Shown: one piece after another, positions 1 through 64,000 of the stretch
Layout: the number at the start of each line of letters is the position of its first letter
Position numbering within the stretch: position 1 is the stretch's first letter
Origin: an uncultured Nitrososphaeraceae archaeon
GTDB taxonomy: Archaea > Thermoproteota > Nitrososphaeria > Nitrososphaerales > Nitrososphaeraceae
NCBI GenBank assembly: GCA_963765895.1
Contig: CAVXZB010000084.1
Span: 224,001 to 288,000, forward strand
Reading direction: 5' to 3'
Length of the DNA: 64,000 bases
Position numbers and translations under genes: made by a program
Notes under the pieces: model-generated
Told to the model about the DNA's origin: nothing
The model's database searches: none
What the model saw: only the letters and a program-made list of their open reading frames with translations

Positions 1-622
1 TTCAGACATAAGAGGAACTCCTCAAGGATAATATCCATCATCATTCGATTTAAGATGACGTTAGTGTTGATTGACCTTAGCAAATTAGTAGGATTCTTCT
101 GAAGACTATTCTAGGACCTATCTAATACATAGATTAATTAGTGATTGCTAATCGAAAATAAAACACCTTTACATGAATGGCAAGAGAGAAGAAGTGTGTT
201 CGGTTTGTTATAAATTTCTCAATACCATATACGATCACAAGAAAATGAAGAATATAAAGCAAATTGGCTCAGCAGGAGATTCAGGAAACGAGGGCTACAA
301 ATGTAAGAGCATTTATCATAAAAAATTAACCGACAGATCCAGTTCCTCAGTCTAGAATCAGGCCTAGATGAACCTCTGTCTGAAATACAGTAGCCTCAAT
401 ATTTTGTGTACGAATGCATCTAGCTAGATGGAAATAAAGAATAGTTTTCTTTACTCCCAGTCATCAATATACCCAGATAACGGCCATATTATTTTCATAC
501 GTCCCTAATTGTACGCACTTTAGGGCATATCTCCACTAAATTATGGATAATAACGCGATCAAGTTCATGCTCCTTGAAAAATGAGTTCCTTCTTAATCTA
601 ATATCTAGATTATTGTGATAGT

Positions 623-1159
623 TCATACCGAACTCTTATTCTTTTCTTTTCCTTTTTTCATAAGAACAAACAATATAACAAGAATGACCGCAATTAGGAT
701 ATAATTGACAGGTGGACTGATAGCCCTTGTGACCAAACCCAATTGTGGAATTACGTAGACGACTTTTCCAATATAGTTACCGTGCAATATAGGATAATCG
801 ATACCAGGTATTGAATCTGGATTGGCATCACCTTTTGTTACAACTACCCTATTACCTAGTGAATCTATTCCTATTGCTCTTATCCTATGTACTATCGTTT
901 CCGGTTCTTGGCCTTTTTCAGGTACAGGTTCCTTAAAAACAATAATATCACCTATTTTTAGAGTATCATACTGAATATTATGATTAATAACTACAAAATC
1001 ACCAACCTTTAACTTGGGTACCATACTCTCACTTGCCACTACATAGAACGGATTGATTACTCCAAACGCAATCTGAATGCCCACCCAAATAATTACGACA
1101 GCAATCACGATAACGGCAACATATTTAATCTCATTGGGAATTTTGGTGAGGCCTTGCAA
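623..1159 (-). CDS. sec11: Signal peptidase I, archaeal S26B type
   Basis: N- and C-terminal TM segments; VASESMVP (catalytic Ser), IVHR (His), TKGDAN motif. Confidence 0.9.
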   Translation of the reverse strand: MQGLTKIPNEIKYVAVIVIAVVIIWVGIQIAFGVINPFYVVASESMVPKLKVGDFVVINHNIQYDTLKIGDIIVFKEPVPEKGQEPETIVHRIRAIGIDSLGNRVVVTKGDANPDSIPGIDYPILHGNYIGKVVYVIPQLGLVTRAISPPVNYILIAVILVILFVLMKKGKEKNKSSV

Positions 1160-1837
1160 TTTTTAGAACTAAGATTAAATTGCTTGGAATATAAGTGTAA
1201 GAGTATGAGTGCGAGATAGGTTTATATAGAATTTGGGCTCTTTGCCGGACCTACAATGGAACTAGGAATCTCGACTTCGAGTCTTTTCATATAGATTACT
1301 AGCTCATTTGATTCTTGAACGGTCAGCATCGATGACAGATAGAGTACCTAATTATTGAACCGAGTGTAGAGTTGGCGTCGGGCAAGACATTGATAGTATA
1401 TTTATGAATATGGTTAGCAAAAGCCAACGACATCGGAAGCGACTTTAATATGCACAGATGTAATGAATAGCCTAATAGTTAATTAGATTTTTATATTAAG
1501 TCTTACCTACTTTACTAAATGTCCAATAAATCACGCTTACCACACACTATAGACGAAATGTTTGAAGAATCAAAAAACAGGCTAGGTTTAGAACGCGAAT
1601 CCATGATCCAGAATATCAAGGATGATTTGACGACTGCAAAGAATAAGACACTATCTAGAGCATGACATGACTGGTCAAAGGCTGCCAACGTTTGAACGGC
1701 CTATGTAGATGACTTAAATGACAATTCGATTCGGCTGCGTATTCGAAATTATTTGATTGCTATATCTTACATCATCTTGGAGATTTCAAATACAGCGATT
1801 TTTAAAACGATTATAAGTGCTTTAAATATCCCCTGGA

Positions 1838-2536
1838 TTGACAATGCTAAACGATAGTAATGAAGTTCCGATCACTTCAGATCAGATGTATAAGATCGAG
1901 GAAAAGGGGCATGATTTACTAGGAATGCAAAGGGTGTACATGATGGAAAACGCAGGACATGGAATCGCAGATATCGTTGCAACAAAATTCAAAAATGATC
2001 TATCAGGAACAAAAATCGTAGCAATCTGTGGTACTGGCAATAACGGTGGCGACTGTTTTGTCGCGATAAGACACTTAGCGGCGTATATTGATTCGCGGTA
2101 TACGATAGTTTTGTTAGGGTATTCTTCGAAATTACGTAGCGAGGAAGCCAGAATAAATTGGAACATTATTAAAAAAATGAATTCTGTAGAGGTGATTGAA
2201 ACAGACAAATTTACTGAGATGCTCAAAGAGATAATTACCAATGCAGATATCATTTTAGACGGTATTTTCGGAACAGGAATCAAGGGTGAGATAAGAGATC
2301 CTCATGCTTCTGCTATCGATCTCATTAATTCATCCAAAGCCTATAAGGTTGCGGCAGACATCCCCTCTGGATTAGACCCTACAACTGGCAAAGTTTACAA
2401 GAGATGCATACAAGCTAATATAACGATCACATTTCACAGAATCAAAACTGGTCTCCTCAATAACGAGAAGTACACAGGCGAAGTCCATCTTGAACATATA
2501 GGTATCCCTAAAGAGGCGGAAATTGGAATTGTCTGA
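1838..2536 (+). CDS. nnrE: NAD(P)H-hydrate epimerase (stand-alone YjeF N-terminal domain)
   Basis: MMENAG, GTGNNGGD, DGIFGTG, ADIPSG motifs. Confidence 0.9.
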   Translation: MTMLNDSNEVPITSDQMYKIEEKGHDLLGMQRVYMMENAGHGIADIVATKFKNDLSGTKIVAICGTGNNGGDCFVAIRHLAAYIDSRYTIVLLGYSSKLRSEEARINWNIIKKMNSVEVIETDKFTEMLKEIITNADIILDGIFGTGIKGEIRDPHASAIDLINSSKAYKVAADIPSGLDPTTGKVYKRCIQANITITFHRIKTGLLNNEKYTGEVHLEHIGIPKEAEIGIV

Positions 2537-3182
2537 GACTAAGTATAGAGATGATTCAAAGATCAGGGTAATACAAATACCTGTAGGAACAATGGCAAAT
2601 TTTACGTACATAATAGCTGATCTAGAAACACTGAAGGCATGCATCATTGATCCATCCTGGAACCTTGAAAAATTATTGGAAATATTGAAAAAGAATGGAT
2701 GGGATTTGGAACACATTATAAATACACATACTCATTTTGATCATATTCTGGGTAACGAACAGCTAGCTGCTGTTACTGGTGCTAAAATTATTCAACACGA
2801 ATACTCAAATCAGCCAAGTGATAAATTCGTGAAAGATGGAGACATTGTTTATTTGGGAAATATTCATTTAAAAATATTGTATACCCCAGGGCATTCAAAT
2901 GATAGCATTTGTGTCCTGGTTGAAGACAAATTCATTTTCACAGGGGACACTATTTTTGTAGGCAACTGTGGAAGAGTAGATCTGCCAGGTGGTGATTCTA
3001 GGAAATTGTATAACAGTTTATTTAATGTAATTTCGAAGCTAGACGGTTCATTGATAGTGTACCCTGGCCACGATTATGGAAAGTCACCTACTTCTACAAT
3101 AAAAGAACAAAAGGAAACGAGCCCGATTTTAGTCCCAAGAACGGAAGCTGATTTTGTAAAGTTCATGTCGGGCGATGATTAA
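2523..3182 (+). CDS. Metallo-beta-lactamase-fold hydrolase (glyoxalase II-like)
   Basis: THTHFDH, TPGHS, FTGDT, YPGHDY motifs. Confidence 0.88.
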   Translation: MELSETKYRDDSKIRVIQIPVGTMANFTYIIADLETLKACIIDPSWNLEKLLEILKKNGWDLEHIINTHTHFDHILGNEQLAAVTGAKIIQHEYSNQPSDKFVKDGDIVYLGNIHLKILYTPGHSNDSICVLVEDKFIFTGDTIFVGNCGRVDLPGGDSRKLYNSLFNVISKLDGSLIVYPGHDYGKSPTSTIKEQKETSPILVPRTEADFVKFMSGDD

Positions 3183-3218
3183 GGCCTGCACGAACAAAGG
3201 TATTCAGATATATTATGT

Positions 3219-4319
3219 TTGAATCGTCGACATTCTTCGTCTATCGAAAGGTTTCATTGTACTAAGCCCATATTTGTTTGTGTCATATCTTACACTGAAA
3301 CTAGTACAATCCCAGGCATTACTATAGCGGGAGCCAGTCCAGATTTAATGAAATATACCTCCCCAGCCGATTCTGAATTCCTATATTATGGCTATTGTAG
3401 ATGTTTAGAGGAGATTCCAATAACCCCTGATGGAAAACCAACACCAGCAATAATAACTCGAAGCGTCATAGGAGCAACCGACATACCATTTTTTGTAGTT
3501 GATGCTGGGTCGATGATTAAACCTTTTGTTCCGTATATATCATTTAATCAGGAATATGGCAAGAATATTGCATTTGGATCGGCTGTAGATCCTAATAACG
3601 TCAAGAAAGCATTTGAATATGGAAGTTTACTTGGGACTCAAATATCAAAGGTATCAGATTTGGTAGTCTTGGGAGAAAGTATCCCGGGTGGCACTACTAC
3701 CGCATTAGGTGTTCTGAGCGCATTAGGCGCTGGCGCTGAATTTAGAGTCAGTAGTAGCATGCCCAATAATCCTCACATCTTGAAGAATAGGGTGATATCT
3801 CAAGGTCTGACTAGTGCAGGTATCAAGAGAGGAGACTTAAAATCTAATCCTTTTAAGGCTATATCGATATTAGGTGATCCAATGCTGCCTTCTATTTCTG
3901 GGATCGCGGCAGGGGTTCTTGGTAGCGGAGGCAAAGTTATGCTCGCCGGCGGGACCCAGATGACTGCAGTAATTGCAATCCTGAAGTCGCTGGATCAGCC
4001 ACTCGACAATATATGCATTGGTACTACCGTTTATGTAGCAAGAGATCAAACTTCCGACCTCGTTGGTCTTACAGAATCATTATCCGAGAATGCTGTGCCG
4101 GTATATGCTTCCAATTTACATATGGAAGAGTCTAGCATAGATGGATTACAGGCCTTCTCGAAAGGCTATGTTAAGGATGGGGTAGGAGCAGGAGGTATGT
4201 CAATTGCAGCCATACTAAAATTGTCAGGACGTATCAATGGCGAGAACCTTTTGTATTATATTGAAAGGGAGTATAATAGGTTAGTTTCTAGCCGACGCGA
4301 TACGCAGGCTAGCTTATAA
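3219..4319 (+). CDS. cobT: Archaeal CobT-type nicotinate-nucleotide:base phosphoribosyltransferase (cobamide lower-ligand activation)
   Basis: GESIPGGTTTA, LAGGTQM, GYVKDGVGAGG motifs. Confidence 0.85.
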   Translation: MNRRHSSSIERFHCTKPIFVCVISYTETSTIPGITIAGASPDLMKYTSPADSEFLYYGYCRCLEEIPITPDGKPTPAIITRSVIGATDIPFFVVDAGSMIKPFVPYISFNQEYGKNIAFGSAVDPNNVKKAFEYGSLLGTQISKVSDLVVLGESIPGGTTTALGVLSALGAGAEFRVSSSMPNNPHILKNRVISQGLTSAGIKRGDLKSNPFKAISILGDPMLPSISGIAAGVLGSGGKVMLAGGTQMTAVIAILKSLDQPLDNICIGTTVYVARDQTSDLVGLTESLSENAVPVYASNLHMEESSIDGLQAFSKGYVKDGVGAGGMSIAAILKLSGRINGENLLYYIEREYNRLVSSRRDTQASL

Positions 4320-4346
4320 AGAATTCGGATTTTTATGAATCTGAGG

Positions 4347-4371
4347 TGGGCCAATCAGGTAAGATTGCCCA
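4347..4371. terminator. GC-rich hairpin between convergent genes
   Basis: tgggc(c)aatc-aggtaa-gattgccca inverted repeat with one bulge, just downstream of cobT. Confidence 0.3.
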
Positions 4372-4475
4372 TAATCTTTCTGAATTGCGTTTGAAATAAT
4401 ATATATCAATAATGTATTAACACTACCACATGTATTCAGATATGTTAGATTCAATGTATACTTTGGAATATGAGT

Positions 4476-4763
4476 TTAGTCGCTCATTTCAGCAAATACG
4501 GTAGCCTTTGAGATTTCATGTAAGCGCATTGCCAATGTCCTTTCAAATACTTTTTTATTAATGACTCCCTTCTCATGGAGCATGTCCACCAATGTGGCTA
4601 TTCTAGCACTAACCTCTTCCAACTCGGTGAGCTCCTTCGATGTATTTTCGCCAGATCTCATCGAATGCCCATTATTATCGATAGTGTCTTTTTCAGGCAC
4701 AGTATACCATTGATAAACGAATGTATATGCTTTTGCTCGAAATCCTATATCTAGAATACCCAT
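4476..4763 (-). CDS. Small hypothetical protein
   Basis: Open ORF with a helical, protein-like C-terminal half; true start may be downstream. Confidence 0.5.
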   Translation of the reverse strand: MGILDIGFRAKAYTFVYQWYTVPEKDTIDNNGHSMRSGENTSKELTELEEVSARIATLVDMLHEKGVINKKVFERTLAMRLHEISKATVFAEMSD

Positions 4764-5102
4764 GTAATATCACTATGTATTCTAGATTACCGACAGTAGT
4801 CTCCAGAACGTTGATAATATGATAGGCAAATATGATTGGTGCGTATCGAAGCCTTCTGATCAAGCAATACAATTGACTTTCATCGTTGATCATCATAACA
4901 ATGGAAATCCTTAATGTTTGTAAGGATCTACTTGCATAGTCTATCCCTTACAGCAAATTTATCGCTTATTGTATCGGTCATTGAGAGCATATTATAATAA
5001 AATACGACATGCTTTTATTTCAAAAAGTTAATAATTATTTTCGAATGAATCTGTACTCTAAATACGGTCCGCTCTATCTTAGCCTTTAGATTAAGGTTCA
5101 TT

Positions 5103-6867
5103 GTGTTCATCTTAATTCTGATAATAATTTTGGCAAGTTCATCTAACTTGATTAACCTCAACTCAGCTTCGAGCATCAAGACCGAACATGAACGACAAGC
5201 AGGTGATACCCTAACATTCCTTAGAACGTATGGAAAAATAGTTGTTCCTATAAGCACGTCCGTTGATCGACACAAAGTGCACCCACAGAATAATGGCACC
5301 AATTATCAGTCAAAGACGTCTAATAATTCAGATACCGGGTTTGAGGCGAGAAATAGGAATAATTGGATAACGGTTAATCATGATATCCATAGCACCAGAT
5401 TTAGCAACCAGACAACAATTAACAAGGAGAACGTAGCACAATTGAAAGTTAAATGGACGTTACTTAATGACGTTGCAATACAAGATCCGCCTATAATCAT
5501 TGGTAGCAATGGATTCGTACAGGATGATTCAGGTGCAATCATAGCGTTTGATACCAGTACTGGGAACGTTCTTTGGAGGTCTGAAATAGGAAGTGGTCCA
5601 ACGATGGGTTTGACCTCTAGCAATGGCGTAATATATGCAGCAACTGGATATCATAGCACCGTGGTAGCAATTAAGCCAAACGATGGTAAAATTATCTGGC
5701 AGTCTGAGGTCTTGGGTGATCCTAAAACTGGTTACAATATTCCTACTTGCCCAATCGTATGGAAGGGTTATGTAATAGTAGGCTCAGCCGGCGGTGGTGA
5801 TGTCTCTACCGGGGTGGGAACTGTAAGAGGAAATATTACTGCTCTTAACAGTACTAATGGTAAGACAATATGGAATCTGAATACTACTTCAGGCCAATGG
5901 GTCAATCCAGATACTGCTCCTAAATATAATTCTGGAGCAAACGATTGGTCCGGTGGTTCTCTTGACCCTGAAACTGGTATAATATATATGCCACTAGGTA
6001 GTCCATCTCCAAACTTTAATGCCACAACAAGACAAGCTGGCGACTTCTTCTCAAACCACATGATAGCCATAAACATCACCAATGGAGAATTAATTTGGGC
6101 CACACCGTTCGTTGCTCGCGGAACTGTTTTGAATGTAACTGTCCCAGATACGCATGACTGGGATACATCCTGGGGAAGCAGTATAAGCAAAATCGCCTAT
6201 GATAATGGAACGCAAGAGAAAATAGTAATTGGCCACGATAAAATGGGGAATATCGTTGCTATGGATGCATCTACTGGTAAAGTGCGATGGTGGAAGACTT
6301 TAGGAAGACACTCCAATACTGATGCAATTCCAATGCCTAATGGCACCGGCGAGGTTTGGTCTTATGGAATTTTTAACTATCATGCTGTAGACAACAATAA
6401 TACACTCTATATAGCTCGCTACGAACAGAGGTTTGAATTATTTTACTGATGGTGGAGTTTCAGGACATAGAGTATCTCCTCCACACACTATAGAACTAGG
6501 GTTACGCAATGGTACGATAGCTGCAGTGGATTTAAGAACTGGAAAACTCAAATGGCAATTATCGACAGAATTCCCTCCAAGAGTGTCGCCCTTGGTTACA
6601 AAAGATGTACTATTTGCTGGCTACATCCACTTTACAGAGAAAATCAAAGCGAACGGTCATGTTTCAACAACAACAAAGTCCGGTGTTATATTAGCCTTAA
6701 ATAAGGAAAATGGTCAAAAGATATGGAAACAAAATATTAATGCAGAAATAGGTCAGGTTGGCCCATCGATAGCGAGCGGAACACTTTTCGTACCGACCGA
6801 AAAGATCCGAGTAGATTCAAGAGATGGCCCTCAACACGGAGGATCTATAATTGCGTTTGGACTTTAA
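5103..6867 (+). CDS. Secreted PQQ-binding-like beta-propeller protein (quinoprotein dehydrogenase-like); one +1 frameshift at ~6417
   Basis: Signal peptide, repeated A/GxDxxTGxxxW propeller motifs, HDWD; removing the C after AGCT (6413-6417) joins ORFs 5103-6449 and 6433-6867. Confidence 0.8.
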
Positions 6868-7226
6868 AAACAGAATTAGCTGGAAGTGAAGATGTAGAAT
6901 AAAGATAGCAAGTATCTTAGATATATCACATGGAAAAATAACATTCCATCCCTATTGTGGGATTGATAGAGCTATCGATGATGCTCTAGAGTAAGTGAAT
7001 TAGTATTGTTACTGTACTCGAGAATATATTTGCATCACTCAGATATAAAATAGTATTAGCATCCTATCAAGCATTATTTTGGACAGGTGTGTTGTAAGTC
7101 AAAAATTAAAGATATCGTGTTCACAACTCCATATATTATCAAAAATTTTTGTAATATATGTCCCAGTGCGATTATAAATATTTAATTTTCATACTATGGC
7201 AAAGTTGTTTAGTCTTAAAAGTAAGA

Positions 7227-7325
7227 CGCCGGGAGAGGGATTCGAACCCTCGAGACCTTCACAAATCACAAGCTAACAAGGTACAATTTCCAGGCTTGCG
7301 CCCTCCCAGGCTAGGCGACCCCGGC
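7227..7325 (-). tRNA. tRNA-Ser(GGA) with a 13-nt intron at canonical position 37/38 (7275-7287)
   Basis: GCCGGGG acceptor stem, anticodon stem CAAGC/GCTTG around CT-GGA-A, long variable arm, GGTTCGAATCC T-arm. Confidence 0.92.
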
Positions 7326-9054
7326 ATATGTATATTCCGTAACAAATTCGATATATTAACTATTAAACAATTTTACAACTGCCTCCTCCTTCTAATACAA
7401 CACTTGATATAACAAATTCAAAATTTCAAATACTTTCACTGATTCGATTATCCAAACTTAGAATCATTTCACCCGAAATCAGATCATATTTTTTTATATC
7501 AAAATGTCCAGTCTCGACCTGATGATCCTCCCAATCAGAGTGGAAAATAAACCTTTGCCGACATTCTACGCATATACATAGTATTTTTAGGTCTTCAGGA
7601 TGCATGATCGTTAATATGGTATAACCAGAACTATCAAATATATAGAATAGGGAAGTAGTTAATATTCGTTTTATTCGGATTTTTTTTACGAAGTATTCGA
7701 TGTAACCTTGAAGAGGTATTTTGGTAACATCTTCGTTCTCTAATACATTATATACTCAGATTGTTATTTTATCACTTGTCTACAATTCCAAAGCTGCTCT
7801 ACATTGTAATATATTAATGTGATAGCATAACTCTACCATCTCAAACTACTGCAAATGATTATTATTGATTTCTAATTTATACTTTGATCCTTTGGACTAG
7901 TATAACTGGAAATAACTATATAATTCACTAAGATGGTTCAGGCAAATTTAGGTGTATCATTTTAGTTAATGGTTCATTGCAAGAAATCATATCTTATCAT
8001 ATATCTCACTTGTCATTGGTTTTCTTATTAAAACAGGGCCTGATTATCTATTGAGCCAATACAATTCGTTTCTTGAGTATCGATCCTGATTGTGGCTAAC
8101 CCCGTACTGAGTATTAATCTTCATAACTATAAATCCAACAAAGCTGACAAAAAATGAAATACACCTAGATAAGTTGGTATTTGATCAATAATGAATAATG
8201 TCCTCTGCAATTGTACTTCCATATAAAAATGTGATTTGACCATGGATTATCCTAATTGGCATATTACTAGATACGATTAGAACCTAGGATTCTATCCAAT
8301 AGATAATGATACCTTATATTACTCTTCTTAAAGATCCAAGAATAATACTTCTATTCAGTATAGAGAGAAATGAGAAACACTATTAGTTTTTTATATCTAA
8401 AGCGAACAGAATAGGAAAGGATTGGATATTGAAATAATTAATAAGTAATAGAACTGTAGTGTCTGGTGGTCAGTAAATAAATCAGAGGTCTAAACATAAG
8501 AATAGCAATACCCGATCCGGAACAATAAATATGCTGTACCAGTCTTTGTAACAAAAAAATTCTCGCCTCAGGAATTGAAGTAGATAAATTAGAGGAGGAT
8601 CATATTTTTTAAAATAATCGTTTTTAAATCATCTGGCCTTTAGGCTATCTAATGTTGTGCATGTAGATGAGCTCACTATATGTCTAAGTGTTTATCACGA
8701 CCAAAAAATTATTCGTACTTTTGTAATATTGTAACAATTAAGGAAATTTAATTGAGAAGAACATGAGCCTATGAATTACATCACTATTACGCTAGATAAC
8801 TGGCTTCTAGTTGGGTGAGGATCATTGAGGATTCATATTATATTCGATCTCGCAAATAAAAATCAGTGGGCTCCCAGCCCTATTACTAAACCTCGTCAGA
8901 ACCTGCAAATCGTAAGGTCATTTCTACTGCAATAAAAACTCGATGTATAGAGAGTTAACCGGTGGTAAAAGGGTCACTATCTATAAGTAGAATTTTGGTA
9001 TCCAAAGATCAGGCTCATTAGTGAGCATTAGATTTTTCTCGAGTATTTTTGATA

Positions 9055-10125
9055 TTAATATGATTGATTAGTTACACTCGCACTCGCACTATTAGTCACA
9101 TTGGTATCAGAGATACTAACATTTGAACGCCAAGCTTTAGGATATGTACCTGGTTTCATAATAATTCTTTTCATGTGAAATGCTATTCCCTTTATACTTT
9201 CTTTAATATCCTCGATTGACATCGCAGCTTCTGCTAGTCCCACTATTTCCCCCTTTATGGTATAAATGCCAACAAGTTCATGGATCTTGAGATTTTTCGT
9301 AATTGCCAAAATACCGGGTACTGCAAGTTGAGCGCCATGACATAAGGCATCGACGGCTGTATCTCTGATTACAACTGCGGGTATTGGTTCTAAACATTGT
9401 TCGACTGGTCTTATAATTTTTTTAAGTTTAGTCTCATCTTTTTTTTCCCTGTAAATCTGGATCGCATCAGAAAGATCATGTAGTCTTGTAAAATTATCAT
9501 TATTTTCGCAAAAGTTGCTAACCCTAGTTCTACGAAGCTCAATCATGGTGGCTCCTGGGCTCAGAATTTCGCCAATATCATAAATGATCTTTCGAATATA
9601 TGTACCTGCCTGACAAACAGTCCTGATTAGTAAAAGACGGTCGAACTGTTCAACAACTTCCAATTCATATATCGTTCTAATGCGAGTGGCTCTTCTAACT
9701 GATGATCTCTGAGGTGGTCTTTGATAAATATCACCAACAAACTCTTTTACAATATCGTTCAATTTATCATTAGAAATGTGTGCATGCAATCGCGCTAAAG
9801 CATAATATTCCTTTGGACCCAAAAGTAACACCGATAGCGCCTTTGTTCCTTCTCCAAGTCCGATTGGCAAAAGTCCGGTAGCACCAGGATCTAATGTGCC
9901 GCTATGCCCTGCCTTTTCAATCCTAAGCAACTTCTTTATCCAAGCAATAACCTCATGGCTGGTAGGACCTGGAGGTTTATCTAGTAGAATTACTCCATAT
10001 TGAAATAATTCATTTAGTGGCCGCTTATCAGGATAATGGCCGTATTTTTCACTAGTTATGTCATCATCGACCCTCTCCAAATCCTGTAACTGTATGAATG
10101 GAAATTTGTTATCTCTCAAGGCCAT
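9055..10125 (-). CDS. cbf5: H/ACA RNA-guided pseudouridine synthase Cbf5
   Basis: DKPPGPTSHEV, GHSGTLDP (catalytic Asp), GTYIR, PUA domain. Confidence 0.95.
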   Translation of the reverse strand: MALRDNKFPFIQLQDLERVDDDITSEKYGHYPDKRPLNELFQYGVILLDKPPGPTSHEVIAWIKKLLRIEKAGHSGTLDPGATGLLPIGLGEGTKALSVLLLGPKEYYALARLHAHISNDKLNDIVKEFVGDIYQRPPQRSSVRRATRIRTIYELEVVEQFDRLLLIRTVCQAGTYIRKIIYDIGEILSPGATMIELRRTRVSNFCENNDNFTRLHDLSDAIQIYREKKDETKLKKIIRPVEQCLEPIPAVVIRDTAVDALCHGAQLAVPGILAITKNLKIHELVGIYTIKGEIVGLAEAAMSIEDIKESIKGIAFHMKRIIMKPGTYPKAWRSNVSISDTNVTNSASASVTNQSY

Positions 10126-10424
10126 TAATGCTAGACTCGCCTACTGATATATCAATGTAGATTTTTTAGCCCCCCAAGAGCGTATACTTAACCTTGCTTC
10201 GTAAGCTAGGGTAATCGAACCTACAAGAATTACTATATTATTTTCGTGCACTCTTACGATGAAATGATTTTGGGGTACGTCATTCATGATCGTAAATACC
10301 AATTATTAGAATGTAATTAATCGGTAGATCGATTACAGTCGACACTTTATTTGATATTCCACACTTCCGAGGTTTCTTATCTCAAGTAAATAATTTCTCA
10401 TTTAAAACTGTGTCTTTAAAAAAA

Positions 10425-11762
10425 TTATGGGAGTAATGGGGGTAACTTGAGATCTGGAAATCCTGGAATTTTCGGTAGCTGTGGCATGGGACCTAAGCCG
10501 AATGGTAATTGTGGGCGAGATGTAGAGTCCTGAGAAATTGCGGTAGCTTGAGGTGTGGGTCGCTTTTGCAATGGAATTGAGAGATCCATAGTCGCACCAT
10601 TTCTCGCTATCGTTAACTTTACGTTATCACCTATCTTCTTGTGTTGTTCAATATAATTAATTATATCGTCGATTTGTCTTACAGAATGATTATCGATTGC
10701 CGTTATGATATCTCCAACATTTGTGATAACTCCATTGTCGTCTAAAACAGTAGCTTTCAAGCCGGCCTTCGCGAGCTGGCCCACCATCTTGTACTGAAAT
10801 TACAACCACTCCTTTAAAATTGGGCGATAAACCCATATTTCTCATCAAACTAGTTGGAATCTTGGTACCGGCTAGTCCTAGCCACGGATGTACATATGTA
10901 CCAGTCTTGATTAGTGAAGGCAATTCACGAATAATACTTTCTGACGGAATGGCAAAACCTACACCAGAATAAGCGCCTGTACCTAGAGAATATTGCGGTG
11001 TTCATCCCAATTACATTACCACTCATATCAAGTAACGGTCCTCCAGAATTTCCTGGGTTAATTGCAGCGTCGGTTTGAATAGTATTTGGTATTGCATAAC
11101 CGTTCTGACTATCAGCAGGTAATAGCCTACCAATCTGACTAACTATACCTGTCGTCATACTTGCGCTTAGACCAAATGGATTCCCTATAGCTATGAGTTG
11201 CTGTCCAACCTGTACGTTCGAAGAATTCACTATTGGTAATGGTAATAGTTTTTCATCTGAGAAATTATCGGTTATTTGTAAAACTGCAAGGTCACCGAAT
11301 GGATCTCTTCCGATAACTTTAGCAGAGTACGTATTTCCATCGACGAAAGTAATATCAGCCTTAGTTGCACCATCTACTACATGATTATTGGTTAACACAT
11401 GTCCTTGTTTGTCAAGTATAAACCCGGAACCTAGCGCAGAATTTCTTCCCGTGGAGGGAACACCATTTATTATTATAAGCTGATTCGGATCGCTCCTGGT
11501 AGTCGTGATTTGTACTACCGAATTCTCGACCCTTTTAAAAATATCTACAAGGGTTGACTGAGGTTGTTGTTGTGTGGTTTTCTCTATTTGGCCGACTCTT
11601 CTGATTTTCGTTTACTTGTGTTTGTGCTAGCACTTTATTATAATGCGATATCATTACAACCGATATAGTTCCCGATATTACTACAATAGCAAGAACTAGG
11701 ATCCGTTGCATAGTTTGCTTCATATTTATTGTAATGCCATCCGAATATTTATATCTTGACAT
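10425..11762 (-). CDS. htrA: HtrA/DegP-family serine protease with PDZ domain; three +1 frameshifts (~11592, ~10981, ~10775)
   Basis: N-terminal TM, GSGF, LTNNHVV (His), DLAVL (Asp), IQTDAAINPGNSGGPL (Ser), PDZ; fragments rejoin after three single-base removals. Confidence 0.88.
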
Positions 11763-11939
11763 TTATATCAATAAGAGTGTAGAAAAATGTCAATATTGGA
11801 AGTAATTGTCATATTCGATATTGCATAGCTAAATGACAACTTGATGTCGGACATATTAATATCAATCAGTATCGTACGTGAAGATCTGGAAATGGAGATT
11901 GAATAATTAACAGCAGATTAAGAAAAAATTACAAGTCTT

Positions 11940-11978
11940 GATGCTGCAAATTTAAGTTAAATTAATATTTGCAGCATC
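11940..11978. repeat. Perfect 12-bp inverted repeat
   Basis: gatgctgcaaat (11940-11951) ... atttgcagcatc (11967-11978). Confidence 0.7.
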
Positions 11979-12279
11979 CATATTGCAGGCTAAAAATTAA
12001 TTTTTTCTTACACTTAGATTTGTTTAGCCATTATGGCAAAAATTATTCTTTTGATCACTAGTCTACCGAAGAAATTTATATTAGACACTTGATGCTCTGT
12101 TGTTCACTTTGTAAAAGATCTTTTTTTACACTCTCGAATTTGAGTAGAAATTGAGATGACATAAAATTAGTCATTGCCAATACATAATTACGGAACAAAC
12201 ATTAAGGTTTCTCAGGTTCCTGTCCAAAAATTATTCTAAAGTGATTGTAGTGACAAATAATATGATAAGGGAGTTGTTC

Positions 12280-12744
12280 CTAACGATAGGATTTCTGCTT
12301 TCTGCGCCTTGCTCCAGGACCACCAAATTTCTTCGATTCGGTCTGTCTGGGATCGCCGGCCAAGAAGTGTCTGTCATAGTTAATTATTTTTTTGCGAATT
12401 TCCTCTCTTACGCTCTTTGATAGAGGATGTTCTTTGGGATCCTTACCTCCCTTCGCTTCACCAGCAATTGCCCGAGATATTGCAACTGCGCTTGCAAATG
12501 CCTGACCCATAAAACCTCCACCCTGAACCTTTACATTGATGTCAAACCTGTTCCTTAATTCACCTATTATATTCAGTGGTGTTAGTACTACTTCCCTTGC
12601 CACTTCTGGTTCTACCAGCTCTGCGGGAATATTGTTGATTCTTACTCGGCCGCTACCCTTAGAAATGGTAGCTGTAGCACGACAAGATTTTCTTTGTCCC
12701 GGATAAAGATCTGTTTTATGCATTAGATTATCATCCCTTTCCAT
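12280..12744 (-). CDS. rps9: 30S ribosomal protein uS9
   Basis: GGGFMGQA, KKFGGPGARRRKQKSYR; true start may be the Met at ~12723. Confidence 0.95.
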   Translation of the reverse strand: MERDDNLMHKTDLYPGQRKSCRATATISKGSGRVRINNIPAELVEPEVAREVVLTPLNIIGELRNRFDINVKVQGGGFMGQAFASAVAISRAIAGEAKGGKDPKEHPLSKSVREEIRKKIINYDRHFLAGDPRQTESKKFGGPGARRRKQKSYR

Positions 12745-13196
12745 CCGATTTGCCTTGCTATCTCACCCATGGTAACATAATATGATGGAGACTTTGTAAT
12801 TTTACAGTCTTCAAAGGTTTCAAAATCAGCTTTTTTCAATTTCTCTGGAATGCCATTATAAACCCGTAATTTTTTTAATGCTACTTTGCCATTTGACTTA
12901 CGTTTAGGTAACATCCCTCTAACCATTCTCGTCAATATTGTATCCGGTCTTCTAGGATGAAATGGGCCATGAATTGGATTCGTTGCGGAGGCTACTTCAA
13001 GATTTTTCTTGTATGCATCTATTGTAGCATACTTGTTCCCAGATAACATGGCTTTTTCAGCGTTTACAATAGAAACCATTTTGCCTTGTTGTAATATTTT
13101 TGACACGCGAGAACAAATTCTACCTGCAATGCAGTTTGCAGCGTCTATGGTTACTAAATGGCCCTTGTCAGTAAGCTCTGCCTGTCTTTCAGCCAA
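12723..13196 (-). CDS. rpl13: 50S ribosomal protein uL13
   Basis: IDAANCIAGRICS, GPFHPRRPD, RMVRGMLP. Confidence 0.95.
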   Translation of the reverse strand: MAERQAELTDKGHLVTIDAANCIAGRICSRVSKILQQGKMVSIVNAEKAMLSGNKYATIDAYKKNLEVASATNPIHGPFHPRRPDTILTRMVRGMLPKRKSNGKVALKKLRVYNGIPEKLKKADFETFEDCKITKSPSYYVTMGEIARQIGWKGMII

Positions 13197-13539
13197 TTAT
13201 TCTGACCCCCTTGCCCTCGGGATAGGATTGGGTAAGATCTGCGACAGTTACGATCTTTCCCCCACAATCATACAGTTTTTTAGCAGCTTTTAGAGACATT
13301 GAAAAAGCACATACAGTGAGTTTATGATTAATCTTGCCTGACCCAAGAATTTTACCCGGAACAATAATAGTTTCCCCTTCTTTAGTAACGCTTGCCAGTT
13401 TGCTAATATTAACTTCACTTGCGCGTGATCTCGAATTCGCAAGCTTATTCTCGAGATGCTTCCAAATTGGGGCCCTCTTGGATTTGAAAGCCTTCCGAAG
13501 AACCCATGTAGTCTCACTCGACATACTTTTAGTAATCAT
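13189..13539 (-). CDS. rpl18e: 50S ribosomal protein eL18
   Basis: VNISKL, IVPGKILGSG; conserved rpoD-L18e-L13-S9 order. Confidence 0.93.
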   Translation of the reverse strand: MITKSMSSETTWVLRKAFKSKRAPIWKHLENKLANSRSRASEVNISKLASVTKEGETIIVPGKILGSGKINHKLTVCAFSMSLKAAKKLYDCGGKIVTVADLTQSYPEGKGVRIIG

Positions 13540-13582
13540 AAGCGATCAGTCGTCAATCGTATTTAATCATAAATAAATGTAT

Positions 13583-14239
13583 TCAAATTCTCCTAGATAT
13601 TTCTAAGGATCTGATAACTTCATCAAAGTTTCTTATTTTTGAATCTAATCTCTCTATTGCAGCCGTAATTGTCTCTTGGGCCGTTAGCGCCCCATTCGTC
13701 TCGACCGTCAAAATAGACTCATTTTCATCTTTCCCATCTATCACAACTGACGCTGATGTAGGCTGCCACTTTGCATGATCCTTTCCAAAGCCCAATCTAG
13801 CATAAGCTTCGAACTTTATCTTTTGGGCAGGTGCAAGAACTATAATTGGAATTGCCGTACTTATCGGCTTTACTACCTCATCTTCAGACACCAGGTCACC
13901 AGACGTGACCACTTTAGTCTTATCATTAGCTTCTGAGTCCATAGAGAGTAACACCCTGCACTTAGAGCAACCCAAAGTACTATTGCAATCACAATCGTGA
14001 GGTAACACGAATCTATGTAAGTCAGTTCGTAATGGAATAAGGCCCAACCTGTGGGCTACAGCTTCATCATGCATCACTGACGAGTTTTCTAGAATTACGA
14101 CGTCATCAATGGCCAAGGTAGGAACTTCGTTTATAGATAACCTTCTTATCGCATTTACATACTGTCTCGGTGCGTTAATGAATCTTATGACAACCTTATC
14201 ACTAACGTTTTCAAGTATTTCAATAGATGCTGAAGTCAA
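13583..14239 (-). CDS. rpoD: RNA polymerase subunit Rpo3 (D)
   Basis: NAIRR, VPTLAID, ENSSVMHDE..AHRLGLIP, CDC...CSKC, GKDHAKW. Confidence 0.95.
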   Translation of the reverse strand: MTSASIEILENVSDKVVIRFINAPRQYVNAIRRLSINEVPTLAIDDVVILENSSVMHDEAVAHRLGLIPLRTDLHRFVLPHDCDCNSTLGCSKCRVLLSMDSEANDKTKVVTSGDLVSEDEVVKPISTAIPIIVLAPAQKIKFEAYARLGFGKDHAKWQPTSASVVIDGKDENESILTVETNGALTAQETITAAIERLDSKIRNFDEVIRSLEISRRI

Positions 14240-14572
14240 GCCTTAATAAATCCATTCAGTACGTATTAAAAATCTACCGAAAGTTATACACCGAAGCTGT
14301 TAACATATAAAAATTATAGTCAATTTACATTATTATTTAAATGATATCCAAGCTACGTTTGACAATCTGTGATATAATTCTCCGATGGGATGAAGTTGTT
14401 TATCCATAAATTAAAGTTATTTTTTCATCTTATATTACTAGTTAATATTTTACACTGTTTTCTGTCTATAAGGAAACCATATTTAGTTTACATGGATAGA
14501 TAATATTGTAAAATACATATTTTATGATTAACGTCTAATAGAATAAAAGAAATCATATTTCTAAAATATATT

Positions 14573-16148
14573 ATGTTATGTTATAATATTTTTTATATTT
14601 CCTCCTACGTGGAAAGCCTTATAATGTATGTGAAAACGATGGGAACAGCTGTTTTATTTGTAGGTATTTTCGTTGGCCTGATCGCATTATTGATAACTAG
14701 TACAGTTAGCAATGTACTGGCTCAGCCCGCATATCCGCGTACTGAGAACTACACAAAATCTAGTCCTGCAGTACCATACAGTTGCTTCAAGCATGTGGGT
14801 GTAAGCGCCGAGACACCTAATGGAGACAAAACAAAGCCATTGTTGGTAGATAAGGATGGAAACCTGACACCATGTGATATAAATGAAGGAGATAACGCCT
14901 GGATGTTGGCAGCTTCTGCACTTGTGCTGATAATGACTCCAGGCGGACTCGCAATATTCTATTCTGGTCTTTCTAGACAGAAAAATGCTGTAAATACACT
15001 TCATATGGTATTCATAGCAACTGGCGTAATAGCGATACAGTGGGTTTTATGGGGATATAGTTTAGCTTTTGGACCTGACGCAATGGGCAATGGTTTCATA
15101 GGAAATTTTGCTTGGGTCGGCTTACAAAATGTTTTGCATGATGTTCCATCAGACGTTTACGGAGGCCTAGCAGGACCAACCATACCTCACCAAACGTACA
15201 TGATATTCCAAATGATGTTCGCTATTATCACTCCTGCTCTTATTGTCGCGGCACTCGCAGAAAGAATGAAATGGAGCGCATTTTTGGTCTTTATAGTGCT
15301 CTGGGCCACATTTGTCTACGATTTTGCGGCTCATTGGACATGGTCACTGGGATCTGGCGGAACACATGTCGGATGGACGGGAGCGCTACCATCGTTGGAC
15401 TTTGCAGGAGGAACAGTAATCCATGTGACTTCTGGTTGGTCTGGACTGGTTATTGCGCTCATGCTCGGGAGGAGGTTGGGATATGGCAAGATTCCAATGG
15501 AGCCTCACAATCTAACACTCATCGGTACTCGGAGCTGCTCTACTATGGTTTGGATGGTTTGGCTTTAACGCAGGTTCCGCAGCTTGGGCAGGAACAAATG
15601 CTACGAGTGCATTTGTTGCCACGCAAATTGCAACTGGCATGGCCGCTGTGACATGGATGTTAATTTCGTGGGCCCATACAGGTAGAGCGTCGACTGTTGG
15701 TGCAGCATCTGGTGCTGTGGCAGGCTTGGTAGCAATCACTCCCGCATCTGGATATGTTGGACCTATGGCATCAATCATCATTGGAATAATTGCTTCCATT
15801 GTTTGCTATGCAGCAGTCATGTTTAAGAACAAACGCAAATGGGATGATGCCCTCGATACCTGGGGGGTTCATGGAATGGGCGGTCTTGTTGGGGCACTAC
15901 TAACTGGAATCTTTGCCCAAAAGATGTATACTCCGATCGCTAATGGACTCGCATTTGGAAATCCACAGCAATTATTGAATAACGCAATCGGCGCATTTGC
16001 AGCGCTTGCTTGGTGTATGGGAATCACTGCCGTTATAATAAAGGTCATGGACGTTGTGTGGCCAGGGGGAATCAGGGTTACTCCAAAGGAAGAAGAGATA
16101 GGGTTGGACTTGACCCAACATGGAGAAAGAGCATACGTTACAGAGTAA
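14573..16148 (+). CDS. amt: Ammonium transporter (Amt) with N-terminal extension; +1 frameshift at ~15525
   Basis: DFAGGTVIH, WFGWFGFNAGS (after repair), DDALDTWGVHG, EEEIGLD..HGE; true start probably ~14624. Confidence 0.93.
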
Positions 16149-16248
16149 CTTTCCCATTATTTTATTAACAAATAGGCCGGTTGCTTGAATATCTCGCGGA
16201 GAGACAACCAAGTATATATTTTTATTTTAGAGTAGATTTTACTAATTA

Positions 16249-16941
16249 GTGCCAGAGAGTAAGTTTAGTGTAGTTCGACTGATTTTTGGAAATAATAAAT
16301 TTGAAATATTGGTGAAGCCTGATCCCGCTCTAGAGTATAAACTCGGCAAAATACACGATCTCTCAAAGGTCCTTGTTTCCGATGAAATTTATACCGACGC
16401 AAACAAAGGATCAAGGGCGAGTAGCGACAAGCTATCAAAATATTTCAGGACTTCCGATCCAATGGAGGTAGCAAAACAAATTCTTCTTCGTGGCGAGCAT
16501 AGTCTTACAACTGAACAACGTAGAAGGATGATAGAAGAAAAGAAAAAGCAGATTGTTCATTATATTAACAGAAATTTTGTTGACCCAAGAACACATTTGC
16601 CACATCCACCCCTTCGAATTGCTAGCGCAATGGATGAAGTAAGAACTGTAATCGACCCATACAAGAAGGCTGAAGACCAAGCAAAAGTTGTAATAGATGC
16701 TGTCAGAAAGATTTTGCCCCTTAAATCAGAAAACGTCATCCTGACGATTACTGTACCGTCTTCATGCGCAGCCCAGTCTTATAGCGCACTGAAAAATGCT
16801 GGTAGTCTTAAGGAAGAGCAGTGGCTTGCCGATGGTTCGCTAAAATTATTAATAGAAACCAATGCCGGAATGAAGGGGGATTTATTGGACAGAATTGGAT
16901 CTATAACAAGAGGTACCGCTTCGATAACTGAGCAATTATAA
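16249..16941 (+). CDS. sdo1: Ribosome maturation factor SBDS/Sdo1
   Basis: FEILV, LTTEQRRRM, DPRTHLPHPPLRI; first gene of the exosome superoperon. Confidence 0.93.
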   Translation: MPESKFSVVRLIFGNNKFEILVKPDPALEYKLGKIHDLSKVLVSDEIYTDANKGSRASSDKLSKYFRTSDPMEVAKQILLRGEHSLTTEQRRRMIEEKKKQIVHYINRNFVDPRTHLPHPPLRIASAMDEVRTVIDPYKKAEDQAKVVIDAVRKILPLKSENVILTITVPSSCAAQSYSALKNAGSLKEEQWLADGSLKLLIETNAGMKGDLLDRIGSITRGTASITEQL

Positions 16942-17053
16942 CAAAATTCAATCGTACAATTAACATATAAGTCCCCTCCTATAGACCAAATGCAGAGAAT
17001 GAAAACATTCATTTCATATGAACTTAGTGAAGAGTGGGTGACCTGTTAGGATC

Positions 17054-17830
17054 ATGCAGGAAATCAAACGAAAATATGTAGTTCCTGGTGATAAAATTAT
17101 AGAGGGTAACTTTAGACCTTTAATGAATGTGATTAAAACAGGCAATGCGATTATTGCAACGAGGATAGGAATTGCAGAGGCTGGTAGAGATGGGATCAAG
17201 GTTATACCGTTATCTGGCGTTTACATTCCGAGAGTAAACGATATCGTGATAGGAAAGATTACAGATCATTCATCCTTATCCTGGGAGGTAGACATAAATT
17301 CATGTTTTTCTGCTCATCTTCCTGCCCAAGATGTTTTCGGGAGGGATTTTTCTCCTGCGAGGGATGATATGAACAGGCAATTAGCAACAGGAGATCTAAT
17401 TACTGCACGGATTATCGCATTTGATCGAACAAGAGATCCAATGCTTACTGTTCAAGATAAAGATTTAGGAAAAATTGCTCGAGGTGAATTGCTAAAAATA
17501 TCTGCAACACGAGTTCCACGTCTTATAGGTAAGCGAGGATCAATGATTCAGACGATTGAACAAGCTACGCAAACTAGAATTATGATTGGTCAAAACGGAA
17601 TCATTGTCGTCATGGGTAAGCATTTAGATGGGACGCAATTAGCCATTAGGGCTATCAAAATGGTTGAGGAAGAAGCACATATGTCAAATTTAACACAGAG
17701 AATCAAGATTTTGCTCAATGTGTCGGATGGTTCTCAGGTCGACGTCCATGCAAATCAACCACAGGAGAATCAGAAGGAATCTACCTTAAAAGTTGATGAA
17801 TCCGAACCCGAGTCGGAGATAGGACAATGA
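17054..17830 (+). CDS. rrp4: Exosome RNA-binding subunit Rrp4
   Basis: [12 protein letters not shown]1 domain; KH domain [16 protein letters not shown]. Confidence 0.95.
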
Positions 17831-18570
17831 CCCAAACAAGAAATTTAATTGATGCCAGGGGGTTACGAACTGATGGCCGAACTCCAGATGAATTGCGCGA
17901 GATTAAAATACAGATAGGAGTAGTGAAAAATGCAGATGGTTCTGCATTTATAGAATTTGGTAATAACAAGATTATAGTTGCGGTGTATGGTCCACGAGAA
18001 GTACATCCCAAACACATGGCGTTGCCTGATCGATGTGTGCTGAGGTGTAGATACCACATGTCCCCATTCTCGACTGACACGCGTAAAAATCCTGCCCCAT
18101 CTAGGAGAGAGGTCGAAATCTCAAAAGTCATGAGAGAATCACTCGAACCGGCCTTAATGTTAGAAGATTATCCCAGAGCAGCAATAGACGTTTTCGTTGA
18201 AGTATTGCAAGCGGATGGTGGATCAAGATGTGCAGGAATCACTGCTGCTTCTGTAGCTCTTGCAGATGCTGGAATAAATATGAGAGATATTGTAACGGCT
18301 TGTGCAGCAGGTAAAGTTGACGAAAGGATTGTCCTGGATATAAACGACACCGAAGACAAGGAAGGCGGAGCTGACATGCCAGTAGCGTACATGCCTCATT
18401 TGAACCAAATTACCCTATTACAACTAGATGGTATATTAAGCAGTGATCAGTTTAAAGAATGCTTAGATAAAGCGTTGAATGGCTGTAAGTTGATCTATGA
18501 AATTCAAAGATCAGCATTGATGAAGAAGTATTTCGGAAGCGAATCTGAGGAGATAAGAGACGAACAATGA
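17827..18570 (+). CDS. rrp41: Exosome catalytic subunit Rrp41
   Basis: RTDGR..ELR, ADGSA, YGPRE, QADGGSR; RNase PH fold. Confidence 0.96.
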
Positions 18571-19394
18571 GTTCTTCCAAGCGATCTACGCTAATTGTAG
18601 AACATCTGCGAAAACAACAGATGTGGGACGCCATTTCGAAGGGTAAGAGACTTGATGGCAGGAATTTAGATGAATTAAGAACGCTAAACATTGAACTGGG
18701 TATTATAAAGAAAGCAAATGGATCTGCAAGAGTAAGTCTGGGCAATTCTGAAGTAGTGGCTGGAGTAAAGGTTGAAACTGGTGAGCCTTTCGAAGGATTA
18801 GAAAATAAGGGTGCATTGATTGTCTCCGCAGAAGTACTCCCTACTGCTTCTCCATTTATCGAGCCTGGTCCACCTGACGAAGAAACTGTAGAATTAGCAA
18901 GGGTAGTTGATAGAGGAGTTAGAGAATCTGAAATGATCGACCTAGACAAATTGGCCCTAATTCCGGGAGAAATTGTCTATACAATATTCGTTGATTGCAG
19001 CATAACTAACGCGGACGGGAATTTATTTGATTGCACGTCCTATGCGGTGGTTTCAGCCTTAATGAGTTGCAAACTTCCCGTCTTCGAAATTCAGGACAAC
19101 AAGGTAATCGATACCGGTGCAATAAAATCTACGCCCATTACAACAATACCAGTATCTATAACTGCGGCTAGAATAGGAGATTCAATAATTTTGGATCCAA
19201 CTGCAGAGGAAGAAGCTTGTATGAATGCGAGGATAACTATTACTACTAATTCAGATAATAACTTTACGGCCGTTCAGAAGGGCGCTACCGGAACCTTTAC
19301 TAGCGAACAAATTAAGAATCTTTTGGATACTGCTAGGGTAAAGGGAGAAGAAGTAAGAAGTAAAATAAAGGAGACGACAAGAATTGGTGAGTAG
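18567..19394 (+). CDS. rrp42: Exosome subunit Rrp42
   Basis: [37 protein letters not shown]. Confidence 0.96.
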
Positions 19395-19608
19395 AAGGAA
19401 GCATAGATCCAGTTCGCTTAAGGGTCTAGGGATCAAGTTTGGTGCGACCGTTCGTAAAAGATATGGCATGGCGTACAAGACATTAAAGGAAAAAAGACGG
19501 TGTCCATCTTGTGGCTCTCTACAATTACATAGAATTGCTTTAGGGATTTGGCATTGTCCAAAATGCAACTATAAAATTGCATCAGGAGCATATGATGTCA
19601 ATTTATAG
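19384..19608 (+). CDS. rpl37ae: 50S ribosomal protein eL43 (L37Ae)
   Basis: KFGATVRK, CPSC, GIWHCPKC, SGAY. Confidence 0.92.
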   Translation: MVSRRKHRSSSLKGLGIKFGATVRKRYGMAYKTLKEKRRCPSCGSLQLHRIALGIWHCPKCNYKIASGAYDVNL

Positions 19609-19858
19609 AAATTTCAAAACTGAAATGACCTTTTCTTTCGATCCTGTTTGTCCTAAATCAGATGACATTGCCAAATCTCTCTGTTTGTCGTTGAAATCAG
19701 ACACTCGATCCGAATCAACGAATACTGAGAGTAAATTTGCGGTAAGAGATTCAAAATTACTTATTCAAATATCGACAACAAATATCGCTGATTTAAGAGC
19801 ATGTGTTAATACTAATCTTAGGCTAACAAATATGGCATATTTATCAATTTTGGATTGA
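19577..19858 (+). CDS. pcc1: KEOPS complex subunit Pcc1
   Basis: DLRACVNTNLRL C-terminal motif, size and superoperon position; start probably ~19596. Confidence 0.75.
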   Translation: MHQEHMMSIYRNFKTEMTFSFDPVCPKSDDIAKSLCLSLKSDTRSESTNTESKFAVRDSKLLIQISTTNIADLRACVNTNLRLTNMAYLSILD

Positions 19859-20246
19859 TAAGAGGAATCGATGTACAAAGTTAAAAAATTCTCGGTACTG
19901 TCTAATTATACTAATAGCGGACCACTTAATCACGAGTATATTTTTGAGTGTATCAAGTGAAATGCTTTACACACGTTAGCTGACAAGTATAACTGGATTT
20001 GACTAGGAAGACTGCTAGGATTGTCAAATATCTTGAGGGTATTGAACCAAGAATGGCGTCTATATTGTTCTCTAGCGCAGTAATCATAACACGATGGTTC
20101 CAAACAACTAACAGATCCATACCTATTTCCCTCAAAATGTTTTTATTAATTGACAAGATTGTCCAATGTATAGATTTTGTATTGCGTAACCCACTTAGTC
20201 GTAAATACACATTTGGTATTTATAATACCATTCACATCATAGTACC

Positions 20247-20645
20247 ATGAGTGAACAAGAACTTCCACCATGGTTAAGAGAACAGGTATCTCGCTTACAA
20301 CAACTTCAACAAAATCTACAATCTATAATGATGCAAAAGCAGCAGGTCGAAATAGAGGCCATGGAAACTGGTAGGGCGATAGATGAGTTAAAAAAAATAG
20401 GTCCAGACGACACTATCTATAAAAATGCCGGACCTCTACTCATTAAAGCAAACAAGGATGAAGTATCAAGAGAACTCGAAGAAAAGAAAGAATTATCAAA
20501 TACCAGATTGATGGTGTTAACAAAGCAAGAAACACGGGTCAAAGATAATCTGAAAGAAGTCGAGGCAAAGATAAACCAAATGATTGCCGGAGCTCAAGGA
20601 ACAATTGGCAGCTCTGTATCTAATTCGAAAAATCAAAACGAATAA
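20247..20645 (+). CDS. pfdB: Prefoldin beta subunit
   Basis: Coiled coils flanking the IYKNAGPLLIK hairpin. Confidence 0.93.
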   Translation: MSEQELPPWLREQVSRLQQLQQNLQSIMMQKQQVEIEAMETGRAIDELKKIGPDDTIYKNAGPLLIKANKDEVSRELEEKKELSNTRLMVLTKQETRVKDNLKEVEAKINQMIAGAQGTIGSSVSNSKNQNE

Positions 20646-20748
20646 ATGCCCACCCCTTAACGTGGACTACTCTAAATACGTATTCTAAGGTAATATTCAA
20701 CTTAGAGTCAGTTAGTTATTGGTACAGCTGCTTAACTAATGAATAATA

Positions 20749-21483
20749 ATGTCTGTTAGGATTGTTATCGATGAGAGGGAACGAAACAGCCAAATACCCA
20801 AGTTACTCTTGGATGCAGGAGTTAGGGTCAATTTTGCGCAATTGAAAGTTGGGGACTACATAACTTCAGCCGCGACCGCAATTGAAAGAAAGACCATCAA
20901 CGACCTGATCTGTTCTATATATGATGGAAGATTATTTTTGCAATGTAGTGACTTAAACCAGTTTTATTCCAAACCTGTGCTCCTTATCGAGGGCAACATA
21001 TTGGATCTTGCAGATATTCCAGTTGGAATTACAAATGACAAGCAATTGAAAACCCTCGTTGAAAGACTGCCTCTAGCCTACGAAACACTCTCGAAAATAG
21101 TATTAAATTTTAGAATTCCAATAATACCTACACCATCTGCGGAGTACACAGCCCAATTGCTAATTCTTATGGCAAAAATTGCAAGAGATAAGGAAGACGA
21201 CAATGGTCCATTATTAAGGAAAATAAGGAAGGGAAAACCAGCATATTATCAACAGCTTTCGATTTTATCTTCGATACCAGGCATAGGAGACAAGCTGGCG
21301 ATTAGAATGCTTCAAAAATTCAAAACACCAGACAGAGCATTGAATGCAAGTATTGCAGAGCTCGCGATGGTTTCCGGCTTTGGAACAACACGTGCAGTTA
21401 AAGTAAGAGAAATCCTTGACCGGATGGTTGTTGACGATTTAGATTTTGCGGTGCAGACTACCCTCAGTGACAACGGAAGTTAA
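20749..21483 (+). CDS. xpf: Short-form XPF/ERCC4 structure-specific endonuclease
   Basis: VIDERE, VGDY, IERKT..DL..SIYDGRL, HhH repeats IPGIG and VSGFG. Confidence 0.9.
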   Translation: MSVRIVIDERERNSQIPKLLLDAGVRVNFAQLKVGDYITSAATAIERKTINDLICSIYDGRLFLQCSDLNQFYSKPVLLIEGNILDLADIPVGITNDKQLKTLVERLPLAYETLSKIVLNFRIPIIPTPSAEYTAQLLILMAKIARDKEDDNGPLLRKIRKGKPAYYQQLSILSSIPGIGDKLAIRMLQKFKTPDRALNASIAELAMVSGFGTTRAVKVREILDRMVVDDLDFAVQTTLSDNGS

Positions 21484-21579
21484 AGCCTTTATTGCCAGAA
21501 TTCGTGAATATAGTTACTTCAAGTCTACCGTTCTACCAAGCCCGATCTCCTTTTTTGCATACATTTTGATAACTTCAAT

Positions 21580-23727
21580 CTAAAGAGATACAGACTGGGC
21601 TTGGAATATCGATGGAGAGTTACAAAAGGGACAATTCGCACTATTCAATGCAGTGGACTTCTTGCCACATGTATTACATATCTTAATCTTTAGCTTGGGA
21701 CGCATGTAATTAAGATTAGAAGCGATTTCTAGCGTCTTTTTTGTGTCTGAAATAGAAGTACTGTTGCTAAAATCGATATCGACAGATAATCCTCCATTAA
21801 GTAGTCTATCTATCGCATTAAATTCCTCTATAGCCCTAATCGTGTCCTCACCGTGCAAAATTTTGGCGCCATCTAGTAACATACCCTGAGAATATATATC
21901 ATACTCCTTCTTTGGTGCAAGTATAAGACTTCGACCATACTTGTCGGAGTCGAGAGTGGCAAATCTAGAAGTACCATGATCGTGTATCATAGCAACTCCT
22001 ATTGTTTCTTCACCTAATTGTTTTCCTTGATCCATTGCCACATCGACTGAAGTCTTAATTACTTTGTGCAATATTTCTGGCCCGTTATTAGTAGCATCGT
22101 GTCCCAGGATATCGTAAACTGCCTCTCTAGCTCCAGCCAGGTTAATTATTATGTTAGCAACCCCTACTTCCATGTATTTGGCGCTACTTGCAACTATTGG
22201 TAGCGTTCCCTTCAGTATCAGATCGGTAATAATTTTCTTTCTAATTGATAACGCCATTAATGCTGGCTTAATTAACATCGCAAGCCGGGCACGAAAATAT
22301 GTTTCATCCTTGTTTGATTGGTAGGCAATTCTGGGAAGATTAATTGAAAGGGATTGCAATGTTATAACTGTGTTCGAAACCTTGTCACCAATGGATTTTC
22401 TAACTCCATTATTAGATCTTGTACCATCTTTAGAAATTGATATGACTCCCCCAAGTCTTATATTAGACGCAACCCTTTCTGAATGAATTCCAAATTTATG
22501 ACTGTTGGGATTGTATATTAATTCGAGGCCAATTCTGGGTATAGGCGTGCATTCAACATACTTTGAATAGCCAACTAGCAAGTCATCAATAAACTTGTCC
22601 TCCAATTCTTCTATAGGTAATATTATCGTCGTGAGAGGTAATCCAGAAATAGAGTAAGATGGGGATGATGAAGCATTCATTAACATTTTAGAAAATAATG
22701 ATGCAACGTTTCCCAGATTATCGGATAATTCTAGCATCTTGTGAGGTACCCCTTCCAATACGATTTCTGTGGAGGCCTCTCTGTTCAAAAGTGAAATCAA
22801 AATCGAAAGTGTGGAAACAAGGTCGTCAGATCTACGTAGGTTCTCGAATCTTGATACGTTCAGGTATTTCCCTTTAAAATTTAAACCGTTTGCACACAGG
22901 TCGTTAACATTGAGAAATATACTATCTGGCATTAGTCCCCAGGTACCGCAATGTGATATGTTTAATTCTCCTGCTAAATGCATATCAGCTAGATCCTTTG
23001 GAAGCACATTATTCAGAAGATGTTCAGAGAATAAGGAATGTGACACCTTAGAAAAAATACTGTCCATTCCATTTTTGAGTTTGTCGACACTAGCTAGCAT
23101 ATCCACTATATCGGAAGTTGGCAAACCTACCCTCGCCAACTTGTTTCGATAATCTTCATATCCATGCTCCACGAGTACGGAGTTCACAGTTTCTCTGATT
23201 AATGACGAGGTGAGATATGCAGTTTGAAATTTATAGATTTTATTTTCAACCTCTTCTGTAATTTTATGGGCTTGTTCGAGGGGCATATTAGCTTCTCTTA
23301 CCAGGGATTGTACTATTTTGTGTGCGTTGAATTCCTCAATCGAATGTCGAGAGGTCCGGACGTACATTTTACCACTCTCAACTATAGATCGTTCTTCGAT
23401 CTGTCGAGCAAGACTCAATACTAGTTTGCCTAAATTAGTAATAGTGTACCTGCGTTCAGACTTATTGAGAGCAACTAAGGATTGTCTTAGGAGCTTTCTC
23501 AAGTGATACGCAAATTTGCCGGACTCCTTTTTGGATTTAAATCCGGCAAGCGATTTTAACTCAGAATACGTAAGCGGTCCTTTAGAATTTAAAATTCTGA
23601 GGATATCAATCCGGTTAGGACTCGCCATAACCGAGAATATCATTCTAACCCTTTTAGTGGCTGATTCTAATACTCCTCCTCGTCTAGATTCAGTTTGAAA
23701 TGAAAATTCATGGCTCAACTGTTCCAT
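21580..23727 (-). CDS. ArsR-like wHTH + ATP-cone + class III RNR (NrdD)-like barrel + Zn ribbon; probably catalytically inactive
   Basis: SPNRIDILRIL...YHLRKL wHTH; VRTS...EEF...KIVQSL ATP-cone; HLAGELNI and SINLPRIA NrdD-like motifs; CNTC/CPFC; no C-terminal glycyl-radical RVxGY motif. Confidence 0.8.
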   Translation of the reverse strand: MEQLSHEFSFQTESRRGGVLESATKRVRMIFSVMASPNRIDILRILNSKGPLTYSELKSLAGFKSKKESGKFAYHLRKLLRQSLVALNKSERRYTITNLGKLVLSLARQIEERSIVESGKMYVRTSRHSIEEFNAHKIVQSLVREANMPLEQAHKITEEVENKIYKFQTAYLTSSLIRETVNSVLVEHGYEDYRNKLARVGLPTSDIVDMLASVDKLKNGMDSIFSKVSHSLFSEHLLNNVLPKDLADMHLAGELNISHCGTWGLMPDSIFLNVNDLCANGLNFKGKYLNVSRFENLRRSDDLVSTLSILISLLNREASTEIVLEGVPHKMLELSDNLGNVASLFSKMLMNASSSPSYSISGLPLTTIILPIEELEDKFIDDLLVGYSKYVECTPIPRIGLELIYNPNSHKFGIHSERVASNIRLGGVISISKDGTRSNNGVRKSIGDKVSNTVITLQSLSINLPRIAYQSNKDETYFRARLAMLIKPALMALSIRKKIITDLILKGTLPIVASSAKYMEVGVANIIINLAGAREAVYDILGHDATNNGPEILHKVIKTSVDVAMDQGKQLGEETIGVAMIHDHGTSRFATLDSDKYGRSLILAPKKEYDIYSQGMLLDGAKILHGEDTIRAIEEFNAIDRLLNGGLSVDIDFSNSTSISDTKKTLEIASNLNYMRPKLKIKICNTCGKKSTALNSANCPFCNSPSIFQAQSVSL

Positions 23728-23846
23728 TGCACCGTTATTCTGAATAAATGATTAAAACTCCTTTGTAAATATCTTTTCACTAATGATGTAGTAAATAGTA
23801 AATAGTTAATAATAGATGACAAGTGTTTTGGCAGGTTGTCTAGAAT

Positions 23847-24467
23847 TTAACTCTCTACGAGAACTCTGCCTCCATCGAAAACCTGCTCATTCCTATCTGT
23901 GGATTTTGATCGGACATGGGGGATAGTTTGTGGCACGTCTGGTAGCCTCGCTTTTGCCTCGTCTTCCAAGAGATTTTCTACTTCGTCCAGTATCGAGAGT
24001 GCATCCACATCGACCTTCGTAGGAATGATATTTGAATCCACTTTGACTTTGGAATCAAGTAACACTTCCGACGTTACTGAAGCCATTTCGTTGAAGACTC
24101 CCTTTGCGGTAGGAACGACGTTCCAGATCTCATTCTGTATGTCTTTGATCGTTTCGATGGTTGGATTGATAGTTTCTAAAATTTTTGCAAATTCGTTAAT
24201 CGTACTAAAACGTAAGACGATGACTTCTAATGCTAAACACATATTCTGAGAAATACGATTGACATGATGAATATTTGATAGCTCGTTTGCCATGACTCTT
24301 GCATGGGCGTTATTGCCTTTCTTGAGGTTGCAAGCTATTTTATATCGGAAATCCTTATCAATAAGAGCAATTCTTTTATTAAGCATCTTCAGTTTTGTGA
24401 GCTGATTGCTGACTACAATCGTGGCATCCGTAAGATTACTCTTTATATGCTGTCGATGCTGTTCCAT
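23847..24467 (-). CDS. cdvB: ESCRT-III/Snf7-family CdvB paralog
   Basis: Helical Snf7-like core (ARVMANELSNI, LALE..LRFSTI), acidic helix and C-terminal RLPDVP. Confidence 0.72.
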   Translation of the reverse strand: MEQHRQHIKSNLTDATIVVSNQLTKLKMLNKRIALIDKDFRYKIACNLKKGNNAHARVMANELSNIHHVNRISQNMCLALEVIVLRFSTINEFAKILETINPTIETIKDIQNEIWNVVPTAKGVFNEMASVTSEVLLDSKVKVDSNIIPTKVDVDALSILDEVENLLEDEAKARLPDVPQTIPHVRSKSTDRNEQVFDGGRVLVES

Positions 24468-24931
24468 TGGTATTAGTCCTCCACCGAAAAAAAAGATTAA
24501 GAGCTAGTGTTAAGTCGAATGTACAAGCAGCTGTGATAAAGCTAAGCTACTAATATAATGGTTGAAAGAAAAAATTAGGACTTATTCAAGATCATCTATT
24601 GCAGTTATGTCGTTGGTGCATAAGCATATTCCCATAGTAATTTGGTCGATTGACATTCATCTTATAGCCATGCTAGATTTTTTGTTGGGGGCAACGATTT
24701 GATTAATGATCAGACAATGCCACCGTTATCAAGATCTATATATTAATAATAAGCACAGTTACAACGGAATTGGATGCTACAAATGGAATTGAGGTGAATA
24801 ACTAGTCATAAAATCTGACGATTGATACCTCAGAACATTACCTTATGTGAATAACCACTTCCTGCACGATTGTTCTCTTGTGATTTTAAATGCTCTATTC
24901 AAGTACTTTGTGCGATGTCACAAATCTGCAT

Positions 24932-25342
24932 CTATAAGATCAACCGACTAAAGGCTGGAAGAAGATAGAAATTTAGTGAATAATCTCCTATCTGATAGAC
25001 TCCGTTTGCCAAATCTGTGCTACCTGTTTCTATCTCCTTAAACATAACCGTAAAGGATGGTTGTAGTGTAGCAATGACTGCTGATGCACCAACAAATTCC
25101 GCGACTTCTGTAAGCCGTCTTATTTCATAACCCTTTATCCTTGGTATAAGATTACTAGATTTTATCTGAATCAGCCATTTGATCGGATCACGGATTGCAA
25201 CGATGTCAGCTGGCCCTCTGCTGCCTTTGGATATGTTCAATTTCCAGCCTTTTGCTTTAAGAAAAACGGCTACTATAAATTCTGCCTCTCTACCAAACCG
25301 ATAGCTGCAAAATTTTTCGAAGCTCTTTTCTCCTCTGATCAT
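24932..25342 (-). CDS. Hjc-like PD-(D/E)XK nuclease
   Basis: GREAE...GW, GSRGPADIVA, LIQIKS. Confidence 0.7.
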   Translation of the reverse strand: MIRGEKSFEKFCSYRFGREAEFIVAVFLKAKGWKLNISKGSRGPADIVAIRDPIKWLIQIKSSNLIPRIKGYEIRRLTEVAEFVGASAVIATLQPSFTVMFKEIETGSTDLANGVYQIGDYSLNFYLLPAFSRLIL

Positions 25343-25618
25343 TAGATGTATACACTAATTCCATACAGATACCCGTATTTGTCCATCAAGTTTGCGTATT
25401 CTATTATTTTATTGCTTTTCTTTGTATTCCCTTACCTATATCATTAGACTCGATCTAAAGGGCCTAATCTGTGACATTTTAATGAAATTTAGTAAAATAG
25501 GATGATATCTTTCTTTTCCTCTCTTCCATCTCTTAACATACCTAGCCTAAGTCTCGTTCACGCAATCTGGTTATTAATACAAATTAGCCAAGAATACGTA
25601 TAAAGATGAAATTTCGAT

Positions 25619-26401
25619 ATGCTGCTGTCCGCCAAATTAAGCCAAGTAATATCTGATGTGGTAAATGCCTCAATGAGGGACAGAGGTCCCATCGCTGTAG
25701 CCTTTTCAGGAGGGATAGATAGCTCATTACTCGCTACTGTATGTAAAAAAAATGGAGTATCTGTGACCCTGTTGACAATCGGCTTTCCGCAGTCACATGA
25801 TGTTTGCTTCTCCCAGCAAATTGCTTCGAAACTCAACCTAGATCATAGGATCAATCTGCTAGAAGAAAATGACTTTTATGAAAATCTAGGGAAAGTGATA
25901 AAAAAAGTGGATTGCGAAAATATCTCGCATATAGAAAACTGTATTGCTTTTTTTTATATTGCTAAATTTGCTCAAGAAATGGGCTTCAAAACCGTATTGT
26001 CTGCGAACGGATGCGACGAGCTTTTTTGTGGCTACGACATTTATAGAGCAACGTTTGACAAAGGTAGAACCCGATTAATGCAATTAATGGAAGAAAAGAT
26101 CTTAAACGAGTTTAGGCTAATCCATGAAATAGACATAACGGTAAACGATTTTGGAGTTAAGATCAGTCAGCCTTTTCTGTCTAATAAGATCATAGCGTTT
26201 TCTCGAGACATTCCTATTGAAGAAAAAATACGTGGGTCTGATGACTATCTCAGGAAACGAATATTAAGAAAGGTAGCACGGCTACTGAATGTTCCAAAAG
26301 AATCTACCATCAAGCCGAAGAAAGCGATGCAATATGGAACGAAAATACATAAGAAAGTCAGAAAATATCTTGATATTATGGTTACGGAACAATATCCTTA
26401 A
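25619..26401 (+). CDS. Asparagine synthase C-terminal-domain (PP-loop) protein lacking a glutaminase domain
   Basis: AFSGGIDSS, ANGCDELFCGY, KRILR, KKAMQYGT. Confidence 0.85.
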   Translation: MLLSAKLSQVISDVVNASMRDRGPIAVAFSGGIDSSLLATVCKKNGVSVTLLTIGFPQSHDVCFSQQIASKLNLDHRINLLEENDFYENLGKVIKKVDCENISHIENCIAFFYIAKFAQEMGFKTVLSANGCDELFCGYDIYRATFDKGRTRLMQLMEEKILNEFRLIHEIDITVNDFGVKISQPFLSNKIIAFSRDIPIEEKIRGSDDYLRKRILRKVARLLNVPKESTIKPKKAMQYGTKIHKKVRKYLDIMVTEQYP

Positions 26402-27246
26402 ATTGCTATTCTGTTTCTAGCTTAGATATCAATGATTGTCTTGTATGGGGGTTGCTAGGAAATCCTCCTTAAAGCTAAATAGGATCAGCCAGGAATTCAA
26501 AGAAGCATCATCTACAAATTGCAGTTTTTAGTACTTCTAACACGATTCAGTAAAATCTCATTCAGAAATAGACTCCTAACGATTATCATTTCTTAATATT
26601 AGTAGTTACTTAGAACATAATCAGAGTTACCTAGATTATTCTAAGGTATTACTGGACAATATTATAACTAAACTAAAGGTGTATCCAAACCGCTTCAATT
26701 ACGAATATATCGCATTCTCAATTCGTAATTGACAAAATTTGTGCGCTAGCCAGACTCAATATATGTCGAATAAGGGCGTTATGATACAGAAAGGCCACCA
26801 TTACTGATCTGGGCAAACAATAGGTAGTAGAATTATTTGTCCATAACCAAGTCTAGTCATTCGTAGTTGAATAATATCCAGTTTTTACTTAACTGCTCTA
26901 ATCAATCTTAGAGAGATATTTCAATCAGGACATCTGATCTTAAAAAAACAGATGATTAAACAAGATGAAAATGACATTCTAATTCTGTGTTTGTGGAAGT
27001 GAAATAAGTCATCCCTAAATTTGAGTTGAAGCATTTGATTTAGAATCAAATAATATAATGTAAAAAAATGTCAGTTGCTAAATATATCCTGAAAAAGAAC
27101 AGGACCGGATGCGATCTCCAAAATAGGTTTGCCACCGGCAAAGCATCAGCTTGACGAACAATCCATTATGTATTGCTTCTCTTAGTATATTTGTAACAAC
27201 TGCTAGGCAAGATTATATATGATCGATCTAAATACGATAATCACTT

Positions 27247-27341
27247 GCCGTCGTAGCTCAGCCCGGGAGAGCACTCGACCTTAGATTATAGGGGTGAAGC
27301 TGAAGACCGAGCTGTCGTGAGCTCAAATCTCACCGACGGCA
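27247..27341 (+). tRNA. tRNA-Phe(GAA) with a 21-nt non-canonical intron at 30/31 (27278-27298)
   Basis: GCCGTCG/CGACGGC acceptor stem; intron removal gives CTCGG-CTGAAGA-CCGAG; BHB-like helix CACT/GGTG. Confidence 0.9.
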
Positions 27342-27677
27342 TGTTAATTGAGTCATATTCAAACGATACGGTAAAAAATGAGGTACTCATAAACAATATT
27401 GAATGAAAGTTGACATAGTAAGACGGCTCTTCTGTAAACACCCGGACAGCTTTTCCTTCAGGACGTACAATGACTTTGATTTTAATGAATATAGTAAATG
27501 TTCTCATTGTGGAAAAGTATTGAGGTTTTTGAGCGGATTTGAAGAGGATATTAGGGGATAAAAATTGAGGAAAAGTATAAGATTTTATATAATAGAACAT
27601 GAATATGGGAAAGTTGTGTTTCTACCAAAGACTTAAATTACTTATATGACAGGGCTAGATATGACGAGCCCGGACAT

Positions 27678-29147
27678 CTAAACATCAGCATACATTGAAA
27701 ATTCGTGCGGATGTGGTCTAATTGCCACTTCATTATGATCTTTAATTTCATTCTCAATTAGCATATCGATTGCATCATCGCCGAAGACAGGTTTCAGAAA
27801 TAATCTATCATTTTCTAATTCTTCATAGGCATCTCTTAGACTTGCAGGAAGTTGTTTGATCCCGAACTCCCTTCTCTTTTTTGCCGTCATTTTAAAGATA
27901 TCTTCGTCAACGGGGGAACCTATTGGAGTTTTTTTCCGAATACCATCTAGTCCTGCAGCAACAATTGCAGAGAACGCCAAGTAGGGATTGCACGATGGGT
28001 CTGGAGCTCTGAATTCAATTCGTTTCATTTTTGAAAATTTCTGACCCTTGTAATGGGCAGGGATCCTGATTATCGCAGATCTATTACCAGTACTCCATGC
28101 TATATACACTGGTGCTTCGTACCCGGGGACAAGTCTTCTATAGGAATTTGTAGTCGGGGCCACTATAGCTGCAAGAGCATAAGCATGATCCAGTATCCCC
28201 CCTCCGAAATAACGCGCTACTTCAGATAATTCAGCATATTCATCATCAGAGTCAAAGAAGAGATTTGTTCCATTGTTCCACAGGCTTACATTAACATGCA
28301 TCCCCGACCCATTGTCAAGCGCAATTGGTTTTGGCATCATAGTAGCTATCATATTATGTTTCTTAGCTATATTTTTGACTATGTACCTTGTAGACTCTGG
28401 ACTGCATCGGCTGCGTTAGTGAGTGTATCGTATCTAATATCGATTTCGCATTGTCCAGCTGTTGCAACTTCGTGATGATGGGCATCACAAATTATTCCGA
28501 AATTGTTACTTAAAATGTCAACACACTCATTACGATAATCCATCAAAGTATCTCCTGGAGCACTAGGGAGATATCCTTCCTTTAGCCTTAATGCATAACC
28601 TACGCCTTCAGTAGACCATGGCGCTTCTCTAGAAGTTATGTTATAGCTCTGACTATGATATGGAGTCATAGTGTTCACCTCTAGTTTATCAAAGACAAAA
28701 AATTCGACCTCTGGTCCCCAGTATGAAGAATTATAGCCCTGATCTCTTACGTACCTTCTCTGCTTTCATAGCAATTGATCTCGGATCCCGACTGAATGCG
28801 AGCCTCTCGGATCCGCCAACTAGGATATCGCAGATTAATCTTGCTGTATAATCTTTTTCGATCCATGGAATCACGGCATATGTTGATGCATCAGGTTTAA
28901 TGATCAAGTCTGATTCATGAATCTCGGTAAATCCGCGAATAGATGAGCCATCAAGTTTCGGAAGTCCAAATTCAAAATCTTCTTTTTGAAACATATTAGA
29001 TGCCATGGTAGTATGGTGGAATCTACCAGTAAGTCCAGTAAACTGCAAGTCCAAAAACTTGATTCGATCATCTTTAAGCCTCTGCATCACATCAGCAGAT
29101 GTAAAATTTGATCGTTCTATCTTACCGTTATTGACTCTATATGGCAA
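27678..29147 (-). CDS. glnA: Glutamine synthetase type I; two +1 frameshifts (~28753, ~28385)
   Basis: LDGSSIRGF, WGPEVEFF, HHHEVATAGQCEI, GSGMH, NSYRRLVPGYEAP, IEFRAPDP; three ORFs rejoin. Confidence 0.95.
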
Positions 29148-29433
29148 CCGCGATATCTTATGATAGGGAATCTGTACTTATAATTAAGCTTTCGATAAAT
29201 AATAATGACCGTTTGATTTGGAATCTATAATGTGGAAAGTGTCATATTATACCTAACCATACCTTTTTGTACTTTATGCAGGATTGCAATCGAGAAATAT
29301 CCCATTCTTGATTGTTACGATCAATATTGGTGTTACTGTTACTGTCAAATGAGTACGATGATGAATTTGAGCTGAAATGACAGGCAGTAGGTCTAACATG
29401 ATAATGCAACTTCGACTGACAGCTAACCAAAAT

Positions 29434-29643
29434 TTAAGAATAGTCATTAAAAATGCTACTTAAATATGAGACTAATTCGTCTCTGAGTTTAATTACTCCT
29501 ACTCGCTTCTCCCCATCGAGATCAGTAAGTAACAAGGTGTCCAAGCCTTCTATAATATATTTTATGTTTGAAAGTGTTAGTAGCTTATTTTCAGGATAAT
29601 CTGCTTGTTTCTCGTCGCTCATTGCTATAGGATTGTTACACAT
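29434..29643 (-). CDS. Small hypothetical protein
   Basis: Short helical ORF; probable start at the second Met. Confidence 0.4.
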   Translation of the reverse strand: MCNNPIAMSDEKQADYPENKLLTLSNIKYIIEGLDTLLLTDLDGEKRVGVIKLRDELVSYLSSIFNDYS

Positions 29644-29915
29644 ATTATATAAGATAAATATCTCTCATAAGATGGATTTCCGATTTTGAAAACCCTGGAC
29701 ATAAGCATTAAGTATTATTATTATCTTAAAGTTTGAATATATAATTGGGAAATATCAGTCGTAACTTGCTTTGTATAAATACTCCTCAACTGCAAAGAGG
29801 CCATGTCATGTTAGATAACAATGTCTGATAAATTTCTAACCTGGTAGCCAATGTTATTAAGGGTTCATTCCATTTATTGACATTGTGAAGTTTGTTATCG
29901 ATATGATAATAATTC

Positions 29916-31463
29916 TCATTGAGGTTCTATGGTTGAAGGAGGTTTAGATGATACGGCGTATGTAACCCAGGTAACTCCATCTATTTCATTTGTTATTCTA
30001 TTACTAATATCACGGATTAAATCGTAGGACAATCTGGTCCAATTTGCAGTCATTGCATCGGTTGAGTCAACAACCCTGATTATTACGATATGACCATACA
30101 TACGCTCATCCCCCAGCACTCCTACTGCCATATCATCACCCACGGCAGCGTATGCTTGCCAGACCTTATCATATAATCCGGCATACATAAGCTCGTCTTC
30201 AATTATTTTACTAGCATGTTTTGCAATCTTCACCTTCTCGAGGGTAACCTCCCCGATTATTCTGACAGCTAGCCCTGGTCCAGGAAAGGGATGTCGGTTT
30301 AGCAAAATTGCTGGAACATCTAGTAATTTCGCGACTCTTCTTACCTCGTCTTTATAAAGGTTACTTAGTGGTTCTATTATCTTGAAGTTAAGGTCTTTTG
30401 GTAGGCCTCCGACATTGTGATGAGTTTTTATTACAGAGGCTGGCCCCTTAGAAACTCCGCTCTCAATTCTGTCAGGATACAAAGTTCCTTGAGCTAGCCA
30501 TTGGAATGGCCCGTCTCTTAGTGCAACCTGGAGAAATGAGTTCGCGAATTCGCTGCCGATAATCTTGCGTTTCTGTTCTGGGTCGGATATGCCTTTAAGC
30601 TTTCCCAAAAATACTTCTTCGGCATCTACGCAGATTATATCTATTCCAAAATGGTCTTTGAACAGCTTGGGAACTTGATTTTGCTCGTCTTCCCTTAATA
30701 GACCATGATTGACAAATACACATCTAAGATTACTGCCTATCGCTTTATGTAGTAGTATTGCGACAGTAGTAGAATCGATTCCACCGCTTACTGCACACAA
30801 TACCCTTTCATTCCTAACCCTGAATCGGATATCACGAATAGTCTTCTCTACAAAACCTTCCATACTCCATTCTGCTCTAGCGTTACTAATTCTATGTGAA
30901 AAGTTCCTGAGTATTTCTATTCCCTTCTCAGTATGAACGACCTCCGGATGAAATTGGATACCATAGATTTTTTTCCCTTTATTTACAACTGCAGCAGATG
31001 GCGAATTCTGGGTATGCGCAAGTGTTCTAAAACCATCCGGGAGCACTTCGGCAGCATCAGCGTGACTCATCCAACATCTGATCTTATTTCCCACTCTGTC
31101 GAAAAGATCACAAGCGTCATCGACAATCAATTCAGCACTTCCGTACTCTCGATAATCTGAACGCTTGACTTTTCCCCCAAATCTGTCTATTATTAATTGA
31201 TGACCGTAACATATCCCGAGAATCGGAACTCCTATTTCAAAGATCTGTTTATCAGGCATTGGAGAATTTGGTGCATATATGCTTGCCGGACCACCTGAAA
31301 AAATTATGCCCTTTGGATTAATTTCATGAATTGCTTTCACAGGAGTATTGTAGGGGAACAACTCGCAATATACATTCGTCTCACGAATGCGTCTGCATAT
31401 AAGATGACTATACTGCGACCCAAAATCCAATACTACAATTTTATCTATATTATTATCAACCAC
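29916..31463 (-). CDS. guaA: GMP synthase (fused glutaminase and ATPPase domains)
   Basis: LDFGSQY, GICYG, QFHPEV, SGGIDS, QGTLYPD, IKTHHNV, SKPPSTIE. Confidence 0.97.
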   Translation of the reverse strand: MVDNNIDKIVVLDFGSQYSHLICRRIRETNVYCELFPYNTPVKAIHEINPKGIIFSGGPASIYAPNSPMPDKQIFEIGVPILGICYGHQLIIDRFGGKVKRSDYREYGSAELIVDDACDLFDRVGNKIRCWMSHADAAEVLPDGFRTLAHTQNSPSAAVVNKGKKIYGIQFHPEVVHTEKGIEILRNFSHRISNARAEWSMEGFVEKTIRDIRFRVRNERVLCAVSGGIDSTTVAILLHKAIGSNLRCVFVNHGLLREDEQNQVPKLFKDHFGIDIICVDAEEVFLGKLKGISDPEQKRKIIGSEFANSFLQVALRDGPFQWLAQGTLYPDRIESGVSKGPASVIKTHHNVGGLPKDLNFKIIEPLSNLYKDEVRRVAKLLDVPAILLNRHPFPGPGLAVRIIGEVTLEKVKIAKHASKIIEDELMYAGLYDKVWQAYAAVGDDMAVGVLGDERMYGHIVIIRVVDSTDAMTANWTRLSYDLIRDISNRITNEIDGVTWVTYAVSSKPPSTIEPQ

Positions 31464-32137
31464 TTTTTTCTATCATCCTAGTAAAAACCCAGCTTGATGT
31501 GTTAAAAATTTCGTTCAACCGCTCTTTCTCTCGATAATTACTGATTTTAATTCTTTTTATTATACCATCATCATCTTCTTCGACCTGGTAGTGCAGTAAA
31601 TCAGAGTCTTTGATTCGTCCTTGGTTTACCGCTTCTTCATCCTTCATCTTCATCCCCTCCAAGATTCTATTCAAAAAGAACGATTTAAACGGGGGAGTAT
31701 TCACGTTTAGGATAATTCCCTTCGTGGGAACAATTTCCACTGAGCCTGGATATATTTCTGCATTTGCTAAGAGCAGACTGTCTTTAAAGCGAATAAGTGG
31801 CTTGATCATTTTTGATTCCGTATTCTGTTCGTTCATTTGCTCACGGAGTTCTGGTGAATTGCTGCTAATTTTAATACCATCGTTTGCACCTCCGCTCTTA
31901 ACTGATAGCGTCGTTTTCGGTGGTACAAGGTCTACATTGCCTGCCGAGGGGGATAATGTAATCGAAGAGTCAAGATTAGAAGCAGGTTTGAAGCTTCCTT
32001 GTTTTAACAAGCTATCAATAAGCAAAAGTGTTGTACGCAACCTTTCAATTTCTTCCTGTTTATCAGCTCAGCTGTTTTACAAGCCATTCCCGAATTTCCG
32101 CTGCTTGTCTGATATCATTGTCTGAGTAGGCAGTCAT
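31456..32137 (-). CDS. Hypothetical protein; +1 frameshift at ~32069
   Basis: ATG at 32137 (MTAYSDNDIRQAAEIREWL) joins ORF 31456-32040 after removing one base between tandem AGCT sites. Confidence 0.7.
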
Positions 32138-32323
32138 GTTATAGATACTTGTGAAATAAAAAGGTATAATAGGTTTTCATATAGTACATGGTTAAGAGTT
32201 ATGTAAACATCTTAATCACATATTATATTTTTCTAAATTAGGACTGAGATCATACAGTTGATATAGAGCAATTCATTTAAAGCCAACGTTGCGTATTGTT
32301 GATAATCGGCAATCGTCCGTACA

Positions 32324-33055
32324 TTATAGACCTTCGATCATATAAGATGAATATCCCTTGATGGGTCGTTTTGATGTATCAAATAATCTCGAACTTGATC
32401 GCTTCGATAACATCTCAAGCAGCTTCCTTGCGACTTTCATCTTTTTGACTTTTAACTTGGGATCTTTTATGAAATCCTTTGAATATCTCCCTATTTCTCT
32501 ACCAAAATCCATTCCGACTAAGATAATCTCACTAGCTCCAAATTCTTCCGCCAAGAACACACACCGATCACCGTCGGTAAATCCTCCAAAATTATAGACA
32601 TTTTTTACTGGCATCATTTGAGTTGAACCTATCACGTGTTTAAATTTCGGTATGATCTTCTTTAGTCTATCAATATTATCACTATGCGCATGTACCACCA
32701 TGATAGCACCAATTCGTTCTGCCTCATATAAGGACGATAGATTGCCGTCCAAATCAGTAACTACAATATCAGGTTTGATTTTTTTTTCTATTAAAGCTTG
32801 GACTGCGCCATTAGCAACAATCTTAACGGATTTCTTATTTTTTTTTAAAAAAGCCGTACTATTTTCAAGACTCTTACCTGCTCCTATGACGATGATTTGT
32901 TTACCCTCAATTTTCCTGTGCAATATCTTGATATTAAGCGCCTTTCTTCTGATTAATTTAGATAATACTTCAGCCGCTTGCTGATCCGTCTCAGGACCGT
33001 ATCCAAACTCTCTTCTAATATCCTGATAGTACGGAAACCAGTCCACAAATTTCAT
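32324..33055 (-). CDS. mptE: 6-hydroxymethyl-7,8-dihydropterin pyrophosphokinase MptE
   Basis: VVTDLDG, VHAHSDN, NFGGFTDGDR, LVGMDFG. Confidence 0.88.
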   Translation of the reverse strand: MKFVDWFPYYQDIRREFGYGPETDQQAAEVLSKLIRRKALNIKILHRKIEGKQIIVIGAGKSLENSTAFLKKNKKSVKIVANGAVQALIEKKIKPDIVVTDLDGNLSSLYEAERIGAIMVVHAHSDNIDRLKKIIPKFKHVIGSTQMMPVKNVYNFGGFTDGDRCVFLAEEFGASEIILVGMDFGREIGRYSKDFIKDPKLKVKKMKVARKLLEMLSKRSSSRLFDTSKRPIKGYSSYMIEGL

Positions 33056-33088
33056 ATCTAAAATGCATGTAAGTTATTAATAGGTTAT

Positions 33089-33244
33089 ATGTCGAGATAT
33101 TTACTATTGACTAGAAGAACGATATATGGAAAGTGTCCAAACTGCAGAACGAAGAGTCAGCTTGAGGTAGTCTCAGGTAATGCAGGCAGAGAAAAATTCA
33201 AATGCAACCAATGTTATCACAAGTTCGGCATGGATCAACTGTGA
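33089..33244 (+). CDS. Small zinc-ribbon protein (51 aa; below the ORF-track cutoff)
   Basis: MSRYLLLTRRTIYGKCPNCRTKSQLEVVSGNAGREKFKCNQCYHKFGMDQL; two CxxC motifs. Confidence 0.6.
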   Translation: MSRYLLLTRRTIYGKCPNCRTKSQLEVVSGNAGREKFKCNQCYHKFGMDQL

Positions 33245-33425
33245 TATTTTAGAGTATCAAACGTTCCGAATATCATAATGCGTAGATAACTGATAAATGT
33301 GGAGCGTGGAGGTCAGAATAATCTATGGATTGGCCTCAACACAGTAAACCTTGACTGGAGAAATTATCCTAGTTATGCCTGCTGATTGTGTAACGATTAT
33401 AATATTCGAATAGATTAGATTCCGT

Positions 33426-34037
33426 ATGGATAAGGGTAATGAATCTATGGCTGTAATCGTACCTGGCGAACACATTGCAATGATAGAGGAATTTGAAAGT
33501 GGAAAAAATACCTATGTTCTAGATGGAGATATCAGGGCAGCGACCGTTGGAATACCATTATATGATCTTAAAAGACACATAGTAAAAATTAAGCAAAAAA
33601 ATTCTCCCATATTAGCCAAGATTGGAGATATAGTGGTTGGCTATGTTGAAATGCTCTTTGGTAATATGATGTCAATAAGAATACTTTACTTAAACGAAAA
33701 GAAATCACTTGCTGGTTTCTCAGCAATTGCATCAACAAGGATAGCTTCTGGGGGTAGTGGTTGGTCCCGGGGAGATCGTAGGGGTAGAGTCATCTTCAGA
33801 GTTGGCGACGTTGTAAGAGGACGAGTTTTTAGTCTTCTCAATTCAACCATTCACATCACAATTGATGAACGCGAATACGGAGTACTGTACACTTTGTGTT
33901 TTAATTGTGGTGGAGAGACTGTTCGAATAAATAATAGCATAAAATGCATAGAATGTGGAGCACAAGAAGAGAGAAAATTGACCAATGATTATGGTAAGGA
34001 AGCATTTCGATTGATTTACAAAACAAGCGTCAAATAG
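33426..34037 (+). CDS. csl4: Exosome RNA-binding subunit Csl4
   Basis: VPGEHIA..EEF, S1 domain, C-terminal CFNC/CIEC..EERK Zn ribbon. Confidence 0.93.
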   Translation: MDKGNESMAVIVPGEHIAMIEEFESGKNTYVLDGDIRAATVGIPLYDLKRHIVKIKQKNSPILAKIGDIVVGYVEMLFGNMMSIRILYLNEKKSLAGFSAIASTRIASGGSGWSRGDRRGRVIFRVGDVVRGRVFSLLNSTIHITIDEREYGVLYTLCFNCGGETVRINNSIKCIECGAQEERKLTNDYGKEAFRLIYKTSVK

Positions 34038-34041
34038 AATC

Positions 34042-34863
34042 ATGAAACAAAAAGTTGCGTTTCAAGGAGAGAGCGGTGCATATAGCGAAATTGTAACAAT
34101 GAAGTATTTTCCTGATGAAGAAATAATACCCATGAAAACTTTTCATGATATATTTAGGGATCTCGAATTCGGTGAGGTGGATTTCGCAATAATTCCTATT
34201 GAAAATTCTATAGAAGGAAGTGTCAATGAAGCGTACGACTTACTTCTGAGATCAAATTTAGGAGTATATGGCGAAATACATCAGCGCATATCCCACTGTC
34301 TTATTATTAATCAGAATTCAGATTTAGCTATCAAATCTGTATATTCACATCCTCAAGCATTAGCTCAATGTAGAAGATATATTCAACAAAGGAGGTTGGA
34401 GTCAATCCCAACTTATGACACGGCTGGCGCTGTGAGGCTAATCAAGGATAATAGAATTATGGATGCAGGGGCGATAGCTAGTGAAAGGGCAGCCAAATTA
34501 TACGATATGAAAATCATCGATCATGGCATTGAAGATGAGAAAAGCAATTATACAAGATTTTTTGTATTATCAAAAAAACAGATTAGTACGCAGCCTACAG
34601 GCCATGATGCTACATCTATTATCTTTTCTATAAATCATCTACCTGGAGCATTATTTAGCATTCTGGCTGAATTTGCAAAGAGGAATATCAACCTTACAAG
34701 AATCGAATCCCGTCCGACTAAGGAAATGCCTTGGGAATACAATTTTTATGTGGATATTGAGGGCCATTCAAGCAATGGATCCATTCGCGAGGCACTAGGC
34801 TTGATTGAAAAGAAAACCAACTTTTTCAAGATATTAGGTTCATATAAGATAGAATTCTATTAA
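34042..34863 (+). CDS. pheA: Prephenate dehydratase
   Basis: AFQGESGAYSE, PIENSIEGSV, SHPQALAQC, NYTRF, ACT domain IESRP. Confidence 0.95.
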   Translation: MKQKVAFQGESGAYSEIVTMKYFPDEEIIPMKTFHDIFRDLEFGEVDFAIIPIENSIEGSVNEAYDLLLRSNLGVYGEIHQRISHCLIINQNSDLAIKSVYSHPQALAQCRRYIQQRRLESIPTYDTAGAVRLIKDNRIMDAGAIASERAAKLYDMKIIDHGIEDEKSNYTRFFVLSKKQISTQPTGHDATSIIFSINHLPGALFSILAEFAKRNINLTRIESRPTKEMPWEYNFYVDIEGHSSNGSIREALGLIEKKTNFFKILGSYKIEFY

Positions 34864-34947
34864 ATTTTCTCGAATAAATTCTGCGAATGCCTTTAATTTT
34901 GGATTAAGAACCAACATATTTGTCAATCGTGCTTTGTGTTTTACTTT

Positions 34948-37698
34948 TTATCCTGACGCGCAGTTGCTAAACCCACAATCAATACACATACTACAGCCTT
35001 CTGTGATTATTAGTCTTGAATTGCAACAAGGGCAGGTTTCTCCTGGAGGCATTTCGAATAGATGAGATGCTGGTTCTGGTTCATAAGACGTTGTCGGGCC
35101 TATTTCCGAGTTTCGATATGTGCCGGTAGCTTCATGAATCGTCGATTCTTGAAACACCGTTTCCAATTGTTGTTTGACATAGGGGACGATAATGTTGGCT
35201 GCGACGTAGTCTCTTACGAATTTACTTGGTTTTGTGACTCCTCTCTTCTCAAGTCTATTATCTCCTGTGATATGTAATACTTGTTCATGTCTAGACCCGT
35301 CACGATACACAGTAACACCTTTCAGGCCTAGCTCATGGGATAAAAGATACGCCCGTTTTACGTCATCAACAGTCGCATCACCAGGCATATTGATGGTCTT
35401 TGCGATAGCATTAGAAATCCATTTTTGCCATATTGCTTGTGCCATCAAGTGATCTGTCCAATGTATATCAATTGCAGTTACAAAGATATTCTGCATCGAC
35501 TCTGGTATGTCATCAAGACCACTGACCGATCCATAGTTATTAGCTATCCTGGTGAGAATATCGTCATCATATAACCTGTTCAGTTTTAACACATTTTGGA
35601 AGATTCGATTAGTATAAAAGAACCTTCCAACCGTCACACGTTTCTCAAAGACGACTGCAAAAATAGGTTCTATACCATTTGAAGTATCAGCAATCATTGA
35701 TAGTGTTCCTGTGGGGGCAATCGTTGTTGTCCAAGAATTCCTTATCCCATGTTTTTGAATTTTCATGATTAACGAGTTCCAATCATATGAATGTAATTCT
35801 CTAGGTACGTCGTAGTATCCTGCAATGGGTATTTTGCCATCGACATAGTCGGTTTCACTAAAGAGTGGAAATGAGCCTCTTGATTTTGCTATAGCTACAC
35901 TCTCTTCCATGCTATAATAAGAAATAGCTTCTGCTAGTTTGTTCATATGATCGTAGCCATCCTTTGAATTGTATGGTATTCCAAGTAGGAATAAAAGATC
36001 AGCAATGCCCATTATTCCAAGACCGATCCTTCTTGTTAGCTTAGTATTATCCTCAATTTCTTGAACTGGATATTTATTCGTATCAATAATGTTGTCTAAA
36101 AATCTAGTTGACAATCTAACAGCTTGCTCATATCTTTGCCAGTCAAATTCATACATTCCGTCCGCTTTTCGCTTTACAAAGTTTGCGAGATTGATTGAAC
36201 CCAGATTACATGATTCGTATGGATATAATGATTGTTCCCCACATGGATTGGTCGCTCGCAAAGGACCACCCTTCGCCCTCATGCAAGGATTATATCTATT
36301 TATATTATCAAAGAAAATCATTCCTGGCTCAGCACTCTTCCATGCACTAAAAGCAATTAAATCCATCAATTGATGAGGATCTATATGTTTTATAACCTCT
36401 GCAGTTCGAGGATTCCGCAATGCATATTTGGAATTATTCTTATTCACTAGTGAGTTCCAGAAATCTTCCAACATTCCCACACTAACGTTAAAGTTCTCGA
36501 ATATGCCTGGTTTGGTTTTTGCAGTCACAAACTTTTCAATGTCAGGATGCCAGGCTTCTAATATGCCCATATTTGCTCCCCGTCTCTTTCCTCCCTGTTT
36601 TACAACGTCAGTAACAGTATCTATAATCCTCATGAATGAAGTGGGTCCCGATGCGACTCCGGATGTGGATGCAACGATATCGCCTTCCGGACGTAAATCT
36701 GAATAATTGATTCCGACACCTCCACCAGATTTAAAGATCATGGCCGCATCGGTGGATGATTTCATAATGCCGTACATATCGTCTGGCATCTCTAAAACAA
36801 AACAAGCAGATAGCTGTCCCAACCTCGTTCCCGCATTCATCAACGTAGGAGTATTTGGAAGAAAATCTCGGGATATCATTAGATCGTAATATTCTCTAAT
36901 TTTTTGTTCATATGTAGACAGTTTCCCTTCAGCAATTAATTTAAGTAACTGTCTAAAGCTGAGCTTCATATGACCTTGTTCTGCGAGATCAATATAAACT
37001 CGAATTAGTGTTTCAAAGTGATATTTGTTCAGCAGATATTCCCCAATTTTTAGCTTTAGATGAAAATCTTCCGTCTTAGAATAATAAAGGGTGGCCTCAT
37101 TGATATTCTGCGCATGCCTTCCGTTCAAATCGAAGAGTATAGAATCATGCAAAATATCCGGAATTGCTACAAGAATCGCAACTCGTTCGAACATCTGTTT
37201 GGGTCCTTCTATTATTTTGCCAGAGTTATCTCTTAATAGATATCTTGCTGCCAAGACCCTAAGTGAATTCACATCGAATACTTTATCCACATCATCAAGA
37301 TCTCTCTTATTTAGAATCTTCATCTTTTCGTCGCGAATCTTTCGTCGCTCGTGTCGGTATAATATATATGCCTTCGCTGTCTCTGAGAAACCTTCTTCAA
37401 TCAGTATGGATTCCACCATATCTTGAACATCTTCCACGCTTGGAATTGCAGTTATTTCGCTAGAACTATACCCATGTTGAATCATTTTCTGTAATACTTC
37501 GCCTGCCAATCTATCAGACACCGCATAATCAGCCCTACCTGTTGCAATCAAGGCTTTGTAAATTGCATTCGATATCTTAGATTGCCCGAAACTGACCACT
37601 CTGCCATCTCTCTTTTTTATAAGTAGAATCGTGTTCTCCTTAGAGTTATTAACCTCAGTAATTCCCGCCATCCCCTGTGTACCAATCATGTTGATCAA
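34948..37698 (-). CDS. nrdJ: Adenosylcobalamin-dependent (class II) ribonucleotide reductase with N-terminal ATP-cone
   Basis: KKRDG ATP-cone, PNTPTLMN, QLSACF, TNPCGE, ESCNLGSIN, TIAPTGT, GVTVYRDGSR, C-terminal Cys cluster. Confidence 0.95.
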   Translation of the reverse strand: MINMIGTQGMAGITEVNNSKENTILLIKKRDGRVVSFGQSKISNAIYKALIATGRADYAVSDRLAGEVLQKMIQHGYSSSEITAIPSVEDVQDMVESILIEEGFSETAKAYILYRHERRKIRDEKMKILNKRDLDDVDKVFDVNSLRVLAARYLLRDNSGKIIEGPKQMFERVAILVAIPDILHDSILFDLNGRHAQNINEATLYYSKTEDFHLKLKIGEYLLNKYHFETLIRVYIDLAEQGHMKLSFRQLLKLIAEGKLSTYEQKIREYYDLMISRDFLPNTPTLMNAGTRLGQLSACFVLEMPDDMYGIMKSSTDAAMIFKSGGGVGINYSDLRPEGDIVASTSGVASGPTSFMRIIDTVTDVVKQGGKRRGANMGILEAWHPDIEKFVTAKTKPGIFENFNVSVGMLEDFWNSLVNKNNSKYALRNPRTAEVIKHIDPHQLMDLIAFSAWKSAEPGMIFFDNINRYNPCMRAKGGPLRATNPCGEQSLYPYESCNLGSINLANFVKRKADGMYEFDWQRYEQAVRLSTRFLDNIIDTNKYPVQEIEDNTKLTRRIGLGIMGIADLLFLLGIPYNSKDGYDHMNKLAEAISYYSMEESVAIAKSRGSFPLFSETDYVDGKIPIAGYYDVPRELHSYDWNSLIMKIQKHGIRNSWTTTIAPTGTLSMIADTSNGIEPIFAVVFEKRVTVGRFFYTNRIFQNVLKLNRLYDDDILTRIANNYGSVSGLDDIPESMQNIFVTAIDIHWTDHLMAQAIWQKWISNAIAKTINMPGDATVDDVKRAYLLSHELGLKGVTVYRDGSRHEQVLHITGDNRLEKRGVTKPSKFVRDYVAANIIVPYVKQQLETVFQESTIHEATGTYRNSEIGPTTSYEPEPASHLFEMPPGETCPCCNSRLIITEGCSMCIDCGFSNCASG

Positions 37699-37782
37699 TT
37701 ACAATACTTAAAGGCTTTCTCTACAGGATTAGAATGACTTGACAAGAGTACTCATGCTATAATCTAAAATGCATAATAATGC

Positions 37783-38334
37783 CTAAATATTTAACCGATT
37801 GTCACCTGATCGGCATTCCACAGTTTTGCCCTTCAACTTAGGGATAATTTTATAGCTCGATGTACCGAACTGCTTTTTTAGTTCATTTCCATTAAAAACC
37901 CTATCCAAAAATACTGCTAGTGCAGCGATTTCTGAATGAGGTTGATTTCCTACGGCGATATTCATATCTGCCATATCAAACAATTCCCTTGGTACCTTCT
38001 TTGCGCCAATGACCACGAGAAGTTTAGCTTCAACTCTAATAGTCTCGATCATATCGTCTACATTAATTCCATACATAGTCAGGTGAACCACCTTTCCGCC
38101 ATCCTTTTTCCACGTTTTAATTACATCCCTCCAATTATCATATATTTCAATTAGAAATTCTGACTGTCCCCAGTTAGTTGCCACCCTTTCGACTGTATGT
38201 ATTATAGATTTATCCACATCTGACATGTAGAGCTTACAACAGCCAAACGCTCTCGCCACTAAAGCGGAATGCGTGGTTACACGATCATCACGAACTAGCC
38301 TATGGCCAAGTCTTAGCGTAGCGACTTCCATCAT
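37783..38334 (-). CDS. trm56: tRNA (cytidine56-2'-O)-methyltransferase
   Basis: LRLGHR..RDDRVTTH, VHLTMYG, NQPHSEIAALA. Confidence 0.95.
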   Translation of the reverse strand: MMEVATLRLGHRLVRDDRVTTHSALVARAFGCCKLYMSDVDKSIIHTVERVATNWGQSEFLIEIYDNWRDVIKTWKKDGGKVVHLTMYGINVDDMIETIRVEAKLLVVIGAKKVPRELFDMADMNIAVGNQPHSEIAALAVFLDRVFNGNELKKQFGTSSYKIIPKLKGKTVECRSGDNRLNI

Positions 38335-38688
38335 TGCTCACACATGGGTATATTGTTGCTATGCATGTAAATTATTTGCTTCTATATACAATATCAACGT
38401 TTATTCCCGATGTATAGAAGGGCAGAGATTTTCGGAAATTCTGTCTGCTATACCTTATTATGCCTATCGCACAATTAATAAATGGTTGCTCAGTATCCCA
38501 ACATTACTAAATAAGTGAACTGAATATATGGCTGTTTGCAACGAGCTGAAATGGTGATCATAAAAATGCAAGGTTGCAATATGCGTTAGTTTTGGCTAAT
38601 AGATTATTTAGAACAGTAAGCTGCTATCTATGCTATTGTAATCATTCTTTGGTCTGTCGATTTCATAGTCTCAATTTTTAACAATAAA

Positions 38689-38814
38689 TGCGGCCACCGG
38701 GATTTGAATTCCCGCTTTGTATTATGTAAAGACAAAGTCCCGGGTTACGGGCTAACCTCGTGTTAATCAAACACCTGGAAGGCCAGTGTCCTAACCAAAC
38801 TAGACGATGACCGC
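38689..38814 (-). tRNA. tRNA-Gly(TCC) with two introns: 22 nt at 37/38 (38754-38775) and 30 nt at 53/54 (38709-38738)
   Basis: GCGGTCA/TGGCCGC acceptor stem, CT-TCC-A loop; both inserts are flanked by BHB-type helices; removal restores CCGGG-TTCAAAT-CCCGG. Confidence 0.9.
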
Positions 38815-38852
38815 ATTCTATTATTCTCCAGTAATAAAGTGGGTATTAAATC

Positions 38853-39432
38853 TTAACGCTTTGGAGCTTCTCTTTTATTCTGGAATAGTAAGTTTAGAAG
38901 TAAATTTGCTGCTTTGTCCTTTGCCTGCTTCTTGTAAAATTGAATTCCACTCTTCGGACTATCCGCAGCATTTTCGCTATCAATTTCTGCAACCGATCTA
39001 CTATCTAGTGGCAGCTTCGAATTGTACCGCATATTCCTTAAGCTTTATTGAAACCGTTGAGTCAAAAGACTCTCTTTGCCAAGCAGATCCGACAAAATAA
39101 ATCTTTGGAGGATTGACCCTGTCCTTAACAAATCTAATAACGCTATCACACGTTTGTCGTACATTCTTCGAAGTGGTATCGAATACCATTTTGTCTTCCC
39201 CCATTCCCCGCTTTATTAGCTCCTGTTTGATATATCCAACATATTTCAAATCCGTCACAGTATAGACGACGGTCTTATTTTTGTCTGGTTTTGATCGTAT
39301 TATAATTCCATGTATATCGAGACATGATTTTACTCTATTAAGTATGTATTCAGGTAATCCTTCTTGCACTGAGGAAGATTTAGTAAGGCCATAAAGAATA
39401 ATAAGATTCCCATCAATAAACCTGTCGTTCAA
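38853..39432 (-). CDS. Hypothetical protein (weak DUF218/YdcF-like resemblance); +1 frameshift at ~39011
   Basis: ORF 39001-39432 continues as ...EAALDSRSVAEID...APKR* after removing one base beside AGCT. Confidence 0.6.
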
Positions 39433-40172
39433 TGACCTAAATCAATATCCTGTCGATACTATTTGCATTTATATGTTCCTGCAAGGAAATTATCTAAATC
39501 TATAGGTAGTCTGAAACAGTTGTGCCACAGGTATAGAAATTACGCTCCCAGACTATTCAGGGAAACTGATTGCGATGAAATAACGAACCTTTGTTGTAGT
39601 TATTGAAACAATATGCAAAATCTCTGCTCTAACCACACTTGGCATTAGACCATATCTATCAAATCTTTCCTACTCATAACCTAACTACTGAAATAAGTGC
39701 TATTTTGCACCATGCATATACGCATAGTCAAATTCTCGCCCAAACAGATTTAATAATGCGTTTCTAATAGTAATGAAAAAAGTTGATAATTATATAATGA
39801 GGATAAGTGTTCAACACCGACTAATCACATGAGCGTTGCGAATTTAATTATCTAGATTTTTTATTGACAACTATCTTAATATTCTGCCCTTCTTTAAATC
39901 TTACCTGTCCCTATTCTTTCAAGACAATCCAACAGTTAACTCACGCTCATATCTAATTCAAACTGCTACGTTGTATTCGAACTGATCCCATAGCTTTAGA
40001 TAGTTGCTTCTAGATTCATTATAGATCTAATTTGATAAGCCCTAATTTTAGTAACATTTTTATGCTTCGAGTACGGTAGTAATAAATCGTTAAACCTTCA
40101 TTGTCCGCCTCATACAATATCGAACTCGAACAAGCAAAACTGTAAAATGATTATCATAAAATAAATCTGAGG

Positions 40173-41645
40173 CTAGCGATCGACATGGCGTCTGTGCTTT
40201 AATTGTTTAATCGGTTCGTCTAATAGGGTGTCTCTTTGTTTTCGAGGCTTAGTCTTCAATCTTTCACTTCCTGATCCGTCGGAAACATAGTCAGAGAGGT
40301 TTATGGTGGTCTCTCCTGGAATTTTTGCGATCTCAAATCTGTCTTTGGCTTTTAGAAGAGTAGCGGTCGCGTCTATACCTAGTTTCGTAGTAAGTAAATT
40401 ATGTTGATCGCTAGACGGGTCAAGACTAGATCCTTTGGCATTTGGAATTATGACAAGATCTCTATCTGCCTGACACCTCGTCGATATGGCGTATTCAACT
40501 GCAACTGGGTTTGTTGGATCAATGTCATCATCCACTACAATGGCTAATTTCAGAGAGCGATGAGAGGAAAACGCTGCAATTATAGCGTTTCTAGTTTCAC
40601 CTTCAAGTCTCTTTTTGATCTGAATCACTGCAGATAACCAGCCGCTACCACCTTCAGTCAAATAGACGGCTTTTGTATTAGGTAGCGAGTTTCTAACGTC
40701 CTCCAGGAGTTTTGCCTCCACTGGCAAGCCCATTAACAATCTGTGTTCCGCAAAACCAGGCAAAACATCATGAAAAATTGCGTTATCTCTAAATCTTATT
40801 CTATCAAGTTCAAATACAGGTTGTTGACGTTTGAAGTCATATGTTCTAAGCATCTCCACCATCCATTCCTCATGAGTTACATCATTTAGAATTCGCCCTT
40901 CCAGAATAATTTCAGCATGTGTTGGAACAAATAATTGTGAATAGTCCAACTTGCTCAGGGTCAGCTGATTATCCAGCAAGGAATTCGCGATCAACATTTC
41001 GTCAATTCCATATGCAGCCTGATATGCTGCTGCAATGCTTATCGAAGGATGGATACCAATTGTAATTGCAATTTTCAAATCCTCCCCGTGTTCTTTTGCA
41101 TATGTAAAGCATTTGTGCAAATGTCTACCTTCAACCATCCTAATTACCATGTGTTTATCATCTAGTTTCAACAGTCTGTGGGTAGAGGAATTCTGGTTAC
41201 CACTTTCCTGATCCTTTACAGAAACAATTGACGCTGTGATATAAGGTCCTGCGTCTTTTTCGAAATGAGTGACTATAGGGAGAGTTAGCAAATTACGTGA
41301 TGTGTTTTGGCTATATGGTGCCGAACCTAGCAGTTTATTGGGTTCGTATGGAGAATTAATTGCCTTTACAATGCGTGAATGGATGGACATTTCATCGCTT
41401 GTTCCTAAGGCCATCGAGAATCTCTTTCTTGTTCCTAAAACATTGCCTGCTACCTTAAATTTACTACTACTCACCCTTTCAAAAAGTACTGCCTCTTTTC
41501 TCTCAAATTTACTAACTATAGCCGCGATCTCGAATTTTGTACTAACTGCTCTCGGTATTCTGACTAGATTATTATTCTTGTCTAGGATTTCAAGAAAGCT
41601 ACGCAGATCATATGAATCCGATGCCTGCTTGCGCATAGTTCTCAT
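40173..41645 (-). CDS. UbiD-family prFMN-dependent decarboxylase (probably the anhydromevalonate-phosphate decarboxylase of the archaeal mevalonate pathway)
   Basis: DLRSFL, HFEKDAGPYIT, AEIILEG, IVVDDDID, GSSLDPS, KLGIDAT; the pathway role is inference. Confidence 0.85.
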   Translation of the reverse strand: MRTMRKQASDSYDLRSFLEILDKNNNLVRIPRAVSTKFEIAAIVSKFERKEAVLFERVSSSKFKVAGNVLGTRKRFSMALGTSDEMSIHSRIVKAINSPYEPNKLLGSAPYSQNTSRNLLTLPIVTHFEKDAGPYITASIVSVKDQESGNQNSSTHRLLKLDDKHMVIRMVEGRHLHKCFTYAKEHGEDLKIAITIGIHPSISIAAAYQAAYGIDEMLIANSLLDNQLTLSKLDYSQLFVPTHAEIILEGRILNDVTHEEWMVEMLRTYDFKRQQPVFELDRIRFRDNAIFHDVLPGFAEHRLLMGLPVEAKLLEDVRNSLPNTKAVYLTEGGSGWLSAVIQIKKRLEGETRNAIIAAFSSHRSLKLAIVVDDDIDPTNPVAVEYAISTRCQADRDLVIIPNAKGSSLDPSSDQHNLLTTKLGIDATATLLKAKDRFEIAKIPGETTINLSDYVSDGSGSERLKTKPRKQRDTLLDEPIKQLKHRRHVDR

Positions 41646-41815
41646 TGCTTATACTAGATCTCTCCGGCCGACATGTAACTATTTGTTAGGTATTACACCT
41701 AGACGTGATAATACAATAGAAAAATTCTCAACTCGAGATCCAACTCGTAACATAATTCGTATATCCAATACACGCTATTATACATTCTTCTTGGTATGGA
41801 TAAATACCGGTCCCA

Positions 41816-42031
41816 TCATCTCTGTTTGAGTTTTTTTCTGGCTCTAAGTTTAGCTTTGTACTTCAAATTTCGCAGTTTTGTTCTTAGTCTATAACCACAA
41901 CATGGATACCACAATCCATCCCATTTGAGAAAAATCTCACAAATCTGGCACCGTTTTCGTCCAATAGCTTATCGACCAGAACCAACAGGTTTTTGAGCCT
42001 TGTGACGTATGCATATATCCTCACATGTCAT
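41816..42031 (-). pseudogene. Small Cys-rich Zn-finger protein gene with an in-frame stop
   Basis: MTCEDICIRHKAQKPVGSGR*AIGRKRCQICEIFLKWDGLWYPCCGYRLRTK...; TAA at 41969-41971. Confidence 0.7.
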
Positions 42032-42313
42032 TTATGATTTTCAGAGTAAAATGCTTATCTGTTGTAATGATCTGAAACATAGTATTTAAATTTATATAAA
42101 AATAGATTATTTGGATGATTCACTTTAATTTATAATGTTCATATCGTATTTCTGCTGAATCAAAGTTTTATCTGCTCAACAAGAATTCCACTTAGCATCC
42201 AACTCTAACATTAATCTAATTCAGAGGAATGAAAATGCCGAGCTGTCGAGATCCAAGTGCGGATTATACTCTGTCGTCATTGTCACAAATCACACCACTA
42301 GTATGAGTGCGGG

Positions 42314-42973
42314 TCAAAGTACTTTGCCGGTTCTAAATGCGATGGCCTTAGCAGATGAACAGTCCCTTATTCCGCGTCTGTTTGAATAGGCACTATGCCG
42401 AAGAGATGTGCCATACTCATCGACAATTTCAATAACTACTGAATCTTTGAATTTCATTTTTAGAGCCTTTGCAATATCATTACACATACTAATATTACCG
42501 TCTCCGATCTTTACTGATTTTCTTCGCGATATAATTCCAGATAGGATTACTGAAATAATTTCAATGGCAGACTGTGGAGAATGCTCTACAAAGCTTTCAA
42601 TTTCGTTATGAAAATAAATAACAGATATTCCTATCCTGTATCCCGGATCAACTCCTATAATTAGGCTTTCATCCTTGGAATACTGCATAATTGCTCTAAG
42701 TATTTTAGCTTTCGAAAGAATAGGGATCTCATCCAACTCGGTGTCTAGAAGGACATTTTTTCGATGTATTATTCCAGACTCATCTTTCGTGGTAATTACA
42801 ACTCCAGTATCTGATGAATCAGCCTGTTCTGGTGATAATGACTCGTAAGTTAGATCCATCAACTTCAGTGCATTAACAATATTATAATAAGAACGACCGT
42901 AAACAGTAGCAACAGCAACTATATTTCTGGGCTCGCATCTATCTAGGGGCGCTTCATCTAAATTAAAAAACAA
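42314..42973 (-). CDS. Hypothetical protein with an RNase H-fold (YqgF/DUF460-like) C-terminal domain
   Basis: IIGVDPG, KIGDG, VDEYGTS, D..SAKAIA. Confidence 0.65.
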   Translation of the reverse strand: MFFNLDEAPLDRCEPRNIVAVATVYGRSYYNIVNALKLMDLTYESLSPEQADSSDTGVVITTKDESGIIHRKNVLLDTELDEIPILSKAKILRAIMQYSKDESLIIGVDPGYRIGISVIYFHNEIESFVEHSPQSAIEIISVILSGIISRRKSVKIGDGNISMCNDIAKALKMKFKDSVVIEIVDEYGTSLRHSAYSNRRGIRDCSSAKAIAFRTGKVL

Positions 42974-43133
42974 ATTAGATTATTATTAAACTTTTTGAAT
43001 CCTTGTTATATTCATTAAATCATAATTATTTCATACCTAACTAGAAATGCCCTACTGTAAAAGGCACCCAGAGGGGTTTTATAAATCCATTCGCCAATTA
43101 AAAGTGCAAGCAATAGTACACTTCATATTTGAC

Positions 43134-43505
43134 TCAGGATGTACTTCGATTTTTGCTGGTATTAATCAGATTGGTCTGACCTGAAATCGTCTTTACGACA
43201 AAGTCTACCGCATGAGGCAAAGAGTTATCTATATTTCTCTTTGTAGTCGCGGTTATCTTTTCTGTTTCGGCCATAATTACAGCAGATTCATTTTCAGATT
43301 CCTTTCTTGCTGTATCAATAATCGCTTTGGCATCTTCGTTTGCAATAGCTATAACCTTCTGCTTTTGCTTCTCCATCTCTGAGATAGAATAAGCTATAAT
43401 TCGCTTTTTCATATCATTGACTCTTGAATTAAGGTTATCCAAATCAGTTTCGAGAGAGGAAAGAGCATCAATTATTTGTTCTACTGAAGACATCTTTTGC
43501 TCCAA
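43134..43505 (-). CDS. Coiled-coil protein resembling A/V-type ATPase peripheral-stalk subunit H(G)
   Basis: All-helical Glu/Lys/Ala-rich ~120 aa, C-terminal AVDFVVK. Confidence 0.6.
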   Translation of the reverse strand: MEQKMSSVEQIIDALSSLETDLDNLNSRVNDMKKRIIAYSISEMEKQKQKVIAIANEDAKAIIDTARKESENESAVIMAETEKITATTKRNIDNSLPHAVDFVVKTISGQTNLINTSKNRSTS

Positions 43506-43773
43506 ACTAGATCTACGATACAGTTTTAGAGGTATTAAACCCTTGCTTTAATATTATGCTGTGATAATCATAGTATTTGCGAGTTTCAAATGCAGAATTC
43601 TAGAATAGGACATTTACTTGCTTTCCAGCAGCAATTTTATTCATTCATATATCTTCAGACCTAACAGGGCTAAAAAGGATCATAGGGAATTTACTTTAGG
43701 ATACGCTACTTGAACCTTAGTCGCTTGAACTACGGATTACTAATTAAAGATCGTACCTATAAGCAACAAGCGA

Positions 43774-44724
43774 TCAGTTCTTTAATAGCAAATACAATAG
43801 TGCCTGTTGAACGTGTAACCTGTTTTCTGCCTCTTCCCACACAACAGATGCATCTCCATCAATAATATCAGAGGTTACTTCTTTACCTCGGTTCGCAGGA
43901 AGACAGTGCATAAAAATTGAATCTTTTTTTGCCAAGGTAATCAGATTAGAATTGACTTGATACTTTGGAAAGAATGCAGAATTTCGAGTCCTCTTTTCAT
44001 CATCTTTACCCATAGAGACGAATGTATCTGTCACAATAACGTCTGCAAATTTCGCTGCTATTTTTGGATCATCGGTAATAGTAATTTCTGCATTCGTTCG
44101 TGTTCCCTCTTCTTTCGCTAATTCTGTTACATATCTCAATGGTTCATAGCCTTTTGGACAGGCTACTACCATATTTATTCCTGTTTTTGAACATCCCAAC
44201 AACATATCGTTACAGACATTGTTACCGTCTCCTATCCACGCAAGTTTTAATCCTCTTAATTTCTTTTTATGTTCATAAATAGTTAATAAATCTGCAAGTA
44301 TTTGACAAGGATGAAATGAATTAGAAAGTCCGTTTATAACAGGCACAGAAGTGAAAGAAGCAAGTTTTTCTAAATTATGATGGTTATAAATTCTCGCAAC
44401 AATGCAGTCAACATATAAGCCTAACGTTCGCGCGGTATCTTCTATAGATTCTCCTCTGGATAACTGAGTATCGTTGATACCCATGTAAATAGGACTTCCA
44501 CCAAGTTGGTACATCGCTGTTTCAAAACTAATTCTTGTTCTAGTAGATGGTTTCTCGAAGATCATCCCCAAGATACATCCTGGCAATAAGCGACGAGGTT
44601 TTCTAGCCTGCCAATCCTTCTTGAATGATGCAGCTAATTTCAATACAGAATGTATTTCAGTCGGGCAAAGGTCTCTTAAACTAAGGATATCCTTACTATT
44701 TAATGAGATCCTCAATGTCCTCAT
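43774..44724 (-). CDS. argF: Ornithine carbamoyltransferase
   Basis: FEKPSTRTR, HPCQILAD, GDGNNV, VSMG, FMHCLP, AENRLH; start placed at ATG 44724. Confidence 0.95.
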   Translation of the reverse strand: MRTLRISLNSKDILSLRDLCPTEIHSVLKLAASFKKDWQARKPRRLLPGCILGMIFEKPSTRTRISFETAMYQLGGSPIYMGINDTQLSRGESIEDTARTLGLYVDCIVARIYNHHNLEKLASFTSVPVINGLSNSFHPCQILADLLTIYEHKKKLRGLKLAWIGDGNNVCNDMLLGCSKTGINMVVACPKGYEPLRYVTELAKEEGTRTNAEITITDDPKIAAKFADVIVTDTFVSMGKDDEKRTRNSAFFPKYQVNSNLITLAKKDSIFMHCLPANRGKEVTSDIIDGDASVVWEEAENRLHVQQALLYLLLKN

Positions 44725-46202
44725 CCGATAGATATATAGGATCTCGGTCTTTCTGTTCTTCACTTTCTACTTTTTCGTTATTCTCATTCAAATCCTTCCC
44801 TGAGGACACATCAGTCGTTCGCTTTTCACTTCCATTTGTTTTATTCTCCATATCATCACTCCCTTTCTTGGCTTTTTTCTTTCGGGAGAAGAGACTGCCG
44901 AAAATCCCTTTTTTCTTTTCCGTTATTGGAATACCAGGGTCGCTTTTCATCTGAATTGAATCAGAATCCGATCCAGCTGGAATATCATTATCGAGCTTTC
45001 CTGATGCAGTTTTGTGATCGTCCATTGAGACTTCAGGTTTAGTCAAAAATGAATCTTGATCAGAAGAGTGTTCTGTGATTTGTGCCTGTTTCTTGATTTC
45101 TGTTGGCAATGATGAGGGTAATTCTTCCTTTTTATCCTTCGCATGTGCATTCTGGGATCTAGATAAATCTTCAGCCAACAGGTACTCGACCGGCCTGTAT
45201 CTCTCGCTTATCGTTATTTCGGTCAATTGTAGATTTCTCTGGACTTAGATCCAATATCTCGCTATTGCGATCTTGTTCATCGATTAGCGGATAACCACCA
45301 AAAATAGACCTCAAGAATCTGTCATACCGGAATGGCAAAATATCTCCATATCCTTGTCCGATACCAAGATATAGAATCGGTTTTGAAGTAATATGGACGA
45401 TTGAAATTGCCGAGCCACCCTTCGAATCGGCGTCAGCTTTAGTCAAAATGGCACCATCAAAGTTTGTATAGTGATAAAACTCTCGTGCCTGATTTATGGT
45501 GTCATTGCCAGCTAATGAGTCCCCTACAAATAATTTAATATCTGGTTTCACTACCCTGACAACTTTATTGATTTCATCCATTAGATTTTTAGATGTCTGC
45601 ATCCTTCCTGCAGTATCAATTAGAACCACATCAATAAAGTGTTTTTTAGCGTATTCCACAGCATCTCTTCCAACTGCTGAAGGATCGGCACCATATCGCT
45701 GGGCAATGACTTTCAATGACAATTTTTCTCCGTGTGCACAAAGCTGTTCAATAGCCCCAGATCGATGCGTATCAGCAGCAGCCATAACAGCAGATAAGCC
45801 ATTAATACGTAGTAGGTTCCCAATCTTCGCGACTGTCGTAGTTTTACCACTGCCGTTTATTCCTACGAAGACAATTACAAATGGGCCAGATTTAGACTGG
45901 ATTTTACTTCGAATTTTTTGTAAAAGATCTATACTTTCACAGCTGGCAAACATTTGAGCAAGACTATTTTTTAGTCTTGAACCGATCAAATCCTCTGAAC
46001 TCTGATCCTTTTCGAGTTTGTATCCTACTAATTCATCTTTGAGCTTGGCGAAAATATCATCTAAGGCTTCTTGAGCAATATCACATTCAAGCAACTCAAG
46101 TTGGATATTAGATAAAGACCTCTCCAAATCCTTTGAAGTGATCTCCTTTTGTGAAATGCTACTTGTAACGGATGAGAATGCTTTCTTGAGTTGTTCAAAC
46201 AT
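44696..46202 (-). CDS. ftsY: SRP receptor FtsY with a long charged C-terminal tail; probable +1 frameshift at ~45181
   Basis: GINGSGKTTT, DTHRSGA, DTAGR, TKAD, GIGQ; ORF 44696-45226 continues the tail if one base at GGTAC is removed. Confidence 0.9.
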
Positions 46203-46214
46203 CGCGTATTTACC

Positions 46215-46709
46215 TTATTGTTTGTATGTGCCATTATTGGCAATATGTTGTTTTTTTGTTGATTGGACATTAGTTGCTTGGCGAAGCATTTGATTGATTT
46301 GTAATTGGATCTGTTCCATATTTAGCGTAATTTGCTGTCTCTGCTTGTTAAGCTGTCTCAACCCTACTTCGAATTCATTTAATTTACTTTCTACGTAATT
46401 AATGGTATCATCCCTATTTTTTTCGATTATCACCCCCGCACCAATATTTACTAATAGTCTTTTTACAGGAGGAATTATGGCCTTCATGTAAACGCCAATA
46501 CCAATAGGTGTTAGTGACTCAAGGTCGTTTTCGTCGAGCATGCTATGAAGAGCGCCAGAAGCCATACGAGCTTCTTGGATCAGTCTTGTAATAGTAGCCT
46601 CACGGCCAACGATATCATTCATATAGGCTTCGAGAACTCTGGATTGCTGTACTAATTCATTCATTTTCTGATCCATTGCTGCCTGCTCTGCCTCAACGTC
46701 TCTGCTCAT
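46215..46709 (-). CDS. pfdA: Prefoldin alpha subunit
   Basis: PIGIGVY and LVNIGAGVIIEK hairpins between coiled coils; next to ftsY. Confidence 0.92.
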   Translation of the reverse strand: MSRDVEAEQAAMDQKMNELVQQSRVLEAYMNDIVGREATITRLIQEARMASGALHSMLDENDLESLTPIGIGVYMKAIIPPVKRLLVNIGAGVIIEKNRDDTINYVESKLNEFEVGLRQLNKQRQQITLNMEQIQLQINQMLRQATNVQSTKKQHIANNGTYKQ

Positions 46710-47173
46710 ACACGTCCAATTTCCGATACCATCTTATATATGTGACTATAAAGCCTTTATAGAATTAAATATAATCTGAGCAGGTTATATTTAATTCATT
46801 TAGACTACAATTAACTTAATTAAAGGGTCAACGTGTCCTCAATTGAGTCGATGTGCAATTGGAATGCGACAAGGCTAGATTGATAATTTGTGGCCAGATG
46901 ATCTGCCTGTATTGGGTGTATAACATGCCTTTAGATCATCGAAAAAATTAGATAGGACATAACGGTTTAATTCCCTCGCAACTACCGATTTTAATGAGTG
47001 CAATAGCAAGCATCTTCAGGAGATTTGAAAACTTGTCTAAAGAAAGACGCGGATATGAGTTTCGTATCTGCGTACTTCATAAATGCTCGTACCCAATTGC
47101 TGGCCTGACGATTTAGTTAACCGAGTATTTCACTATTAAAATCCGATTATTAGAATTCAGTTAAGAATTTAAT

Positions 47174-47730
47174 ATGGGAGTGGTGATCCATATGGGGATG
47201 CGTTCTGTTGGTGTAGTAGCATTTGTTGCACTTATGGTATTAGGAGTTGTTACTGGTATGATTACTTTTTATCTATTTGCTAAGGTAGCTCCAACGCCTG
47301 GGGTGATGGATTCGCTTTTTCGCAAAGATCTTCCCAAGGTAAATTCTACTGGATCAGGTTCAGCTCCTGGCGGGACAGCTAGTGAGAACACAGCCAATAA
47401 AGTAGACTTCTAAGATTAGTGGACCAATTGGTGCAACTCTTACTGTTATGCAAGGTGCTTCGATACAAGGAAACCCAGCCTTTAATCCCAATCCAATTAG
47501 TGTCAAAAAGGGTAGCGTTGTTCAAGTCGTAAATAAAGATTCTGTACCTCATACTGTTACAAATGGTAAAGGGCCAGATGATCCAAACTCTGGCAAGCTA
47601 TTTGATACAAGCATAATCAATGCAGGTGAATCAGCCAAAGTCGATACTTCCAAACTAACTTCTGGACAACAATATCCATTTCACTGTACCCGTACATCCT
47701 TACATGACTGGAACACTAAAAGCTGCTTAA
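47174..47730 (+). CDS. Membrane-anchored cupredoxin (type-1 blue copper protein); frameshifts at ~47410 and ~47690
   Basis: N-terminal TM, FNPNPISV, PHTVT (His); repaired C-terminus FHCTVHPYMTGTLKAA gives the Cys/His/Met ligands. Confidence 0.8.
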
Positions 47731-48000
47731 TAATTGAACGAACTTATGGTCTGAACATTTGACTCCTATCAGCAAGTAGAAACAAAAGCCCTACATTTAA
47801 GAATGTAATTCGGTTCGATAAGACAAATAGACTAAAATGATATAGATAAGAAAGGTTTACAGGTCAATCAACATATGAATGAAACCAAATAGCTTTAGAC
47901 GATACAACATCCACTAGAAGTACATTATTACTATCCCCAAAAGCCGTCTTTGTCCCGGCCGCACCCATATATTATATATCGGGGAATATGTAATATTCTT

Positions 48001-48777
48001 ATGCCGTTTCTTGAAGTTAAAGATTTGCACGCTAGTATTGACGAAAAGGAAATTCTATCCGGCTTTTCATTAAATATTGACAAGGCAGAAGTCCATGCAA
48101 TTATGGGGCCAAATGGTTCTGGAAAGAGCACATTTGCAAATGTGCTGTTGGGACATCCTAGGTACGCAGTTAAATCAGGCGATATCATTGTAGACGGAAA
48201 AAGCATATTAGATCTTACAACAGATAAAAGAGCAAATAAAGGATTATTCTTAGGTTTTCAGTATCCGACTGAGATTTCTGGCGTCGGATATAGCCATTTT
48301 TTGAGAAATGCATATAATGCATTGAGCAAATCTTTGGGTCAAGAACAAAAGAACAGAGAGGTTTTTTTGACTGTAAAAGAATTTCACGAATATGTAAAGA
48401 GGAACCTAGACGAGGTTGGCCTTGACCCCTCTTTTTTAAGTCGATATCTTAATGAAGGATTTTCTGGAGGGGAGAAAAAGAGATCAGAGGTAATGCAAAT
48501 GCTAGTCCTGAAACCAAACGTTGCCATACTTGACGAACCCGACTCTGGTCTGGATATCGATGCGGTACGTGCAGTTGCAGGTGCGATTAACAGTCTGATT
48601 GACACCGGTGCTGGGGTTGTGGTAATCACGCATTATGCTAGGATACTGAGATATCTCAATAAATTGGATCATGTTCATATAATGGCGAAAGGGAAGATAA
48701 TCAAATCAGGCGACAAGGGATTATCTGAAGAACTTGAGACCCGAGGTTATGGATGGCTAGGGCTAGAAGATAAATAG
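48001..48777 (+). CDS. sufC: Fe-S cluster assembly ATPase SufC
   Basis: GPNGSGKST, GFSGGEKKR, LDEPDSGLDID, ITHY. Confidence 0.95.
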   Translation: MPFLEVKDLHASIDEKEILSGFSLNIDKAEVHAIMGPNGSGKSTFANVLLGHPRYAVKSGDIIVDGKSILDLTTDKRANKGLFLGFQYPTEISGVGYSHFLRNAYNALSKSLGQEQKNREVFLTVKEFHEYVKRNLDEVGLDPSFLSRYLNEGFSGGEKKRSEVMQMLVLKPNVAILDEPDSGLDIDAVRAVAGAINSLIDTGAGVVVITHYARILRYLNKLDHVHIMAKGKIIKSGDKGLSEELETRGYGWLGLEDK

Positions 48778-48863
48778 AATAATAAGGTTTTGTGCAGGTT
48801 TATATGCATATAATTTCTTCATGTTTATGCAATTTTAAATAGGATAAAACACTCAATTCAATC

Positions 48864-49574
48864 ATGAACTTGTCTATTGAAAATGGAGGTGAGCGAAGTA
48901 GCACTTCCTCAGCACTCTATCTTAATTTTTCTTTTTTTAAAATAGATCAGAAGTGGAGATGGTTAAATGATATTGGGAAAGAAGAAGCAGCAAAAGAGTT
49001 TTCGACATTGATTGACGTAGCGAATACAAAAATGAAAGTTAGAACTTATTCGAGTCTTGGAATACGGCACGATATAGACTTTATGCTGTGGATGATTTCC
49101 GACTCGATTGAAAAATTTCAGATTCTAGCATCGAAGATATACACAACAGTTGTCGGCAAATATATAGACTCCTCTCTAGTCTATTTATCCGCTTCTAGAC
49201 AGTCAATTTATTCAAATAATAGTGTTAAGCCTCGTTTTATGTCTCACAAGCCTCCGATGAAATATCTAATTGTATATCCGTTCATCAAATCTAGGGAATG
49301 GTATCTACTGCCGCTAGATGACCGAAAAATAATGATGGAAGAACACATAACCATAGGAAAAAAGTTCCCACAGGTACAAATCAATACATCTTATTCATTC
49401 GGTATTCACGATCAAGATTTTACCCTTGCGTTTGAAACAGATGATCTGATGGCATTTCAGGATTTAATAATCCAATTGCGAGAGACAAAAGTGAGTCGCT
49501 ACGTAATCAAGGATACACCAATGATAGTATGTGTATATAAACCGATTGATATTATTATTAGGAGCCTAGGATGA
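48864..49574 (+). CDS. Chlorite dismutase-family protein, probably coproheme decarboxylase (ChdC/HemQ)-like
   Basis: YPFIKSREWY, MMEEH (proximal His), SYSFG..DQDF, ET. Confidence 0.8.
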   Translation: MNLSIENGGERSSTSSALYLNFSFFKIDQKWRWLNDIGKEEAAKEFSTLIDVANTKMKVRTYSSLGIRHDIDFMLWMISDSIEKFQILASKIYTTVVGKYIDSSLVYLSASRQSIYSNNSVKPRFMSHKPPMKYLIVYPFIKSREWYLLPLDDRKIMMEEHITIGKKFPQVQINTSYSFGIHDQDFTLAFETDDLMAFQDLIIQLRETKVSRYVIKDTPMIVCVYKPIDIIIRSLG

Positions 49575-50151
49575 ACTCAACACTTGTACCGGCTCTTAAA
49601 GAATGGGCAATAGCTTGCAGAGCACTAGAAGAGGGGAGGCGAGCTGGTGTTACTCCGGAAGGGTGGAATCATGGAGTACAAGGAAGGATTTAAGCTTATC
49701 AATAGTAGCTTTCTATTGTTTCCAACCTTGGAACACCAATCATTCGAGGATATTCAAGCAGATTATGCACACACTCTGGACACAGAATTACAGGCTAATT
49801 GTGACGGGAAACGAGATTTAACTATTTGTGCAGAGGTTTCAGACATTAGACAGATCAGTAACGAACACATGTTGCCAAAGCTCGAGAAGTACCATATTTG
49901 GAGCAGAAGATACGTGGGGACGAGAATGAAATATAACCCCAGGAAATCCATGAATATGATAATATTACGAGTGTACAAAATGAGTCACCCTATATCGATA
50001 TACATAAAACCAGAATGGTCTGGCTGTAAATCTTGGATATCGGTTGAAATATCTGAGAAGGAAAAAGAGCTGACTTGATCATAGTCAGCCCGTCTTGGAC
50101 GATGATAGATTTCAGTACATCAGGTCCAAAATATTGGAGGGTCTGAATTAA
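49571..50151 (+). CDS. DUF1802-family protein; two +1 frameshifts (~49641, ~50070)
   Basis: ALKEWA..C.AL..G.Q..LLRKGGI.E, FLLFPT.EHQ, GCKSW, PVLDD. Confidence 0.82.
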
Positions 50152-50155
50152 CTAT

Positions 50156-51157
50156 ATGAAATACAGAAAATTAGGCAAGAGTAATTTAAAAGTAAGCGAG
50201 ATCGGATTTGGAGCCTGGGCTATCGCACTCGATTGGTGGGGCGGTAAGAAGATAGACGATCAGGATGCAATAAAAATGCTCAAACGTGCATATGATCTTG
50301 GCATCAACTTCTATGAGACTGCCGATATTTATGGAAACGGCAAGAGCGAAAAACTGATTTCACAAGCCTTCAAAGGTATGAACAGAGAGGAGTTGGTCTA
50401 TTCCACGAAATGGGGGTATGATATATACAGCAGCAAACAAGTTGGACATAATGAGATACCACAGAAGCACGATACAGACTTTCTGCAATATGCGTTACAA
50501 AAGAGTATGGATCGTCTACAGGCTGATTATATTGATGTATATAGTCTTCATAATCCTAAAATGAGTGCAATACAAAATGACAGTATATTTCAATCACTTG
50601 AATCCTTGATATTTGACGGAAAAATTAGGAGTTATGGAGTAGCGTTAGGCCCAGCGATCGGATGGATGGAAGAAGGATTGTTGGCTACAAGAACTAGAAA
50701 TATCACATGCTTGCAAACTGTATATAATATCTTAGAACAAGACCCTGGAAGGGCGTTCTTTGATGCGGCCCGCCAAAATGATGTCGGAATCATGGTACGA
50801 GTTCCGGATGCGTCGGGAATATTGACCGGTAAGGTTAAAGCTGACACTACATTCGATAAGAACGATCATAGGGGAAATCGAAGAAGGGAGTGGATCCTTG
50901 AGGCTTTACAAAAGGTTGAAAAGATGAGAAATATAGCAGAATCAAATGGGCTAAACATTACCGAGTTAGCCTTTAAATTCATATTGTCTCAAAGAGAGAT
51001 CTCCGTAGTCTTGCCTACCATATTGGATATCACAGAAGTTGAAACAATTGCGAATATGTCTGATGGGAATTATTTGGACGAAAAGGTGATGGTTCAAATA
51101 TCAGAGTTATACACTAACAATTTTGATTTAAAACCATCGTCGGTTGCACATGCCTAA
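50156..51157 (+). CDS. Aldo/keto reductase
   Basis: LGKSNLKVSEIGFG, ETADIYG.G.SE, STK, YIDVYSLH, YNILEQ. Confidence 0.92.
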   Translation: MKYRKLGKSNLKVSEIGFGAWAIALDWWGGKKIDDQDAIKMLKRAYDLGINFYETADIYGNGKSEKLISQAFKGMNREELVYSTKWGYDIYSSKQVGHNEIPQKHDTDFLQYALQKSMDRLQADYIDVYSLHNPKMSAIQNDSIFQSLESLIFDGKIRSYGVALGPAIGWMEEGLLATRTRNITCLQTVYNILEQDPGRAFFDAARQNDVGIMVRVPDASGILTGKVKADTTFDKNDHRGNRRREWILEALQKVEKMRNIAESNGLNITELAFKFILSQREISVVLPTILDITEVETIANMSDGNYLDEKVMVQISELYTNNFDLKPSSVAHA

Positions 51158-51248
51158 TAGAATTCATTTGAACCTGACAAAGTTTAGATCAAGACCCTAG
51201 ATACTCAAGACTAGGAATTGCCTTCTTATTCTCGATTTAAATCAGCTG

Positions 51249-52259
51249 TTAAACGTTCTCAAAATACTTGACTCGTTCTTTCTTAAATTCTCGTGTGCTA
51301 AACAGAATTTGATAGTCATCAACTCCGATGATTTTTGATATTTCAAGTGCAATTTTCTTTGCCGACTCCAAAGACCGCGCATGTATCATGCTAAATAAAT
51401 TAAATCGCCAATCCTTATAGACTGGTCTACGATAACAATGACTTACCTCAGGAAATGTGGCAAGCCTATTTCCAATTTCATCAATACTATTGGTGGGGAC
51501 GTTCCATACTATCATGCCGTTGGCGATAAATCCTGCTTCACGGTGACGCAAAATTGCAGCAAACCTTCGCATCACACCAATCTTCTCATATTCTTTAGCC
51601 CTGTCAAAGAGTTCCGTAGTAGTGATGCCAAGATTTTCAGCAGGGATTCTGAAAGGTTCCGGAACAATTTTCAAGTCTTTCTGTAACTCTCTAATAAAAT
51701 CTTTATCGCGCTCAGTAATCTCAAAGCTTTTTGCAACAGGCTCCATAACTTTATCCGAAGGTAACGGAACAGTCGGATCCCCGTTAACCATATCCAATTT
51801 TACGCCAATTTTGTATAGTTTCAGAGTAGGCAACAGTCGATATTTGATGACTCCATCCAGCGATGCCATATTGTTGAGTACAATCTTCATATCATCATTT
51901 GGACCAACTGCAAGTGTAAACCAGATATTGAACTCATGGCTCCTCTCGTAATTATGACTAACGCCGGGGCGTCTATTTATCTCGTTAGCGACGAAATCAA
52001 CTTTGTCCGGTTTAACCGAGAATGCTACTAGAGCACTCTTGTATCCAAGCTTCCTCGTATCAAAAATTGCATTTATCTGTCGAATTAGTCCCTTTGTTTT
52101 TAATTTTGAAATCCTGTGAATAATTTCTGATTCAGAAACACCATAGCTCAGAGAGATTTTAAGAAATGGCCTATCAGATAGCGGAAATGTCCACTGGATG
52201 TCATTAAGCAATCGTTTGTCTAACAAATCAAGAGGGCTCGTCTGCAATGAAAAACTCAT
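51249..52259 (-). CDS. ahbAB: Fused siroheme decarboxylase AhbA/AhbB (NirDL-like, tandem Lrp/AsnC folds)
   Basis: VSHNYER..FNIWFT and VSHCYRR..FNLFSMIH motifs, S.REFKK. Confidence 0.88.
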   Translation of the reverse strand: MSFSLQTSPLDLLDKRLLNDIQWTFPLSDRPFLKISLSYGVSESEIIHRISKLKTKGLIRQINAIFDTRKLGYKSALVAFSVKPDKVDFVANEINRRPGVSHNYERSHEFNIWFTLAVGPNDDMKIVLNNMASLDGVIKYRLLPTLKLYKIGVKLDMVNGDPTVPLPSDKVMEPVAKSFEITERDKDFIRELQKDLKIVPEPFRIPAENLGITTTELFDRAKEYEKIGVMRRFAAILRHREAGFIANGMIVWNVPTNSIDEIGNRLATFPEVSHCYRRPVYKDWRFNLFSMIHARSLESAKKIALEISKIIGVDDYQILFSTREFKKERVKYFENV

Positions 52260-52657
52260 GTGTTAGTTGTAATATTCGCAGATACATTAAATACTTATCC
52301 AAATATATTGATACGATTGCACGTATACTTTAGTGACAATCATTGATTAATATCGTGTTTCCATGACTAAATTATCAAAAGATGATTTTGCCTTACTTCC
52401 GAAGGCTCGAAATCCAATTTAATAATGGCTCTTCATGAATTGTTAAGAGAACGACAAAAGAGCGAATCGTATTATGAATCTGGTTGACATCGTTTAGATA
52501 CGTTTTGGATGCCTGTTGTGAAATGGCATGAACTACATACTAGCTGATATAGAAACAGATATTGCCACAGGGAATACGATGTCAGCTCGTTAGATTTACT
52601 AGTGATATAGTGATCCCTAGTCTCGGTTTTTATTAACTACCTGCCTAAGTTATTATA

Positions 52658-53167
52658 TTGACTAGTAATGCCAATGCTAAGTTTAAACATTACGGCATTT
52701 CTCCATTTGAAATCGAGGTTATCTACGATGTATTGAAAGAATCATTTGAATTGCAAGAAGAACAACTCGTACCTATTGACGAAAATACCGTGAGTATGGT
52801 TGAAATCGAACTCCCAGTTTCGTATGACGATTCTTTCTTTAGCTGGTTTTCTGTGGAGAGATGGTTCAAAATCAAAGAAGTATTGAAAGAAATGGCTAGG
52901 AGAAGAGGTAAAAATGGTATCAGAATAGTTTTTGATTTTTGTGGAAACACAGACGATAGTCCTGCTAGGGTAAGATTCCTTTTGAAGGGCAGAAGTGGCA
53001 GGGAATTTGAAATAGCCATCGAAAAGATCGAGTACATGGTCGATACTATCAAGATGCAGCTCAAGAAACTATCCTGTGATATAGACGAGGTTGAATATTT
53101 ATACGACGAGAAGAATCATAGATGGTTTCCTTCCATCACGAAGGCAGATCGTGGCAGCAGAAAATAA
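52658..53167 (+). CDS. Hypothetical protein
   Basis: 169-aa ORF with globular-protein composition. Confidence 0.65.
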   Translation: MTSNANAKFKHYGISPFEIEVIYDVLKESFELQEEQLVPIDENTVSMVEIELPVSYDDSFFSWFSVERWFKIKEVLKEMARRRGKNGIRIVFDFCGNTDDSPARVRFLLKGRSGREFEIAIEKIEYMVDTIKMQLKKLSCDIDEVEYLYDEKNHRWFPSITKADRGSRK

Positions 53168-53213
53168 CCGGAGTTCGTTATTCAGATGTACAACGATCAA
53201 GATAGCTGTACAT

Positions 53214-53645
53214 TTAATTTATAACGGATGAATCCTGCAAAGTCTCAATCAATTCACGATATTTTCTATTTATGAATTCTAGGGATTCAGACAATTTCTT
53301 GGATTTACCATATTTGTATCGAATCAGTTCTCTATGGCGCCAAAAATGTTTACCCTCTGAAACCGAAATAGTTGTAAAATAATCTGGTCCTTTAAGACTA
53401 TCCGGTAATTTTATACTAAAGGGTATTAAATACTCGATTGTGAACCACTCATCGCCATCGGGATAGTCATCTCCAGTATTCAAGTCAAAATACAAATGCA
53501 ATGCATCATCTACTGTTAGACCCTCGTCCTTAATCGTAGGATGTTTGGTATAGGACTTACGAAAGTCCATTTTCAGTAATTCAGGTTCAAAATAAGTCTT
53601 AATAATTGCCTTCCGAAAGATTTCATTTGACTCTTTAAGATTCAA
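53214..53645 (-). CDS. Hypothetical protein
   Basis: 143-aa ORF with globular-protein composition. Confidence 0.65.
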   Translation of the reverse strand: MNLKESNEIFRKAIIKTYFEPELLKMDFRKSYTKHPTIKDEGLTVDDALHLYFDLNTGDDYPDGDEWFTIEYLIPFSIKLPDSLKGPDYFTTISVSEGKHFWRHRELIRYKYGKSKKLSESLEFINRKYRELIETLQDSSVIN

Positions 53646-54102
53646 AGATACTATAATCAGCCTTGTCCATATTATAATCCTTTTAACTAATTAGTACAGT
53701 CACTTCAGATACGGGCCAAATCAATCATTCTAAACTTCTGAAACATGAGTCTATCACATGATGAATGGAGAAGAGTTTTCTCAGTATTCAATACTCTGAA
53801 ATGCACTATCTAACTAATTTAGCATTTAATAATCGCCCTAACAGATGCGACATTTATCATTGGGGCCAGTATACATAGATCGAATTCAGGAAATGAACTA
53901 ACACCCGCTAGCATGTTTTTATCTTGTCAATATGCGTCTAATCATTCAAATTTAGATTCTCGGAATAGTCACATTCATGTCAATTGTGAAGGTTCATAAT
54001 TGGTTAAGTGCTTCTAATCGAAAATAAAGCCTCTTCGTTAAATATTGCTAAGTTAGACACTACCTACAATTAATATAATGCTTGTGGCCTTTTTTTGTTA
54101 AA

Positions 54103-54186
54103 GCGGGGGTCGCCTAGCCTGGTAGGGCGTGGGATTGCTAATCCCATGTTCGAAAGAACTCGTGGGTTCGAATCCCACTCCCCGCG
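54103..54186 (+). tRNA. tRNA-Ser(GCT), intron-less
   Basis: GCGGGGG acceptor stem, TGGGA-TTGCTAA-TCCCA, variable arm GTTC-GAAA-GAAC, GGTTCGAATCC. Confidence 0.95.
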
Positions 54187-54289
54187 CTTTACTTAGGAAT
54201 TCTTGCGTAAACTTATTAGATACGGTATGCACCTATTTCGTACATGAATATTGACGCTACAAGAGGCATATACAAAAGATCGATCAGGT

Positions 54290-55675
54290 TAGCTGGAAAC
54301 AGAGATAGATTCTTTTATACAATACAACTCAAAGCCATATTTTAGACAGGCATTGAAAAGACTGTCCACGGTCAACGCAAGGAGCGCTAATTTGATTTGT
54401 GATTATATCTTTGTTGAACAGACTGAGATCAATATTAAAGAGTTGACCAAAGAAGGAAAAATAAAAGTTTGACATGGTTATCAAACTACTTGGCAAACCA
54501 AATTTTTCGTCAAATGACCAAACAAGATATACTTACCTATCTAAACAGCCTAAAGTGACCTATATCAGAAGATCCTACTTACAAATGGATAGGCTCGTCA
54601 ATGAGCGGCAAATGATCTTGAATAAGTTTTTCAAATGGTTATACAGCCCTGATGAGCCAAATCCGAGTGAGAGGATAACTCAACCGTGTATGCAAGGGAC
54701 AAAGAACTTCTACGTCAAGAAAATCACCTTATAGGCATCAAACCTGTGGAACGTTCGGGAACATACCAGTTTCTTGAAGTACTGTCATAGCAAGCGCGAC
54801 AGGTGCTATCGCGCTACGGCTAATGATATGTCGGCAAGACCGCATGAAATACTGAATCTTAAAATAAAAGATCTAATATTCAGATAATTGAAGGCGGCAT
54901 CCAATTTGCAGAAGTTCTTATTACCGGCGGAAAGACAAGACCGAAAACTCTACCAATAATTGACTCAATACCTTAACTGAAGGATAGAATACACGACCAT
55001 CCTACTGATACCAAGCCTGATTCATGGTTGTTTGTATCTCTAGCCAATACTACATTTGTCTCAAAATTAACCTCTGACAGTCTCTTTGGACAGTATAATA
55101 TTATTATATTACAAAATTTTCGGAAGCTTATTGAGGACGAAGCAGTACATAAGGTGGATAAAGCGCTTATCAAAAATTTATTGACCAGGCCGTGAAATCT
55201 TTATATTTTCCGACATTCTCTCTAACAGAGAGAACTCTCCTAAAAGAACATGTTCTCCGAGATCATACTGGTTCGACAATGACAAGCAGGGATATTTCAA
55301 GTATATATTCTGTATTTTGGTAACTAATAATGAAGATCACTTCTTGAATCAAGAGTATTTTTAAAGGAAAAAGATAAAGGAGTATCAGCTTTAAGATCCA
55401 AACAATGTCCTAGCTGCACTGAATCCGACACGCATGGTTTAAAGTTCTGCGCCAAGTGTAGAATGGTACTGACATATAATGCGTATAATGAAACTATAGA
55501 TGAGAAGCAAATTAAGGATAAAGAAGTTGAGAATTTGCGAAATCAGATGGCTACTATGCAGGAAGCGCAGCGCGAAATATTAGATTTGCTAAAGTATCGT
55601 GCGAAGCTGTTGCAAGTTCGAAATAAAAAGATAAGTTACATGGCAATTCATCATGTGCTTTTAGGAATCGAGTAA
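54290..55675 (+). pseudogene. Decayed tyrosine recombinase/integrase with a C-terminal Zn ribbon
   Basis: Fragments across frames: ICDYIFVEQTEINIKE, SARPHEILNLKIKDL (catalytic Arg), GGKTR, YIFRHS, CPSC...FCAKC; many stops and shifts; directly downstream of a tRNA. Confidence 0.85.
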
Positions 55676-56408
55676 TACTCATTTCTCTGTCTGCTTTGTT
55701 TACCAAGCCTTATCTGGTCACTTTGCATACGAAGCCATTCATACCAGATGTTTAGGTCATTGCGATAAAATCGAGGACCATTTCCTTGGCCGTAACCTTT
55801 AGCATATTTTCAGGTATTAACCTAGTATTTTCCATTTCGTTTGCTTCATATTTTAGCAGTTTTCCCTGGAGAATTGCGACGAAACATGATTATTGGCTCA
55901 CGCTTATCTTCATTTGATCCCTCAGAATTAAATGGATTTATTATTGAATTAGTAGATTTTACAATTGTTCTTAGCATCGCTATCAGACGAAATCTTTCAT
56001 GTCGCTTCAAAGACTTCTCAATTTTTTTCGGTCGACATAATCCTTATTTGGGCCAGCTATTAAAGTGGCGAATAATTCCTCCTTTCTCTTCATGAGTCAT
56101 TTCCTTTTGATTCTGACAAAGCATATACCCAATTAATAATCGCATCAAATCAGTATTAAGATCGTTTTTGTCGTAAAGGGCATTCATAAGTAGAAGCTAT
56201 ACCATACCAATCGGCATCATCTAATCATACAGACAGTATAAATCGCAGTATAATAACGAATTACCTATGTGATATGGTACCTGAGGACTTGTACGAGAAC
56301 TGAGTTACATATACTACTGCACTACATTCTACCGAACCTTCTGGAAATGTTATCAATTAGAATTACTATCGCAGGTGAATGTCTTCTAATAATATGCAGT
56401 ATATCACG

Positions 56409-56800
56409 TTAAAAACCTTTTCTAAAATGAGACATCAGATGGTTAGACTTATGCCTTGAGATGGTGACAAAATTTGTGTATATTCTATGAAGCGCTCCAA
56501 ATAATGCATTATAACGGCGGTGATAGTAGAGGATAAAAAAGTGAACGTCTATAATCGTGTCAGCACAGCACAGGTTTAACCTAAGCCTTGCAGGGCGCCT
56601 TGCTACATAAGGCAAGAGCTGCATTAGATTGTGCTAAAGCTGTATCCAGGATAGCCAGGAAAATTTTGTATTCTGTTACAGCTTTCCTTTTATATTGTGT
56701 CCTATATTCGTCACATAAATTCTTCTCTAGATTAGGAAAAACCTTGGTATCCATGGTATTAGGCGACCCATCCAATTCTATGCCACCTGGACCGCTTCCA
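56409..56800 (-). pseudogene. Fragmented gene with weak glycine-rich-domain-protein (GRDP)-like resemblance
   Basis: KAVTEYKIFLA..., then in another frame DVHFFILY..RY..LFG. Confidence 0.3.
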
Positions 56801-57074
56801 GAACATGATTTAAGGAGTCCATATCTGTTGGATTTTTATATGTTTTACATTATGCTACATATATATCGGATCGTACCTATAACAAACTAAAAATATCGGA
56901 ATATCTCCCAAAGCTTCGTTCCATTATAATCACTAACTATGCAGTTACATATAGTAAAAATAACCTGTATGATTTGCAATCCCCATTGTTATAGTTCGGT
57001 CTATAAATTGTCCAGTTAGTTTAGATGAACCTGTGCTTGCTCCTCCTGTCCGAAGAAGAAAAAAGCTCACTTAG

Positions 57075-57110
57075 ATTCTATAACATAAATCTACCTTTAT
57101 GTTATAGAAT
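57075..57110. promoter_or_regulatory. Perfect 15-bp inverted repeat directly upstream of a TATA-like box
   Basis: attctataacataaa-tctacc-tttatgttatagaat, then TTTATAA (57114-57120) and a gene start at 57149. Confidence 0.6.
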
Positions 57111-57148
57111 GCATTTATAATTTCATACATAATAATTTTCTATATAAA

Positions 57149-58205
57149 TTGGAGCATAATCTATCACTATTGCTTATTATTTTAATACTCATTGGAATTT
57201 GGTCTTATGTTGCTACCTCTAATTACCCATATTGGAATGCCCAGAAAACTAGCCTAGCAGCAACAAAAATAAGTCCTTCAGGAATAAGTTCCCCTACTAA
57301 TTCGTCTTCAATCAAGTTAAAGACAGTTGTAACTAACGTTGATTTAATTCCCAAAATAAAAATCCTATCACCACGTGACGGTCAATTGGTTCAAAGAACT
57401 AATAATAATCTCCTTGTCGTCGCTGGCACTTCATCAGATGACAGATCAAAGGATTGTAGAGTTTCAGGTACTTTTGAATGGTATAAAACCATACCAAAAG
57501 ACTAGTGCGGCAGGAACCAACGGAATCAATGATTATTCTATCTGGAAATACAGGCTAGATCCGAGCTATACTGTAATTAAAGCAGGATCTAACAAATTAA
57601 CTGCAAAAATTACTTGTCTTGGCTATCCTTATAGTTTGAGTAAATGGACAAGTGTAGATCTAATCGGAACGAGAAATGATAATGACACAATTACTTCTGG
57701 TGCAGCCGACCCAGTATCATTACGAATATCGATTAGTGTGGATAAAAATCCAATTACTGCAGGAGATATACAGACTATTACTGTGAAGGTTCGTAATCCA
57801 GGTCCTCTGAATTCAGCTAGTAGTGGAGCTAATGTAAGCGGACAAGTTATTGATTTGTCATCCTTCGTATCTTCCTCTTTTCCTTCTAAAAATACGAACG
57901 TGGTCGTGGAACAATTTGGCGGTAATACAGATAAAAATGGTGAGGTTTCATATTCATGGAAAGTACCTGGGAATACTCCAATAGGGACACCTTATATAGT
58001 AAAGGTAGATGCTTTATCGAGCAAGTACAACGGGAGATCAGAATCCAATATATTTACTGTAAAACCATCATCAAATAACTATGAGCCTTTTATTTTAGCT
58101 CAAGCCAGCAGTAACTTTACTAATGGTTTGAATAACAATATAAAGAATTTTACTCGGAACGTATTCAACACGGTCAGAAATAGCTTAGAAAACAATCTGA
58201 GATAA
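57149..58205 (+). CDS. Secreted/surface protein with Ig-like beta domains; +1 frameshift at ~57468
   Basis: Signal/TM segment, IKILSP.DGQ, GTSSD...C.VSVLLNG (after repair), G.NKLTAKITC, GNTDKNG.VSYSW. Confidence 0.72.
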
Positions 58206-58536
58206 AGAAAGGTTCTACATTATCCTGGATAATGTAAGCACTGAATAGGATAACTCTATCTTCCCTACATGAATCTATAGATTGGACTTTATGATTACGT
58301 ATGATTGTTATACAATAGAACATATAACTGAGTTCTTTAGCTAGTGTTACCTAAAACGATAGAGTTGATCAAGTAACAACTCAGCGATTGACACTAATGG
58401 TAAACTTGCAGAGGAGCTTTTTTATCGTAGTGATTAAAGAAATGAAAAATTGGATAGGAATATGTCTCAATAGACGAAGACCACAATTACTACAAAATTT
58501 AGGCTTACTATAGTAAACCCTATCATATCTTGAACA

Positions 58537-58990
58537 CTAGTATGAGATCTTAGTCTCCCCAAGCAAAGTACGGCGCAGATTTTTCATCCTGATGATGAGT
58601 GTGTTAAAATCTTCTAAAGTCATCTTCTCAATCCCCTCGATTTTGTCTTTTAAAGTTGACTTCGTTTCATCATCAAATAATCTGGGCCGACCTCCCGTCT
58701 TTGAATTTAACCTTGACTCCACGCTGCGATCTTCTCTGTGAAAGGATATTTACTAAGGTTACAATTATTCCAGTCCCTGAGAACATAACTATACAACAAT
58801 TAGTCGACCGACGGAGGTGACCAGATAATAATCACCATATCCTACAGTTGTAATTGTAACTATAGCCCAGCAAAATGTGTCACCTAAGCTAGTTATTCGC
58901 GCCTTGTTGCTGGTGTTCGGCTAGATACACGCCAATACCACCAAATATCATGATTGTAAAATTAGGATTATTAGAATAACAAAATCAAAT
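58537..58990 (-). pseudogene. Potassium channel (KcsA-like 2TM) pseudogene
   Basis: ITSLGDTFCWAIVTITTVGYGDYY..T.VGR selectivity filter at ~58800-58900, interrupted by frameshifts and stops. Confidence 0.82.
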
Positions 58991-59487
58991 TTTATCTTTA
59001 GGAATGTGTAGAGGCGATCACTTCTCATGAATAGAATATTGTTGGGCCATTATGTACAAAATATAGCTCCTACACGTGATAAATTGCGAGAGCGTTAACA
59101 TAAAATTCGAATTTCCTAGTCTGGGCTCGGTACCGTCTTCTAGAATCTAACCACATGAATAATATTTCTAATTCTGAAAAATTAAAGAAAATAACAAGAA
59201 ATGTAAATGACAGTTAGATATAGAAATCAATTTTTCTACATTTTACAGGTGGGATTAAAGGTACATATCTACTATTAATCTCTAGCTTTATCCTATGTCT
59301 TGTATATATTGCTGTATTTCCATTCTATTCACCATGCGGATCAACTATTATATGCCAAGAATCCCCGAATATGACTCTTGGGTCGAATCCCCATTCCAAC
59401 GTAATGCGTGACCGACACACTATCATTCTCCACGTGAAACACCAAACTGACGTCAAGAATGTGTTAGGGATGTGACGTTCGATTATA

Positions 59488-60036
59488 CTATTTAATCATA
59501 TCAGTCTCTTGCTCTGGGTGTACTTGTTGGTGGTAACACCTGCTCTCTGGGCCTGATGAAATATAGTTTAGGATATTTTGTTTGGTTGTTGAATAAGATC
59601 CCTTTCCTCTAATTTTATCGTGGATCTCTTCGGTACCATCTAGGGAAATCCAGTAGAAATATAATTTTTCAAATCGTCTTAGAGGGAATGTTCCATTTGT
59701 TACAACACATATTCTTCTTGGCATTTCCTCGCAGAAAGCCTCTATAATATCTGGACGCATAGTTGGCTCGCCTCCCACCAGTGTAACGACAAATATTTGT
59801 TGTTTTTTAAATGTATTTTTAATTATTATTCTCCAATCCTGTGCGCTTAGGTCTTCTGAATCATTTTTTCTATTCAACCACCAGTAGCAATGACTACAAT
59901 GTAAATTACAGACATTGTTAACGTCTACCGAGCCGTAAATAGCCGGTTTTGCCTTAGTTATTTTAATCCAAGCAACTATCACAATAATACTGGAATAACT
60001 TTCTCAAAGTAAAATATCGGCGGTTGAAAAACCCAT
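59488..60036 (-). pseudogene. Truncated radical SAM protein
   Basis: CNLHCSHC, VGGEP, VTNG, ISLDG..HDKIRG; the N-terminus has stops and shifts, and the C-terminal half is missing. Confidence 0.8.
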
Positions 60037-60375
60037 TCCTGATTTGGATTTTGGAAACAGATACAAGATATCAACTTGTAAAAGAATGAACTCCCGTATG
60101 TGCTATGCTACCGAGAATGCTGGTAAGCATTGCTTGTTTTCGCTTTCAGGTGTTAAGTTTAGAGGTCAAAATATTTTAGGTACCGTTGTCTAATTTTGAT
60201 TCTTGTTACAAAGATCCAGATTAATACCGTCTGCAAGCGAATTATGCATAAATACCACTATTTCAATAGATTATCATTGTCATTATAATCACGGCACAGT
60301 CTCGCTAAGGTAAGGATTAAGTGATAAATAAAAACCTAAAAAAATGGGTAGATTGATTATTTATTGGACTAACAT

Positions 60376-61263
60376 ATGAATCAATCTACAGAGACCATAC
60401 CCCTAAGCTTCAATAAATTGTATCCCTTCATAAAATGGGCTGGAGGAAAATCCCAAATCCTTTCCACAATAGATGGCTTGATTCCAGCATACTTTGGCAG
60501 ATATTTCGAACCATTCCTTGGCGGTGGCGCAGTGTTTCTGCATATAACTAACAAAAAGAAAATTCATTTTGATGCCTTTCTGTCAGACTTAAATGAAGAA
60601 TTAATTAACGCATATACCGTTGTAAGATCGAATAGTGAAAGACTAATTGAGATTTTAATCACTCATGAACAGGAATATAACATATCTCCGGCTAGGTTTT
60701 ATTATAATTTGCGGGATAGCTCCATTCCGCTCAGAAGGAATTTAGTTGAGAGGGTGGCAAGGTTTATTACGCTTAATAAGACATGTTATAACGGTCTTTA
60801 TAGGGTAAACAAGCAGGGTAAGTTCAATGTTCCTATGGGCAGATACAAAAATCCATGCATATGCGATCACGACAACCTTCGGAATTTTAGTAAAGTTCTT
60901 CGAAAGTCCAGTACTCGTATAGAACGCGGTGATTATAAACGAATATTGCTCGAAAATGCGGCGGAGGGTGACTTTGTTTATCTGGATCCGCCGTATGATC
61001 CCACAGGCCCAACTGCTGGATTTACAGGATATACTGACTCTGGCTTCACTTACAAAGATCAATATGAGCTTGCAAATTTGTTCAAGGAACTCGACGATAG
61101 AAAATGTCTAATTCTGCTTAGCAATTCTTATACACCATTGATCAGAGAATTATACTATGGATTTAAAAATATAAAAATGGTGAGTACCTTGAGAGCTATA
61201 AATTCAAATGCGTCAAGACGCACAGGACATACTGAACTATTGATATCCAACTACAGGACATAA
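60376..61263 (+). CDS. dam: Dam-family (D12 class) DNA adenine methyltransferase, orphan
   Basis: KWAGGK, EPFLGGG, YNGLYRVN..G.FNVP.G, YLDPPY, LSNS, ELLI. Confidence 0.92.
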   Translation: MNQSTETIPLSFNKLYPFIKWAGGKSQILSTIDGLIPAYFGRYFEPFLGGGAVFLHITNKKKIHFDAFLSDLNEELINAYTVVRSNSERLIEILITHEQEYNISPARFYYNLRDSSIPLRRNLVERVARFITLNKTCYNGLYRVNKQGKFNVPMGRYKNPCICDHDNLRNFSKVLRKSSTRIERGDYKRILLENAAEGDFVYLDPPYDPTGPTAGFTGYTDSGFTYKDQYELANLFKELDDRKCLILLSNSYTPLIRELYYGFKNIKMVSTLRAINSNASRRTGHTELLISNYRT

Positions 61264-61463
61264 GTCGCGGTATCTCGAATATGACAACGTTGGAGAGCAG
61301 GATTTAAAATTATGCTAAATATTATGAGGTAACATGTGAAATGGAAATCAAGATTCTAGCTATTCTCGGTTAAAAACAAACATGATAGCCGCCATCGTCG
61401 AATAATGTATAATAAATATCACCATAAAGCCTATAATCTAAATATGATAAGTTATTAATCAAG

Positions 61464-62157
61464 TTGCATCAGAAAAATTTTGCTAAAGATCATGGAGGCA
61501 GAGTGTTGGAAAATCCAAAGATACAGATTATTCTTTGGGGAGAAAAATGGGAGATTAGTCGAAACAGCAAAATTTTTAGAAACCAGATAGAAGTCGCGCT
61601 TCGCAAGATATTTGATAGTGATTATTTTGTAAAGCTATGTCAATATAGGAATATTCACAAGCCTTCGTTACTGAATATAGTAACAAATACTATATCTAAA
61701 GCTCCGAATTCCTTTACTGATCGTCACATGCAAAATGTCATAATAGATCTGTTATTGAATGGAACTCTGTCCTACGATCATGACACAGCATATATTTTAA
61801 TACCTACGGATGATATGAAATTGTATAATGAAGACCCAGAATTCGTAGATGGTGGCCACGATTATTTCAGGTATAAATTGCATAATGTCCACACTCCTAT
61901 TAGGATACCGTTTGGATATATAATTAATTTCAATGAAATTGAGCAAATAACATTGACTTGCACTCACGAGATTGTCGAGATCGTGACTAATCCTGAGTAC
62001 CGATGGCATATTTGGGCATTCACGAATGTGTAAATATCCCGAAGACAATCAATGCGAACTTGCGGATATTTGCGAGAATGAGTCTGATCGTGCCATTATT
62101 TCAAACATTCTGGTCTCAAGGTACTGGTCTAATGTCGACCAAATGTGTGTTGCATGA
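61464..62157 (+). CDS. Uncharacterised protein with HExxExxTxP / ExADxC / YWSN motifs (Phi-1/EXORDIUM-like); +1 frameshift at ~62001
   Basis: HGG.VL..P....I.WG, THEIVEIVTNP; repair extends it through ELADICE...SRYWSN..QMCVA*. Confidence 0.65.
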
Positions 62158-63029
62158 TACTACAGAACAGATATAATATAGGATTTATTAATATGCTGAA
62201 AGAAATAAAATATTGTTTACGTGTTGATCTTAGCAACAAGAATTTTTAGAAATAGATGGTCAAAGGGTATAGTTTATAACGCAAGACCAGATAAGAACAG
62301 TCGGGGGATCGCGAGTCAAGCTCGTAAAATAAAATCTTTCCAAGTTTGCTATGACTCCTCTAGTTGTGTTCTTTGATATTTGTTCGAATGTCTTTGGTAT
62401 TGATATCTTCTCTTAATAATTCCTTCGGGTTGTCCGCTTATTGTAACGTTATTTTGTAGGCCTTTGCGTCCGGAAACGTCATGTTGTTGACAAGTCTTGT
62501 CGTAGTAATGACGTTATCAGCAAAAGTCCCCCTAACATAGACATAAGCGAATGCATTTGATGATGATGTCCAACTATTAGAAAATCTATAGGCATTTCGA
62601 AATATTGACTCAAAGCAAACTGTGACTGGGTGAGACTTTCTCGTATAGAATCCCATAACTATCCACCATCTCCTTCATTGCTTTAATATCTGCTCATAAT
62701 ATTCTTTAGCGGTGTTAGTGTAACGGGGGGCTGTCCTTATTTCCTCTATTGATTTTTTATGTGGGTCTTAGTTTCATCAAAGGCTTTGTTAAAGTTATCA
62801 TGATATTCAGCAAAAATTATTTCTGTAGCAGTTAGGCTAAATAGTTCAGAAAACAAAGATGCATCATATTGGCCTGCTGAATGTGTCTCATTTGGCTACT
62901 TGGCAACACAATCCTCATGCAAAAGTTTTTTGGATATATTTCCAGCTAATAATGTGCCAATAGTTGGAAATCCAGCCATATGACTATAATATAGTAAGTA
63001 TAAATGTGTTAATAGGAGGATGAAGAGTT

Positions 63030-63389
63030 GTGGTTGTTAAGATCGATTTGTCGCACCTTCCGGTTGGCCTAAAGTCCATCATCATGAATAGCCAAGAGTT
63101 TTCTTTACTTACCAAAGAAAATCATTATGATAAGAATGACGATCTTGTTTGTCTAGAGTTGCCTCAGGAGAATACGGACGAAATAATCAAGATTTTAACT
63201 GTGATCCTATCAAAGAGTAATATAGAGGGGTACAGTGTTGTAGAAAATATGATCGACAAGAACGAAATTGCCATCCTAAAATCTGGAGATATAGAAGAGC
63301 TAGGCATATTTATTTGTGCTCATTGCGGAACCCCATTTCAAAGTCATGAACAAATGATGATACATCAACGTATGCATTATATTTTTTAA
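63030..63389 (+). CDS. Protein with a C-terminal C2H2 zinc finger
   Basis: FICAHCGTPF...MIHQRMH. Confidence 0.8.
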   Translation: MVVKIDLSHLPVGLKSIIMNSQEFSLLTKENHYDKNDDLVCLELPQENTDEIIKILTVILSKSNIEGYSVVENMIDKNEIAILKSGDIEELGIFICAHCGTPFQSHEQMMIHQRMHYIF

Positions 63390-63566
63390 CTGATAACCAG
63401 ATTTGATCCACAACACAAACCGTACATAATCTTACAAGCATACTAATCCTTTATTCGTGAGCTGATTTCCACATCATTCAGCTTTCTATCTAAAACATGT
63501 CAATAAACAAATATCAAGTCCAGTCGCTTAAATTCATATGCCCAAATAAGTAATTAAGGCTATTAA

Positions 63567-64000
63567 TTGCAAGACCTGTATGCCACAATAATCTACGTAG
63601 CACTTTTAATACCGTCATTGTTAGTTGTCAAAGAAACCAGAATGAGAATATCGAATTTTCATTCTGGGATTAGAACTCTATACTTCTTACCAATAACTGT
63701 GGCAGCATTATTAGGATATGTATTCTTCGTAATGCCTGTACTATCTCGTTTTCCTATACTAAATCTCTCTTGGCTTGGCTACAATGTAGCCGCTGGCCCT
63801 TTAGCCCATCAAGGCATTATTGGGGTAATTCCATTTGTTCCGTTGCTTGTTTACATGATGATCCACGTAAATTACTTTGAAGAGTATTATTTCAGGAAGA
63901 ATTCGAAACGTGTACTGATATGGGGATTTTTGCATATCCTCATGGGTGTATCGCTTAACGCAGTGTTCATATTATTACCACTGGGGTTCTTTTATAAATA
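63567..64000 (+). CDS. CPBP/CAAX-protease-like membrane protein (runs off the window end)
   Basis: Open frame from TTG 63567; multiple TM segments, NYFEEYYFR, WGFLH. Confidence 0.65.
   Translation, partial: MQDLYATIIYVALLIPSLLVVKETRMRISNFHSGIRTLYFLPITVAALLGYVFFVMPVLSRFPILNLSWLGYNVAAGPLAHQGIIGVIPFVPLLVYMMIHVNYFEEYYFRKNSKRVLIWGFLHILMGVSLNAVFILLPLGFFYK

Follow-up and report, generated by a model that had tools for sequence, protein, structure and literature searches.

The window, the whole 64,000-nucleotide stretch analyzed here, derives from a soil ammonia-oxidizing archaeon and carries on its minus strand, at 21580..23727, a gene for a protein of 715 amino acid residues that we call REG. From the N-terminus onward, REG comprises a winged helix-turn-helix (wHTH; residues 30–110, 23398..23640), an ATP-cone (residues 121–200, 23128..23367), a body with the fold of the class III ribonucleotide reductase (RNR) NrdD but devoid of the catalytic residues (residues 216–675, 21703..23082), and a CxxC...CxxC Zn ribbon (residues 684–702, 21622..21678), all encoded on the minus strand. 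The preliminary description had read an ArsR-like wHTH, an ATP-cone, an NrdD-like body and a C-terminal CxxC/CxxC from the sequence, and the open reading frame, its translation and the profile searches with Pfam and NCBIfam, together with an AlphaFold2 model and Foldseek, bear this layout out. Likewise, its mention of similar fusions annotated as anaerobic RNRs proved correct: relatives of REG are named "anaerobic ribonucleoside-triphosphate reductase" in thousands of database entries. Such entries concern obligate aerobes, and the label could lead metabolic reconstructions astray on oxygen tolerance. We found no description of the REG architecture in the literature searched, subscription journals lying outside the coverage.

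The wHTH was recognized at residues 30–104 by two Pfam profiles, DUF7347 (PF24038; 41 bits, cut-off 27.6) and HTH_20 (PF12840; 32.3 bits, cut-off 27), and its recognition helix is presumed to lie around SGKFAYHLRK (residues 69–78). HTH_metalloreg of NCBIfam scored 23.6 bits, below its cut-off of 55, and we thus do not assign the wHTH to the metalloregulator subfamily. The ATP-cone profile (PF03477) matched residues 121–193 with 47 bits (cut-off 25.8). The NRDD profile of Pfam aligned to residues 449–704 over its positions 271–529 of 562 only, leaving the glycyl-radical end of the profile unmatched. The AlphaFold2 model of REG (pLDDT 90.9, pTM 0.88) had only class III RNRs as its top Foldseek matches (E 1.7e-18 to 4.6e-12, TM 0.5–0.66; the best was 9dca_A, with E 1.7e-18), and the body is predicted to form the ten-stranded alpha/beta barrel of RNRs and glycyl-radical enzymes. 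The closest PDB sequence was Thermotoga maritima NrdD (E 3e-4). The model of the N-terminal 215 residues gave weak Foldseek matches only (E of at least 1.6e-3), its wHTH half bearing a faint likeness to ArsR/SmtB and MarR structures (3cuo, 1smt, 1r22, 6uvu and several MarR proteins) and its ATP-cone half to NrdR chains (9a6n_B, 9fxk_F and 9fvr_A). REG shares HTH_20 and DUF7347 matches above the cut-offs and a weak structural likeness with the ArsR/SmtB and MarR regulators; unlike in these, its wHTH is fused to an ATP-cone and to a body derived from an enzyme.

The catalytic columns were read from an alignment of REG with the NrdDs of Escherichia coli and Methanobacterium virus PhiF1, and the conservation of residues was counted over 322 relatives of REG. 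V442, within NNGVRK, occupies the column of the thiyl Cys (C384 in E. coli), consistent with the earlier remark that the finger loop before SINLPR lacks a Cys; 87 of the 322 relatives, mostly long Bathyarchaeia-type forms, possess Cys in this column, and none was seen among the close relatives of REG. The column of the second active-site Cys (C175 in E. coli) is S269 in REG and Cys in 0/322 relatives. The HxHD motif, which is described in an excerpt of PMC11226230 as holding the substrate triphosphate in NrdD, reads N256-I-S-H259 in REG and is intact in none of the 322. Neither the alignment nor the translation of REG contains the RVxGY glycyl-radical motif. CNTC (684–687) and CPFC (699–702) are followed by just 13 residues, and the earlier claim of a protein that stops just past the Zn ribbon without an RVxGY loop thus holds. 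Of 307 relatives with a CxxC, 173 have a tail of at most 25 residues beyond the last one, and just one of the 307 carries a strict RxxG[YFW]. The NLPR motif is kept in REG (N463; N in 320 of the 322 relatives), as are the four Cys of the Zn ribbon (306–308 of 322). REG reached 48.6 bits on the NCBIfam equivalog for NrdD (TIGR02487), whose cut-off is 326.35. Altogether, REG is a catalytically dead NrdD, in which four independent catalytic features have been lost. It resembles the NrdDs of known structure (T. maritima 4coi/4u3e, Streptococcus thermophilus 9dca, Prevotella copri 8p2s and T4 1hk8) in fold, modeled dimer, ATP-cone, NLPR motif and C-terminal Zn ribbon, and departs from them by the lack of the glycyl-radical domain, the thiyl Cys, the second Cys, HxHD and a detectable NrdG, and by the extra wHTH at the N-terminus.

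The REG-bearing genome, which is 88% complete, yielded no NrdG activase: the best score with TIGR02495, whose cut-off is 131, was 47 bits, and TIGR02491 had no match. The absence of an activase from the vicinity of the gene, noted earlier, thus extends to what is assembled of this genome, and neither a radical Gly nor a thiyl Cys was found in REG. As to the comparison of phyletic profiles with nrdG that had been suggested at the outset, REG is present in 141 of 151 family genomes and NrdG2 (E<=1e-15) in 0/61; the NrdG2 model is narrow, with just 2 of 14 control genomes scoring above its cut-off. In the Bathyarchaeia-type loci introduced below, tblastn with E. coli NrdG detected no activase, the query being too distant for this result to count as absence. 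The only RNR found in the genome is NrdJ, a class II (B12-dependent) enzyme with an ATP-cone of its own, encoded on the minus strand at 34948..37671, 11 kb from REG (PF02867, E 9e-149). It matched the class II model TIGR02504 with 751 bits against a cut-off of 400, in keeping with the class II nrdJ that the preliminary description had placed about 11 kb away. Conservation places the start codon at ATG 37671 rather than at TTG 37698, the first codon of the open reading frame 34948..37698. NrdB was not found in the genome, nor was NrdR (TIGR00244 without match), and its only two ATP-cones are those of NrdJ and REG.

The REG family is nearly universal in Nitrososphaeraceae, with members in 141/151 genomes (two unpublished genomes, G035 and G076, included), 101/103 high-quality genomes and 18/18 genera. 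The dN/dS ratio was estimated as 0.08–0.10 for the whole gene, 0.09–0.16 for the body and 0–0.014 for the wHTH plus ATP-cone (0 to 0.013 for the wHTH), which indicates that the gene is still functional and that purifying selection acts on it, most severely on the wHTH and ATP-cone. REG is a clean case of a pseudoenzyme, with a scaffold held under selection after the loss of every catalytic feature. Columns conserved to at least 90% numbered 32 of 80 in the ATP-cone, 14 of 81 in the wHTH and 22 of 415 in the body. Within the cone, V123, R124, E131, F133, I138, R178, Y193, R194 and R199 are kept in 310–322 of the 322 relatives, and the putative phosphate-holding basic and aromatic residues R124, K137, Y193, R194 and R199 in 294–319. 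The first basic residue of the canonical K-R pair is V in REG, and the ligand could differ on account of this V-R. The N-terminal 215 residues are 77–94% identical across ammonia oxidizers, and identity over the whole proteins is 49–66% outside the genus of the window. REG itself had no tblastn match in phage records; P0166, a Bathyarchaeia-type relative, did match phage NrdDs.

Among 80 loci of ammonia oxidizers, 58 possess nrdJ immediately 3' of the REG gene on the same strand, and 15 of the 22 others have less than 600 bp of downstream sequence. In Bathyarchaeia-type loci from metagenomes, a true nrdD lies downstream of a longer REG relative on the same strand in 34/77; 41 are too short to tell and two are informative without nrdD, and the count is hence 34 of 36 informative loci. 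RVTGY or RITGY together with HxHD was found in 29 of the 34 nrdD neighbors, and the neighbor in locus L098 scored 513.5 bits on TIGR02487 against the cut-off of 326. Thus, a REG gene precedes nrdJ in ammonia oxidizers and nrdD in Bathyarchaeia-type loci, and tracks the RNR of its host whichever the class. The distance between REG and nrdJ is 11–34 kb in the genus of the window, and in two neighboring genera REG lies 31 kb or 461 kb from nrdJ or on another contig. As the link is broken in these three genera, the argument from synteny is borrowed from relatives as far as the window is concerned.

We propose, with a probability of roughly 60%, that REG senses nucleotides and regulates the transcription of RNR genes, as an analog of NrdR from outside the NrdR family. 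The loss of catalysis, the fold, the upkeep of the gene under purifying selection, the conserved wHTH and ATP-cone, the linkage to RNR genes in two archaeal classes, the restriction of ATP-cones in the genome to NrdJ and REG, the failure to find NrdR there, a predicted homodimer and cover by contigs from RNA libraries all point this way, and lend support to the original suggestion of an enzyme scaffold turned into a nucleotide sensor and regulator. The ATP-cone would sense the balance between ATP and dATP and pass the signal to the ArsR-like winged helix, which would bind the promoter DNA of an RNR gene, namely the class II nrdJ here and the immediately downstream gene in most relatives. The NrdD-fold body, with radical chemistry and substrate binding gone, would act as the scaffold of a dimer and might, at the former specificity site, bind nucleotide as a second module besides the cone. 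For residues 205–700, a homodimer was predicted with a score of 0.79 (best of three controls, 0.00). Of proteins with solved structures, 20 of 30 one-chain pairs and 1 of 23 single chains attained this mark. The predictions, on an alignment built in this analysis, agreed in at least 95% of the contacts with a partner pLDDT of at least 81. As NrdD dimers have already been solved, this pass may reflect likeness to them. We infer for REG the binding of DNA and of nucleotide, dimerization in the cell, the sign of the regulation and the target in the genus of the window, and nrdJ is presumed to be that target in the window.

NrdR, the RNR-specific repressor of bacteria, is rare in archaea according to an excerpt of PMC9110341. 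NrdR and REG both join an ATP-cone to a DNA-binding module, both are encoded by genes linked to RNR genes, and in both the ATP/dATP signal is presumed to govern RNR transcription. On the other hand, NrdR has a Zn ribbon at its N-terminus, whereas REG would bind DNA by an ArsR-like wHTH, carries a dead NrdD body of 500 residues and has V-R instead of K-R in the cone. With a wHTH as its N-terminus and no match to TIGR00244, REG does not belong to the NrdR family, though an ATP-cone is present. PutA, BirA and NadR likewise combine the fold of a metabolic enzyme with a DNA-binding domain and let the level of a metabolite set transcription, as we propose for REG; these three keep their catalytic activity, whereas REG has lost it. 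REG offers a concrete, testable candidate for the largely unknown transcription control of archaeal RNR, being conserved, single-copy, found with the RNR gene of either class, and present in cultivable relatives among ammonia oxidizers.

The promoters were inspected for a site at which REG might act. Upstream of nrdJ, an alignment of six members of the genus revealed a conserved block (37672..37725, minus strand) with a TATA-like element, CCTTTAAG. A palindrome of 10 bases lies between this element and the start codon (GTTGATCAAC in relatives; one mismatch in the window, at 37690–37699), which we treat as a candidate site only. As a genome-wide regulon motif, GTTGATCAAC was rejected, with 6 copies against 5.8 expected and related words at or below expectation; within the window, 4 matches with one mismatch stood against 2.7 expected. 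Word enrichment in 44 non-redundant nrdJ upstream regions (from 64) brought up A/T-rich words only and no operator. The repeat CATTAT-N7-11-ATAATG occurred five times in 897 kb of loci, four of them in REG–nrdJ spacers, and might be an operator; we regard it as a lead only, the copies being related sequences and the repeat being absent from the genus of the window. GGTGT[CTA]AA, constant in its spacing to nrdJ, was confined to Nitrosopumilaceae-like loci. Despite the near-invariant wHTH of ammonia oxidizers, no DNA motif was common to nrdJ promoters across clades, and the conserved elements were clade-specific; scans of three promoters of the window for inverted repeats found nothing in common, and no paired sites were detected at nrdJ promoters that resemble the palindromic boxes to which NrdR binds, in an ATP/dATP-dependent manner, upstream of RNR genes. 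REG may also bind its own promoter: in the upstream spacer (23728..23846, minus strand), the proximal ~65 bases, including a TATA-like element, are conserved in the genus, as judged from the window and L013, L014 and L031.

A different role is suggested by the other neighbors of REG. Directly upstream lies a gene for a Snf7/ESCRT-III-like protein of 206 residues (23847..24467, minus strand), with weak Pfam matches (Ist1, E 0.002; Snf7, E 0.027) and scores of 0.96–0.98 for Snf7 clusters of the Atlas. This gene is located directly 5' of REG in 58/80 loci and is a constant partner in Nitrososphaeraceae, contigs from RNA libraries bridge the spacer between the two genes, and the genes for XPF and Hjc flank REG in the window. 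Together with the separation of REG from nrdJ in the lineage of the window, these neighbors would fit a regulator whose targets lie outside RNR or extend far past it, such as genes for cell division and DNA repair; the cell cycle would in this way be linked to energy or dNTP status. The ESCRT-III-like neighbor, however, was undetected in 20 Nitrosopumilaceae-like loci and was not seen in Bathyarchaeia-type loci with the gene of the window as query, whereas the RNR neighbor is kept in both groups despite the different RNR class. We consider a regulator of this wider scope unlikely.

It is also conceivable, albeit quite improbable in our view, that REG works through protein contacts, as an inactive paralog that binds the working RNR (in anaerobes NrdD, in the window NrdJ) or its partners and tunes activity, with the wHTH serving another purpose. 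The body is under purifying selection (dN/dS ~0.1), and the dimer interface of NrdD type is kept in the model. Furthermore, the genes of Bathyarchaeia-type relatives of REG neighbor a true nrdD, from which a glutaredoxin-like gene separates them. Ammonia oxidizers, on the other hand, have no NrdD to pair with, and conservation in REG is among the highest in the wHTH, for which a protein that only bound other proteins would have no use. That REG is still an enzyme, either a reductase with another radical source or one with a different nucleotide-dependent activity, is very hard to credit: the barrel fold, NLPR motif and Zn ribbon are kept and the databases call the family anaerobic RNR, but the thiyl Cys, the second Cys, the glycyl-radical domain and HxHD are all missing, no activase was found and the equivalog score is far under the cut-off.

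Returning to REG as a nucleotide-sensing regulator of RNR genes, we put forward a more inclusive scenario, tentatively and as one that may well fail as a whole. The REG family might be the missing general regulator of dNTP supply in a wide section of the Archaea, namely Nitrososphaeria and Bathyarchaeia; it would have arisen by duplication of nrdD beside the working gene and outlasted the replacement of class III by class II RNR as ammonia oxidizers became aerobic. Two nucleotide signals would be read, with the cone responding to ATP/dATP and the relict specificity site at the dimer interface responding to dNTPs. The regulator of soil Nitrososphaeraceae would act in trans and be tied to the ESCRT-III-like cell-division gene, so coupling dNTP supply to the cell cycle.

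Contigs from soil metatranscriptomes of four studies cover REG and the ESCRT-III-like gene, with the spacer at 24550–24900 left uncovered; such cover consists of assembled contigs that carry no information on strand, ends or level and may include DNA carry-over. As the 4.2-kb contigs from X17 and X18 run across convergent genes, they do not represent a single transcript. Contigs of three runs end at 24458–24462, near the start of the ESCRT-III-like gene, at best a faint indication that a transcript ends there.

REG, the 715-residue protein encoded at window positions 21580..23727 (-), was found to carry a winged helix at residues 30–104 (Pfam DUF7347, 41 bits; HTH_20, 32.3 bits), an ATP-cone at residues 121–193 (Pfam, 47 bits, E 3.8e-12), and a Pfam NRDD match at residues 449–704 that covers only positions 271–529 of the 562 in the profile, with CxxC pairs at 684–687 and 699–702. 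The domain order proposed in the preliminary description (wHTH, ATP-cone, NrdD-like body, CxxC/CxxC) is matched by these domains and positions. REG does not qualify as an NrdD, and its score on the NCBI NrdD equivalog model, 48.6 bits, is far under the threshold of 326. The AlphaFold2 model of REG, built with 72 relatives, was confident (pLDDT 90.9, pTM 0.88), and its top Foldseek matches were class III reductases throughout, including those of S. thermophilus (9dca_A, E 1.7e-18), T. maritima (4coj/4u3e, E about 1e-16), P. copri (8p2s_B, rmsd 5.1), and T4 (1hk8, TM 0.66), while class I subunits matched far more weakly (E about 5e-8, TM about 0.35). By sequence, the closest solved relative was T. 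maritima NrdD (E 3e-4). The N-terminal model gave weak Foldseek matches to NrdR cones and ArsR/SmtB/MarR winged helices (E 1.6e-3 to 2e-2).

We examined the catalytic features in an alignment of 322 REG relatives of 620–820 aa, retained from 389 stored proteins after 67 fragments or length outliers were left out, with the NrdDs of E. coli (from NC_000913.3) and Methanobacterium virus PhiF1 as the references. The column of the thiyl residue, E. coli C384, is occupied by V442 in REG and by Cys in 87 of the 322 relatives, mostly the long forms of the Bathyarchaeia type. The column of C175 holds S269 in REG, and Cys in none of the 322. The HxHD motif of the E. coli reference, which according to PMC11226230 is conserved among NrdDs and recognises the triphosphate of the substrate, reads NISH in REG (256–259) and is intact in 0 of 322 relatives. 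REG stops 13 residues past the last CxxC of the Zn ribbon, with no strict RxxG[YFW] in this tail. Among the relatives, 15 lacked CxxC; 173 of the other 307 stop within 25 residues and 134 are longer, and a single one (the stored protein P0202) bears the strict motif. The long tails usually read like SR-x-SAKYL, with Lys or Arg at the position of the radical Gly. Thus, the absences of the RVxGY glycyl-radical loop and of the finger-loop Cys, both claimed earlier, hold for REG. The Asn of NLPR (N463) is kept in REG and in 320/322 relatives, as are the four Zn-ribbon Cys (306–308/322).

The source genome (4.9 Mb, 88 contigs, 88% complete) yielded REG as the single match to PF13597 in a profile search. 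The claimed lack of a nearby NrdG extended to this 88%-complete assembly, in which the best TIGR02495 match stayed below the cut-off (47 versus 131 bits) and TIGR02491 had no match; NrdB and NrdR were searched in the same assembly and not found. The only PF02867 reductase is of class II (TIGR02504, 751 bits against 400), which bears out the class II nrdJ described at about 11 kb from REG, and exactly two ATP-cones were detected, in nrdJ and REG. NrdG2 was detected in 0/61 family genomes at E<=1e-15, by a narrow model exceeding its cut-off in just 2/14 control genomes. REG was detected in 141/151 Nitrososphaeraceae genomes (101/103 high-quality ones and 18/18 genera), a tally that takes in the unpublished genomes G035 and G076. 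REG is nearly always single-copy in these genomes. In a large protein collection, 3971 relatives at E<=1e-3 were found among 8000 scored, and the family has 976 representatives in a 50%-identity library.

The source genome carries archaeal amoA, and the assignment to ammonia oxidisers therefore fits. The amoA match, outside the window (contig C24, 168102–168652), is split over three adjacent frames (profile positions 1–86, 84–108, and 109–183). A glutamine synthetase in the window (27678–29147, -) is seemingly split as well, into an N-terminal beta-grasp ORF (28731–29147) and a second ORF (27678–28352, -) matching only positions 133–344 of the catalytic-domain profile, separated by about 380 bases without an open frame; the split is due either to a frameshift or to faulty assembly. 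Both cases hint at assembly indel errors or real pseudogenes.

The strongest argument that the role of REG concerns RNR is that the dead copy accompanies RNR of either class. In 58 of the 80 ammonia-oxidiser loci from named genomes, nrdJ lies directly downstream of REG on the same strand, at 45–1304 bp. The other 22 comprise 15 with <600 bp of downstream sequence, two with about 1.5 kb, and five with >5.6 kb and no nrdJ (L013, L014, L031, L016, and L023), the first three being of the window's own lineage. Long REG relatives (about 750–780 aa) bear Bathyarchaeia names. Among 77 Bathyarchaeia-type metagenome loci, a genuine nrdD on the same strand follows in 34 and ends 1.9–3.0 kb downstream, 41 were too short to judge, and two (L155 and L169) had no nrdD despite 6 kb of downstream sequence. 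RVTGY/RITGY occurs together with HxHD in 29 of the 34 nrdD neighbours, and the neighbour in locus L098 scored 513.5 bits on the NrdD equivalog. Altogether, the dead copy goes with class III in the anaerobes and with class II in the aerobic ammonia oxidisers. In L098, the gene for the dead NrdD-like regulator and the true nrdD are separated by a 103-aa glutaredoxin-like ORF (8544–8855, +), which may be the reductant for the latter, class III, enzyme.

In the window, nrdJ (34948..37671, -) is upstream of the pair of REG and an ESCRT-III-like gene, with 11.2 kb from the nrdJ stop to the REG start. The two genes are 12–13 kb (G002, G020, and G055) or 33 kb (G044) apart in genomes of the same genus, and on separate contigs in another (G065). 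In the two neighbouring genera, the distance is 461 kb in G041 and 31 kb in G015, where the genes also lie on opposite strands, and G017, G030, and G052 carry them on different contigs. Regulation of nrdJ by REG in the window's lineage, if it occurs, is in trans. The Snf7/ESCRT-III-like (CdvB-type) gene (206 aa; 23847–24467, -) directly upstream of REG holds this position in 58/80 ammonia-oxidiser loci, all Nitrososphaeraceae-like, and was undetected in the 20 Nitrosopumilaceae-like loci. With a convergent XPF/ERCC4-type nuclease with HhH motifs (20749–21483, +) and an Hjc-like Holliday-junction resolvase upstream of the ESCRT-III-like gene (24932–25342, -), REG is placed among DNA-repair and cell-division genes in the window's genus. 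This stretch is present in six metatranscriptome runs, and contigs of four of them (four studies) cover REG and its upstream neighbour, bridging the spacer between the two. The spacer at 24550–24900 is without cover by those contigs, which weakly favours RNA over DNA carry-over as their origin.

Against three same-genus orthologues, dN/dS was 0.08–0.10 for the whole REG gene, 0–0.014 for the wHTH and ATP-cone, and 0.09–0.16 for the NrdD-like body, with dS saturated in two of the three pairs. Columns conserved at >=90% number 32/80 in the ATP-cone, 14/81 in the wHTH, and 22/415 in the body; V123, R124, E131, F133, I138, R178, Y193, R194, and R199 are kept in 310–322 of the 322 relatives. The N-terminal 215 residues are 77–94% identical across Nitrososphaeraceae and Nitrosopumilaceae (82–94% in all but one of 28 rows), and 39–44% identical in the Bathyarchaeia-type forms.

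On present evidence, REG, which is not a member of the NrdR family, probably works like an analogue of NrdR. REG would form a homodimer through the NrdD-type interface and offer two wHTH domains to DNA, and the ATP-cone may set the DNA-binding state by ATP/dATP, as in NrdR. A two-copy model of residues 205–700, using our own alignment, scored 0.79 (best of three controls, 0.00), with at least 95% contact agreement between runs and partner pLDDT of at least 81; that mark was reached by 20/30 proteins solved as one-chain pairs and 1/23 solved as single chains. Since NrdD dimers are already solved, likeness to them may account for this pass. We found no description of the REG architecture in the full-text literature searched, which excludes subscription journals, and no mention in passages of PMC11226230, PMC9110341, and PMC4390871. 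The window adds a lineage with a broken REG-nrdJ link; the nrdD linkage count in Bathyarchaeia-type loci, the HxHD loss, and the domain-wise selection figures are added here.

Within the genus, about 55 bases 5' of the nrdJ start are conserved and the remainder of the spacer is not. Besides a TATA-like CCTTTAAG, the block contains the palindrome GTTGATCAAC, of which the window copy (37690–37699) has one mismatch; as a genome-wide motif, the palindrome was no commoner than chance in the source genome. Other Nitrososphaeraceae bear an A/T-rich inverted repeat, CATTAT-N7-11-ATAATG, just 5' of the nrdJ TATA, with five copies in 897 kb, four of them in REG-nrdJ spacers, the copies being related sequences; G015 retains a promoter of this type though REG is 31 kb away. 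A different block, which includes GGTGTCAA at constant spacing from nrdJ, is conserved in the Nitrosopumilaceae-like loci, and an unbiased word search of 44 non-redundant nrdJ promoters returned A/T-rich words only. Given the near-invariant wHTH among ammonia oxidisers, the absence of a shared motif counts against a simple model. In genus g17, where REG is unlinked, an A/T-rich palindrome, CATAATA-AAA-TATTATG (locus L175; near-copies in L176–L178), lies upstream of the nrdJ TATA-like element, about 60 bases from the nrdJ start, with half-sites unlike those of the repeat in the other genera.
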